Part shown: piece by piece, positions 1 through 64,000 of the stretch
Layout of the letters: each line of letters starts with the position of its first letter
How positions within the stretch are numbered: position 1 is the first letter of the stretch
Source: Corythoichthys intestinalis
Taxonomy: Eukaryota
NCBI RefSeq assembly: GCF_030265065.1
Contig: NC_080408.1
Coordinates: 22,727,480 to 22,791,479, forward strand
Reading direction: 5' to 3'
Length of the DNA stretch: 64,000 bases
Translations under genes and position numbers: made by a program
Notes under the pieces: generated by a model
What the model was told of the DNA's origin: nothing
Database searches by the model: none
Seen by the model: the letters and a program-made list of their open reading frames with translations, nothing else

Positions 1-19
1 TCGATAAAAAGAATATCCT

Positions 20-245
20 GTAAAAATATTGGAGTAGAGAGATTGAAAGACTTACATTTTGCTGCACTCTTCGTCAAATTTTCCTCGTGATGAATAATTC
101 CCCCCAATGGGCTGAAGTGAAACCATGATCCTGCTGACGTCATCCTCCTGTTGGGGGCGCTAGAGCCCTATGATGGTAGGCGTGGCTAAACCGCAGATTA
201 AAAGACTAATTTCTCATCATCTGCGCTTTGCCAATTTGATGTATA
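20..245 (+). repeat. host interspersed repeat, 5' part (continues at 1638..1715); the empty-site paralog is at 41835..42170
   Basis: 20..245 plus 1638..1715 align end to end with 41835..42170, in which ttgtataaagtcgcatcg is contiguous. Copy A of the THAP element sits at that point. Confidence 0.6.
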
Positions 246-380
246 TAGACCCTACTCACATGACGTCACAACCACCCCCTGCGCCATATTGTCCGTCAAC
301 TCGTCGTGTTGACGCATTACCACTATGTAAATTCCTCCTATTATGGCGTGTTTTTCTGCTCGTTAACATTAATAATCAAT

Positions 381-558
381 ATGGTGAAGGCGTGTGTGGC
401 GGTTGGTTGCAATAACAGAGAAGATAGACGGAGAGACTTGAAGTTCTACCTTATTCCGAGAGACCCGGAGAGGAGAGCAAGATGGACTGCTGCAATTCGA
501 CGAGAAAACTGGGCTCCAAACGATTACCACAGATTATGTAGTAGACATTTTATATCTG
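381..558 (+). CDS. THAP zinc-finger domain exon (MVKACVAVGCNNREDRRRDLKFYLIPRDPERRARWTAAIRRENWAPNDYHRLCSRHFIS-)
   Basis: C-x4-C...C-x2-H THAP signature with conserved W and P. Ends at a strong GGTAAGA donor. No downstream exons identified, so it may be an element-borne exon or a pseudogene. Confidence 0.5.
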
Positions 559-1087
559 GTAAGATGCATTTAATATATATTTAGAGGGTTTTGTGCTGAC
601 AACCACAATTAAGATCATTGAGAGGCTAATCGCCGACAACATACAGTTTCAAATTCAAGGTGCTTATTTCTTCCACCATCATTAGTTTTTGAATAATATT
701 TAGCTGGTACCAAGTGAAAGAAGCTGGCTTCGTCTACGGATCATCAGTTAAACAGGTGTGTCCAAACCTTTTGCAAAGGGGGCCAGATTTGGTGTGGTAA
801 AAATGCGGCGGGCTACCTTGGCTGATTTACATAGAACAATATATTTAAACAAATTTTAGCAAGCCCTTCTGTGTGTCACATTTGCTTTATTATTTTTTTT
901 AATTCATAATTTCAACAGTCTCGTCCTTGTGGCGTTCTTTCGACACTCGGGCTCTTGCGAAATACTGCTGCTTTGAAATTAAACTAGCTTCAAGTTGCTA
1001 TAATTTCTCGCTGCGTATCTTCCCTATAATGTTGTCGTACATGTCAGCGTGTCTTGTTCGGTAATATCATTATCGCGTCACATCGAA

Positions 1088-1232
1088 CTATTTGAAAACA
1101 GCGACTGTCTTTTTGCAAATGAGGCAGACACAGTTGTTGCATGTTTTATTGAAGAAATAGTCCAATATCCACCTATCCTTGAAGCGTTGGCCATCGCAGT
1201 CAACTTTTTTTTTTTTAATTGATTGTCGCCAT
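1088..1232 (-). pseudogene. remnant N-terminus of a Buster-type hAT transposase (KKKVDCDGQRFKDRWILDYFFNKTCNNCVCLICKKTVAVFK*)
   Basis: Matches the N-terminal motif KRKVD..F.EEW..YFF..CLIC..VAV.KEYNLKRHYETKH shared by FAM200/ZBED5/GTF2IRD2-like proteins. Truncated by TAG. Upstream in the same ORF, AVKSLDALHKRHYVEK looks like the displaced second half of the motif. Confidence 0.5.
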
Positions 1233-1769
1233 TTTAGAAAATTGGAAGGGTCACACGGGGTAATGTTGCTTAGAGTGCTGCTCTTAAAGTTTTTGAAAGT
1301 TTCATGAGAATAGGCTGATTTTGTGTGGACGAGATAGTTGTAGATATCAGGGTAGCAGATGTCAGGCAGAGAGGGCGAAGACAGCGGGTCGAAAAATATT
1401 GATTTGGGCATCAAATATGGATCTGGCAAATGGATAGACTGAAGCTTTTCCACATAATGCCTTTTATGCAACGCATCCAATGATTTTACAGCGTCTGAAA
1501 GCACCGGGGCTTCCATGAATTGCACTATAAATTGCACGACAAATTGAAACCATTGAGAATACGGATAAACAATGACGGACAATATGGCAGCCGGATACAG
1601 CGACACGTCATTCTGTGACGTTGGTGAGTAGGGTCTATAGTCGAATCGTCTCAAAATATGATTGTAATTCATTCATTCTATTTAAGACTTTTTCCATCCT
1701 GTCGTACGCACTTCGAATTGTTTGGTAAAAATTGGTTTCAATTGCTCGTTAAGTTTCCTCAGGCAGAGG

Positions 1770-1960
1770 GCACACTTACTTATTTTCCCCCCTTCTGTGG
1801 TTATTTGCATGCAATCCTCAATAAATAAAATATGAAAACCTATAAATGTTTGGGTGGTTTTAGTTACTGTTTTTACATCTGTGTGATTTTGACAACGATC
1901 AGATCACACTTGATGGGTATTTTACGCAGAAATGTGAGAAATTCCAAAAGGTTCAGACAT
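1770..1960 (+). mobile_element. solo TIR fragment of the Tc1-like family present at 38498..40087
   Basis: cacttacttattttcccccttctgt...aaaacctataaatgtttgggtggttttagtt matches the right TIR at 39905-40070. Confidence 0.55.
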
Positions 1961-2059
1961 AGGCGGAGTTTGACTTTTGGGGCAGGGGGGAACAACATGT
2001 TGATGACCCCGAAACGCATTGTCAGCAATAAAATTAATTTACAAGAATATTTATAAAAA

Positions 2060-2215
2060 TAAGTTGACAATGAACGTTTTTTGTTTCCCATCATTCTTGA
2101 GGGGAATTCTTAATCAGGCTGCTTAGGGAATACTTTTCGCCAAGATGGTCAACCACTGAATATGGTATGCCCGCCGGTGTCGTGCCAATGTAGTTACCCT
2201 AGTCAAAAATTGTAT
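2060..2215 (+). repeat. interspersed repeat (second copy at 62410..62560)
   Basis: cccatcattcttgaggggaattcttaatcaggct...gaatatggtatgcccg aligns to 62425-62540. Confidence 0.5.
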
Positions 2216-2740
2216 CCCCTGGGTGGAGCCTTATGGAGGTGGATTTATGTCTTTATTTTTCAATCAAAAAAAGTTGCTTCAATTAAGAAAAATGTGTTTA
2301 AATGCAAAAATAAATTTGGAACAAAAAAAGCTCGTGAAAGCTATTTTTCTTTGATTTTTTTTTTTTTTTAATGGAGTCAAGTTTTCCTTTTTTTTGTTGT
2401 TGATGAAAGCAACTTTTTTGATTCAAGTAATGTTGATTCGTGTTTGAGCCACATTTTGGCTAGCACATTTTTGTCTTTATTTTTCAATCAAAAAATAAGT
2501 TGCTTCAAAAAAATATACGTTCAAAAAGAAAAATCAATCAAAAAAAGAAAAAAAAATCAATCATAGAAAACGTTTTTGAATGCGAACAAATATTTGACAT
2601 TGAAAAATTTACATTTGAACACTTAATTTTTCAATAAAAACATTTCTTTGATTGAAGCAATCCTTTTTGTGTTTGGACCATATCATGGGTAGGACATTTG
2701 TGTCTAAATCATTCAATCCCCCAAAAAGTTGCTTAATGCC
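2200..2740. repeat. satellite-like tandem repeat, unit about 180-200 bp, about 3 copies
   Basis: Recurring tttttcaatcaaaaaa(a)agttgcttcaa ... tgtttg(a/g)(g/a)cca(c/t)at.. blocks at about 2250, 2460 and 2640. Confidence 0.5.
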
Positions 2741-3190
2741 AGTCACCCTTTACTCGCCGTCATCAGTGCACAGAGGAGCTCGTTTAGCAATAGGCTGCTC
2801 CTCCCCAGGTGTAGAACCAACAGACTGAAAGACTCCTTTGTTCCACGTGCTATTAAGCTCCACAACTCCACTTTAGGTGGGAGGGCGAGGGACAGTAATG
2901 CAATATTAGCACTTTAGCACCTCTGTTACTTGGTTCTCCTGTTAGTGTCTGCCAGGTGTTATTATTCTTTTATTGTACTGTAGTGGTAGCATATTGTATT
3001 TATTTTACTTTCAACCTTTATATTTAATTTTATGTTTTTAAATCTTTTTTACTCCAGCACTTTTTACTATCCTGCACTTTACACTTATCTTTGTTACTGT
3101 GTTGTTATGGGCGCTGGAAACCAATTTTCCTGAGGGAACCCTCCCAAAGGGATAAATAAAGTTTACTGAATTGAATTGAATTGAATTAAA
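2730..3190 (+). mobile_element. 5'-truncated non-LTR retrotransposon (LINE) 3' end with (GAATT)n tail
   Basis: ORF fragment ...RTNRLKDSFVPRAIKLHNS, a reverse-transcriptase C-terminal motif common in teleost LINEs. Then 3'UTR and gaattgaattgaattgaatt at 3165-3190. Confidence 0.45.
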
Positions 3191-3425
3191 TCTAAAATAA
3201 TATTTTCAATCAAAGAAAATAAAATTGCCCTCCCCTAATTTTTAAATTTTTTGGGGAAAATCAAATGCAAACCAAATGACCGTCTATTGTGCTAGTCACA
3301 TGATCTGTTCGTAAAAATTAATTTTGACCCATTATAAAAATGTATTTTTTTGTTCATTTCATTCATTTTTGTTGCATTTTTATTGCTTTACAACTTATGT
3401 ACTGTATATATATATGTATATACAT

Positions 3426-4836
3426 TACTTTCAGTGCAGCAAACTCCAGAAATTCAGTGAGGATCTCTGAATGATCCAATGTTGTCCTAAATGACCGATG
3501 ATGATAAATAGAATCCACCTGTGTGTAATCAAGTCTACGTATAAATGCACCTGCTCTGTGATAGTCTCAGGGTTCTGTTTAAAGTGCAGAGAGCATTATG
3601 AAAACCAAGGAACACACCAGGCAGGTCCGAGATACTGTTGTGGAGAAGTTTAAAGCCGAATTTGGATACAAAAAGATTTCCCAAGCTTTAAACATCTCAA
3701 GGAGCACTGTGCAAGCCATCATATTGAAATGAAAGGAGCATCAGACCACTGCAAATCTACCAAGACCCGGCCGTCCTTCCAAGCTTTCTTCTCAAACAAG
3801 GAGAAAACTGATCAGAGATGCAGCCAAGAGGCCCATGATCACTCTGGATGAACTGCAGAGATCTACAGCTGAGGTGGGAGAGTCTGTCCATAGGACAACA
3901 ATCAGTCGTACACTGCACAAATCTGGCCTTTATGGAAAAGTGGCAAGAAGAAAGCCATTTCTCAAAGATATCCATAAAAAGTCTCGTTTAAAGTTTGCCA
4001 CAAGCCACCTGGGAGACACACCAAACATGTGGAAGAAGGTCCTCCGGTCAGATGAAACCAAAATGGAACTTTTTGGCCACAATGCAAAACGATATGTTTG
4101 GCGTAAAAGCAACACAGCTCATCACCCTGAACACACCATCCCCACTGTCAAACATGGTGGTGGCAGCATCATGGTTTGGGCCTGCTTTTCTTCAGCAGGG
4201 ACAGGGAAGATGGTTAAAATTGACGGGAAGATGGATGCGGCCAAATACAGGAACATTCTGGAAGAAAACCTGTTGGTATCTGCACAAGACCTGAGACTGG
4301 GACGGAGATTTATCTTCCAACAGGACAATGATCCAAAACATAAAGCCAAATCTACAATGGAATGGTTCAAAAATAAACGTCTCCAGGTGTTAGAATGGCC
4401 AAGTCAAAGTCCAGACCTGAATCCAATCGAGAATCTGTGGAAAGAGCCGAAGACTGCTGTTCACAAACACTCTCCATCCAACCTCACTGAGCTCGAGCTG
4501 TTTTGCAAGGAAGAATGGGCAAGAATGTCAGTCTCTCGATGTGCAAAACTGATAGAAACATACCCCAAGCGACTTGCAGCTGTAATTGGAGCAAAAGGTG
4601 GCGCTACAAAGTATTAACGCAAGGGGGCCGAATAATATTGCACGCCCCACTTTTCAGTTTTTTATTTGTTAAAAAAGTTTAAATTATCCAATAAATTTTG
4701 TTCCTTTTCACGATTGTGTCCCACTTGTTGTTGATTCTTGACAAAAAATTAAAATTTTATATCTTTATGTTTGAAGCCTGAAATGTGGCGAAAGGTTGCA
4801 AGGTTCAAGGGGGCCGAATACTTTTGCAAGGCACTG
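3426..4836 (+). mobile_element. Tc1-like transposon (family 1), 5'-truncated copy
   Basis: Lacks about 220 bp of the left TIR. Right TIR gggggccgaatacttttgcaaggcactg. 98% identical to the full copy at 25427..27056. Flanked by (TA)n. Confidence 0.85.
3598..4617 (+). pseudogene. Tc1 transposase pseudogene (in-frame TGA at about 3730)
   Basis: MKTKEHTRQVRDTVVEKFKA... through ...KRLAAVIGAKGGATKY*. Premature stop after ILK. Confidence 0.8.
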
Positions 4837-4880
4837 AATATATATATATATATTTATTATATATATATATATATATATTT
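4837..4880. repeat. (TA)n/(TATTA)n microsatellite
   Basis: Direct. Confidence 0.9.
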
Positions 4881-4927
4881 ATTATTTTTTATTATTTGTT
4901 TGTGAAATGCGAGCAAAAACACGTTTG

Positions 4928-5305
4928 TCAGTGCATGGCGCTGTTCTTCATTATTAACTTTATTCCGCCACTTGACCATAGGGCGATTGGGGTCCTGTCT
5001 GACATCGCCACATTGCCACATGCTCTGTTTTTTTCGTACTTTTCAAAGTTTGGATGGCTGAAATTCTTTGACCCTACATAAAATGCGCTGCTCTTATCAG
5101 CGACATTGGGATTCTCACGGCACATTTTGTACCGCATTTCCGTGCGAGCATCATTTACTTCTAGCCATGGTACCTCCTGCAGCCACTTTTCCGCAAAAGT
5201 CTTTTTTTTCCCGGTAGCTCCGGTGACGTCTGTCTTCTGTCCGTCCTTTGACGGGGGTGGGGGAACACGGAAATAATTACTCAGTGGGGCCTGCCGCTTC
5301 GACAT
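4928..5305 (-). pseudogene. isolated N-terminal fragment of a hAT-type transposase (TTF-type zinc finger region)
   Basis: MSKRQAPLSNYF...KKKTFAEKWLQEVPWLEV...MRYKMCRE...SSAFYVGSKNF matches the F..W...PWLEY....MFCK.C motif of DUF4371/hAT transposase N-termini. No catalytic domain follows. Confidence 0.45.
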
Positions 5306-5477
5306 TTTGAGAAGTTATTTTCTCGTGTCCGCTGCAAATACAGTGGTCAGCCATCGGTACGCAAAAGCGTATGGAAGCTGTTGATGGCCAGCGCATTTGT
5401 CTACGTCCAGTACGCATGCACGCATGCGAACCACTTATGTGCACCCCTGTATATATATATATATATATATATATATT

Positions 5478-5850
5478 AGGGCTGTCAAACGATTAAAATT
5501 TTTAATTGAGTTAATTACAGCTTAAAAATTAATTAATCGTAATTAATCGCAATTCAAACCATTTATAAAATATGCCATATTTTTCTGTAAATTATATATA
5601 TATTCTGTAAAATAAATTGTTGGAATGGAAAGATAAGACACAAGATGGATATATACATTCAACATACAGTACATAAGGACTGTAGTGGGCATTTCACTCT
5701 ACTGTCATTTAAATCTGTCTATGCTGTCCTCACTCCGAAGCGTCTACTTTTTCCAAAGCTAGACAGCTAGTGAACGACGCCATAATAATCAGACTTCTTT
5801 CTTTTTCATCTGATTTATTAATAAAATGGCCTGAAACCATTGTCCTCTTT
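5478..5850 (+). mobile_element. MITE family M1 (TIR TAGGGCTGTCAAACGATTAA...), left-half partial copy
   Basis: Identical to the first about 370 bp of the copy at 6445..7280. Preceded by (TA)n. Confidence 0.6.
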
Positions 5851-5884
5851 AGACAATTGAATTGAAGATAGAATTGAGAATAGA

Positions 5885-6095
5885 ATTGAATTTTCCACAT
5901 AAGGCTTAATCTTTGAGTTAGCGGGGGTTTAATTAGTCGATGGAGTTAATTTCAAACACCATTGACTCGCGCTAGCTTAGCCACACCGGAGCCCTGAAAC
6001 AAACAAACTAACAAACTGCACTGAATTTGTTTAAATCAACTCCAACAACTAATTAAACCCCCGCTAACTCTGAGATTAAGCCTAATGTCAAAAAT
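5885..6095. mobile_element. small palindromic MITE (arms cataaggcttaatctttgagttagcgggggtttaattagt / rc)
   Basis: A 40-bp inverted pair at 5900-5945 and 6048-6090. Partial copy at 12965-13010. Confidence 0.45.
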
Positions 6096-6338
6096 TCTGA
6101 ACTTCCCCTTTAAAATAAAGACCTCTCCGTTAAAATTCTGTTAATAAAAGTTGTAAAGCAATAAAACAAAAATTAATGAAATGACCAACCGCTACAACAT
6201 ATTTCATAATGGATGAAAAATCAGTTTTCAAACAGATCATGTTACTAGCACCTTAGAGACTATCCTTTGCTTAGCCAAAACTACACCTGAGGAGTCAAGA
6301 TGGAGATTTAGAACTTCTTTTTTCAAACGCTACCAACA

Positions 6339-7393
<1,055 letters not shown>

Positions 7394-7547
7394 AGTTTCA
7401 TGCAATGACACTTTTCGGCCACCAGAGGGGGGCTGCCCCCCCTTAAAATTATGTGAATACTTTCAAATTACATTTCGTAATTTGTAAGTATTCATATAAA
7501 AACATATTTTTTATCTAAAAAGTTTAAAGAACACTTCATTGACACAT

Positions 7548-7670
7548 TTAACTAATTTTCTCCCTTTGACGACGTTATACGTCCAATCCATTTGAAGTAG
7601 GAGGGATGATATCTATGATCTATCTATCTATGATCGTCTATTGGACATATATTATCGTCAATAAATGTAA
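7548..7670. mobile_element. palindromic MITE family M2 (core ...tagacgtccaatccatttgaagtgggaggg...), copy
   Basis: One of at least 10 copies in the window (see others listed). Confidence 0.55.
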
Positions 7671-7699
7671 ATTACTTATTTGGTAATTTTTCATTTTTA

Positions 7700-7835
7700 A
7701 TTCAAAGGTTGGGCTATGCCTCCTCTTTTACCAGTTGATTTCGTCTCCCGCGCAAGCGCACTGCGACCTTCCCTTCCCCCGCCCCTCCCCCTTGACGCTA
7801 TTTCGGCGTTAATCCGCGGATGTGAGTGCGGCGTC
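7700..7835 (+). promoter_or_regulatory. amph: putative amph core promoter / 5'UTR (TATA-less, GC box)
   Basis: GC-rich, with cccgcccctcccc (Sp1-like GC box) about 55 bp upstream of the ATG. No TATA box. The transcription start site cannot be fixed from sequence alone. Confidence 0.35.
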
Positions 7836-7904
7836 ATGGCGGACATCAAAACGGGAATATTCGCTAAAAATGTGCAGAAGAGGCTGAACAGGGCGCAGGA
7901 GAAG
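7836..7904 (+). CDS. amph: amph exon 1 (MADIKTGIFAKNVQKRLNRAQEK)
   Basis: ATG at 7836 in Kozak context gcgtcATGG. The 23 codons are identical to the human AMPH N-terminus. Donor GTAAGC at 7905. Confidence 0.9.
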
Positions 7905-7992
7905 GTAAGCGCTCCGAGGGGTGTGAGAGAAGGAGATGATGAAGATGAATGAGTTGGAGGAAGATGAGGACGGGGAGGTCGGTGATGGACGC

Positions 7993-8195
7993 TGACGTCC
8001 TTGCAGGCAGGCCGTGACAGCTTTTGGAAATGCGCGATGCGATGACGTCAAGTACAGCGAAAAGCAACATCATACGTATTCCAGCCTCCTCCAAAACTCG
8101 ATTAGCTGTCATTAAGCGTTTTTTTTTTTTTAATTGCCCTAGTGGTGACGTCATGCAACACGAGCGTTCTCGCGAGATGACGTCAAGGGTGATTA
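7993..8195. promoter_or_regulatory. cluster of CRE sites in amph intron 1: TGACGTCA at 8043-8050, 8156-8163 and 8188-8195, plus TGACGTCC at 7993-8000
   Basis: Three perfect 8-bp CRE palindromes and one near-site within about 200 bp, starting 90 bp downstream of exon 1. Confidence 0.4.
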
Positions 8196-8599
8196 CTTTC
8201 GCCACATTTTGTTTTAAGTACACACATAGTGCAATCGTACATTTAGATTTTTTTTTCAAATAAATGTAAATTTTCTATGTAATTTAACTTCTATGTACTC
8301 CAGGAACACCTATTTTTGTTAAAGAAGGAGTACATTTGACTACATTGACATTTATTTTCAGCCAGTAAATATGTTGATGATCCCGAAACGCAATGTCAGC
8401 AATAGAATTAACTTACAAGATATATGCCCTGATAGTAGCTGAGCCCATGCTCGTACATACAGGCATCCCAGGTGTGTGTGTGTTTTCCTGTCTTACCTAG
8501 TGGAGAAGTAGATGCCGCATCCTTTTTGACTGAATATTCCTGCCAGGAACATTTATAATAATGCGTTGAAAATGAGCATTTCTTTGCTTCCTATCATTA

Positions 8600-8912
8600 A
8601 CTTTAACGTTTTTAGTGCAGCAAACTGAAACTCCACCCACCATTTTGGCGGTGCTCTCCCGCGTTTCATGGACCACATGTTCAATCCTTGGTTCTCACTC
8701 AGTAGTAGTTATCGCTTTTGAAAGCTTAGGTTTGAAAAAATTACGTATATCCATCTTGCCTCTTCTGCACTCAGGTGATTATTATTATAATTTTTTTGCT
8801 AAGCAAAGAAATTGACCGTATCTAAATTGTGAGTCACATGATTGAAATATAATTTTGACCCATTGTTAAAATATTTTTTTGCTAATTTCATTCATTTTTG
8901 TTGTTTGTTTTA
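8600..8912 (+). repeat. interspersed repeat family R2, copy interrupted by a Tc1 insertion (continues at 12211..12300)
   Basis: Collinear with the intact copy at 62565..62900. TA target duplication at the Tc1 junctions. Confidence 0.6.
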
Positions 8913-9739
8913 CAGTGTATCACAAAAGTGAGTACACCCCTTGCATTTCTGCAGATATTTAAGTATATCTTTTTATGGGACAACACTGACAAAATGACAC
9001 TTTGACAAAATGAAAAGTAGTCTGTATTCTTGTATAATAGAGTTCATTAATTTCCCATCAAAATAACTCAAAGTATAACCATTAATATCTAAACCCCTGG
9101 CAACAAAAGTGAGTACACCCCTGAGAAACTACATCCCTAAATGTCCAAATTGAGTACTGCTTGTCATATTCCCTCCAAAATGTCATGTGACTCGTTACAG
9201 GGGTGCTGTCAGCATTGCTGCAGAGATGGAAGAGGTGGGGGTGGGGGGTTCATTCCCACCACCATGCTTGACTGTAGGCATGACACACTTATCTTTGTAC
9301 TCCTCACCTGGTCGCCACCACACATGCTTGAGACCATCGGAACTAAGGGTGTGACAAAATATCGAAATGGTGATATATCGTGATACTTTGTATCCCAAAA
9401 GGTTATCGATATGCTCCTGCCAAGAATCGAGATATCGTTTTAAAAAGGTGTCAATGTTTCCACCACAGGTGGGTTGGGATCTGAGCTATTTGTAGGCCAT
9501 GACATGACATGATAAGTCTTTCTCCAAGGACTGCTTTAACGGTTTTAGCTCTTTGGCATGATGCATTATCATCTTGGAAAATGACATATTTTCAATTGAA
9601 GGGATAAGAAATCTAAAATGTCTAAAATTTCAATGTAAACTCTTGAAATTTATTGAAGATTTAACCACAGCCATCTCCCCAGTGCCTTTGCCTTACATGC
9701 AGCCCTACATCATCAAGGAGTGAGGGAATTTTGATGTCT

Positions 9740-9960
9740 TCTTCAGGCAACCATCTTTGTAAATCTCACTGGAATGGCACCAAACAAAAGTTTCACCATC
9801 ATCACCTTGTCCAATGCAGATTCTTGGCTCTTGACACCTTGTCCAATGCAGATTCTTGACTCCTTGTCCAATGCAAATTCTTGACTCTTGACAAGGTGAT
9901 GATGCTGGAACCTTTGTTTGGTGCCATTCCAGTGAGATTTACAAAGATTGTTGCCTGAAG
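9740..9960. repeat. perfect about 70-bp inverted repeat (hairpin) with a 22-bp unit ccttgtccaatgcagattcttg x3 in the loop
   Basis: 9745-9810 is the reverse complement of 9893-9960. Tandem triplet at 9812-9890. Confidence 0.7.
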
Positions 9961-10199
9961 AACCTGTTCCAGTGAGACCTTAAATGGCCCAAAATTGCCA
10001 AATTGCCTGGCATTGACTGCCACTGACAGCCATAGACGTTCAATCCGTTTGAAGTGATAAACTCATTCCAATTCACAGCACAAACTTTTTTTCTGTTTAT
10101 TAGTTGTTTGTACTATCCTAGAATGATTTCCTGACCAATGTATCGATAATCGTCGTATCGCCTTATCGTCAGATCATCGTTATTGTGAGCTTTGTATCG

Positions 10200-11290
10200 C
10201 AAATCGTATCGTATCGTGAGGTACCAACAGTGTTGTTAATCTTACTGAAAAAAAGTAATTAATTATAGTTACAAATTACTTCTCACAAAAAGTAATTGCG
10301 TTAGTAACTCAATTACCTGAATGTAAGAGTAATTAGTTACTTGGCAAAAAAAAACAACAACAAAAAAAAAAAAAAAAAAAAAAACATTGGCCAGTTTTTT
10401 GTGAAGGTTTTTGGTACAATTGGCCCGAGCCCAATTCTTTACCCGAATTTACCCTTTACCCTGAATCAACTGTTAAAAGTTGTTAAAATTGCTCCCATTA
10501 TTGCATTTGTTCCCTTCTCTCGACTTTCGACATATGAAAGTTTTAAAACTGTTTCATCATTTAAAGATAGATTCAAGTCAAGATTTTGCCGATTTAGAAG
10601 TATTTTAGATAAAAAGTTACTTAGGTTCGCTAGGAAGGTTCTCTACAACAGAGCCGTCCTAAAAAGTCTACTGCTTTAAGATGGCGGCTGTCTACTAACG
10701 CATTTAGTGCCATGCAGTGTTGTTAATTTTACTTTAAAAAAGTAATTAATTACAGTTACAAATTACTTCTCCCAAAAAGTAATTGCGTTAGTAACTCAGT
10801 TACCTGAATGTAAGAGTAATTAGTTACTTGGCAAAGTAACTAGTGATATATATATATTTTTTTTTTCTCAAAAAAAAAAAAAAAAAAACACAGGTCACAC
10901 AATGTGAAGCTTAAAGGGTTTGGGGGACAATTGGCCCTAACCCAATTCTTTACCCTCCGCTTAACTAGACACAAGGGTATTGCGATAACTAGCTAGTAAC
11001 CTTTGCTATGTGTGGAAGTCATTTAAAGTTGTGAATCAATCGTTAAAGTTGTTAAAATTTCTCCCGTTATTGCATTAGTTCCCTTCTGTCTACTTTAAAC
11101 ATGTGTAAGTTTTAAAACTGTTTCATCATTTAAAGATAGATTTAAGTTCAGATTTTGCCGATTTAGGAGCATTTTAGATAAAAAAAAAAATTACTTAGGT
11201 TCGCTAGGAAGGATCTCTACATCAGGGCCTTCCTGAGAGGTCTACTGCTTTAAGATGGCGGCTGTTTACAAACGCATGTAGTCCTTAAAA
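10200..11290. repeat. about 550-bp segmental tandem duplication inside Tc1 family-2 copy (third partial copy at 63530..63750)
   Basis: 10230-10700 aligns to 10700-11285. Includes (A)n tracts. Confidence 0.55.
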
Positions 11291-13027
11291 CATGTTGGCA
11301 ATGCAGCAGTGTCTGTCATTTGCATCTAGTTCTATAATATGATATCTACCGTGTCATGTGGGCGTAGTTTGTCGGCTATGGCTGCAGTCAGGTATTATTG
11401 GAGCCACCTAGCATCGCGGTTGCAACGGCGTCTTCCCCACTCCTGCTCAGCTCTCGTCCCCGTGAGTCTGTTTCTCTCAGACTTTTTTTTATTCAACCAA
11501 CTTAGTAACGCATAGTAACGCACGCCTTTCCCGCCTCAGTAACGGTAACGGCGTTGCCAAGATGAGAAAAGTAATTAATTAGATTACTCATTACTGAAAA
11601 AAATAACGCCGTTAGTAACGCCGTTATATTGTAACGCCGTTATGAACAACACTGGGTACCAAGAGGTTCCCACTCCTAATCGGAACCAAACAAATTAATC
11701 TTCGTCTCATCAGACCATAGGACATGGTTCCAGTAATCCATGTGCTTTGTTGACATGTCTTCAGCAAACTGTTTGCGGGCTTTCTAGTGCACCGTCTTCA
11801 GAAGAGGCTTCCTCCTGGGGTGACAGCCATGCACACCAATTTGATGGAGAGTATGGCGTATGGTCTGAGCACTAACAGGCTGACCCCCACCTCTTCAATC
11901 TCTGCAGCTATGCTGACAGCACTCCTGTAATGAGTCACATGACATTTTGGAGGGAAGATGACAAGCAGTACTCAATTTGGACATTTAGGGATGTATTTAG
12001 TTTCTATAGGGTGTACTCACTTTTGTTGCCAGGGGTTTAGATATTAATGGCTGTATTTTGAGGGTAAAATAAATTAACTCTATTATATAAGCTGCCCACA
12101 GACTACTTTTCATTGTGTCAAAGTGTAATTTTGTCAGTGCTGTCCCATGAAAAGATATACTTAAATATCTTCAGAAATGCGAGGGGTGTACTCACTTTTG
12201 TGATACACTGTATTTGCTTTACAACTTTTATAGACAACATTTTACCGGCAAAGTCTTAATTTTAAATTCATATATTGGAAAGGCAATTATATGCAATGGC
12301 ATTTTCAGCCACCTGAATACGGTTGGTCGTCAGTCAAAATCGCGCTCATCAAGGCGAAAGCGAGACCTCATTTCCCTCAAGTCATTGCCAGCAGTCACGG
12401 TCTGCCTCAACAGTTCCGTCATTTGGCGCCAGATGACATCCACCTTTCTCCATCCTTCCTCGGACTGAACCGTCTTCTCACGGGATAAGTCACAATCCGA
12501 GCTTTCACCCGGTCCTCCAAAGCCTTGAATTGCACTGTTTGATCCGTGGACAATTTGTCAATTTCCTTGAAAGCTGCCGTCTTGGAAACTTTCCCGTACA
12601 GCAGGGCACCTCCCAAGCAAAAAACCCACGACCGTCATGTCAAACAGCCAAGTATCCTCGATAACTTCTACGGATAGGACAGTGAGCCAGGCGGGCTTGC
12701 AGTGTTCCCATCATTCACTCACTGAGCCTGCCACATAGGTCCCATCCAGGCAGGAGGGCTCTCCTGGGGCGTCGTGTCTTGTTAAAAAAATCTTGTCAAT
12801 AGCGCTGACGGACCAACTAATCAAATCCATATTTTCAAGTCGATACTCAGCAGCAGCTGGTCCACAGAGGAAAAATACAAAAAAAGTTGACAAGATAGAC
12901 TACAAGATAGCAGAGCGCAGAAGAGGAGGTGAAACACGTCCGCCCCCGACGAAGGCAGGAATAAGAAAGGCTTAATCCTCAAGTTACCGGGGGTCTAATT
13001 AGTTGGTGGAGTTAACAAATTCTGTTC

Positions 13028-13029
<2 letters not shown>

Positions 13030-13058
<29 letters not shown>

Positions 13059-13158
13059 CCCAGAGGTTGCGGGTTCGATTCTCCGTCTTGATGATCTCGT
13101 CTAAGAATCCTTAAGAAAGATACTGAACCCCATGTTGCCCCTGGTGCTGCAGTAGGTA
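13030..13158 (+). mobile_element. tRNA-derived SINE, 5' part (split by a Tc1 insertion; 3' part at 14756..14870)
   Basis: B-box-like ggttgcgggttcgattc. The 3' part carries gtgtgaagcgcttcgagggtcttaaaaagg, resembling teleost SINE tails. Tc1 at 13159..14755 is flanked by a TA duplication. Confidence 0.5.
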
Positions 13159-14755
13159 CAGTGGGGCAAATAAGTATTTAGTCAACCACCAATTGTGCAA
13201 GTTCTCCTACTTGAGAAGATTAGAGAGGCTTGTAATTGTCAACATGGGTAAACCTCAACCATGAGAGACAGAATGTGGGAAAAAAACCGAAAAATCACAT
13301 TGTTTGATTTTTAAATAACTTATTTACAAATTAGAGTGAAAAATAAGTATTTGGTCACCTACAAAGAAGCAAGATTTCTGGCTGTCAAAGAGGTCTAACT
13401 TCTTCTAACGAGGGTTCACTCGTTACCTGTATTAATGGCACCTGTTTTAACTCATTATTAGTATAAAAGACACCTGTCCACAACCTCAATCAGTCACACT
13501 CCAAACTTCACTATGGCCAAGACCAAAGAGCTGTCGAAGGACACTAGAGACAAAATTGTAGACCTGCACCAGGCTGGGAAGAGTGAATCTGCAATAGGTA
13601 AAACACTTGGTGTAAAGAAATCAACTGTGGGAGCAATTATTAGAAAATGGAAGACATACAAGACCACTGATAATCTCCCTCGATCTGGGGCTCCATGCAA
13701 GATCTCACCCCGTGGCGTCAAAATGATAACAAGGATGGTGAGCAAAAATCCCAGAACCACACGGGGGGACCTAGTGAATGACCTATAGAGAGCTGGGACC
13801 ACAGTAACAAAGGTTACTATCAGTAACACAATGCGTCGCCATGGACTCAAATCCTGCACTGCCAGACATTTCCCTCTGCTGAAGCCAGTACACGTCCAGG
13901 CCTGTCTGCGGTTCGCTAGACAGCATTTGGATGATCCAGAAGAGGACTGGGAGAATGTGTTATGGTCAGATAAAACCAAAATAGAAATTTTGGTAGATAC
14001 ACAGGTTGTCGTGTTTGGAGGAGAAAGAATACTGAATTGCATCCGAAGAACACCATACCCACTGTGAAGCATGTGGGTGGAAACATGCTTTGGGGCTGTT
14101 TTTCTGCAAAGCGACCAGGACGACTGATCTGTGTAAAGGAAAGACTGAATGGGGCCATGTATCGAGAGATTTTGAGTGAAAATCTCCTTCCATTACCAAG
14201 GGCATTGAAGATGAGACGTGGCTGGGTCTTTCAGCATGACAATGATCCCAAACACACAGCAGGGGCAACAAAGGAGTGGCTTCGTAAGAAGCATTTCAAG
14301 GTCCTGGAGTGGCCTAGCCAGTCTCCAGATCTCAACCCCATAGAAAATCTGTGGAGGGAGTTGAAAGTCCGCTTTGCCCAACGACAGCCCCAAAACATCA
14401 CTGCTCTAGAGGAGATCTGCATGGAGGAATGGGCCAAAATATCAGCAACTGTGTGTGAAAAGCTTGTGAAGAGTTGCATAAAACGTTTAGCCTCCGCTAT
14501 TGCCAACAAAGGGTACATAACAAAGTATTGAGATGAACTTTTGGTATAGACCAAATACTTATTTTTATCACCATGATTTGCTAATAAATTCTTTAAAAAT
14601 CAAACAATGTGATTTTCTGTTTTTTTTTTTTTCACATTCTGTCTCTCATAGTTGAGGTTTACCCATGTTGACAATTACAGGGCTCTCTAATATTTTCAAG
14701 TGGTAGAATTTGCACAATTAGTGGTTGACTAATACTGTACTTATTTGCCCCACTG
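13159..14755 (+). mobile_element. Tc1-like transposon (family 3), full length, about 1.6 kb
   Basis: TIRs cagtggggcaaataagtatttagtcaaccac and its rc, with TA TSD. Transposase frame 13513..14531 has stops and frameshifts (..RGDLVNDL*). Confidence 0.85.
13513..14531 (+). pseudogene. Tc1 transposase pseudogene (family 3)
   Basis: [47 protein letters not shown]... to ...[14 protein letters not shown], interrupted by a stop and a frameshift. Confidence 0.8.
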
Positions 14756-14957
14756 TAGATGAGGATATAGTGTGATGGTGTGAAGCGCTTCGAGGGTCTT
14801 AAAAAGGCGGAAAGGCGCAAAACAAGTGTACCAAAACTCAATTTACCATTACCATTTGACCAATCAGAGGACGGGGTGAATACTAATGCATGAGACAGAG
14901 GCACGGCTGCATCTGAGCAGAAATAACCCAGTTTTAAATGATTTTTTTGGGTATTTT

Positions 14958-14988
<31 letters not shown>

Positions 14989-15039
14989 GGCCAATACCAA
15001 TATATACGTCAAAAGAATGGTAGCGGTGCAACTCTAGTA

Positions 15040-15204
15040 TTTACAAGTCACGTCCTGTTCATTTTGGGTCATTCCTGCGTTACTTCCTGTCCATTTTGGG
15101 TCACTTCTTAATGATTTTGGGCCATTTGCAGCTCACTTCCTGTTAGTTTTGGGCATTTCTTCCTGATAACTTCTTGATGTTGACATACCACATCATTTGC
15201 TCAG
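15040..15204. repeat. short tandem/interspersed repeat (cattttgggtca(c/t)ttcct units) abutting the exon 2 acceptor
   Basis: Units at 15055, 15095 and 15140. Related copies at 56700-56830 and 57900-57950. Confidence 0.4.
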
Positions 15205-15285
15205 GTGCTGCAGAAGCTGGGAAAAGCCGACGAAACCAAAGATGAACAGTTTGAACAAGTTGTCATCAACTTCAGGAGGCAAGAG
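15205..15285 (+). CDS. amph: amph exon 2 ([27 protein letters not shown])
   Basis: Acceptor ..ttgctcAG|gtgctg and donor GTAAAC. Phase 0. Near-identical to human AMPH residues 24-50. Confidence 0.9.
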
Positions 15286-15382
15286 GTAAACCCCAATCTG
15301 AGACTTTAAAACTTTGGCACTTGTCTCAAGTCTGTCTGTTCTAACTGTTGTAAATAATAACAAGCGTTTTTTTCCTATGCAG

Positions 15383-15437
15383 TCTGAAGGTTCGCGCCTG
15401 CAGAGGGAGATGAAGGCCTACATGGCTGCTATTAAAG
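15383..15437 (+). CDS. amph: amph exon 3 (SEGSRLQREMKAYMAAIK+g)
   Basis: Acceptor ttcctatgcAG| and donor aaag|GTGATG. Ends in phase 1 (the split Gly codon is completed by exon 4). Confidence 0.85.
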
Positions 15438-15533
15438 GTGATGTGCACCATTTGTACAATTCACGGACTGGGATGATTCGATACGTAACGCCAGCGCGCT
15501 TTTACCCATGGTTGCTACATGGGTGTAATGTAA

Positions 15534-18500
15534 GGGTGTAACGGTACACGTATTTGTATTGAACCGTTTCGGTACAGGGTGCTCGGTTCTGAACGGAGGC
15601 GTACCGAACGAGTTTCTGACGTAATGTAATAACCAACATGGCCCCGTGTTCAATACAAAACCCTCCTACCACAACAAAACAAGTAGGAACTAATATTCAC
15701 ATTGGAACTAAAGTTATACAATATAAAATAGACAATTGAAGGGAAAAGGTACCGTTCTCGCACACACCATATAATTGTTTGCATTAGTATAACACATTCA
15801 TTTAACTATAGTTTAGGCCGACTCCACTCAGTGGCCTTGAACACAGTAAAGTAAATCACCTTATCGGCGCTCATGAGGGGGAAAAGGAAAAATGGTACCG
15901 TTTCTCGTAGGCACCGTCTAACTGTTTGCATTACTCGAACACACGTAATATAATCAATCAGGGAATAGTATCATTTCTCATATTCACTGTAGGACTGCAC
16001 TACTCTAACACACCTAATGTAAAATAAATAGCACACCATGGTTTAAAGAAACAGAATAGATACACAACGCCATCTTATCACAGAAGCCTAAAACGTGTGC
16101 GCCACGAGCAAGATTGACGCACCAAACTCTGGCAATCAGTCCTCCCGACAAATGAACAAGGACAAAGACCAGCGCGCTTTGTCCTAAAACAGGTAGTGCC
16201 AGCCCGGATAACAAAAGTTGATAGCAGGCGCTTGTGACGTCAAGACCAGCATCGGTCGCTGTGGCAACCACATCCCATCCACGCACGAACCTAAGCAACC
16301 TGAAACCGGCCAGAGAGGGATGATCCCAAAGCAACGCCTGGACACACCTTTGGCCGGCCCACGGTCTTAAAAAACACTGGATACTGAGATAAGACAGATT
16401 TTGCTGCTCGGAAACATGTAGCCTTGTTTTGGATCCAAAATTGTCCCTCCGTCGTCTGTTTTTGCCTTGTTTTTGACCATTGTCGACGAATAAATTGTCA
16501 ACCTGCTTTCGGCGAGTCTTTTTCAAACTTTTGGAACATGGAGTCAGTACAAAGGGTTAATATCAGAGATGAACGCGCGAAGTTCTGCCTTCCCGGTTGG
16601 CGCGCGCGGAGGCAGCATCGGCAGAGCGGCACTTTGTTCAGCTGTCGCTGTTTCCGTGCGGCTTGTCTGGGGAGGCGAATTTCAACACAATATAAATAAA
16701 TACTACATCACTTTTGTAAAATATAAACACAAAATAAATAATAGCCCATTTAAATACAATAAGTTGAAACGAGCTAAAACACCTGTAATTAAATAATAAG
16801 AATAATACACAGATCCTGCTTACACAATTAAATTATTATTCATTTCTGTGTGGCACTTTAACTTGAGAAAATCCCCCAATAAAGCTTTTGAAAATCGTTC
16901 ATAAGAAAAAACAAAAAGATTCATTGAGGCATTTCATTTGTAAAATACATGTTAAAATCTTTGTCACTGGGATTGCTTTTCTCTTTAGCACAGGACTTCT
17001 TTTTTCTTCTTTCTTTCAGAAAGAAAGCTGAACAATACGCGGAGTCTGAAAGGCAAATTGTTGTTGGATCTTGAAATACGCGCTACTTTTTGAGCAGAAT
17101 TCTAGCTTTGTATAAGCTAATGTTCCTATTGTTGAAAGGCAGGGGTGAAAGTGGGCCAGAACGGTCAGGAACGCAGTTCCGGTAAAAGATTCAGGCCCGG
17201 AATGCTGTACTAGTAAACGGTGTTTGATACCAAAAATATGACGGCAACTGTCAAAACGTTATGTAAAAAAATATATATATATTTGCTGAGCTGCCACACA
17301 TGCATTTCATTTCCAAGAAGAAAACAATCTACCAACATCAGATTTACATACACAAGTGTTAACAGCAAGCATAACAAAGTGCTTGTGTAGCGTAATCCGT
17401 TTCCACCAATATTTATTATTTATTTTAGTCCACGGACGGCATGGAGGTTTCCCCAGCTGCTGCAGTTATCGGAGTCTGACGATGATGAGTCACGTCAATG
17501 TGTGAATACCCGCAGCAAAGCAAAATGCCTGGACTCATTTATCCGTTCAATTGACTGACACACTGAAATGTGATCAGCAGAGATAGTTAGCTGTGATTGG
17601 TTCAAATGTGCATGTTTTCTGGAACAGCAAAAAAAAAAAAGGTTGTTGAATTGACGCGACAAAAAAAGGGCAATGCAACATAAAATGGATCAAATCTTTA
17701 AAAGCAAGGAAAGAGTTGAGGAGGTTTATTCATCATATTTAGTTTTATTTGCTCTGATGGGGGGGATTGGAACATCTTAGCTGTCAATGTGCACTTTGGA
17801 CTCATATTTGTTCACTTAGGGTTGTTCCGATCATGTTTTTTTGCTCCCGATCCGATCCCTGATTGTTTTAGTTTGAGTATCTGCCGATCCCGATATTTCC
17901 CGATCCGATTGCTTTTTTTTTTTTTGCTCCCGATTCAATTCCAATCATTCCCGATAATTTTCCCAATCATATACATTTTGGCAATGCATTAAGAAAAAAA
18001 TGAATAAAACTCGGACGATTATATACATTCAACATACAGTACATAAATACTGTATTTGTTTATTATGACAATAAATCCTAAAGATGGCATTTACATTATT
18101 AACATTCTTTCTGTGAGAGGGATCCACAGATAGAGAGACTTGTAATTCTTAAAGGATAAATGTGACTTTGTATATTGTGACTAAATATTGCCATCTGGTG
18201 TATTTGTTGAGCTTTCAGTAAATGATACTGTAGCCATTTAACTTCTGCCCAAATGCATGATGGGAAGTGCAACCATGACTGTGAATTGATATAGCTTCTC
18301 TGCATTGGGAAATAACATAGGGTATTAAGAAAAAAATCAACTACTGCCTTTCTTCCCCACATTGCTTCCCACGATTATTCTAATCGTTGGGAGAGGGATT
18401 GTAAGGCTTTAGCCATTTAAAAAAAGGTTCCAAAGGCTGCCAAAATTCACTCATTTTATGCTGCCTTTTAGCTTTATATACTGTATGGGTAAAATGGCAC

Positions 18501-19509
18501 CATTATAGATTGAATGCGACAATGCGTGAGTGGGTCGTGCAGCGCATGTGTTAATTGCGTTAAATATTGTAATGTGATAATGTAAAAAATATTAATTCTC
18601 GCCTTTAACGCGATAAATTTGATAACCCTACATTAAGCTTAAACTAAAGACTCTGAAAGAGTGCAACACATTATGTCTGTAACGTTAAATACAATTAGAA
18701 AACGATTTAATTAAAAAAATATATACATACTGTATTAAAAAAAGGCATGTCCGATATTTTTTTGCTGATTCCGATACTTTGAAAATGACATGATCGGACA
18801 TCCGATCGATCGGGATGCCGATCGTTCGGGACATCTCTAGTTAGGCTACTTACTAATTTCCTTATGATTGAGAAAAATCAATGTTTGCGCCCTCTTAAAA
18901 ATATATTCCATTCAACTCTGCATAATATTAGTCATTTGTACTTATTTTTCTGAATGTATTTTACTTATATCTTAATTATTTTTTAAAAAATGTTTACATT
19001 AACTTCAATTTTAATATACAGTACATCCTATGTTCTTAAGTAGTTAAAATTGAGATTTGGCATTTAGTATGTGAGGAAATGAGAAAATAAAAATTAGGAG
19101 ATGGAGGTTATGATTATTGCTGTTTTTGTTAACTTTTATTTTGCAAATAATTGAAAAAATATTGAATGAAAATCAGTTTTAGTTTTTAGTTTATATATGT
19201 GTTATAGAAATAATTGCTAAAACAGTTTTCTTTGCATTTCATTAGTTTAAGAGGTTTGAACCCCCCCTCTTCCCCCAAAAAATGAAAGAAAAAAAAATAA
19301 AATAACATTTCTGGCTCCGTGGCGACCTTTACATAGGGGAGTTCCGGCAATAAATTCTAGCCACTTTCACCCCTGAAAAAGGTGTGTAATTAACAACTAG
19401 CACATTTATATTTTGCATTTTGTTTTCTTACTGTACCAAAAATGAACCAAACTGTGACCTCAAAACCGAGGTACGTACCGAACCGAGATTTTTGTGTACC
19501 GTTACACCC
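15534..19509. mobile_element. about 4-kb TIR-bounded composite DNA element filling intron 3
   Basis: 16-bp TIR GGGTGTAACGGTACAC (15534) and GTGTACCGTTACACCC (19494-19509). GTGTAATGT is duplicated within 3 nt of both ends (15523-15531 and 19513-19521). Internal nested MITE fragments. Related end fragment at 57800-57900. Confidence 0.6.
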
Positions 19510-19582
19510 CTAGTGTAATGTTTTCAAATTTTCATGATAGTCATCGTTAACAAAAACAACACTTTTTGCTGTCCGTGTGTAG

Positions 19583-19677
19583 GAATGCAACAGGCCTCTA
19601 TCAACCTGACGCAGTCCCTACACGAGGTCTACGAACCCGACTGGCACGGAAAAGATGACGTCTTGACTATCGGCAAG
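19583..19677 (+). CDS. amph: amph exon 4 (G-MQQASINLTQSLHEVYEPDWHGKDDVLTIGK)
   Basis: Acceptor gtgtgtAG|ga and donor aag|GTACGC. Matches the human MQEASMKLTESLHEVYEPDW stretch. Confidence 0.85.
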
Positions 19678-19914
19678 GTACGCCTTTTGGTGTGTTGCCA
19701 TCGCTGCAGCGAGGGCGCGCATACACGAAGAAATGTGATAAATAGTCTCCAATTTCAGGACTACGGACATTTTAGATAAATTTTTTGGGGGTCAAAAACA
19801 TGAAGTCTGTGCACATGATTTACTTTCGCGGGCCACACAAAATGATGCGGTGGCCTGGATTTGGCCCTGGAGCCACCAGTTTGACACCCAGTATATTTGG
19901 ACAGCGCTGTTCCA

Positions 19915-20080
19915 ATTTAACTCATTCACTGCCATTGACGGCGGTAGACGTCCAATCCAATTTTATTCGAGATAAAGTCATGTAAAAAGCTTTTAAAATA
20001 GTTTTCAATGAGTTTAACTCACTGACAGTGATAGATGGCCAATCCATTTGAAGTTGGAGGGTTGGCAGTGAATGAACATG
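19915..20080. mobile_element. palindromic MITE family M2 copy
   Basis: ..cattgacggcggtagacgtccaatcc.. and ..atggccaatccatttgaagttggaggg.. Confidence 0.55.
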
Positions 20081-21587
20081 CGTTTATTGGCTTTGCATGT
20101 GTTGCCATTTTCAATGGCGTACCGCAAGCAACACGTCACTTCCGCTCATTAATATTCATGACATTAGCTACTGTTGCTAAGTAGGGACAAGCCACTGTTG
20201 TCCCTAATAGGAAAAGAATGGAAATCGTGTACGAAGGAGATGTTTACAGAGCTAAACCTACCAATTCTCTCTGAAAATGATGTGCCTGGTGCCAAATTCA
20301 CTGGCAAAGATGTGGAAGAACATAAAAATGTTCAGTTAAAGAGATGGCTTCAGTGTCGAAGGCTGAAAAAGATGAAAAAAATGAGCCGACCTAAGCATAG
20401 CCTTAGCTTTTTTATCGACACGACTGACAATGACATTCTCCTGTTTCAACAAGCTATCCTTTACCATCAGCCCTGTCTTTCTTATGTATCCTCTGGTTGT
20501 CCTACGTCTCTGACCGTTCTTGAGGGTAATTTAGTTAGCTTTGTGTAGCGATCGCAAATGCTACTCAGTGACAGCCAACGAACACTTTAAATTTTTTCAT
20601 TGATAACAAATCTTAATTCTATAATTTATTTACACTTCCCCCTTACTAAAGTTGTTTTACAGAAACGGTAACAGTGGCAGTCAGATACCATTGTAATTCT
20701 TTTCAGGTCATTCATTGACAGACAGAAGCAGTACGGCTCAACGTTACGCTAAAAAAATAAGTTAAAAATATAAAAATGGCTTACCTTTTTGTCCTCTGAA
20801 AGACCATGCCAACCCAACAAAATGTTTACTGCATATGAAATGTGAACGGATTCACCGAGCTGGTGTTAAAGTCCGCGCAAGTTGATTTGGTCTTCACATT
20901 TTTTCCTCCCGGGTTTTTGGTTTCCGGAAACGTATGAAGAAAACATCCTTCATGTGTCGTAATGTCTAGAGTCGTTTCTACAAGTTCCAAAAAAGCAATG
21001 TGTGATCGGCATGTTTGTTTTTGAAAGATTACCGGCGAAATGTAGCACAAATTACGTTGTTTCTATGCGAGGGCGGGTCTATAATGTCCTACTTCGGCTT
21101 TACTTCCGCTTTACGATGCGACGTCACGGTCTAAAAATAGCATGCGTGCGGTACGCCATTGTCTAGCATGCATTACTCACGGACGATTGGCATGGAGAGC
21201 CAATTTGCTAACTCTTAAGTGGAGATACTGATTGATTGTGATTTTTTTTTTTGAGTTTTTGCATGTTTTTTATTTTATTTTATTTTATTTTTTTATTTGC
21301 ATCCCTTCACATTTTTTGGGTTTTTCATGTGTTCTTGATTTGCGTTTTTAAAATTTATTACAATGTTTGTATTTTTTCATCAGCTTTTTAAAAAAAAAAA
21401 AAATCGCTGTTTTTGGATATTTCGTGGTTTATCTATTTGGTCACGGTTTTTTGCATTAAAAAAAGTAATGTTTTTTTTTTCACTTTCTAATTATATCAGA
21501 ACTATCACAGCTGGCATTCAATTGCCACTCCCAGTCCATATGGACTGGATGCCTAGCATCGTCAATAGCAGCTAATGAGTTAATAGT

Positions 21588-22772
21588 AGGGCTGTCAAAC
21601 AATTAAGATTTTTAATCGAGTTAATCACAGCTTAAAAATTAATTAATCGTAATTAATCGCAATTCAAACTATCTATAAAATATGCCTTTTTTTTTTTGTA
21701 AATTATTTTTGGAATGGAAAGATAAGACGGATATATACATTCAACATACCATACATAAGTACTGTATTTGTTTATTATAACAATAAATCAACAAGATGGC
21801 ATCAACATTAACATTCTGTTAAAGCGATCCATGGATAGAAAGATAAATGTTAGTACAAGTTATAGAACTTTTATCTTAAAAGCCCTCTTAAAGTTTTTGT
21901 TTTAATTAAATTTGGAAAATTTTCAAGCAAAAAATAAACTAGTAGCTCGCCATTGTTGATGTCAATAATTACACAATGCTCATGATGCTGAAACCCATAA
22001 AATCAGTTGCACCCAAGTGCCAGCAGAGGGCGACAAAACACCAAAAAACACAAGTAACAAGTGGACATGACCCTGTGCTGTCATTTTAATCTGTTTGAGC
22101 GGGGCATGTGCGGTAAATGTGCCAAATATTTTAACGAGGGCTGTCAAACGATTAAAATTTTTATTCGAGTTAATCACAGCTTAAAAATTAATTATTCATA
22201 ATTAATCGCAATTCAAACCATCTATAAAATATGCCATATTTTTCTGTAAATTATTGTTGGAATGGAATGATAAGACACAAGACGGATATACACATTCAAC
22301 ATACTGTAAATAAGAACTGTATTTGTTTATTATAAAAATAAATCAACAAGATGGCATTAACATTATTAACATTCTGTTAAAGCAATCCATGGATAGAAAG
22401 ACTTGTAGTTCTTCAAAGATAAATTTTAGTACAAGTTATAGAAAATTTTATATTAAAACCCCTCTTAATGTTTTCGTTTCAAATAAAATTTGTAAAATGT
22501 TCAATCAAAAAATAAACTAGTAGCTCGCCATTGTTGATGTCAATAATTACACAATGCTCATGGTGCTGAAACCCATAAAATCAGTCGCACCCAAGCGCCA
22601 GCAGAGGGCGACAAAACACCGAAAAACACAAGTAACAAGTGGACATGACACTGTGCTGTCATTTTAATCTGTTTGAGCGGGGCATGTGCGTTAAATGCGT
22701 CAAATATTTTAACGTGATTAATTATAAAAATTTATTACCGCCCATTAACGTGATAATTTTGACAGCTCTAGT
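21588..22772 (+). mobile_element. MITE family M1 head-to-tail dimer (21588..22136 and 22137..22772) sharing one 8-bp TSD
   Basis: TTAATAGT(A) occurs at both outer flanks only. The second unit is a complete 636-bp copy with both TIRs. Confidence 0.65.
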
Positions 22773-22864
22773 TAATAGTAACATTATAATATAAACTAAC
22801 GTAAAAACACGATTGATCCAATAAATGTCTTCCTTAATAGAATAAGTGTGTTTTTTTCTCGTAG

Positions 22865-22960
22865 GACTGTGATGCACTGTGGGAAAATTTCCACAACAAG
22901 CTGGTGGACTCGACACTGCTGAATCTGGACGGATACTTGCTCCAGTTTCCTGACCTGAAG
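22865..22960 (+). CDS. amph: amph exon 5 (DCDALWENFHNKLVDSTLLNLDGYLLQFPDLK)
   Basis: Acceptor tttctcgtAG| and donor aag|GTGATG. 32 codons, phase 0. BAR domain homology. Confidence 0.85.
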
Positions 22961-23015
22961 GTGATGGACTTTCAGTTTTCGGTTCGCGTAACGACTGACG
23001 CTGTCACGTTTTCAG

Positions 23016-23123
23016 ACTCGTGTGGCCAAAAGAAGCCGAAAACTCATCGACTACGACAGCGCACGTCATCATGTAGAAACGCTGCAGATGTCCGGCATGA
23101 AAAATGACCGCAAAATGCTGAAG
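23016..23123 (+). CDS. amph: amph exon 6 ([36 protein letters not shown])
   Basis: Acceptor cacgttttcAG| and donor aag|GTCATC. Matches human [23 protein letters not shown]. Confidence 0.85.
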
Positions 23124-23192
23124 GTCATCCGTCCAACCGTGCTTGGACCGTTGTAGGTGATAAAGTAGCGTCTAACGGTGCTCCGTTCGCAG

Positions 23193-23278
23193 GCCGACGA
23201 GGAGCTGAGAAAGGCCCAGAGAGTGTTCGACGAGCTCAACGTTGGTTTGCAAGATGAACTTCCGACTCTCTGGGACAG
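23193..23278 (+). CDS. amph: amph exon 7 ([28 protein letters not shown]+ag)
   Basis: Acceptor ccgttcgcAG| and donor gacag|GTGTGT. Ends in phase 2. Matches human [28 protein letters not shown]. Confidence 0.85.
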
Positions 23279-23394
23279 GTGTGTGTCCTCTCATCTAATA
23301 CCTATGTCACATTTTTTGTGCTTATTTTTATTTATTTTTAAAAATTTTAACATTGTTGTTGGCATTGACATTGAAAGATGAGCATTTACAGCTA

Positions 23395-24095
23395 CAGTGT
23401 CCTCCATAATTATTGGCACCCCTGAAAAAGATGTGTTTTTTAGCTTCTAATAATTTTTTAAAATTCAAATAATATGAGACCTTAAATGAAAAAAAGAGAA
23501 AAATCCAACCTTTACTACAAGTGCATTCATTCAATGGGAAAAAAATCCCACATAAAGAAAAAATTATTTGACGTCAAATAATGTGTCACAATTATTAGCA
23601 CCGTGGTGTTAATACTTTGTACAATCCCCTTTTGCCAACAAAACAAGGTCTGGGGACTGAGATGGCCATGGAAGGAGCTTGAATTTGGGTCTGGTGAACC
23701 ACTTCTGTGTAGATTTGGCCATATGTTTAGGGTCATTGTCTTGCTGAAAGACCCAGTGACGACCCATCTTCAGCTTTCGGGCAGAGGACAACAGATTTTG
23801 ATTTAAAATGTCCTTGATGAATTTCAAAGCATTCATGATGCCATGCACCCTAACAAGGTTCCCAGGGCCTTTGGAAGCGAAACAGCCACAGCATCACTGA
23901 CCCACCCCCATACATCACAGTGGGTATGAGGTGCTTTTCAGCATGCACATCTTTCGTGGCACGCCAGACCCACTTAGAGTGTTTGTTGCCAAAAAGCTCA
24001 ATCTTGGTCTCACACAAAAATACACACGGTCCCAGGCTTCAACTGGGACCGTGTGCTATGGTCAGATGAGACCAAGAAGTGCATGGAACGAACCC
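23395..24095 (-). mobile_element. Tc1-like transposon (family 5), truncated copy
   Basis: TIR cagtgtcctccataattattggcacccctg. Transposase C-terminal fragment on the - strand (..[31 protein letters not shown]..). Confidence 0.7.
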
Positions 24096-25369
24096 TGTAT
24101 CAATGAAATATTTTTTTAAAATCTACTTTAGAGTTTTATTTGGGGGTATAACCAGAGTGTATTTCCGGTTTTATTCATTTTAATTGTATTAATTTTCATT
24201 GCTACAACTTTTTAAATTTCTATTTACTGTATTTATTAATAAAAACAATATGAACATCAATAAATATATGATAATAATTAATAATTTAAAATAGAAGAGC
24301 AGCCAAATTCAATGCATTGACATATTTCCGACTTCTTTGACCTTTTCTTATCATATTACCTATCCCGCAAATTTAACTTTATAACAGATGAGTCTATTTA
24401 TCACAAAATTCCTTCTATGACCTTTGACCGTTTTACCCACAAATTTAATCACCTTTTTCGTTTTGTATTGCTTTACAGTTGCACTAATGCTCCAAAATGT
24501 CATTACCTTTCGCTTCTGATCACATCACATGCCATGAAAATTTGAGTTAAATAGGCTAATCCGTTTTCCCATCATCACGAAAATCCTTTTCTGACATCTG
24601 TGACCTTTGTAGATAGTGTGATCCCTCGTTTTTCGCGGTTAATTGGGACCAGAACACGTCGCAATAAGTGAAAAAACGCGAAGTAGCACCCCAAACCCTC
24701 CCCCTCCCAAAAAAAAAAAAAAAAAATGTGTGTGTGTTCAATGTATTTATTCAAGTTTATAATTGGAAAGATATACATATAAGAATTTTTTTTTCACTTT
24801 TTTTCCCCAAAGTATAATAATAATAAAAAAAAAACTTTTACCTATATATATATTTTAACAAATGGTTTTTATGCTCTTCAAATGTAATAATTATGTTTTA
24901 ACAATGTTACTGTCCCATCAAATTATTTTTAAACAAGAGAAAAAGTAGACAGCCAATTCATAAAAAAAATAAAAATAAAAAAATAGAAAAATGCCTGTCT
25001 TTATTTAATGCTTTATTGAGTGAGTCCACTCAAATCTGCTCAAGCTGCTCACTAAAACACAATGAGTTGCCACAGCAACTGTTTAAAAAGTTAAACGATG
25101 TAGACGCATGCAGCAATTTGAAGTTTCGGCTTACAAGCATCTCCGGCAAACCTTGACTGTCTGTCAATCATTGTTAACTTTAATAAGCAACTCCAGTGCA
25201 CCGCCTGACCAAGAAAAGCAGGAGGACCAAGAGTGAGAGACTACGTGATCGGATCAGGACAGCTCTATAAAAGACTGCATTTATTTATTTATTTTTCAAT
25301 TGCAAAAAAAATCCATGATGGACTGTGTGCGCGAAGTTTGAAGCGTCAAGTAGCAAGGGATCACTGTAT

Positions 25370-25376
25370 ATGTGTG

Positions 25377-25426
<50 letters not shown>
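25370..25426. repeat. (TA)n/(AT)n microsatellite
   Basis: Direct. Confidence 0.9.
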
Positions 25427-27053
25427 CAGTACCTTGCAAAAGTATTCGGCCCCCATGAATCTTGCAACCTTTCGCCACATTTCAGGCTTCAAACATAAAG
25501 ATATGAAATTTAATTTTTTTTGTCAAGAATCAACAACAAGTGGGACACAATCGTGAAGTGGAACAGCATTTATTGGATAATTTAAACTTTTTTAACAAAT
25601 AAAAAACTGAAAAGTGGGGCGTGCAATATTATTCGGCCCCTTTACTTTCAGTGCAGCAAACTCACTCCAGAAGTTCAGCGAGGATCTCTGAATGATCCAA
25701 TGTTGTCCTAAATGACCGAAGATGATAAATAGAATCCACCTGTGTGTAATCAAGTCTCCGTATAAATGCACCTGCTCTGTGATAGTCTCCGGGTTCTGTT
25801 TAAAGTGCAGAGAGCATTATGAAAACCAAGGAACACACCAGGCAGGTCCGAGATACTGTTGTGGAGAAGTTTAAAGCCGGATTTGGATACAAAAAGATTT
25901 CCCAAGCTTTAAACATCTCAAGGAGCACTGTGCAAGCCATCATATTGAAATGGAAGGAGCATCAGACCACTGCAAATCTACCAAGACCCGGCCGTCCTTC
26001 CAAGCTTTCTTCTCAAACAAGGAGAAAACTGATCAGAGATGCAGCCAAGAGGCCCATGATCACTCTGGATGAACTGCAGAGATCTACAGCTGAGGTGGGA
26101 GAGTCTGTCCATAGGACAACAATCAGTCGTACACTGCACAAATCTGGCCTTTATGGAAGAGTGGCAAGAAAAAAGCCATTTCTCAAAGATATCCATAAAA
26201 AGTCTCGTTTAAAGTTTGCCACAAGCCACCTGGGAGACACACCAAACATGTGGAAGAAGGTGCTCTGGTCAGATGAAACCAAAATTGAACTTTTTGGCCA
26301 CAATGCAAAACAATATGTTTGGCGTAAAAGCAACACAGCTCATCACCCTGAACACACCATCCCCACTGTCAAACATGGTGGTGGCAGCATCATGGTTTGG
26401 GCCTGCTTTTCTTCAGCAGGGACAGGGAAGATGGTTAAAATTGGCGGGAAGATGGATGCAGCCAAATACAGGAACATTCTGGAAGAAAACCTGTTGGTAT
26501 CTGCACAAGACCTGAGACTGGGACGGAGATTTATCTTCCAACAGGACAATGATCCAAAACATAAAGCCAAATCTACAATGGAATGGTTAAAAAATAAACG
26601 TATCCAGGTGTTAGAATGGCCAAGTCAAAGTCCAGACCTGAATCCAATCGAGAATCTGTGGAAAGAGCTGAAGACTGCTGTTCACAAACACTCTCCATCG
26701 AACCTCACTAAGCTCGAGCTGTTTTGCAAGGAAGAATGGGCAAGAATGTCGTCTCTCTATGTGCAAAACTGATAGAAACATACCTCAAGCGACTTGCAGC
26801 TGTAATTGGAGCAAAAGGTGGCGCTACAAAGTATTAACGCAAGGGGGCCGAATAATATTGCACGCCCCACTTTTCAGTTTTTTATTTGTTAAAAAAGTTT
26901 CAATTATCCAATAAATTTTGTTCCACTTCACGATTGTGTCCCACTTGTTGTTGATTCTTGACAAAAAATTAAAATTTTATATCTTTATGTTTGAAGCCTG
27001 AAATGTGGCGAAAGGTTGCAAGGTTCAAGGGGGCCGAATACTTTTGCAAGGCA

Positions 27054-27056
<3 letters not shown>
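25427..27056 (+). mobile_element. Tc1-like transposon (family 1), full length, 1630 bp
   Basis: TIRs cagtaccttgcaaaagtattcggccccc and its rc. TA duplication at both ends. Flanked by (TA)n. Confidence 0.9.
25819..26772 (+). CDS. Tc1 transposase, near-intact (317-aa ORF; single frameshift near the C-terminus)
   Basis: MKTKEHTRQVRDTVVEKFKAGFGYKKISQALNISRSTVQAIILKWKEHQTT... DDE region intact (..SDETK.., ..QQDNDPKH.., ..SPDLNPIEN..). The terminal ..CAKLIETYPKRLAAVIGAKGGATKY is lost to a 1-bp deletion, by comparison with the copy at 3598..4617. Confidence 0.7.
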   Translation: MKTKEHTRQVRDTVVEKFKAGFGYKKISQALNISRSTVQAIILKWKEHQTTANLPRPGRPSKLSSQTRRKLIRDAAKRPMITLDELQRSTAEVGESVHRTTISRTLHKSGLYGRVARKKPFLKDIHKKSRLKFATSHLGDTPNMWKKVLWSDETKIELFGHNAKQYVWRKSNTAHHPEHTIPTVKHGGGSIMVWACFSSAGTGKMVKIGGKMDAAKYRNILEENLLVSAQDLRLGRRFIFQQDNDPKHKAKSTMEWLKNKRIQVLEWPSQSPDLNPIENLWKELKTAVHKHSPSNLTKLELFCKEEWARMSSLYVQN

Positions 27057-27092
<36 letters not shown>

Positions 27093-27534
27093 ATATCTTT
27101 GACCTCGTCCCAAAATTTAATCGACTCTTCCTTTTCATATTAGAAACATACCCTGCTAGTTTTATAATAATATATTTGTCCATTCTTCAGTCATCTTGAA
27201 TACAAATATGCAAACATACAAAATCAGTTTGGCTGTGTGACCTTTGATCTCATTACCCTAAATTAATAAATGCACAAAATTATACAGACAAATGGATAGA
27301 AATACAGACAAATAAATGACACCTAGCGTCCACATATGTTGACATCATATTTTGGGTCAGGTAGGCCACATTTGTGTACAAAATGAATAACCAAGTTTTC
27401 AATGGTAGTCCTGACAGCACTAGCTAATCAGTTGAACATGATATCCACTAAACTAATCATTTTAGTTAGGATTTTAAACGACAACAAGAATTCCAGAAGC
27501 AATTTCAGTCACATTGGGACTTTTTGCATTTTAG

Positions 27535-27610
27535 CCGAGTTGGGTTCTACATCAGCACCTTCAAGAGCGTGACCAGTCTGGAAGCCAAATTTCACCGGGA
27601 GATTTCGCTG
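27535..27610 (+). CDS. amph: amph exon 8 (S-RVGFYISTFKSVTSLEAKFHREISL)
   Basis: Acceptor gcattttAG|c completes an AGC Ser codon. Donor ctg|GTGAGG. Matches human RVGFYVNTFKNVSSLEAKFHKEIAV. Confidence 0.85.
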
Positions 27611-27686
27611 GTGAGGCGGCACAGCATGAAAAATTCCACTTTTTCAAGTGAAACCACAGCTCACATTTGCTTTTCTCCACATATAG

Positions 27687-27769
27687 GTGTGTAAGCAGCT
27701 ATATGAAGTGATGATGCAACTTAGCGAACAACACGCTGACAAAATGTTCACCATCCAAGGAGCACCGAG
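27687..27769 (+). CDS. amph: amph exon 9 (VCKQLYEVMMQLSEQHADKMFTIQGAP+ag)
   Basis: Acceptor ccacatatAG| and donor cgag|GTATGA. Matches human LCHKLYEVMTKLGDQHADKAFTIQGAPS. End of the BAR domain. Confidence 0.85.
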
Positions 27770-27864
27770 GTATGAGTTTAAGGGTTAGCTAATCCTGATA
27801 CAAGCTGAGCAGGCAAAAGTTAGCGTATTGTCGAAAGTCACGCGATTCCATTCGGCTGTTCTAG

Positions 27865-28006
27865 CGATTCGGGACCGCTGCGTCTTGCTCGGACGCCGTC
27901 GCCACCAGAAGACGAAAGCCCGCCCGAGAGTCCGGAAGCCACAGCCTCCAATCACACGCTGCGCCCGGTCTCTCCCGGACCTCCACGCCCCAAATCTCCC
28001 ATGCAG
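27865..28006 (+). CDS. amph: amph exon 10 (S-DSGPLRLARTPSPPEDESPPESPEATASNHTLRPVSPGPPRPKSPMQ)
   Basis: Acceptor ctgttctAG|c and donor cag|GTAAGC. Matches human SDSGPLRIAKTPSPPEEPSPLPSPTASPNHTL. Proline-rich. Confidence 0.8.
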
Positions 28007-28439
28007 GTAAGCTAGTCGTCCACAGCGTGAGGGAAGTTTTTTCATGTATCACGACTCATTTAACTAGCTAACCATTTTCAAATAAATAGGGGGAGAACGG
28101 GGTGGGTTCTCACAACTTTTGGTCTTTCATGACTATCTTCCCGTCAACATAGTATCCCCTCCTAATGTTTAAATTTGCATTTCCATTGGCAAAAACATTT
28201 CTAATGAAGATTTTTTAAATGCTACAAAAGTTATCAGCCAGCTTTGGGCAAGAATCTGACAAAAACATTCCCATATGTTTTTAATGCCCCCATGCATTTC
28301 CGATGGTTTGTTCAACTAAAAACTCCTATTGGTTTTCAACTGGGACCAGCAAAACATCTCCATTGGTGGTCCTTATTTTTGACCTAAAAAACTTCGAATT
28401 TCCACAAAATTAAGAATAAAGGACCTGGGAATGACAAGT

Positions 28440-28860
28440 AACCATTTACTTAGTTGCCACTTGAATGTCAATGGGCTGTAATTAATGTAATGAGTATGGT
28501 CAAAAATCCCAACCACACGTTTTTCTGCCATTCAAAATGAATGGAAAATTTGGACATTCATAGCCGTCAATGGCATAGCCTGATTTGGTGGCCAGTTGAA
28601 TGTCAATGCGCTGTAATGTAATCTGTATGGTCAAAAATCCCAACCACACATGTTTTTCTGCCATTCAAAATGAATGGAAAATTTGGACGTTCATAGCCGT
28701 CAATGGCATAGCCTTACTTGGGTGCCATTTGAATGTCAATGCGCTGTAATGGTAAGTGTATGGTCAAAAATCACAGCCACATGTTTTTCTACCATTTAAA
28801 ATGAACGGAAAATTTGGATGTGCATAGCCATCAATGGCATGGACGTGCATGGCCTGCAAC
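28440..28860. repeat. tandem repeat, about 130-bp unit x3
   Basis: ..caaccacac(a)tgtttttctgccattcaaaatgaatggaaaatttggac(a/g)ttcatagccgtcaatggcatagcc.. repeated at 28520, 28650 and 28780. Confidence 0.7.
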
Positions 28861-29340
28861 AATGCCGTATACCCCAAAAAATGCCACATAGTGCAAAAAA
28901 AAAAAAAAAAAAAAAAAAGCCACATAGTAAAATCCATTTTGCCATATACCAAAAAAATACCACATGCCAAAATTCATTTTGCCATAGGGCAAAATCAATT
29001 TTGCCACATGGCAAAAAAAAAAAAAAAAGCCACATGGCAAAATCCATTTTGCCACATATCAAAAAAAAAAAAAAAAAAAAAAAAGCCACATACTAAAATC
29101 CATTTCCCCACATACCAGAAAAAATTCCACATGCCAAAATCCATTTTGCTAGATGGCAAAACCAATTTTGCCACATGGCAAAAAAATACCACATGCCAAA
29201 ATCCATTTTGCCACATACCAAAAAAATGCCACATGGCAAAATAAATTTTGCCACATACCAAAAAAATGCCACATGGCAAAAAAAAAGCCACACGGCAAAA
29301 ACAGATGCCACATGGCAAAATCCATTTTGCCACATACCAA
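28860..29340. repeat. minisatellite, about 40-bp unit x about 12, each unit internally palindromic (gccacatggcaaaatccattttgccacataccaaaaaaat)
   Basis: Explains the cluster of K-rich and F-rich overlapping ORFs on both strands. Confidence 0.8.
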
Positions 29341-30202
29341 ATACCACTTTTCGTTCTTGCCCCTACTGTCTTTTTGGCGCAATTCTGACGATTTCAATGC
29401 TGATATTACGCAACACCGCCCTCTGCTGGTGGAGTTATTGCACATATCACATGTGACAACAACCCCGTTCTCCCCTCCACAGTAGTTTTTCATATGTCTA
29501 AGGCTGTCGCATTAGTCTCTTTAGACCTGGCATCCTCATCTGTGGACATTACATTTTTTGGCCTGCATGACCCAAAATATAATGTCCATGTATGTGGACA
29601 ACAGGTCTTTCAGCAGTTGAAAGGCAGATTATCAGAACACACTTGATGAACAGCCAGATTTTTAACATCCTTGCAGCAGGCTGCACATTATCTATGTGTC
29701 CTTTAATGTTCTGTGGCTGTTCTTCTTTGCTGCACACTCATCTCTGGGATGGTGAGTGAACTTGTGATATAGCCGCGTGTGTTCGTGCTTGTGGATTAGT
29801 AGAATTTAGTGCTGTGTGATATGGGGGAAAAAATGTCTTTTCGTAATATCAATATGCCACAATATAAGATATTTTTCCTTGTTTGTTGAAGAACTCACTT
29901 TACTTCTGGATTGACATTAAACTGATCAAGTACTGGTGCAACCTAAAACTATCCAGTGTAAACAAAAGCAGCACAGTCGCATAAACAGTTTTGCTTTAAT
30001 GTAAAGATATCTATCCACTAGGAGTTTTTACTTTTTAGACTTTTGCATAGCTAAAAAAGTGCATTCAAAGCAAGTCCTCCCAATTTACATTACAGGTAGT
30101 CCACGGTTTACAAACGAGTTCCATTCCCGTGCTGGCGATATTACCCAGATTTCCACGTAAATCGGGATTAACCCTTTAAATATCCCAAAACACCCTCTAA
30201 AT

Positions 30203-31110
30203 CAGTGCTTCTCAATTATTTTCTGTCCCCCCCCCCCCCCCCCCCCCAGGAAGGCGTAATCGTTTCGCGCCCCCCCAACTCTCTGCCACCACTGTGAATA
30301 GTATAATTTTTCTATAAAATTGTTATTATTATAATTACACCTCAGTATAACATTGTGTAGTTTTTAATATTATAGAAAAAAATGTAAAAATACACTCAAG
30401 GTACATTTTTTGATCATTTAATATTGAAAAATGAAATTTAATAAAATCAATAAATAATAAATTCAAATTGAGTAGCAATATTAACTCATGACAACAATAT
30501 GCCAAACCATTTGACCAAAAAAACAAAAATAGAACAAAAACAACAGTGTCATTGGACAGAGGGACAGTTTTTATTTTTGCTATTTTGCATTGAGCAACTT
30601 GTTATGTCACCTTATATGATGGTAACAGTGCTCGCTGGTTTACTGATGTAACACTGACCAAGCAGGACGATTGTTGGCAATATTCGGCACGTCTTCGCTG
30701 AAAAAAAAAATCAAGCGGCTTATCAATGTGATTGGGTTCTAATCTTTTTACGTGACGTCTTAATTGATTTGGCTTCCTGCTGTCCGTTGCAAACATTTTT
30801 ACATACAGACTGGTCTTTCCTCGTCTCCAACTGTATCAAAAGTCAAAGCCAAACACGACATACGCTTCGTCATATTTCCTCGTCTTAGCTCTTCATATCT
30901 CCAGCGCTCTTTGCTGTGTGCTCTTGTTTGGTTCAAAAATACTGTGCACACTTTGAAAATGACAGCGCCGCTGCCACCCACTGAGTGGATGTGCAATTAC
31001 TTTTTTGCCGTACTAGAATAAAGTGTATGTTCCCCGAGGTCACGTGCCCCACCCCGGGCATCGCTCTGCGCCCCCCTGGGGGGGCCCGCCCCACTATTTG
31101 AGAAATACTG
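30203..31110 (-). mobile_element. non-autonomous Buster-like hAT element (hAT-N), copy 1, with 8-bp TSD CTCTAAAT/CTCAAAAT
   Basis: TIRs cagtgcttctcaattattt / cagtatttctcaaatagtgg (rc). Internal remnant ..KPNQLRRHVKRLEPNHIDKPLDFF.. (BED-finger second half). Confidence 0.75.
30225..30250. repeat. poly(C) tract at the left end of hAT-N copy 1 (a shorter C run sits at the left end of copy 2 near 49928, and a second C run at the far end of copy 2 near 51051-51073)
   Basis: Direct. Poly(C) lies about 20 bp inside the left TIR in both copies. Confidence 0.8.
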
Positions 31111-31142
31111 CTCAAAATAAAAAAAAAAAAAATCCAAAAACA

Positions 31143-33133
31143 TGTATTACCGTACTTTTCGGACAATAAGCCGCTACTTTTTTCCCCCTCATTTTGAATT
31201 CTGCGTCTTATAGTCCAGTGTGGTTTATTTGTTGATTTATTTGGGTTAATAGGTAACACTTTATTTGACAGTGGCATCAGAAGACTGCCATAAAACCATC
31301 ATAATTATGACATGACACTGTCATGGGCATTAATGAATGCTTATTATGACAGATGTCATTAAGTGTCACCCGGCAAATTATGTCACTAACTCCATTTATG
31401 TCCAGCTCGGAACTTTTACATCCATTCAAAGGTGAGATAATTTTGCGGATGACACAATATGACATCTGTCATAAGCATTCGTTATCGCTCATGGCAGTGT
31501 CATGTAGAGCTGAAACGAATAATCGAGCAACTCGAGTTTAAAAACTGATCCGAGTAATTTTATTCATCTCAAGGAATCGTTTCATTTTGCCAGCTCTAAG
31601 CATCACGTTTTGCCCGGACTACTTTTAATACGGGACAACGCGCTGACGTCACGTGCGTAGAGGAAGAAGCAATAATAATAATAATTTTTTAAAAAACGTA
31701 CCTTAGCCGACAGCCGCTACAAACTATGCCGACGTTGCTAAAAACTACGCCCGCATGATGCTAGTTTGGTAGCAGGCAGTGTGCGATGCGTCTCATAGAT
31801 ATCGCATGCATTTAAGACTAGATGCGAAATGACAGACTCAGCCGCGTCTGGGCAGCGTTAGTAAACAGCCGCCATCTTTAAGCAGTAGACTTCTCATCGC
31901 TAATAAATATAACGTTACTTTCACTCGCTCACGTAACGTTAGACCTTCGGAGGGCTAGGTTTCTATTGATTATGACCACTGTCGATGCGTGGCTAATGTG
32001 TCTTACATACAGGCTTTATTTAATCTGTAAAAACACAGCGCTGTAGAGTGATGAGGGTGTAAAATTAAAACATAATAAAGCTGTCAGTTTTAGCTCAGTA
32101 GTCATTACTGAGTAAATGTGCTCCAATACAGCAGGTATCATACATTTATTTTCAACACTGCAAAAACTCAAAATCCTACCAGTACTTACAGTTTAGAATA
32201 ACTTAAAACTTAACTAAAATTTAAAAAAAAACTTGACACAAATGGAAATTAAATTGAAATACATGGGGAAAACACGTAGCTTTCAAGTGATGTGTGTTAT
32301 CAAGCGTAATGACATTTTTAGGTAAGAAATATGTTTTTTTTTAATAAGATCTAGAAGTTTTTTGAGTGAAAGCAATGATTTTTTTTTGTAGTCACATCTT
32401 AGATGCAATTGTTGGCTGTTTTCAACAATGTACATCGAAAATAAAGACATTGATTGACTGAAAATGGTTTAATATTGGATTAAATGTCTTTTTTTCTCAT
32501 GTATATTTATAATTGCTCTTTACCTAAAAAAATGTTTTATCCGATTACTCGATTAATCGATAGAATTTTCAGTCGATTACTCGATTATTAAAATATTCGA
32601 TAGCAGCAGCCCTAGTGTCATGTCATAATTAAGATGGTCTTATGACAGTCTTATGGCGCCACTGTCAAAGTGTTACCAAAAACAAAACATGCAATTAATG
32701 AAGCAATTGAAACCGTGACTGAAGAAATAATTAGATTAGAACATGTATTTTGATTGTTATTTCCATCTGTAGCGCTGCAGTGCATGCTAGGAGGCATGTT
32801 GGACGACAGTAGGTGGCAGCAGAGGTTGACTGTCTCCTCCAAGGGAGCAGTGCTGGCCAAATGAAGCTTCTTGAAGCAATGAAGCTTTTCAGTTAATTGG
32901 TTCAAAGCTTCATGGTCGTTCATTTGGTCTTATGACATCTTATGATGCTGCTGTCAAATAAAGTGTTACCTGTTAATATCTTTTGGTGTAAATATCCCAT
33001 AATACAATGAGGACAGGTGCGGCTTATAGTCCAGTACGGCTTATCTATGAACATGTGCCGTTTTCGTGTCAAATTTGGCGGGTGGCGTCTTATAGTCAGG
33101 TGTGGCTTATAGTCCAAAAATTACAGTATACAT
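31143..33133. mobile_element. about 2-kb foldback-type element with about 400-450-bp inverted arms (family P), copy 1
   Basis: Arm 31143-31520 is the reverse complement of 32640-33133. Ends tac(c/t)gta..ttttcggac(a/t)ataagccgc. Short terminal fragments at 41650-41800 and 48420-48700. Confidence 0.6.
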
Positions 33134-33689
33134 CATTGTACTGTATTCGCCAAGACTTTGGAGCTAAGTCCCAGCCAGGCAATAAGCTAAGCTCCAAAAT
33201 GACGATGTCAGACGTCCGTGTGGTTTGCTGACTTTAATCAGCTGCTCATAACATCAACACTTGCAGAATGAAACTGAAATGAAATAAAATTAAATCAGTC
33301 TCATCTTCAATAACAGCAATTCAAATTTGCGTTTACAAGTAGCTGCTGATACAGCAATAATAAACGATTAGCATGTATCAGTTAACGTCAGCACATCATC
33401 AAAAACAATCCTGTATACTTGCCTCAAGTATTCGACCACAATTGAAAACGCGCAATAAACAGCACAAAAAGGGGTTATATACAGCCGTCTCCTGTGGATG
33501 TTTCACATCCAAAAACCCTGCAGGCAGAAGTATTGTGGATTCTGAAGACCATAACAGACACCATTCATATACTTCAAATGAGTCTATCGGTGATCCGTTT
33601 GGGATATTACGTCATTTTTGGACGGCATCAGCTGTCACAATGTTGGTCAAATTACGTTTCGTTCCAGAGGGACCGTTCCCGATGTTGTA

Positions 33690-34700
33690 ACTGTCTTTTG
33701 TAACGAATTCCCAGTTGGCAGAATAAAACGGAAATTTTCTTAATGTGTAAATAGTCTACATATTTTTATGATAATTATAAATGCATTTACACAATGAAAT
33801 AACGCTGGAAACGTTTAAGCATAATGTTGGTCAAATCGTGTTTTGTTTTTTTTCGGAGGGAGCATTCCCAACGTCGTAACTGCAGCCAATTTAAGCTCAT
33901 TAAGACTTTAAGATAGATGTAAAATCGGGCCTAAAAAATTCAGCCTGACCCGGCCCGAGCCCGATCAATTAACTTGATTTGCAAGCCCGTGCCTGAAAAG
34001 AACCCCGAAATTTTATGTTTTATTTGTAGGCCCGAGCCCGGAAAAAAACCCGAAATTCTGTTTTCTTTTTTGAGGAGTCAGGAGAAGGAGAAAAGGGAAG
34101 GGATGCGCCAGTCAGACCTGGACACTGCTTGCTGCTTGGGAAAACGGACTGGTTGCATTATGTGTGATCACATTTGTAACAATGTCTGCATAAAAGCCTG
34201 TCTTTTGTAACGAATTCTCAGTTGGCAGAAAAAAACGCAAGTTTTCTGAATGTTTAAATAGTCTACATATTTGTATGATCATTATAAATGTATTTACATA
34301 ACGAAATAACGCTGGAAAAGTTTGTTAAATATAAATAAACAGATGCGGTTTTGCGGTCTCGCAGAGGGGGAAGATTAAAAAGGCCGTATGATCTGGCTCT
34401 GCAATGACCATACAGCGCCTTCATTTTTTAAATCCATATTATTTATTTTATAACAAGTATTCCTTAGTTTAACATCCATACATCGTTAATACATATTTAT
34501 TTTATAAAGTTAGCGAGGGAGAACCCTGGCCCGGCCCGACCCGGACGTAATCATTGACATTTTAATTTCGTCATGTTTTCAGTTTAATTTAGCGGTTTTC
34601 AGCTTGCTTTGTTTATAATTACGATGTTTACCGCTTTTCGTCTTACTAAGAAGAAGGAGGAAGTTACATCGGCCGCCGCCATGATATTTAAGTCATCAGC
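33690..34700. repeat. about 500-bp intronic tandem duplication
   Basis: 33695-33850 aligns to 34197-34330 (ctgtcttttgtaacgaattc(c/t)cagttggcag...). Internal ggcccgagcccg repeats. Confidence 0.5.
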
Positions 34701-35552
34701 CGTCTGCTGTAACCGGGAATTTAACGGCTACTTTCATGCACACTGCTTTCCGGGAAAGTCTCAGACATGATACTAGGGTTAAATTTGATGTTCAGTGCTT
34801 TATTTGTTTAATATGATTCAATATTATCTAAGTAATGGGTGCGAGAAAAGTATTAATTTTCAGTTGAAATGGCATTAAAAAAGGTCTTAAAAGTCTTAAA
34901 TTTAGATTCATCAATCCTGAGGGGACGTGTTCTTGTTTTCTACGCTTGCTGCGCCAAAAATAAAAGCATGCATCACAAAACAAAACTCAACATTTAAAAA
35001 AAAAACACACAAAAAAAACGCAGATGCATGTGTCGTAAAGTCGAAATCACGTAAGGCGGGTCCATCGTAACCCGGGGACTACCTGTATTTAATTGATATT
35101 GGAACAAATTGTGTTGTGTGTGCTCTGTGTGGATTACATGTTGCTATTTTCAGTTGCATTACTCATGTACAGTTAGCGTGGAAATGAGGACATCTTGAGG
35201 CCGATGGTGGTACTACTATGGCATACAGAATCCATTAATGTAGCAAGTCGGCGCAAATTTGGCAAAATTTCTGCTGGCCAAAATGTGGATTGCAGGAACC
35301 GGTCTATTAATTCGATAACGATAAAAGATACGTAAATGTCAATCGAAAGTTTTATATCAGATTGGCGATATTTATCCTCATATCACACAGCACTATGTAT
35401 CGTAATGTAGCGACATTAACAACATGTTTGTCAAGCTCTCGTAGACAAATATGTACGCAAAGATGTCGTTTCTACAACTCCGCTTCCCATTCTCTGTGCC
35501 CGCTAATAGACAGGCTGAGTGAGTATTCATAAATATTACTGTCACTTACATA

Positions 35553-36976
35553 CAGTGGGGCAAATAAGTATTTAGTCAACCACTAATTGTGCAAGTTCTC
35601 CCACTTGAAAATATTGGAGAGGCCTGTAATTGTCAACATGGTTTAACCTCACCCATGAGAGACCGAATGTGGAAGAAAAAAAAAAAGAAAATCACATTGT
35701 TTGATTTTTAAAGAATTTAATTGCAAATCATGGTGGAAAATAAGTATTTGGTCAATACCAAAAGTTCATCTCAATACTTTGTTATGTACCCTTTGTTGGC
35801 AATAACGGAGGCCAAACGTTTTCTGTAACTCTTCACAAGCTTTTCAAACACTGTTGCTGGTATTTTGGCCCATTCCTCCACGCAGATCTCCTCTAGAGCA
35901 GTGATGTTTTGGGGCTGTCGTTGGGCAACACGGACTTTTAACTCCCTCCGCAGATTTTCTATGGGGTTGAGACCTGGAGACTGGTTAGGCCACTCCAGGA
36001 CCTTGAAATGCTTCTTACGAAGCCACTCCTTTGTTGCCCTGACTGTGTGTTTGGGATCATTGTCATGCTGAAAGACCCAGCCACGTCTCATCTTCAATGC
36101 CCTTGCTGATGGAAGGAGATTTTCACTCAAAATCTCTCGATACATGGCCCCATTCATTCTTTCCTTGACACAGATCAGTCGTCCTGGTCCCTTTGTAGAA
36201 AAACAGCCCCACAGCATGATGTTTCCACCCCCATGCTTCACAGTGGGTATGGTGCAATTCACTATTCTTCTTCCTCCAAACAAGAGAACTTGTGTTTCTA
36301 GCAAAAAGTTCTATTTTGGTTTCATCTGACCATAACACATTCTCCCAGTCCTCTTCTGGATCATCCAAATGCTGTCTAGCGAACCACAGACGGGCCTGGA
36401 CGTGTACTTTCTTCAGCAGGAGGACACGTCTGGCAGTGCAGGATTTGAGTCCCTGGCGGCGCATTGTGTTACTGATAGTAGCCTTTGTTACTGTGGTCCC
36501 AGCTCTCTGTAGGTCATTCACTAGGTCCCCCCGTGTGGTTCTGGGATTTTTGCTCCCCGTTCTTGTTATCATTTTGACGCCACGGGGTGAGGAGGGAGTT
36601 GAAGGTCCGTGTTGCCCAACGACAGCCCCAAAACATCACTGCTCTAGAGGAGATCTGCATGGAGGAATGGGCCAAAATACCAGCAACAGTGTGTGAAAAG
36701 CTTGTGAAAAGTTACAGAAAACGTTTGGCCTCCGTTATTGCCAACAAAGGGTACATAACAAAGTATTGAGATGAACTTTTTGTATTGACCAAATACTTAT
36801 TTTCCACCATGATTTGCAAATAAATTCTTTAAAAACCGAACAATGTGATTTTCTGGGTTTTTTTCAACATTCTGTCTCTCATGGTTGAGGTTTACCCATG
36901 TTGACAATTACAGGCCTCTCTAATATTTTCAAGTGGGAGAACTTGCACAATTAGTGGTTGACGAAATACTACACTG
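35553..36976. mobile_element. Tc1-like transposon (family 3) copy with internal inversion (foldback rearrangement)
   Basis: Normal TIRs at both ends. Transposase segment 35760-36590 lies on the - strand, while 36600-36775 repeats the same 3' end on the + strand (inverted duplication about 175 bp). Confidence 0.75.
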
Positions 36977-37199
36977 TACGTATGATTCATGAGTTGTTTC
37001 ACTGAATTAATGAGCTGTGTTGACCGTTGGCAGACTGTCAGATCCATGGGAAGCAATGTTGTAGAACAAATGTGTTTGTGTGGTGTTTGTTTGAACTAGA
37101 TAGACCTTCAACGCTTATGTTGTCATTGAAGTTAAACTGCAGGACATGTAGTATTATCATCATGAATCTATGACACAAAACTGCTTTCAGTCTTTATTG

Positions 37200-37560
37200 A
37201 CGACCTTAGACGTCCAATCCATTTGAACTGGGAGGCCACCAGCGAATGAACATTTCAGTTCAGAACACTTCAAATGGATTGGACGCCCACTAGTAATAAA
37301 CTCATTGAAATTCATAGCGATAGAGTCACTGAAATTTACAGTGAAAGTTTCTTAGATTAAAAATGTGATTCAAACATAAATTCAATACAATGAATCACAT
37401 TTTTAAAGTTTAACTCATTGGCTGCCATTGACGGCCATAGACATCCAGTCCATTTGAAGTTTTGGCAGTGAATGAATGTTCATTCATTTCCTGCCAGCCC
37501 TCCTACTTTAACTGGATTGGGCACCTAGTGTCGTCAGTGGCAATGACTTTAAATACCAGT
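37200..37560. mobile_element. two adjacent copies of palindromic MITE family M2 (37200-37320, 37410-37560)
   Basis: ..cttagacgtccaatccatttgaactgggagg.. and ..tcaaatggattggacgcccactagt..; ..ccatagacatccagtccatttgaagt.. Confidence 0.55.
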
Positions 37561-38497
37561 GAGTCTGCAGTAATTTAGTATTGAGAGATTAAAAAAACAT
37601 TTTGTTTATTTCTTTCAAAAAACGTATCGGTGTAGAATCTGCATCAGCCGATACTACACAATCAGCTATCGCAATCTGTATCGGTTGCCAAAAAATTGTA
37701 TTTGTGCAACGTGAATGGATTATCACCTCCATTTAAAATAAAATCTTATTTTTGTTTTTAAATTTTGGGAAAATATTCAGCTTGGAGATACTGAACTATT
37801 TCCAAGTGTCTTATAGTCGAAGGGATAAATTATTACTTTAATTTTTTTTTTTTTTTTTTTCAAATTGAATTTACACTAGTACTTCAACGATTAATCGATT
37901 AACTCGGGTAATTAATGAAAGTGGCGTTGTTTAATGGTTTGTTTTGAAAGTGTTTGCATTTAGTTTTATTGATTTGGGTGTAAACACTGCCCTCTAGTGG
38001 TGTTAGTGAATATAACATTACTCATTTCGCATGGCTGAATCCAGCTGCTCCATGTTAAGTCAAACATAAGCTTTTGTTTGAGCTAATGCTTTTTTAATGC
38101 ATTCAAAATTTAGTATATAGGTGTATTTAGCCGTTTTTGTGGGAATTTGTGTTTGAACCATTTGTTAAAAGCATTGTAAAAAAAAAAAAAAAAAAAAAAA
38201 AAAGCATTTTATAGCATTTAAGCTAGCAGATTTTTGTGATGTAATTTAGCCAACTGTTCTTTTGTTGTACTTAGATCCTCATGTTTTATACTGTTTGAGG
38301 CTCTGCTCAGGTATTTCATGTTCTTATGTTCCTTATCCGATTACTCGATTATACGAACTAGTTTATTGATCAATTGACTACTAAAATGATCGATAGCTGC
38401 AGGCCTAATTTACACCACAACTGAAAACTGCTGGGGAAAAAAATTGACTGTGCCCTGTACGGACCCAATAGAAATCTGATGAACTGTTGATGGCATA

Positions 38498-40087
38498 CAG
38501 TGGTATGAAAAAGTATCTGAAGCTTTTGGAATTTCACATTTCTGTACAAAATCACCATCAAATGTGATCCGATCTTTGTCAAAATCACAAAGATGTAAAA
38601 ACAGTGTCTGCTTTAACTAAAACCGCCCAAATATTTATAGGTTGTCAAATTTTAACGAGGATAGCATGCAAACAATGACAGAAAGGCAAAATAAAATAAA
38701 GAAGTGAACCTTCTGCCTAAGGAGACTTCAAAACCAATTTTTACCAAACAATTTAAGTCAGGTGTGTGCCCAATCACTGATGAGTGATTTAAAGCTGCCC
38801 TGCCCACTATAAAACACACACCTGGTAAGAATTGTCATGATGAGAAGCATTGTCTGATGTGTATCATGGCTCGGTCAAAAGAGCTGTCTGAAGACTAGCG
38901 ATCAAGGATTGTTGATTTGTATGAAGCTGGGAAAGGATACAAATTAAAACCATCTCTAAAAGTCTGGGTGTTCATCAATCGACAGTCAGAGAAGTTGTCT
39001 ACAAATGAAGAGACTTTGGCATTGTTACTTCCCTCTAAAGGAGTGGCCGTCCACCAAAGATGACGCCAAGAGTTCAGCCCAGAATACTAAGAGACGTAAA
39101 AAAAAAAAAACCTAGAGTGTCTGCTAAAGACTTACAGAAATCACTGGCACAGTCCAGTATCTCGGTGTACACATCAACTATATGTACAACTATGGCCAAA
39201 AATGGTGTTCCTGGGAGGACTCAACGGAGGAAGCCACTGCTATCTAAAAAAAACATTGTTGCTCGTTTAATGTTCACAAAAAGGCACGTGGACAGTCCAC
39301 AGAAGTTTTGGCAAAATATTTTGTGGACTGATGAAACCAAAGTTTAATTGTTTGGGAGTAACACACAAGGTCATGTGCAGAGGAATTATGGAGCAGCTCG
39401 CCAACATCAAAACCTCATCCCCACCGTGAAGCATGGTGGAGGGAGCATCATGATTTGGGGCTGTTTTGCTACCTCAGGGCCTGGACAACTGGCAAACACT
39501 AATGGAAGAATGAATTCAAAAGTTTATCAGGATGTTTTGAAGGAAAATCTGATGCTGTATGTCAGACAGTTGAAGCTAAAAAGAGGATGGATGCTGCAAC
39601 AAGACAATGATCCAAAACACAGAAGTAAATCAACTTCAGAATGGTTTCTGACGAACAAAATACACGTTCTGGAGTGACCAAGTCAAAGTCCAGACTTGAA
39701 CCCCATTGAGATGCTGTGGCATAACTTAAAGACAGCAATTCATGCCAGACATTTCAGGAATCTGACTGAACTACAGCAGTTTTGAGAAGAATGGGCCAAG
39801 TTAAGTGCTGATCGATTTGCCAGACTGATCTACAGCTACAGGAAGCGTCTGGTTGAAGTTATTGCTGCCAAATGGGAAGGGGGGGGGGCAAAAAATATTA
39901 AATGTGATGGTTCACTTACTTATTTTCCCCCTTCTGTCATTGTTATTGCATACTATCCTCATTAAAATATGAAAACCTATAAATGTTTGGGTGGTTTTAG
40001 TTAAAGCAGACACTGTTTTTTCATCTGTGTGATTTTGACAAAGATTAGATAACAACCAAAAGGTTCAGATACTTTTTCATACCACTG
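38498..40087 (+). mobile_element. Tc1-like transposon (family 4), full length, 1590 bp, about 200-bp TIRs
   Basis: Ends cagtggtatgaaaaagtatctgaa and its rc, with TA TSD. Transposase frame from ATG 38866 has an early TAG and stops at 39346 and 39677 (..[16 protein letters not shown].., ..QQDNDPKH..). Confidence 0.85.
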
Positions 40088-40332
40088 TACAATCATCCTC
40101 AACTTCTATTTTAAGCCAATAGCTAGTGTAGTAGCCAGCTAGAGATGGAGAATCAAAACTAAACGCTTTGTCTTTTCCCTTTTAATAGTGACACTTTCAC
40201 GACTAGAAAAAAATTGAGTCAGTGCTTCTCTTGATAAATATCGGTTGTGATAGTGATGTTCTTTGGAGGCATTTAAGCTAGATATCATTGAAATGACGTC
40301 TGTTGAATAATGGACATTTTGCTGTCTGGCAG

Positions 40333-40452
40333 ATGAAAAAGGGCCCTCCAGTGCCTCCGCCCCCCAAAGTCACCCCTTCCAAGGAGGTGGTGGAGGAGCA
40401 AATCATAGACCTGTTTGGAGGAGAGTTTTTACCAGCGCCGTCGCCATCCCAG
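40333..40452 (+). CDS. amph: amph exon 11 ([40 protein letters not shown])
   Basis: Acceptor tgtctggcAG| and donor cag|GTCTCT. Matches the human proline-rich SH3-ligand segment (TRKGPPVPPLPKVTPTKE...PEISVTTPSQ). Confidence 0.75.
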
Positions 40453-40516
40453 GTCTCTTAGCCTTCCCAGAAAAACGAGTCCAATCACCTCGCTAACAGC
40501 TTCTTGTGTGTCCGCA

Positions 40517-40600
40517 GCCCAATGAGAGGCCAGGAGAATCTCTCCTCGATCTCGATTTTGACGCCTTCCAACCAGATGAAAGTGTGTCGCCAGTACCGCA
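40517..40600 (+). CDS. amph: amph exon 12 (PNERPGESLLDLDFDAFQPDESVSPVPQ; clathrin box LLDLD)
   Basis: Acceptor tgtgtccgcAG| and donor cag|GTTGTT. Contains the conserved LLDLDFD clathrin-binding motif. Confidence 0.75.
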
Positions 40601-40701
40601 GGTTGTTTTTATATTTTATCTTAATGTTGAATATGAATATTTTTAACGTTATCTATCTGACTGAATCGGATTTTGTGTTAAAACATACTCTCTTCTCCAA
40701 G

Positions 40702-40728
40702 ACTGCTGTGCCTTGGGATACGTGGTCG
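40702..40728 (+). CDS. amph: amph exon 13, 27-nt exon (TAVPWDTWS; W-box PWDxW)
   Basis: Acceptor tcttctccaAG| and donor tcg|GTGAGT. Matches the human LPWDLW clathrin terminal-domain W-box. Confidence 0.6.
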
Positions 40729-40808
40729 GTGAGTACATTTGTTAGTTGCACTTAGTTTGTCAATGAAATAATTTTATATGTCAAGTGTGTCTTTCTACTC
40801 CCTCCTAG

Positions 40809-40826
40809 GCTCAGCCAGCCCAGACT
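40809..40826 (+). CDS. amph: candidate amph micro-exon, 18 nt (AQPAQT)
   Basis: Strong signals ctccctcctAG| and |GTAAGT, phase-0 symmetric. No homology evidence is possible at this length. Confidence 0.4.
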
Positions 40827-41149
40827 GTAAGTACACACTCAATTTACTTAACATGACATTTATGCCTAACAAGGACTTGTTTGTGCAATTTGGTGTTAGA
40901 CTGAACACATAATGTGCAAACAGATTCTATGGCAGCAGCACTGTCGTGGAGTGGTATAGTCCAACTTTAAAGGGGAAGACGACACCTTTATTATGCACAT
41001 CTTGTTTAATAAATTAAAAATCGTAGAATTTAAGTTTTCTGATGTGTAATAGTGGAGAAACATGGAAATAAAAGCTAGTATTTCTGACAAGTGGTTGCCT
41101 GGCATGTTGGCAGACATTTTGTCAATGGTGTTACTATTACAGGGTTCCC

Positions 41150-41335
41150 GCAGATCCTTGAAAAGTCTTAAAGGGAACCACAGATATAAAAAGACTTGTA
41201 GTTCTTAAAAGATAAACGTTATTATGAGGTAAAATACTTTGATATTAAAACCCCTCTTGATGTCTTCGTTTTTATACAATTTGTAAAATTACTTTTAACT
41301 TGTAGGTCGCCATGGTTGCCGACGTCGCAGGCCGG
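41150..41335. mobile_element. internal fragment of MITE family M1
   Basis: ..agacttgtagttcttaaaagataaacgtt..attaaaacccctcttgatgtcttcgttt.. aligns to 22400-22520. Confidence 0.5.
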
Positions 41336-41834
41336 TGACATCACTGGGTTACTTTGCCGGTCGTCCAGAGTATGACTCTAGTGACATAAACGTGTCATCT
41401 GTTCAGCCCTTTCAATTTGAACCCGAGAGGAACATTATTGAGCATGAGAGCACTGTCGATATGTCACAAAACAAGCAGCAAAAGCAAAGTGAACAGGACA
41501 GACGGGATGAGACGAGAGTAGGAAAAAACAAACTGGTGTTCGGCCAAAAATGTGCTATCACCGGTGAAATGTGCTACAAGAGGTGAAGTTGACACCCAAA
41601 GTACTACCGTGCGGTTTCAGCTTGTTTTGTTTACTAGAACATACTAAAGATGCCTTAAGAAAATTCTTAAAAGTAGTACCGTATTTTTTGGACTATAAGT
41701 CGCACCAACCAAAAAATGCGCAATGAAAAGGAAAAAAACATATATAAGTCGCACCAGAGTATAAGTCGCATTTTTGGGGGAAATTTATTTGCTAGAATCC
41801 AGCACCAATAATAGACATGTCATCTTGAAAGGCA

Positions 41835-42170
41835 ATTTAAAAATATTGGAGTAGAGAGACAGAAACAATGACATTTTGCGGCTCTCATCGTCGTGTTTTC
41901 CTTGTTGTGAATAATTCCCCCTCAATGGGCTGAATAGTAAAACCGATGAGCCCATTCTCCCGCTGACGTCATCCACCTGTTGGGGACGCTAGAGCCCTAT
42001 AATGGTAGGCGTGGCTAACCGGCAGATTAAAAGACTAATTTCTCGTCATCTGCGCTTTGCTACATTGTTGTATAAAGTCGCATCGTCTCAAAATATGATT
42101 CTAATTCACATAATAATGCTATTTAAGACTTTTTTTCTCATGTCGTATGCTCTTTAAATATGTCACTTCC
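41835..42170 (+). repeat. paralog of the 20..245/1638..1715 repeat without the THAP-element insertion (empty site)
   Basis: Direct alignment to both flanks of THAP element copy A. Confidence 0.6.
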
Positions 42171-44379
42171 TGATTCTCTGCGTTGTTGGCATGACTCCAG
42201 TTCTAGCAACAACTTCATGTCCCGTGGTGTATTTTTTTTTTTTTTTTTTAATTTTGGTTTGTTGTTGAGTAGGTCTTGAATTTCATTTCAAATTAATAAT
42301 TAACAAGTCTTAAAAAGTCTTGAATTGAATTTGCCTTGAGATGTAGGAACCCTGTATTACAGCCAATCAAACACGAGTATCCCAAATTGCCCGCCCTTCC
42401 TCGTAATGTCATTAATACCCATTATCTCATGCACTTGTACTCCAGTCTATCCCGTTTATATGGGTATAACTGACAAAAAAAAATGGCTGGAATAAATTTT
42501 TATTTAACCCTTTATAGAGCACTCCTTTAGTCCATTGACGGCTCTAGATGCCCAATCCATTTTGACGGGCTGAAAGGATTAGTGCATAGACTTCACTATC
42601 AGCTGACACCATCTCATAGGTGGCCGACGTTGAATTGGCTTTCAATGTGATAAACTCAAACACACGTTGCGCTCTAACGCCAGATTTAGGTGGAAACAGG
42701 ACGAAGGTTTCACTGCATACAAGCAGGTCGGAGTGTCTCAAGAGTGATTTGATCGAGGATTCAAGGTAATTATTATATTAAATAGCAACATGCAGGCTCT
42801 TTGAAACGTTGTGAAAACAGTCAAATGAATGGAAAAAAATTGGCATTACTTTAGCTTAACATATTTACATAAAATAGATGATAACCGCCCGTGTTTTTTT
42901 TCTTTTCTTTTAACCAAGACTATAGACTGTTTTGCGTCCATATCTATATAAATTCAGAGATTTACGCATCTATTTACAAGAATTTTAAACTTAAAAAGTT
43001 CTTTGTTTTGTGATTGCCGCCATGTTGGATTTTGTATCCACACACAAAAGCGTAACTTTACATTCAAATAATCAGGTAATATTTGGCCAACTGCCCGTTT
43101 TTTGGCAAGAAACTGGTCATTTAGACATTTCTGCGTCTATACAAATTTATTTATTTATTTTTTTTTAATGCAACATTTCAATCTAAAAACAACGAGGGCC
43201 AGATGGCCGGCAAAACGTGCTGAGGCAATAGTGACATTGGAATTCAACTTAATTAAATAATTAATTAATATTAAGATGATTCTGCATTCTTTCCTCAAGT
43301 ATTAAGTTTCTGATTAAAACATGATTTATTCGCTACTTTATTTATTTATTTTGACAGAAGTTTTCAAATATGTCAAAATTGCACTAAATTAAAAAAAAAA
43401 AGAAAGTTATATGACATGTTAAAAATATTGCTATTGATCCTGAGCACGTTGGTGATTATCTCTGCATTTGGTGATTTTTGTGCATCTAATGTAAAATCTG
43501 AGAATTTTATAGCCATTTTAAGTTTTGTTATACAACAACTAATCGGGATTTTATTAGGGAACGACTTTGAATTTTTTGATGCCGTTGCTCATGGAGACTC
43601 ATATATAGGAGGTGCCTGTTTTGGTTTTAGTTCGCTAACGGCTTTGGTTATGGCTTTGGCCCCGCGCCCCGTTTCTCATCAACTGTGAAGGAATCTGACC
43701 TTTTGGCCAGATTGGCGGAATCGCGCCAGCCGAACCGTCGGAACCGTGCTAGTGCAATTCCAACGACTCGGGCCGGCGGAATCCCAACAACCCGCCCAAA
43801 AAGCCAGACTCAGCACGTTCACTTTAGTCTTAACCCCTTGTACTGACTCCATTTTGAAAGCTGGAAAAATGCGTCGAAACACAAGTTGACAATTTAGCGA
43901 TAAAACGGCAAGGCAAAACAGCAAAGAGACCTAGGCGAGGAAGCAAACTGGATCCAGGGTCATCATATTACAAGTCAACAAAAGGTTCCTGAGAAAAAAT
44001 GACTACGATTAGTTAAACATTCAGACTTTTAAAGGCTCTGCGCGTTGGGCTTCCGTGGTCAGAAGGCGTCCTGTATCTTTCTGTCCTTATCTGCCCATTG
44101 TCCTGTTCTAATCATTCCAAGTCCAACTGTTCATAATATCAAATATATTCTGCTTATTTTTCTTAAACGATGATACAAATGCTATTTATTTTATATTGGG
44201 TGGGTTAGACTAATACAAACAGTCAAACAGTAAATACGAGAAAATATAATATTCCCTTCAACTGATAGTGAAGTCTGTGGGCGAAGTCTATCTAGTTTGG
44301 GCACCCGTCTTTCACATGAAGGTCATTTCTACGAGGTGTTGTATTTCCCTTTAACATTTAATTCCCTGCATCTGTTCAG

Positions 44380-45723
44380 GCTTCAGAAGGCGGGTTTGTC
44401 CCTGACTGGTCAGCAGACTTTGGTTCGGCGGCTACTGACGGGGATGCCACAGCAGGGGAGGTCGCCGCAGGGGAGGCATCTGAGGGGGCAGAGGGCGGGG
44501 ATCACCAAGGCAACGGAGATGCGCTTCCTCCTCCTTCCAAGGACAGTGAGGCAGCCGAGGATGAGGTTAGCAGCCCGGACGGCCCATCTCAAACACCCAT
44601 CGAACTTCTCCGTGGCACCGCCGACGATTTGGAAACAGGGCAGGCAGAGTCGCGGGGAAACTGGCCAGGGGAGGGAGGTCGAAGGAAGTCCACCCCAGGT
44701 CTGATTTTCACCAACGAGTTTGGCGAACAGATTGAGGACGACTCCAAACAGTGCAGGGAGAAGCGCTCCAGGTCTCCCGACGGCTCGGGATCAGAATACG
44801 AAACGGCCGAAGAATGGGGCGACGGGGTTCATGGCGGGGGCTGGGCTAGCGCGGAAGACGAGCTTGAAGATCACATTAACGTAACGCAAGAAACCACTGG
44901 AAGAAGTGATGAGCAAAATACAGCAGATGTCAATTCAAAGAATTCGATAACCTCGGAGGAATATCGAGACGGAGGGGCATTCGAGAGCCAGCCTTTTGCA
45001 GAAAAACAGGAAGAATACTCATTTAACTCTAATCGCTTTGCAGAAACACAAGGAGTCGCACTGGATTGCGGTCATTTTGCTGACGTCCAAGAAGGACGCG
45101 CAAACGATTCAGACAATTTTGCCGAAAAAGAAGAAAGAGTATCGGATTCGAACTGTTTTCCCGACGTACTGGAAGGAGGAGCGTTTGACTCGGTTGCTTT
45201 TGATTCGGATCCGTTTGCGGATCCGCAAGGAAGCGCATTTGAGTCGGACCCTTTTGCCGACATACACGGAGGCACGTTTGATTCCGACCCATTTGCCGAA
45301 ACGCAAGAAGGAAGAGGGTTAACGTCGAATCCTTTCGCCGACATACACGGAGGAGGCGCGTTTGATTCAGATCCGTTTGCAGAGACATCGGGAAGAAGCG
45401 CCTTCGATTCGGATCCTTTTGCCGAAACGCAGTTCGTAGGGTCGTTCGATCGCGAATCTCAGCTCGGAGACCGAGCCGGTTTAGATGTGCAGTGTTCGGT
45501 TGTCCAAGGAGACGGGGTAAGCGGGTGGGATCCTTTTGGCACGTCGTCTTCAGACGATGCCAATGTGTCCTGGAAGCAAGCCGGCGAGAGTGGCACGGAA
45601 CGTCAAGATGTAAATGCACCCAAGGTCCTTAAGGAACCAGGAAGTTCTGACATGTCTGAAGATGAGACTGCAAACCTGAGATTTGGAAAAATGTACCAAG
45701 ATGTAGCTAAAGAAAAGGAAGAG
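44380..45723 (+). CDS. amph: amph large exon 15 (448 codons; acidic A/E/G-rich start, then ~11-12 tandem 14-aa DPF/NPF-containing repeats)
   Basis: Acceptor ctgttcAG| and donor gaagag|GTACAT. One open frame of 1344 nt in phase 0. Composition resembles the variable region of amphiphysin. Internal weak donors (e.g. 44566 GTTAGC) could allow sub-division. Confidence 0.6.
44970..45450 (+). repeat. amph: coding minisatellite inside amph exon 15: about 11-12 x about 42 bp, encoding xxFDSDPFAETQEG-type units
   Basis: Units: GGAFESQPFAEKQEE / YSFNSNRFAETQG / GHFADVQEG / DSDNFAEKEE / NCFPDVLEG / AFDSDPFADPQG / AFESDPFADIHGG / TFDSDPFAETQEG / TSNPFADIHGGG / AFDSDPFAETSGRS / AFDSDPFAETQFVGS. Confidence 0.8.
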
Positions 45724-46690
45724 GTACATGGCCCCGTTTTTAGTGTCCTAGTTTGGCAGCAAGTAGACTTCAGTTGAAATTCTAACAACCCTCCACCCCT
45801 CGAGTCAACCCTAAGATGATCCAACGCCAAACCTTTGTTGTGCTTCCTTCCCGTACCTAACATTTGATAGGATGCTGCATAAACATGACCCAAAAAAATC
45901 TGTACTATTAACCCTTTCATGCACGAACTGTGTTTTTTTTTTTTTTTTTCTTCATTCATACAGGACATGGGGTCTCAAAGTTGTGGCCCAGGGGCCTATT
46001 GCGGCCTACGGGACAATATTTTACGATCCTCAGTTTGATATCCAATGAATACAAAATATATACAGTATAAATAGTTTGAAATAAAATGAACTGAAGAATC
46101 CATTTGGCGGGGGAAAAACAATTATTTCAATAGCTATAAATGATAAAAAATCATGAGCAATAAAAAAATATAAATTCAAAATAGATTTTTTAAATTGAAA
46201 CAATTTTTTTTTATTTGGGGCAAAAAAACATAGACATATTTAGCTCTTAGAATTTTATTGGCTTATTTTAAAGCTCTTGTGACCTCGCATATCTTAACTC
46301 TATAGCTACCGATGACGGCAATAGACGTCCAATCCATTTTAACTTTAGCTAGAAGCAATCAAATGATTGATTTCAACATCAATTTCTCTCTTTTACTTAC
46401 TACCACAACACATATCCTGTGACCTGGGCTGAAAATGAATGAGTTTGGCTAATGGTAACTTTTGAATAAATGTCCACTGTCCCTGAAAGGGTTAATCTTT
46501 GCCTGCCTGTCTACATTCTCCTTCACTTCGTTCCCTTTTCCGATCTTTGTATTATTATCTAGTTCATCTATCTTTTCCTAAAAATGGTCCTTTCCCTGTG
46601 TTCATTGTTTAGTCTATGTCACTTATGCACTATTTTTCCCCCCAAATATTTGATATAGTTCTTGTCTTATTTTAAACATGCATTCTGAAG

Positions 46691-46732
46691 GATGCCACTG
46701 GCCCATCATTCTTTGCTGATTTTGATAAAATG
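46691..46732 (+). CDS. amph: amph exon 16, 42 nt (DATGPSFFADFDKM)
   Basis: Acceptor cattctgaAG| and donor atg|GTGAGT. Phase 0. F/D-rich adaptor-motif-like peptide. Confidence 0.5.
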
Positions 46733-47105
46733 GTGAGTAAGCCATTTCATTTATCCCGGACGAGCCCCTGATCATGTTATAAATAGAGTTGGGTAGAGTA
46801 GCCAAAAACTTCACTCAAGTAAGATTAGCTTTACTTCAACATAATATAAATCAAGTAAAAGTAGTCATCAAAAAAATGTACCCAAGTACAAGTTAAAAAA
46901 AAAAAAAAAAACAGAAATGAAGCATAATTTGTCCAAAGAGCATGAGTGCCCTCTACTAGAGAAAATAGTTCCCAGTTTGAATAGTTGAATAGTTCCCGTT
47001 ATGAAATTAAAAGGAACAGTTTTCCGTGGTCAATCGGTGCTACGTTAAAACTGGGAAAGAGGTGGAAATCCGTGCTTTCGAGTCATGTTGAGGGCAGTGC
47101 TCTAC

Positions 47106-47734
47106 AGTGGGGCAAGTAAGTATTTAGTCAACCACTAATTGTGCAAGTTCTCCAACTTGAAAATATTATAGAGGCCTGTAATTGTCAACATGGTTAAACC
47201 TCAACCATGAGAAACAAAATGAGGAAAAAAACCCAGAAAATCACATTGTTTGATTTTTATAGAATTTATTTCCAAATTAGAGTGGAAAATAAGTATTTGG
47301 TCACCTATAAACAAGATTTCTGGCTGTCAAAGAGGTCTAACTTCTTCTAACGAGGTCTAACAAGGATCCACTCGTTACCTGTATTAATGGCACCTGTTTT
47401 AACTCATTATCGGTATAAAAGACACTTGTCCACAATCTCAGTCAGTCACATTCCAAACTCCACTATGGCCAAGACCAAAGAGCTGTTGAAGGACACCAGA
47501 GACAAAATTGTAGACCTGCACCAGGCTGGGAAGACTGAATCTGCAATAGGTAAAACGCTTGGAGTAAAGAAATCAACTGTGGGAGCAATTATTAGAAAAT
47601 GGAAGATATACATTTTTTCACATTCTGTCTCTCATGATTGAGGTTTACCCATATTGACAATTACAGGCCTCTCTAATCTTTTCAAGTAGAACTTGCACAA
47701 TTGATGGTTGACTAAATACTTATTTGCCCCACTG
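47106..47734 (+). mobile_element. Tc1-like (family 3) internally deleted, non-autonomous copy, 629 bp
   Basis: Both TIRs present. Keeps only the first about 60 codons of the transposase ([47 protein letters not shown]) and is joined directly to the right TIR. Confidence 0.8.
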
Positions 47735-47744
47735 TATGTCAAAT

Positions 47745-48345
47745 ACTTAAGCCCTCTTTTAAATTTAGTTGGACTCTCATGTTATCCAGAGGTGCTAAAT
47801 AAATAAACAAGTAACATTGTAAACATACATGTTCAACACGAATATGGCGTAAATTAATACTTAATTGCACGTTTTTTTTTTTCTTTTAACCAAGAATTAG
47901 GAATCAAGAATTTTGGGAATTAAGCATTTAGCCAAAAGAATTTTCATCGTAAAAAGCTATTTGTTGCGATAAGGCGGCGCCACATTGGCTAAAAGACTAG
48001 CGTCACATTTGACATATTCATGTAAAATAAATGCTTACTGCCCATTTTTTTTCCTTTTAACCAAGAATCGAGACTGTTTAACGTTCATATCTATAAAGAA
48101 TTCAGGGATTTAAGCATTTATTCACAAGAATTTTCATCGTAAAAAGCTCTTTGTTGTGATAAGGCTGCGCCAAATTGGCTTAAAGACTAGCATCACATTT
48201 GACATATAAATGCTAACTGTCCGATTTTTTTTGCTTCTAACCAAGAAGTGGGACTGTTTTACATTCATATCTATAAATAATTCAGGGATTTAAGCATTTA
48301 TTCACAAGAATTTTCATCGTAAAAAGCTCTTTGTGTTTCCACTCG
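47745..48345. repeat. tandem repeat, about 185-bp unit x about 2.7 (single unit also at 42870-43150; leader segment also at 53320-53440)
   Basis: ..ttttaaccaagaat(c/t)(a/g)g(g/a)a(c/a)tgttt..attcagggatttaagcatttattcacaagaattttcatcgtaaaaagct(c/a)tttgt.. repeated. Confidence 0.6.
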
Positions 48346-48790
48346 GTCAGCTTTGACAAAGATAGGCCCCCCTATGAATCGGCCCCGCGCCCCGTCAATA
48401 CATCATGAAGTCTATTGATACACATAGACTACTCTTCCAAAAAAACACAAAAAAAAAAACAGTCGCACTTGAGTATAAGTCGCAGGACCAGGCAAACTAT
48501 AAATATGTAAAGATTTAAAAGAAGTCAGTACTGCAAGAGTGTCAATTTCCTGACTTTCTTAATTATAAGCCAAAAGCGCCCTCTCGTGGCTGGTTGTGGG
48601 TCTTGTTTACAACATTTCAGAAATGATCAAATTCTATATTTTAACATAATATAAGTCACACTTGTGTATAAGTCGGAGCCTCGGCCAAAGTATGGAATAA
48701 AGTGAGACTCATAGTCGAGACAATGGTACTGTTACAGTTGATATCGAGTCTAATAAGACTTTCATCTTTTGTATTGTTTATTTGAACAAG

Positions 48791-48928
48791 AATGAAGTAA
48801 AAGCTGGAGCGGTTGATGCTTCGGAGATGCCAAATTCAGAGCCTGATGCTGGTGAAGAAGTGCCCCCGGCATCCCTGGTTGATGAAGAAGCAGGAAGTTG
48901 TGCCGCTCCGCTGGACGAAAAGCCCTTT
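48791..48928 (+). CDS. amph: amph exon 17 (NEVKAGAVDASEMPNSEPDAGEEVPPASLVDEEAGSCAAPLDEKPF)
   Basis: Acceptor tttatttgaacaAG| and donor ttt|GTGAGT. Phase 0. Acidic A/E/P-rich like the AMPH variable region. Confidence 0.5.
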
Positions 48929-49109
48929 GTGAGTTGAAGAACACCTTTCATAATTGTCAATTCCACGACCTTGGAAGATCACTTTAAGTTCTTGTCAGGC
49001 TTTCAATGTTTTCCATTGGTGGTTTAAGTTTGCTTCTGATTTCCAACACAAGCGGTCCATAATAGTTTTCATGTTTCCAAAAATGATCTTAAAATCACTT
49101 TTTTTCCAG

Positions 49110-49163
49110 GAATCTGTTTCTGTTCCAGAAGAAAAGAAGGAAAGTCCTGTGGACGAAACTTCG
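49110..49163 (+). CDS. amph: amph exon 18, 54 nt (ESVSVPEEKKESPVDETS)
   Basis: Acceptor tttttttccAG| and donor tcg|GTAATG. Phase 0. Confidence 0.5.
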
Positions 49164-49334
49164 GTAATGTCTTAATACACAGCAGGAATGTTTCGTAGAT
49201 GTAGAATACAAGCATGTGCACTAGTGTTGCACCAACACCTGGCCGGCTGTACGGTGATGCCTATACTGTATCGATACATTTTTTTGTTTATTTTTAAAAG
49301 ATAAAGTGTGTATTATTTTCTTTCAATACCAGAT

Positions 49335-51383
49335 TACTGCATATTTGCCGTAATTTTCGGATTACAAGCCGCTACTTTTTTCCCTCATTTTGAATCGTGT
49401 GGCTTATTTATTTATTTGGGTTAATAGGCAACACTTTATTTGACAGTGGCGTCATAAGACCATCATAATTATGACATGATATTATCATGGGCATTAATGA
49501 ATTCTTATGACAGATGTCATTGTCATTTGGCAAATTATTTCACTATCTCCATTTATGTCCAGCTCGGATCTTTTACATCCATTCAAAAGGGAGATAATTT
49601 GCCGGATGACACAAATTGACATATGTCATGAACATTCATTAATGCTCATGGCAGTGTCATGTCATAATTACGATGGTCTTATAACAGTCTTATGGCACCA
49701 CTGTCAAATAAAGTGATACTGAATTCCATAAATATCTATTAATGAAACTAGAACAGTAATTGAAGAAAAAATTAGCACAGAACATGAATTTTGATTTGTT
49801 ATTTACATCTGTAGCGCTGCAATGCATGCTAGGAGGCATGTTGGAAGACAACAGTGTTGACAGCAGGAAGCAGCAGAGGTTGACTGTCTCCCTAAGGCAG
49901 TGCTTCTCAATTATTTTCTGCTACGCCCCCCCAAGCAAGACGTAAATGTTTCGCGCCCCCCCAAACTCTCTGCCGCCGCTGTAAATAGTATTATTTGTCT
50001 ATAAAATTACTATTATAAATACGCATCTGCCTAATATTGTGTCCTTTTTTTCTAATAAAGAAAAAAAGTAACAGATCAACTTATAATAAAGTATAACTTT
50101 ATTAACATTGTTTTGTTTGTAACAGAAGACTTGACGTGCATCAATTTGCCTGAATTAAAAAAAAAAAAGTCACATTCAAACTGTAAAAATACACTCAAGG
50201 TACATTTTTGACCATTTGATACAGAAAAATAAAATGTAATAAAATCAGTAAATAATAACAAATTCAAATTGATTAGAAACATTCACTCATGAGGACAATA
50301 TGCCAAAAAATTTGACCGAAAAAACAAAAATGAATAAAGGAAAAAAAGAGTGTCCTTGGACAGAAGGACAGTTTTTATTTTTGCTGCTCACACTCAGTAT
50401 TACCTCCTTTGCAATGGTGTGGAGTCATTTTGCAATGAGCATGCTAACAATGCTCACTGGTTTACTGATATAACACTGACAAAGCAGGACGATTGTTGGC
50501 AATATTCGGCACGTTTTCGCTGAAAAACAATCAAGCGGCTTATCAATGAGATTGGAGTCGAATGTCTTTAAGTGGCGTCTTAATTGATTTGGCTTCTGGC
50601 GGTCCGCTATAATTATTTTTAGACACAGTAAACAGTCTTTCCTCATCACCCACAGTATTAAAAGTCAAAGCTAAAAGGCAAACGGCACGAACAAAGCGCA
50701 TTCTCGGCGGCCGAGGTAGAACCGTAGGTGAGGGCGGTCGTCGTGACGATCCCAAGCCAAAAATGGCACTAATCGGGCGGTGGCGTAAGAACCGGACAAG
50801 ACAGTGGGTCGCTGCGTGAGTGAGTCCGGTCGGAAAACGGCTTTCGAAAACGGCGGCGGCGCACTGCTCTTCATATTTGTTTTCTGTGTGATGAGTGCTC
50901 TTCCTTTGTTCAAAAATACTGCACACACTCTGAAAATGAGAGCGCCACTGCCACCCACTGAGTGGATGCGCAAGTACACTTTATTCCAGTACGGCAGAAA
51001 AAAAAAAAAAGCATGTTCCCCGAGGTCACACGCGCCCCCCCGGCATCGCTCTGCGCCCCCCCCCCCCCCCCAGGGGGGCGCGCCCCACTATTTGAGAAGT
51101 ACTGCCCTAAGGGAACAGTGATGGCCAAATTAAACTTCTTGAAGCTTTGCAGCCAATTGGTTCAAAGATCCATGGCATTTGGTCTTATGATGCGGCTGTC
51201 AAATAAAGTGTTACCAGTTGATATCTTTTGGTGTAAATATCCCATAATACAGTGAGGACAGGTGCGGCTTATAGTCCAGTGCGGCTTATCTATGAACAAA
51301 TGCTGTTTTCGTGTCAAATTTGATGGGTGGCGACTTATAGTCAGGTGCGCCTTATGGTGCAAAAATTACTGTATTTGACTGTG
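49335..51383. mobile_element. foldback element family P, copy 2, interrupted by a hAT-N insertion
   Basis: Left arm 49340-49730. Right arm is split as 49750-49897 and 51113-51383 by the element at 49898..51104. Confidence 0.6.
49898..51104 (-). mobile_element. non-autonomous Buster-like hAT element (hAT-N), copy 2, perfect 8-bp TSD CCCTAAGG
   Basis: TSD at 49890-49897 and 51105-51112. TIRs cagtgcttctcaattattt / cagtacttctcaaatagtgg (rc). Internal remnant ..CLLCLKIIIADRQKPNQLRRHLKTFDSNLIDKPLDCF.. Confidence 0.8.
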
Positions 51384-51424
51384 AAGTCATTGCTATCATT
51401 AAGTCATTATGGATTGGTCAGACA

Positions 51425-51855
51425 CAGCTTAACTCATTTTGTACTATAAATGGTGCTAGAAATCCAGTCCGTTTGAATGTTCATTTGCTGCTACCCTCTT
51501 ACTTAATATGCATTGAACGCCTACTAGTGATAAACTAATTTCAATTCCCCAGCTGAAGCATGAAAAGGCCTTTCATCGCCCCTACCAAAATGGTCTCAGG
51601 GCGGTCATGTTGGTAGGGGTGATGTTCCCATCAAAGTCAATTAATTGACATTTAATTTAAGTCACAACTAGAGTTTTTTTTTATAGGATTATATCATTGA
51701 TGTCAAAGCATCTGTTATGTACTCAGTGGCTGCAATTGACGGCGCTAGACGTCCAATCCATCTGAAGTAGGAGGGATAGCAGAATATTCATTCGTTCATT
51801 CATTCATGCGGCTCATGCCACTCTCCCGCTTTAAATGGATTGGACTTGGGCTGAA
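51425..51855. mobile_element. two copies of palindromic MITE family M2 (51425-51560, 51720-51855)
   Basis: ..gctagaaatccagtccgtttgaatgttcatt.. and ..gcgctagacgtccaatccatctgaagtaggagggatagc...ttaaatggattggac.. Confidence 0.5.
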
Positions 51856-52771
51856 ACGATTATTTTCATAATCGACTAATCGGACGATTAATTAAACAAT
51901 TGATCGATTAATCTGATAAATGTCACTGTTTTCAATTACCTTCACAATTTACCTTGAGGTTGTTTTCAGCATGTTGTAAGTAACAATGAAGACAAAATGG
52001 ATGACTATTTCCTTCAAAAATAATATTTTATTACAGCTTCCTGGTTTAACTGTAGTCTACAACTGTATCGATGATCAAAATTAAAAATTGATAAATCAGT
52101 TACTTGTTGCAGCCTTATTAAGAAACTAAACGGTAAGATGTCCAAAAATTGGCAAAAATGTGAATTGCTTTCCAAAGTAAAAGCAGATTTTTGTTCATGT
52201 CTTACTTTGACTTAACAAAAACTAAGTAATCTGATAACTAAACTATATAACTGAGAAGTTATATATATGTTGTAATTTAAAGAATTTAGACATTGAAGTT
52301 TAAGGTGAAGAAGTTCCTAAACTATTAATTGGTTATCAAAATAGTTGTCAATTAATTTGGTAATTTATTAGTTGTCGATTAATTGTTGCACCTCTAGATT
52401 GGACGTCTACCAGTGATAAACTCATTGCACATCACAGCAAAAAGTATTCTCGTTTGCGGCGGTGTGCGTACCTGGCAGCCATCTTGGGGAGGGGAGCGGT
52501 TGGAACTAGATCTTGAAAAGTACATATTCCACAGCATCGGCACGTCATTTTTTTTTTTTAATACTACCTGATAGTGATAATTTCTTTTTGGTGCTGTATC
52601 GATACTAGTATCGGCATCGGTGCAACACTACTGTGTACCTTTCTGCCACTGTTCTTTGTTTCAACTGATTTAGAGAAAGGGAAAAAAAACTGAAAATGCC
52701 ATTTCCCTTGGTTGACTAGTTTTCAAGTATAGCAAATCTGACAAAAAAAGACAATTAGCATATTTTTGCAG

Positions 52772-52954
52772 GAAACCATGCCCATCCCATCTGTGGTGAT
52801 CGAGCCAGCCTCGAGCAACGAAGGTGATGACGATCGCGACGCGGACATAATCTCACCGTCTGCTATTAGCGACAATGGCGCAGTGTCCGACAAGCAACCA
52901 GTCAAAAACCCGAGTTCGTGTCCAGGGGGACTCCCTGACGACTTCATGTACAAG
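52772..52954 (+). CDS. amph: amph exon 19 (ETMPIPSVVIEPASSNEGDDD...GGLPDDFMYK)
   Basis: Acceptor tatttttgcAG| and donor aag|GTCAGT. Matches human EKVIPSVVIEPASNHEEEGE...ELPPGFLYK. Confidence 0.8.
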
Positions 52955-54704
52955 GTCAGTTTTTCACAAGTTGGTATGAATCAAAGTTACTTCTTGCACC
53001 TTCCGAACAGTATTTAATGCCACCGGAGTTAGTCCGGCTGTTGTCATTTCCCTGCCCCAGCTTAGGAGACGGAGAAAAGAGCGTAAACAAAACAGGAGGA
53101 GTGACAGCTAGCCGACATGCTAACTTGAATCGAGCGGCGTTTCGAAGTCTTTTTCTCGTCTTTCGAAAACAAAAAAATCACACAAAACCACCTCGACTCA
53201 TGCGACACACGGCGGCGGGGTTGATTGTCTCCACCGATCAGCCAGCCTGTGGTGTTCTTGGCAAATTTTTCACCCTTATAATATTTTGCTCCCAAAGCTG
53301 TTGTGGCGGTGAATAAGCCCTCTTTTAAATGTAGTTGGACTCTCAATGTTATCCACAGGTTCTAAATAAACAAGTAACATCGTAAACGTACATGTTCAAC
53401 ACGAATATGGTGTAAATTAATACTTAACGACACTGTGAAGACAGTAAGAGAGCGGCGTGCAGTTGTTGTGTGCAGCTAACATGTCTGTTGTGTCTGAGGA
53501 CAAACTTTTCTACATGTCCGTCCATGAGCAAACGTAAGTAAATATTCCTTAATTTAAAGAAAGTTTGTAATGTTTACTTTGTAACCGCTGTATTCGCGGC
53601 CATTTTTAACACAAAGTTGCAATTTCTGATGGGGTGCAAAACAAAATTTGACAGAACAACAGCAGCGAGCAAGTTCCTGCTCGTCATTCTACTGCTGCCC
53701 CAGCGGGCCGGCAGAGAGGGGAATGAACGTCGAAAATAGCGCATTCTCGTTGGATAAATCGGCCGACGTTGGAGCGGGGGGGCTGCTCGGGGCAAAGCGC
53801 TATGTGGGGCGGGCACGCAAAGAGCTCTAAGGGGGGTGTGCGGCAAGCCGCCGGTCGTCGGCCTTGTGGCCTTCTTGGTGGACAAGGAGTATTGTCACCT
53901 GCAAAATGCAAACCACCTTCTTATTAAAACGTGTACCCTGATCCCAGCATTTGACATAAGAAAAAAACAAAAAGCTTGCTTCCTTGCCCGTCCAATGGTT
54001 CCTCGGTTGTCGGACTTGCTTTGCCCATCGCGGTAAACAAGGATCTTTTGGCAATCCAAAAAGGCGCACACCACTCTCCCTGGTGCAGCAACAAAAGCCT
54101 GCAGCACATTGGTCTGGCGTGATGCTAAAAATAAATGAATTAATCCGCAAAATCTGCTGAATCCGCAGCCCTTCTGCATGCTATGGCTAATGGCTGTATT
54201 GTGAGATGATGAATCGGGTGACGTCACATTCGCATTCTTCCTAAATCCAGGAAGTCACTCATTTTATTGGTGCGGGATTCCAAAAAATTGAATAAATAAA
54301 TCGAATTCTCCCACACACATCCAAGAGGTCCATTTCATTCAGGAGCATAAAATACCACGTGAAATATGAAATAAACATGCTTTTTGCTGTCATAGGCATT
54401 TAAGTATCACACAAGAGTGAAGATGTCCGAAGTATGGAAATATCTGACAGTCGTATGTGCTTTTTTTCCCCCTCCTTAATAACCTGAGGAATCGGATTGG
54501 TAGTCTATATAAGCAGATCGTCAAAATCAGTTGATTCGTGCAAAAATATGTGATCTGGACAACTCTAAGAAAAACGCCATACTGGCTAAGGAACAGCACT
54601 GATACTGTCTGTACTGCTTCATATCTCCTGCCAGGGAATATTAATCAGGTTCTCAGTATTTCTCAGTGTTTTAACTTAAAGTAAAATCATTTTTGTCAAA
54701 GGTG

Positions 54705-54795
54705 GTAGACGTCCAATCAGTTGGGGTTGGCTGTTCATTCGCTGTCACCCTCCCAGTGCAAATGGATTGGACATCTACAAGTGATAAACCCATGT
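54705..54795. mobile_element. palindromic MITE family M2 copy
   Basis: ..ggtagacgtccaatcag...caaatggattggacatctacaagtgataaac.. Confidence 0.5.
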
Positions 54796-54818
54796 AAAAA
54801 GCTTTCATTTAGTTTATA

Positions 54819-55961
<1,143 letters not shown>

Positions 55962-56051
55962 GTAAGTGCCAAATGATTGGACGTCTAGCATAGTCAATGA
56001 CACTGATAGTTATTATGAGCATATAGCTAGTTTCGGTGTGATCTCGCACAG

Positions 56052-56153
56052 GTGGAGACGATGCACGACTTCGAGGCAGCCAACAGCGATGAGCTGGACC
56101 TGAAGCAAGGCGACGTGGTTCTGGTGGTTCCCACCGCCTCGGCGGAGGATCAG
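56052..56153 (+). CDS. amph: amph exon 20, SH3 part 1 (VETMHDFEAANSDELDLKQGDVVLVVPTASAEDQ)
   Basis: Acceptor tctcgcacAG| and donor cag|GTGAGC. Near-identical to the human AMPH SH3 N-terminal half. Confidence 0.9.
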
Positions 56154-56226
56154 GTGAGCATCTCGCGACTCCATCAACCGAGTAAGCTGGATTCAAAACT
56201 TGTCTTCTTTGCGTCCGCCACTACAG

Positions 56227-56331
56227 GAAGCCGGCTGGCTGACGGGATTTAAGCAAAGCGATTGGATGACGCTAGGAAGCAGAGCTCAAAAGGGACTTTT
56301 CCCGGAAAACTTTACTCAACGTTTGGAGTGA
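56227..56331 (+). CDS. amph: amph terminal coding exon, SH3 part 2 + stop (EAGWLTGFKQSDWMTLGSRAQKGLFPENFTQRLE*)
   Basis: Acceptor ccgccactacAG|. Ends at TGA 56329-56331. Matches human DAGWLVGVKESDW...KGLFPENFTRRLD*. Confidence 0.9.
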   Translation, partial: EAGWLTGFKQSDWMTLGSRAQKGLFPENFTQRLE

Positions 56332-56579
56332 GAAGACCCTGCCTGCCTGCATGTATGGGAGGACAGGGTTGGTTGTCACATTATCACGATTTATCGGCTG
56401 GGATTTGACACCAGTTTCATTTTTAACTATTTTTATGGTGATGAAAACGTGCAACTGAGTATGTTCCCATAATCACAACAGTGCTTTCTGTTCAACGACT
56501 CGTTTTCTTATGATACTTCCCGAGTGATTGATTGACATACATATCATCGGACCAATCAGGTGGCCTAATTCATGAGGCA

Positions 56580-56910
56580 AAATATTTGAATTAGGGGTGG
56601 GAACCTTTGGCTACCTTACGATACAAGGCTCACGATAACGATCACACGATACAACAATTATCGATATGTGGGTCAGGAATTCATTCTACAATATACAACA
56701 TACTAGATTTTGGGTCATTTCCTGTTGATTTAGGGCCATTTGCAAATCACTTCCTCTTGAGTTTGTGTTACTGAACGAGAAGTGACCCAGGAATGTCCCC
56801 AAATTAATAGGAAGTAGGGCTGGGCGATATGGCCTAAAGTACGTATCACGGTAAATTGAGCAGATTTACATCGATAACGATAAATGATGATGATAAATGT
56901 TTCTCGTTGA
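56580..56910. mobile_element. ATCGATA-rich MITE family (tagggctgggcgatatggcc...) in the region just 3' of the amph stop
   Basis: Related fragments at 9355-9445, 10135-10215, 29815-29885 and 35285-35420. Confidence 0.4.
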
Positions 56911-58477
56911 TTTATTTACCAGATTTCAATTTTACATATTTAAACAATTATACATGCAGTATAAACATTAAGTATATAAAAATTTCTCTTAAACCATAAG
57001 AATTCAAGTATGAACATTTCTAACAGCTTTTATGACTTGAACAAACATGTCATTGTAACACAAATGACAGTTTGAACAAAACACTTCAGACAACTTATTG
57101 TTAATGGCTGCTGGGACATAATTACTCAACACAAGTGTTTTACTTCAAGGTTTCAGGTTTTTTTTCCCCCCAGAGCATTTTCTAAATACATGCACGCACA
57201 CACACATTAAAGCTATATTGCTCTTTTGCCAATGAAACATTTAAGATTTTATCAGGGCAATAATGACAAAGAATGAAGCAAGCACATACAGAAAAATAGC
57301 TGTGGCCATTAAACGGTCATATTATAGGCTTCACTGTTGCATTATAATTCATGCTGAATGCTTTACCCACATGAAAGATATGAAAGACATCACACACACA
57401 CAGATACAAAATAACACGACATACTAATTGCCAGATGAAGTTGGCCCAATCCACTCATTTAGTTCAGCCGTTTTGAGTTTTAGTTAGCCTGTGGCCTAGC
57501 TTCCAGTAGAAAGCACCCTCTCCTGAAATCGTGAGAACCAGGGAGGAAAGCAGATGAAAGCCCGTTTGGAGGCTGCCAAGAGTCTACTTAATGTCTGGTG
57601 AAAGTTTGGCAAAGCTCCCTTAAGCCAGACTCCATCACGTTTGCTTGTAGCGTTAGCCGCTAGCGTTAGCCTACCAGGCTTCTGTTAATGTTTGAGTTCC
57701 TGATAACCACATGACTTGACACATAAGAACACTGACTGCTTTCTTAAAGGGGAATGAACATAGCCGAACAACACAGAGTCAAAGCGGAATGAAAAGACTA
57801 TTTTCTTGTTTTACTAAATTACCGAATTTACCGACATGGTCAAAATTATGTCTGTCATCGTGAAGAATTTCGGTAACGGTAAATTTTCGGTATACCACCC
57901 GGCGCTAATAGGAAGTGACTCAAAATCTATAAAAGTGACCTACCTGAGTTTAATTTTGCCAGAGGTGGCTGTAGCGGGTAAATAATGCGTCACTGGCGCA
58001 GACTACAACGTCACAACAGTTTGTATCAGAGCAGTACCCACGTGCGACTACCTGGTGAAGGATTTTTTCAAAAACTACTGGAGAGGCCTGTAGACCCTAC
58101 TCACCGACATCACAGAATGACGTGTCGCTGTATCTGGCCGCCATATTGTCCGTCTCTGTTTAGCCCTATTCTCAATGGTTTCAATCAGTCGTTCAGTTTA
58201 TAGAGCGAAGCCCCAGTGCTTTCAGACGCTGTAAACTCATTGGATGCGTTGCATAAAAGGCGTTATGTGGAAAAGCTTCAGTCTATCCATTCGCCAGATC
58301 CATATTTGATGCCTAAATCGATATTTTTTGACGCGCTGTCTTCGCCCTCTCTGCCTGACATCTGCTACCCTGATATCTCCAACTATCTTTTCCACAGAAA
58401 CTCGGCCTATTTTCACGAAACTTTGAAAAACATTAAGAGCAGCACTCTAAGCAACATTACCCTGTGTGATTTCTAAA

Positions 58478-58635
58478 ATGGCGACAATCCCAAAAAAAAA
58501 AAAATTGACTGCGATGGCCGACGCTTCAAGGATAGGTGGATATTGGACTATTTCTTCAATAAAACACGCAACAACTGTGTCTGCCTCATTTGCAAAGAGA
58601 CAGTCGCTGTTTTCAAAGAGTTTGATGTGACGTGA
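58478..58635 (+). pseudogene. Buster-type hAT N-terminal remnant, copy B (MATIPKKKK-frameshift-DCDGRRFKDRWILDYFFNKTRNNCVCLICKETVAVFKEFDVT*)
   Basis: ATG at 58478. An A13 homopolymer causes a frameshift. Stop at 58633. Confidence 0.45.
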
Positions 58636-59138
58636 TAATAACAAGTCACGCTGACATGTACGACATTACAGGGAAGATACGCAGCGAGAAATTATAGCAA
58701 CTTGAAGCTAGTTTAATTTCACAGCAGCAGTATTTCGCAAGAGCCCGAGTGTCGAAAGAGAAAGCCACAAAGACAAGACTGTTGAAATTATGAAAAAAAT
58801 GAAATAATAAAACAAATGTGACACACAGAAGGGCTTGCTAACATTTGTTTAAATATATTGTTCTATGTAAATCAGCCAAGGTAGCCCCCCGCATTTTTAC
58901 CACACCAAATCTGGCCCCCTTTGCAAAAGGTTTGGACACACCTGTTTAACTGATGATCTGTAGACGAGGCCAGCTTCTTTCACTTGGTACCAGCTAAATA
59001 TTATTCAAAATGTAATGACGGTGGAAGAAATAAGCATCTTGAATTTGAAACTGTATGTTGTCGACGATTAGCCTCGCAATAATCTTAATTGTGGTTGTCA
59101 GCCCAAAACCCTCTAAATATATATTAAATGCATCTTAC

Positions 59139-59316
59139 CAGATATAAAATGACTACTACATAATCCGTGGTAATCGTTTGGAGCCCAGTTTTCTCGTCGA
59201 ATTGCAGCAGTCCATCTCGCTCTCCTCTCCGGGTCTCTCGGAATACGGTAGAACGTCAAGTCTCTCCGTCTATCTTCTCTGTTATTGCAACCCACCGCCA
59301 CACACGCCTTCACCAT
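59139..59316 (-). CDS. THAP zinc-finger domain exon, copy B (MVKACVAVGCNNREDRRRDLTFYRIPRDPERRARWTAAIRRENWAPNDYHGLCSSHFIS-)
   Basis: Intact C2CH signature. Same GTAAGA donor (cttacc on the + strand). Confidence 0.5.
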
Positions 59317-60537
59317 TTTGATTATTAATGTTAACGAGCAGAAAAACACGCCATAATAGGAGGAATTTACGTAGCGGTAATGCGTCAAAACGACGAGTAG
59401 ACGGACAATATGGCGCGGAGGCGTGGTTGTGACGTCATGTGAGTAGGGTCTATAGTCATAGGAACTAACGACTCAGGCTCCTACAGTCCGAAAGCAGCTA
59501 ATGTTGCTTCACCAAAACACAACATCCATATTTCAGGGTATCATGTACATACAACAACTCATTTAGAGATACTCAACATAAAATTTATTCCATAAATAAA
59601 TGTTCTGAAACAATAATTACATACAAAGGGTCTTCACTTTCTAAATATGCAAAGTCGGCATGCCCACTGACTGCACACTGTTGTGGGTTACTGCTTTATA
59701 TTTATTTTCTCGTTTTTTTTTTGTTTTTTTAAAATTCTATTTATATGATTTACACAATTGAGAGCTGCTGAAAAACAATTTGACTGTGCCCTGTACACCC
59801 TTGGTCGGACATTTTGAGGCAGATGAGAAAGTGTCTCAAAACTTGTGACAGTGACAAGTAAAATGGTTTGGATTAGAGGTTGACCGATTTTCAAATGCCA
59901 ATATTTGTGGCCGAAATATATATATTTTATATAAGCACGTGGATTATGAAAGACATTTATTTTGATGACCTGAGACTTTAAGGAGTAATTTGGTATAGTG
60001 CTACCAAACCAACGAACGCAGCACTTCTTTTTACAATTATAAACACTCAGCGAGAACAGTATTTCCAAATGATTAAACCCACCAGGACAGCACGACCAGA
60101 TGTAAGCAAGTGAGAGAGTGAGAGTTTAAGAGGTTGCTCACCATGCTAAAACTAATGCTATGCTAACGCTACGAGTTACATTTCACATGTAAGGATCACT
60201 CAAACACTTTAAAAGGCTAAAGAAAAATTGCATTACAATATTCACAAAACAGGTAAGCCTGAAGTTCCTGTAGTAGACTTTGAGCTGCTGCAGGGTCCTT
60301 CAGGGGTCCTACCGTCAGTCAGCAGTGGCCACATTTGCCTGAACAAAATCCTTTCTTATCGGCTGTTTTTTTGTTAACTGGCTGACGGCCAGCCGATATA
60401 TCGGTCGACCTCTAGTTTTGATCATTTGAACTGCTGATCCTGTGACAACAAACCCCAGCTCATGTTTTTAGCTAACGCTAAGCTAACAGCTAGCCACTCC
60501 AGCTCGTTTTTAGCTAAAAGCCAAGCTAACAGCTAGC

Positions 60538-60630
60538 AAGCGCTAGACATCCAATCCATTTGAAGTGGGAGGGTTCAGTCCCAGTTCAAATGGAATGAAC
60601 GTCTACAAGTGATAATCATTGCAGTGAAAG
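60538..60630. mobile_element. palindromic MITE family M2 copy
   Basis: gcgctagacatccaatccatttgaagtgggaggg...caaatggaatgaacgtctacaagtgataa. Confidence 0.5.
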
Positions 60631-62089
60631 TTTAAAATAAAAACAGAAAATTTGCCTCATACCACACGTGACAACCAACCCTGTTCTCTCCAACATAGAA
60701 AAAGACGGCCAAGTGTTTATGTGTGCATGTTCCCATCTAAAAGCGTAGAAATCATCTCCGAAGAAAAGTACTGCATATTGTCCCTCAAACATACCGTTTC
60801 AGGATTCACCAGGTTTGTTCAGTTTTGAGTCACTGTTGATGTGTTGTACATGATCACATTTATTTGTGAGACCGTACTCATGTTTGTGTTGATCAGTGCA
60901 GTTTGGCAACAAGTTGTGACATTGCAAATGGTTCTTTCCCAAAACATGTATTGTTCTTCAAAACAATGTTCGTGTTATTTAAATGTGCATATGTAATTTG
61001 AGGAAATGAAATGGGATATACAAAAAAAAAGAGTAAATATTCATCGGACTTCAAGGGAAATGGGAAAACAAAATGCAAGACACGAAGGGGATAGTATGTG
61101 TGTATTAGGTAGAGCATATCACTGTATTGTGTTGTCACAATTAAAAATATTTCTGGAAGGTTTGATTTCATTTGACAAAGGTACAGTACGTTATGTTGGC
61201 GGTGTCCAATGGGTGTAGCCATTCAAAATGTTCACCATTTGCACTAAAGGCTGCGTTCAGACTTCAGGCATATCTGATTCCAATTGGATACCTTCTTAAA
61301 TCTGATTTTTGGGGCTGACTGATCATATTTTAGCACGTGTCCAAATCAGATCTTGGCTAGAGTTCTGCAATTCCTTCCTAAGCGGCAAGACGCGGACCCG
61401 TGCCGCCCATAAGGCAATTTAAGCAACCGCTTAAGGGCGCACCAGCGTCCAAAAGGGCGTCAAGAAAAATATTCAAATAATATTTCATGAAAGCAGTATT
61501 CAAAAAATTATACAAAACAATAAAACAAAAGAACAACAAAACTGTTCATAATAAGTCTTTAAATAATAATGAAAGTATTTTTCTAGTGTGCCTTCTGCCC
61601 GTTTTCTTTTTCCTGTGATGCGATAATTTCACCACGGACCCTAGTCTCACCACACAGCAGACCAGCGAGCTACCTGAAGGTGTTATTTTTACCCTCCGCA
61701 ATTGAGCGACGTTATGGGGACAAGTCAACGTCATGCAAAGACAAAAGCCTTTCGGGTCAGAAGAAAAAGACAGCGAAGACGTGAAGTAAAACAGAGGTTT
61801 GTTGAGATGATTTTTTTCAACAGCATAAGCACGTAGACTTAGCGCAACTGCAAGCTAGCGGTTATTTACATAGAGCTTATATGACTTAGTGCTAAAGCAA
61901 AATTATACTTTATCATTAGCCAGGCTGCTGTTTTAGAAATATTTTCAGTATTCAGCCAGCTGTGGATTAATTTCAGTTAAATTTACTCCCCCTCTAATTT
62001 TAGAGAAATTTGGACAGAGTGTATGGGAGACTAAAATTATCTTGCTTATTTTCATGTGATGTGAACCACTTTTACCTTGTGTTAAATTG

Positions 62090-62408
62090 TACAAGTTATA
62101 GAAATTTTATATTAAAACCCCTTTTAATATATTCGTTTAAATAAAATTTGTAAAATTTTCAATCAAAATATAAACTGGTAGCCCGCCATTTTTGATGTCA
62201 ATAATTACACAATGCTCATGGGTCACACCCAAGCACCAGCCTAGGGCGACAAAACTCCAAAAAACACAACAAGTGGAGATTACACTGTACTGTCATTTCA
62301 ATCTGATTGAGCGGGGCATGTGCGTTAATTGCGTCAAAAATTTTAACGTGATTAATTTAAAAAATTAATTACCGCCCGTTAACGCGATTATTTTGACAGC
62401 CCTAATAA
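62090..62408 (+). mobile_element. MITE family M1, right-half copy
   Basis: Ends ...ccgcccgttaacgcgattattttgacagcccta. Aligns to 22450-22772. Confidence 0.6.
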
Positions 62409-62564
62409 TCATACATTGAAAATGGAGCGTTTTTTTTTTTGTGTCCCATCACTGTTAAGGGGAATTCTAAATCAGGCTAAATCAGACAGCTATGCTTTTG
62501 GTCAAGGACGTCTTCCATTGAATATGGTACGCCCGGTCGTGGCTCTGTTGTACAACTAGCGTCT

Positions 62565-62900
62565 TTAGTAGGACCAACTGAAACTCCGCTCACCATTTTG
62601 GCGGTGTTTCATGGTCCACATCTTCAATCCTTGGTTCTCGCTCAGTAGTTGTCGCTTTTGAAAGCTTAGGTTTGGGGGAAAAAAAATTATGTATATCCAT
62701 CTTGTTTCTTCGGTCCTCAGGTTTTGGCTGAGCAAAGCAAATGTCACTCTCTAAGGTGACATGATCAGTTCGAAAAAATTTTTTGACCCATTATAAAAAT
62801 ATTATTTGTCCATTTCATGATTTGTGTTATTGCTTTACGACTTTTATAGGCAATATTTTACTGGCAAAGTCTTAATTTTAAATTTATACACTGGAAAGTT
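62565..62900 (+). repeat. interspersed repeat family R2, uninterrupted copy
   Basis: Aligns to 8600-8912 plus 12211-12300. Confidence 0.6.
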
Positions 62901-64000
62901 AATTACAATTTTTTCCCCCTTAATCTTAGCGAATGGTTAAAAGCGGCGAGTACTCACAATTTTTTTGGTCTTTTATTACCTTTTAATTGCCTCAAAATAC
63001 TTTTTGCATGTATTTCCCTGTCATACCGTTAAGCAGAGTGTTGATCTGTTGACCACATTAGTCATGTAGCGTATTTAAATCACCCTTATTTGATATTGCG
63101 TTGTTATTTTCTAAGGCATTTTCAGTACATTCTGCCTGTATGCATCTAAACAAAACAGGTTGAAAGCACACGGTAGTACTTTAGGTGTCAAATTGGCCGC
63201 TTGTAGCACATTTCGCCGATGTAGGACATTTTGGCAGAACACCGGTTTAGACTGGGCCACATTATTGACACACCTGATTGGTTGGTGTGGTTGAACTGTT
63301 GTTGTCGGCAGAAAACATGGCTGGTGATGACCCCCCCACCCCCCCCCCCCGCTATTAGCTGCTAATGTTTTGTACATTAGTTACAAAAACTGTTAAAAAA
63401 AAAAAAAAACTCGCAGGCTTAAATAAACGGCTATTTCAGTATCAAGTTAACAGTTAAAAACAAATAATATACTCAAATCCCCATCCTGTATCAGCAGCTT
63501 TAAACTACATTCAATTCATTTAATGTTGTCAATCAACCGTTAAAGTTGTTAAAATTGCTCCTGTTATTCCATAATTTCCCTTTTGTCTACTTTCGACATG
63601 TGAAAGTTTAAAACTATTTTAAAGCTAGATTAAAGTCAATATTTTACCAATTTAGGAGTATTTTAGATAAAAAGTTAATTAGGTTCGCTTGGAAGGTTCG
63701 CTACAACAGCCTTGCAGGGAAGTCTACTGCTTTAAGATCTAGCTTTCTCTATATGTGCTGCTACTGCCACCGAGTCTATTCTGCATCTAGTCCTATATAA
63801 ATATATCTACCTTAACATTATGTATTGTGGACGTACTTTGTAGCAGCTTTCGGCAGCAGTCAGGTATGTTTTTTTTTTTTTTTTTTTTTAATCTCGCGGC
63901 ATGAGTTGAGCTAGAGCCGTGAGTTGAGCATTGGCATTACCCGAGGGGCCGGGTAATGACAAGCATGATGTTTAGCTACTCTCGCTCCATTCCTCATTGC

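Follow-up and report, generated by a model that had tools for sequence, protein, structure and literature searches.

The C-terminal DPF domain of Eps15 and Eps15R contains 15 DPF motifs, and its distal part binds the AP-2 alpha appendage. That DPF binds the AP-2 appendages is well established (PMC5694535, PMC4921775), as an earlier, sequence-only reading of the present DNA had stated. For a single DPF, the affinity for the alpha-appendage platform is about 120 uM (PMC5694535). AP-2 recognises DPFs one at a time, whatever their spacing, and gains affinity from avidity; the FCHo uHD needs DPFs that are 2–3 residues apart (PMC4921775). The CLAP region of canonical amphiphysin 1 contains FxDxF, DPF/DxF, LLDLD and PWDLW motifs (Olesen et al. 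2008, JBC 283:5099, cited in PMC4921775). In the usual view, amphiphysin has solitary AP-2 motifs and arrays belong to Eps15 and epsin. A teleost-wide amphiphysin isoform with 3–15 DPF motifs blurs this division.

A rat retina-specific form, 'amphiphysin Ir', is reportedly the subject of Terada et al. 2002 (FEBS Lett 519:185) and Hosoya et al. 2004 (Eur J Neurosci 19:2179). A passage of PMC11536687 that cites Hosoya 2004 reports a retina-specific Amphiphysin 1 variant at ribbon synapses in rat, and Terada 2002 is among the entries in the reference list of PMC6952364.

The window analysed here is a stretch of 64,000 nucleotides. Exon mapping with the AMPH protein of Nerophis lumbriciformis (P0026) places the exon at 44380-45723 in an amphiphysin (amph/AMPH) gene on the + strand. 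The tblastn search with P0026 gives 19 exon segments between 7836 and 56328 with 68–100% identity, and the BAR, CLAP, and SH3 exons all lie within these limits. The exons at 7836-28009 correspond to P0026 residues 1-298, the BAR region (68–100% identity), and those at 52772-56328 to residues 521-649, the SH3 region (97–100% identity). Pfam detects a BAR domain (E 4e-47) and a C-terminal SH3_9/SH3_1 domain in this orthologue. This is congruent with the sequence-only reading, in which the gene had been called amphiphysin. To judge from its sequence, the source of the gene is a syngnathid fish close to Nerophis.

The CLAP exon at 40515-40601 (+ strand, 100% identity to P0026 in tblastn) encodes ESLLDLDFDAF, a clathrin box with a weakened AP-2 motif. 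The mammalian counterpart of this sequence is LLDLDFDPF. A 30-nt exon at 40699-40728 (+ strand; tblastn with P0026 and sequence reading) encodes TAVPWDTWS, in which VPWDTWS is the W-box clathrin motif. The window therefore retains the LLDLD and PWDTW of the canonical CLAP region, in the same protein and with the same presumed targets (AP-2 alpha appendage and clathrin terminal domain). Its other CLAP motifs are weakened, with DLFGGEF for FFEDNF and DFDAF for DFDPF. The upstream splice partner of the long exon is an 18-nt microexon at 40809-40826 (+ strand), which encodes AQPAQT, reads ag/GCTCAGCCAGCCCAGACT/gtaagt and equals P0026 residues 375-380. The downstream partner is DATGPSFFADFDKM at 46691-46732 (+ strand; tblastn with P0026), and both joins are in frame. 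The exon order 40699-40728, 40809-40826, 44380-45723, 46691-46732 is the same in rat (P0211), snake (P0135) and Cololabis (P0054), so that the long exon lies right after the W-box exons and before the (A)FNGF / SFFADF exon.

The segment 44380-45723 contains 448 codons without a stop, and the remaining five frames contain 7–25 stops each. At the local base composition, the chance of a stop-free run of 448 codons is 6e-10. The borders are ...ctgttcAG/GCTTCA at the acceptor and GAAGAG/GTACAT at the donor, and G+C is 0.48–0.51 over the exon versus ~0.38 in the flanks. The exon is in phase 0, and 40809-40826, 44380-45723 and 46691-46732 join into one unbroken frame. Its length is divisible by three and the frame through to the SH3 domain is kept.

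We read this segment as one coding exon with two 5' splice sites that is alternatively spliced. The short form, ASEGGFVPDWSADFG...AAEDE, occupies 44380-44565 (+ strand; 62 codons, 186 nt) and ends at an internal donor, GAG/GTTAGC. P0026 and Syngnathus acus X1 align only here and then resume at 46691; P0026, the only annotated protein of the sister species, uses 44380-44565 alone. V63, encoded by the GTN codon at the internal donor (44566), is nearly invariant in teleosts (alignment A1). The alternative extension at 44566-45723 (+ strand; 386 codons, 1158 nt) continues the open frame to the distal donor, GAG/GTACAT, and has homologues in 50+ teleost proteins. Both splice forms, short and long, stay in frame. 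The distal junction KEKEE/DATGPSFF is present in the predicted proteins of Syngnathus acus (X4) and Cololabis, and the predicted isoforms X1-X4 of Cololabis saira run from BAR to SH3 via the long exon. The segment had been proposed as a single 1344-nt phase-0 exon. The 448-codon in-frame exon with AG/GT borders stands, but it is composite, with an internal donor at 44566, and only 44566-45723 is optional. The two donors, GTTAGC and GTACAT, are both suboptimal. Spliced cDNA contigs were sought among the Logan and ENA assembly matches and none was found; all of these matches run through the donor and are therefore genomic DNA.

The 17 aligned teleost exons (A1) share 27 invariant columns. A conserved module, RRKSTPGLIFTNEFGEQIED...DGSGSEYETAEEWGD, lies at 44680-44823 (+ strand) and is common to Amia and all teleosts, Albula included. 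It contains the invariant columns P106, G107, F110, T111, E113, G115, D120, S136, S138 and Y140-W146, and its pLDDT reaches 88. The module was not found in the tetrapods or the shark compared. The conserved tail, KEPGSSDMSEDETANLRFGKMYQDVAKEKEE, at 45631-45723 (+ strand) is the signature of the exon in alignments of all jawed vertebrates sampled, and a helix is predicted at aa 427-447. In the window, the tail reads SDMSEDETANLRFGKMYQDVAKEKEE/GT and follows the pattern SD(L/M)SEDE.AN.R.G.LYQ....KEE, which ends at the GT donor. This signature occurs in about 110 proteins, from shark to rodent.

A structure model of the exon translation has a mean pLDDT of 49.9, with 314 of the 448 residues below 50. 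The insert is predicted to be intrinsically disordered, except for the hairpin-like TPGLIFTNEFGEQIED and the C-terminal helix after the acidic SDMSEDE cluster. No Pfam family was detected in the 448-aa translation, a 196-aa minus-strand ORF or a +2-frame ORF, and a PDB sequence search with the exon translation gave no match. The absence of Pfam and PDB matches fits a disordered motif region. A gene on the opposite strand was also considered, and the 196-aa ORF gives it no support.

The profile search for homologues of the exon returned 109 matches. The tail is also present in shark, sturgeon, gar, bowfin, frogs, axolotl, gecko, snake, a crocodilian, turtle, birds, and rodents. When the teleost profile is compared with the non-teleost profile, hhalign gives 98.5% probability and E 2e-15. 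A search with the non-teleost tail profile (A2) gave 11 matches with no named mammal among them; the link to rodents comes from cluster look-ups. In the rat model P0211 (68% identity to snake AMPH, E 6e-85), the exon comes immediately after the AMPH CLAP region and W-box. By these alignments the exon is ancient and found across jawed vertebrates, and the long exon of the window corresponds, as the teleost orthologue, to a large alternative exon of AMPH that occurs throughout jawed vertebrates. Full-length BAR-to-SH3 long isoforms are predicted in Cololabis (1192 aa), Esox, Albula, and Gymnothorax.

The repeat array is located at 44971-45441 (aa 198-354, + strand) in the extension. Unit analysis resolves 11 units with the core aF[DE]SDPFA[ED]t and a period of 13–14 residues, except for one unit of 19. 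Five upstream units are degenerate (QPF, NRF, GHF, DNF, and NCF) and are followed by five DPF units and one NPF unit. The DPF motifs, all on the + strand, are at 45208-45216, 45247-45255, 45286-45294, 45370-45378, and 45412-45420; five units rather than the six first counted thus carry a perfect DPF. The single NPF, as first read, is at 45328-45336 (+ strand) and is a DPF unit in which AAT encodes N in place of D; it is not conserved in other teleosts. The WDPF that had been noted near 45520 is at 45526-45537 (+ strand). Its tryptophan, W383, is invariant in teleosts, and the site is that of the conserved DPW in non-teleosts (GGWVSDPW in Amia, ETDPWLANWDP in sauropsids, and ESDPW in shark). 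D-P is gone from 5 of the 11 units in the lineage of the window, which could mean relaxed constraint.

The exon contains a total of 6 DPF motifs versus 0.15 expected from its composition, or ~40 times more. None of 100000 shuffles reached 6, and the shuffle maximum is 3. The distances from one DPF to the next are 13, 13, 28, 14, and 39 residues, and the pLDDT of the array is 39–51. The DP[FW] motifs are thus several, lie in a disordered region and are enriched over chance.

The DNA of the units is diverged. The only period that Tandem Repeats Finder (TRF) detects is one of 84 bp (2.8 copies, 69% matches, 45199-45425), and the 30-nt unit cores are 47–80% identical to one another. These values are not those of a hypervariable minisatellite with highly similar head-to-tail DNA units. 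A previous description of 11–12 units of about 14 residues fits at the protein level, but the array is not a homogeneous minisatellite and the supposed 42-bp DNA periodicity is weak. A polymorphic copy number had also been expected; for this species that expectation is weak, given the synonymous divergence of the units. Between species the number does change, with a difference of one 12-residue unit between Syngnathus acus and S. scovelli. Among the F[DE]SDPFA[ED] cores of the five DPF units, there are 35 synonymous versus 10 non-synonymous codon differences, and at the level of codons the DPF motif is under selection. By eye, the repeat unit was also searched for gamma-ear/GAE, FxDxF, and WxxF motifs, and none fits F[DE]SDPFAE.

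A DPF array, of 3–15 copies, is present in 19 of the 19 other teleosts sampled, which include elopomorphs, otophysans, esociforms, and percomorphs. In the 13 non-teleosts sampled, the exon has no DPF and 0–2 DPW. The breadth of the array, which had been put forward for checking by homologue comparison, is therefore teleost-wide. The array had been called a lineage-specific innovation; this applies to the array, which is restricted to Teleostei among the taxa sampled, but not to the exon, which occurs from shark to rodent. The claim that mammals have no array agrees with the mammalian orthologues examined. Since the non-teleost orthologues do without it, the array is not needed for the ancestral role of the exon. 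Across 153 units, the consensus around DPF has A at +3 in 75% and F at -3 in 58%. The motif is kept among orthologues that differ in unit length and flanks. The smallest DPF spacing in any teleost sampled is 5 residues, and 18 of the 19 other teleost exons lack NPF.

The long exon probably corresponds to the insert of amphiphysin Ir, the retina-specific, ribbon-synapse form of rat, because in rat the exon follows the amphiphysin W-box. Both are large optional AMPH inserts between the CLAP/W-box region and the acidic linker to SH3, and rat P0211 and the window share the position of the exon and the tail SD(L/M)SEDE.AN.R.G.(L/M)YQ....K(E/D)E. From its position and the rat model, the exon of fish and rat is probably 'insert A' of amphiphysin Ir. 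The two differ in structure. The rodent exon is a cassette without DPF or DPW, whereas the first 62 codons of the fish exon are common to the short isoform through the internal donor and its middle is the DPF array. For this species, we infer use of the distal donor and expression in retina and at ribbon synapses.

Our preferred explanation, held with moderate confidence, is that of a two-donor amph exon that supplies an Ir-type insert, with the teleost DPF array as a multivalent AP-2 ligand. Use of the proximal donor (44566) would give the 186-nt form, as in annotated Nerophis AMPH. Use of the distal donor (45724) would add 386 codons in frame between the CLAP region and SH3, for a predicted long isoform of ~1035 residues. 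In teleosts, a region with a single DPW in other vertebrates would have been amplified into a DPF array, leaving five DPF, one WDPF, and five decayed units in the window. The array is probably a disordered multivalent ligand for AP-2 appendages. Each DPF would act as a weak, independent ligand of the AP-2 alpha appendage at its platform site, and possibly also of the beta2 appendage. As amphiphysin forms BAR dimers, a dimer of the long isoform would display about 12 DPF sites. Several AP-2 complexes could then be bound and clustered by avidity, as on the distal Eps15 tail, with curvature sensing left to the BAR domain and the recruitment of dynamin and synaptojanin to the SH3 domain. High-avidity AP-2 binding by the array is plausible.

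In this respect, the long isoform resembles Eps15, both being oligomeric endocytic accessory proteins with many DPFs in an acidic, unstructured region rich in Gly and Ser, and the same single-motif, avidity-based engagement is expected of the array (PMC4921775). It differs from Eps15 in that there is no sequence homology and in that amphiphysin joins the array to BAR, clathrin boxes, and SH3. Relative to the canonical CLAP region, in which the motifs are solitary, the extension adds six DPF. The DPW repeats of epsin and the DLL/DLF repeats of AP180 are comparable, being short acidic-aromatic motifs repeated in tandem in disordered tails whose partners are AP-2 appendages or clathrin, although these proteins are unrelated to amphiphysin. 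The conserved DPW in non-teleost versions of the exon is epsin-like. The array of Astyanax, in which 15 DPF alternate with 11 DLF, is AP180-like. DLF binds clathrin.

The strongest of the alternatives, although an unlikely one, is that the array is a neutral low-complexity expansion in a disordered spacer, in which only the conserved ends (the TPGLIFTNEFG/YETAEEW module and the SDMSEDE helix tail) matter and the DPFs themselves bind no ligand. Between lineages, the units change rapidly in length and number (periods of 7–9 in otophysans and Conger and of 14 in percomorphs; 3–15 DPF), near-perfect amplifications are recent in Syngnathus acus and P0004, five units of the window are degenerate, and non-teleosts have no array. 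However, every teleost sampled has a DPF array even though unit length and flanks have turned over completely, and the flank consensus is kept over the 153 units. The units of the window are old in their DNA, yet the motif is retained with the excess of synonymous differences given above, and DPF is far above its compositional expectation. Partners other than AP-2 could also read the array, either the mu-homology domains of FCHo1/2 or SGIP1 (in the Eps15 triple-DPF mode) or EH domains through NPF. This is very unlikely. Eps15 DPF tracts do bind uHDs (PMC4731787, PMC4921775), but such binding requires two or three DPFs only 2–3 residues apart (PMC4921775). The spacing of 13–39 residues in the window, where the teleost minimum is 5, excludes this mode. 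EH-domain ligands have multiple or conserved NPFs, and the window has the one at 45328. This NPF is single and missing in nearly all other teleosts, so it is not a selected feature, and the earlier suggestion of an NPF/EH-domain scaffold is not upheld.

Full-length BAR-to-SH3 models in Cololabis, Esox, Albula, Gymnothorax, snake, and frog, and an exon that is a multiple of three with the frame to SH3 preserved, argue against placing the extension outside a BAR-to-SH3 protein. Under that quite unlikely reading, it would be a terminal exon of an SH3-less isoform with a read-through peptide, or internal starts would give BAR-less proteins. Read-through past the distal donor, at 45724-45777 (+ strand), encodes VHGPVFSVLVWQQVDFS followed by a stop, and an equivalent short peptide is conserved in other vertebrates, being short in tetrapods and percomorphs. 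RefSeq models end there in Gavialis (X1), zebra finch (X4), Lithobates (X1-4), and rat (LOC100909679), and Gnomon models start inside the exon in Syngnathus (X4), Oryzias melastigma (X6), gecko (X1), axolotl (X3), and Amia (X7). AATAAA hexamers at 46080, 46159, and 46465 would suit a terminal exon, but this hexamer is common in AT-rich introns, and intronic splicing elements would likewise produce conservation downstream of a regulated donor. Fortuitous intronic sequence or a decayed pseudo-exon is extremely improbable as the origin of the open frame. The annotated Nerophis protein skips the extension and the donors are suboptimal; against this stand the chance of 6e-10, the 27 columns invariant across teleosts, the G+C peak over the exon, and a tail conserved across jawed vertebrates, and the conservation data already contradict it. 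The frame had been judged coding rather than fortuitous, and these data confirm it.

The teleost DPF arrays also allow motif valency in endocytic scaffolds to be studied as a natural experiment. Ribbon-synapse endocytosis is routinely studied in fish retinal bipolar terminals and hair cells (PMC11536687). Should the long isoform be the one expressed in these cells, its AP-2 valency would be unlike that of the mammalian variant, which is relevant to the transfer of results from fish to mammals. As a tentative proposal, which we consider rather less likely than not to be right in full, the ribbon-synapse amphiphysin turned one ancestral DPW into an Eps15-like DPF array at the base of teleosts, in some lineages interleaved with AP180-like DLF. 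One protein would then be a curvature sensor, a dynamin recruiter, and a multivalent AP-2/clathrin clustering scaffold. At sensory synapses with tonic release, the array could be an adaptation of clathrin-mediated vesicle retrieval, and it might compensate for the decayed solitary FxDxF and DPF motifs of the percomorph CLAP region.

The components are familiar in kind, namely DPF arrays, alternative 5' splice sites, and disordered motif-rich inserts. In a literature search on amphiphysin and teleosts, the phrase 'DPF repeats' was not found; dpf (days post fertilization) swamps such searches. Many entries named 'uncharacterized protein LOC...' are tied to this one ancient AMPH exon, among them rat LOC100909679 and entries from Podarcis, Prinia, Plectropomus, and others.

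The 448-codon open frame at 44380-45723 (frame 1, + strand) is free of stop codons in translation. The other five frames of the same segment contain 7-25 stops, and an open run of this length has a chance probability of 6e-10 at the local base composition, so the single open frame proposed in a sequence-only reading stands. The 5' border is a polypyrimidine tract followed by AG (ctgcatctgttcAG/GCTTCA) and the 3' border is GAAGAG/GTACAT. G+C content peaks at 0.48-0.51 over this long exon, compared with approximately 0.38 in the surrounding intron. The 448-aa translation has 53 homologues, and those with names are nearly all teleost amphiphysins.

The whole gene was mapped by tblastn of the Nerophis lumbriciformis AMPH protein (P0026, 649 aa), in which BAR and SH3 domains are found. 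The amphiphysin (AMPH) gene spans 7836-56328 on the + strand, with 68-100% identity per segment, which places the source among syngnathids near Nerophis. The clathrin-box exon (40515-40601, +) and the W-box exon (TAVPWDTWS; 40699-40728, +) lie 5' of the long exon. An 18-nt microexon (AQPAQT; 40809-40826, +) separates the W-box exon from the long exon, has good splice sites and is included in P0026. The exon encoding DATGPSFFADFDKM (46691-46732, +) lies 3' of the long exon. P0026 and Syngnathus acus X1 and X2 use only 44380-44565, the first 62 codons, and join 46691 through an internal donor (GATGAG/GTTAGC). The exon therefore has two 5' splice sites, and 44380-45723 is its long form. The single giant exon of the earlier reading exists as an open frame, but the internal donor at 44566 makes 44566-45723 optional. 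Across 17 aligned teleost exons, the valine codon (GTN) at this donor hardly varies, and both splice forms preserve the reading frame. The distal junction is present in the predicted Syngnathus acus X4 (...AKEKEE/DATGPSFF), and the predicted Cololabis saira X1-X4 (~1190 aa) extend from BAR to SH3 with the long exon included.

The repeat covers aa 198-354 of the translation (nt 44971-45441). It contains 11 units spaced 13-14 residues apart, which largely matches the 11-12 units of about 14 residues first described, except that one is spaced 19. The six 3' units are AFDSDPFADP, AFESDPFADI, TFDSDPFAET, GLTSNPFADI, AFDSDPFAET and AFDSDPFAET, and the five 5' units are decayed (QPF, NRF, GHF, DNF and NCF). 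DPF is present in five units, not the six originally counted. The single NPF unit (GLTSNPFADI) and the downstream WDPF (45526-45537) are both found as described. The DPF total is 6, compared with 0.15 expected, and none of 100000 shuffles reached six. The NPF results from substitution of D by N (codon AAT) in a single unit, a change that other teleosts do not share, and its suggested role as an EH-domain ligand finds no support.

The repeat is weak in the underlying DNA. TRF detects just one period, of 84 bp (2.8 copies, 69% matches), and the 30-nt unit cores are only 47-80% identical. In the five DPF units, the core F[DE]SDPFA[ED] has 35 synonymous versus 10 non-synonymous codon differences. 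This divergence and the synonymous excess show that the units are old and that selection on the peptide maintains them. The coding minisatellite with a 42-bp period is thus real as a peptide repeat, but a homogeneous minisatellite is ruled out by the low core identity and the weak TRF signal. High slippage-driven polymorphism of the array is not expected in Corythoichthys intestinalis.

In 19 other teleost species, the exon contains 3-15 DPF motifs and no DPW, whereas in 13 non-teleost vertebrates it contains no DPF and 0-2 DPW. For example, there are 7 DPFs in Albula, 10 in Conger, 5 in Gymnothorax, 15 in Astyanax, 13 in Cirrhinus, 6 in Esox, 10 in Cololabis and 10-11 in Syngnathus. A conserved DPW common to non-teleosts lies immediately 5' of IWPENW(E/D)PT (GGWVSDPWAADKNPIWPDNWEPT in Amia, ETDPWLANWDPTV in sauropsids and ESDPWSREKHEIWPENWEPT in the shark). 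Elopomorphs carry GWAADPFASESNQMWPDNWAP at this site, with additional DPFs before it, and W383-DPF, with an invariant W, is its counterpart in the window. The simplest history is amplification of a unit around an ancestral DP[WF] after the Holostei split, followed by lineage-specific turnover. The array period is 7-9 residues in otophysans and Conger and 14 in percomorphs, and 153 teleost DPF sites have common flanks (consensus gGaF(D/E)S-DPF-AEt.G). The array is dynamic outside this species: in Syngnathus acus, identical AFESDPFAETAG units occur in runs, and the number of units differs by one from that in S. scovelli. In the Astyanax mexicanus amphiphysin (P0058), 15 DPF units alternate with 11 DLF units (...QDLFASEPTQDLFASEGTDDPFAS...). 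DLF/DLL is the AP180-type clathrin-binding motif; if DLF binds clathrin here, the Astyanax array would be a mixed AP-2/clathrin ligand.

The array had been proposed as a lineage-specific innovation. Among the species sampled it is confined to teleosts (19 species versus 0 of 13 non-teleosts), but the exon itself occurs in all jawed vertebrates sampled. A profile of the 17 teleost exons, searched against 1.84 billion representative proteins, gave 109 matches, which were named through cluster look-ups and a second search with the gecko exon. The tail SD(L/M)SEDE.AN.R.G.LYQ....KEE ends exactly at the GT donor and is found in AMPH models of shark (Heptranchias), sturgeon, gar, bowfin, frogs, axolotl, geckos, snakes, crocodilians, turtles, birds and rodents. 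In rat LOC100909679 (P0211), the AMPH clathrin/AP-2 (CLAP) region (...LLDLDFDPF...PWDLWTTSTDLVQP) is followed directly by the large exon. P0211 is 68% identical to snake AMPH (E 6e-85), and a second aligned segment covers the tail. Profile-profile comparison of teleost and non-teleost exons gives 98.5% probability (E 2e-15). Given the shark-to-rodent tail, the continuity of P0211 and the profile match, the long exon is an alternative AMPH exon of ancient origin in jawed vertebrates. In rat, a variant of amphiphysin I (amphiphysin Ir) that is specific to the retina and occurs at ribbon synapses is reported (PMC11536687). The position of the long exon and the rat model P0211 suggest that this exon is probably the insert of that variant.

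The annotations of several genomes list the large exon as a gene of its own, named "uncharacterized protein LOC..." (P0211, P0163, P0164, P0181, P0013 and others, including rat LOC100909679, Hemicordylus, Podarcis, Prinia and Plectropomus). P0211, the sole entry examined, belongs to AMPH, and the remaining entries match the same exon, so each is probably a fragment of AMPH that was wrongly split off.

An AlphaFold model built with the 17-sequence alignment has a mean pLDDT of 49.9, with 314 of 448 residues below 50 and the array at 39-51. Residues 105-123 (TPGLIFTNEFGEQIED) are confident (pLDDT up to 88) and form a predicted small hairpin. They belong to a strongly conserved module (RRKSTPGLIFTNEFGEQIED...SGSEYETAEEWGD; 44680-44823, +) with invariant residues across teleosts that is present in Amia, is not found in tetrapod or shark exon versions and has no known motif assignment. 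A helix is predicted at aa 427-447 in the universal tail (pLDDT 77-91). The translation matches no Pfam family or PDB sequence, and this, with the predicted disorder, is the expected context for short linear motifs.

DPF and DPW bind the AP-2 alpha-appendage platform weakly, at ~120 uM (PMC5694535). AP-2 recognizes the DPFs of Eps15 singly and regardless of spacing, with affinity arising through avidity, whereas the mu-homology domains (uHDs) of FCHo require DPFs 2-3 residues apart (PMC4921775). DPFs in the window are 13-39 residues apart, a spacing that fits recognition by AP-2 but not by uHDs. With ~12 DPFs per BAR dimer, the long isoform could bind several AP-2 appendages at once and would couple them to curvature sensing, to the clathrin boxes and to dynamin bound by SH3. 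By analogy with the rat variant, this engagement may occur at ribbon synapses. The closest functional likeness of the teleost array is the distal Eps15 tail, whereas by descent the exon would be of the amphiphysin Ir type. Long AMPH isoforms are already among predicted proteins in public databases, and a limited literature search found no paper describing a DPF array in fish amphiphysin. The array leaves expectations intact, and the exon is a clean, testable case of motif-array gain within a conserved alternative exon.

The solitary AP-2 motifs of the CLAP region (40330-40452, 40515-40601) are weaker in the window than in mammals. The mammalian FFEDNF (FxDxF) is DLFGGEF and LLDLDFDPF is LLDLDFDAF; DFDPF is retained in Albula and Esox, and FDDNF in Albula. 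This weakening may be related to the DPF gain in the long exon.

Codons reading through the distal donor (45724-45777; same place in P0084-P0223) are conserved and soon reach a stop. The peptides before the stop are VPTPVCS[LI]V in sauropsids, VLTPVCSID or VHTLECSLD in mammals, VSLLSPVCSLV in frogs, VLDFLPSSVW in percomorphs and VHGPVFSVLVWQQVDFS in the window. RefSeq models of Gavialis (X1), zebra finch (X4), Lithobates (X1-4) and rat (LOC100909679) end at this stop without SH3. The conservation reflects one of two things: a terminal-exon isoform without SH3, or an element within the intron that acts in splicing. Many Gnomon isoforms start at a methionine inside the large exon and lack the BAR domain (Syngnathus acus X4, P0016; Oryzias melastigma X6, P0023; Paroedura X1, P0107; Ambystoma X3, P0112; Amia X7, P0075). 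These starts could represent an alternative promoter 5' of the exon or truncated models. The Syngnathus acus X4 model begins 3' of the TPGLIFTNEFG module, so the early extension may be interrupted in this species.
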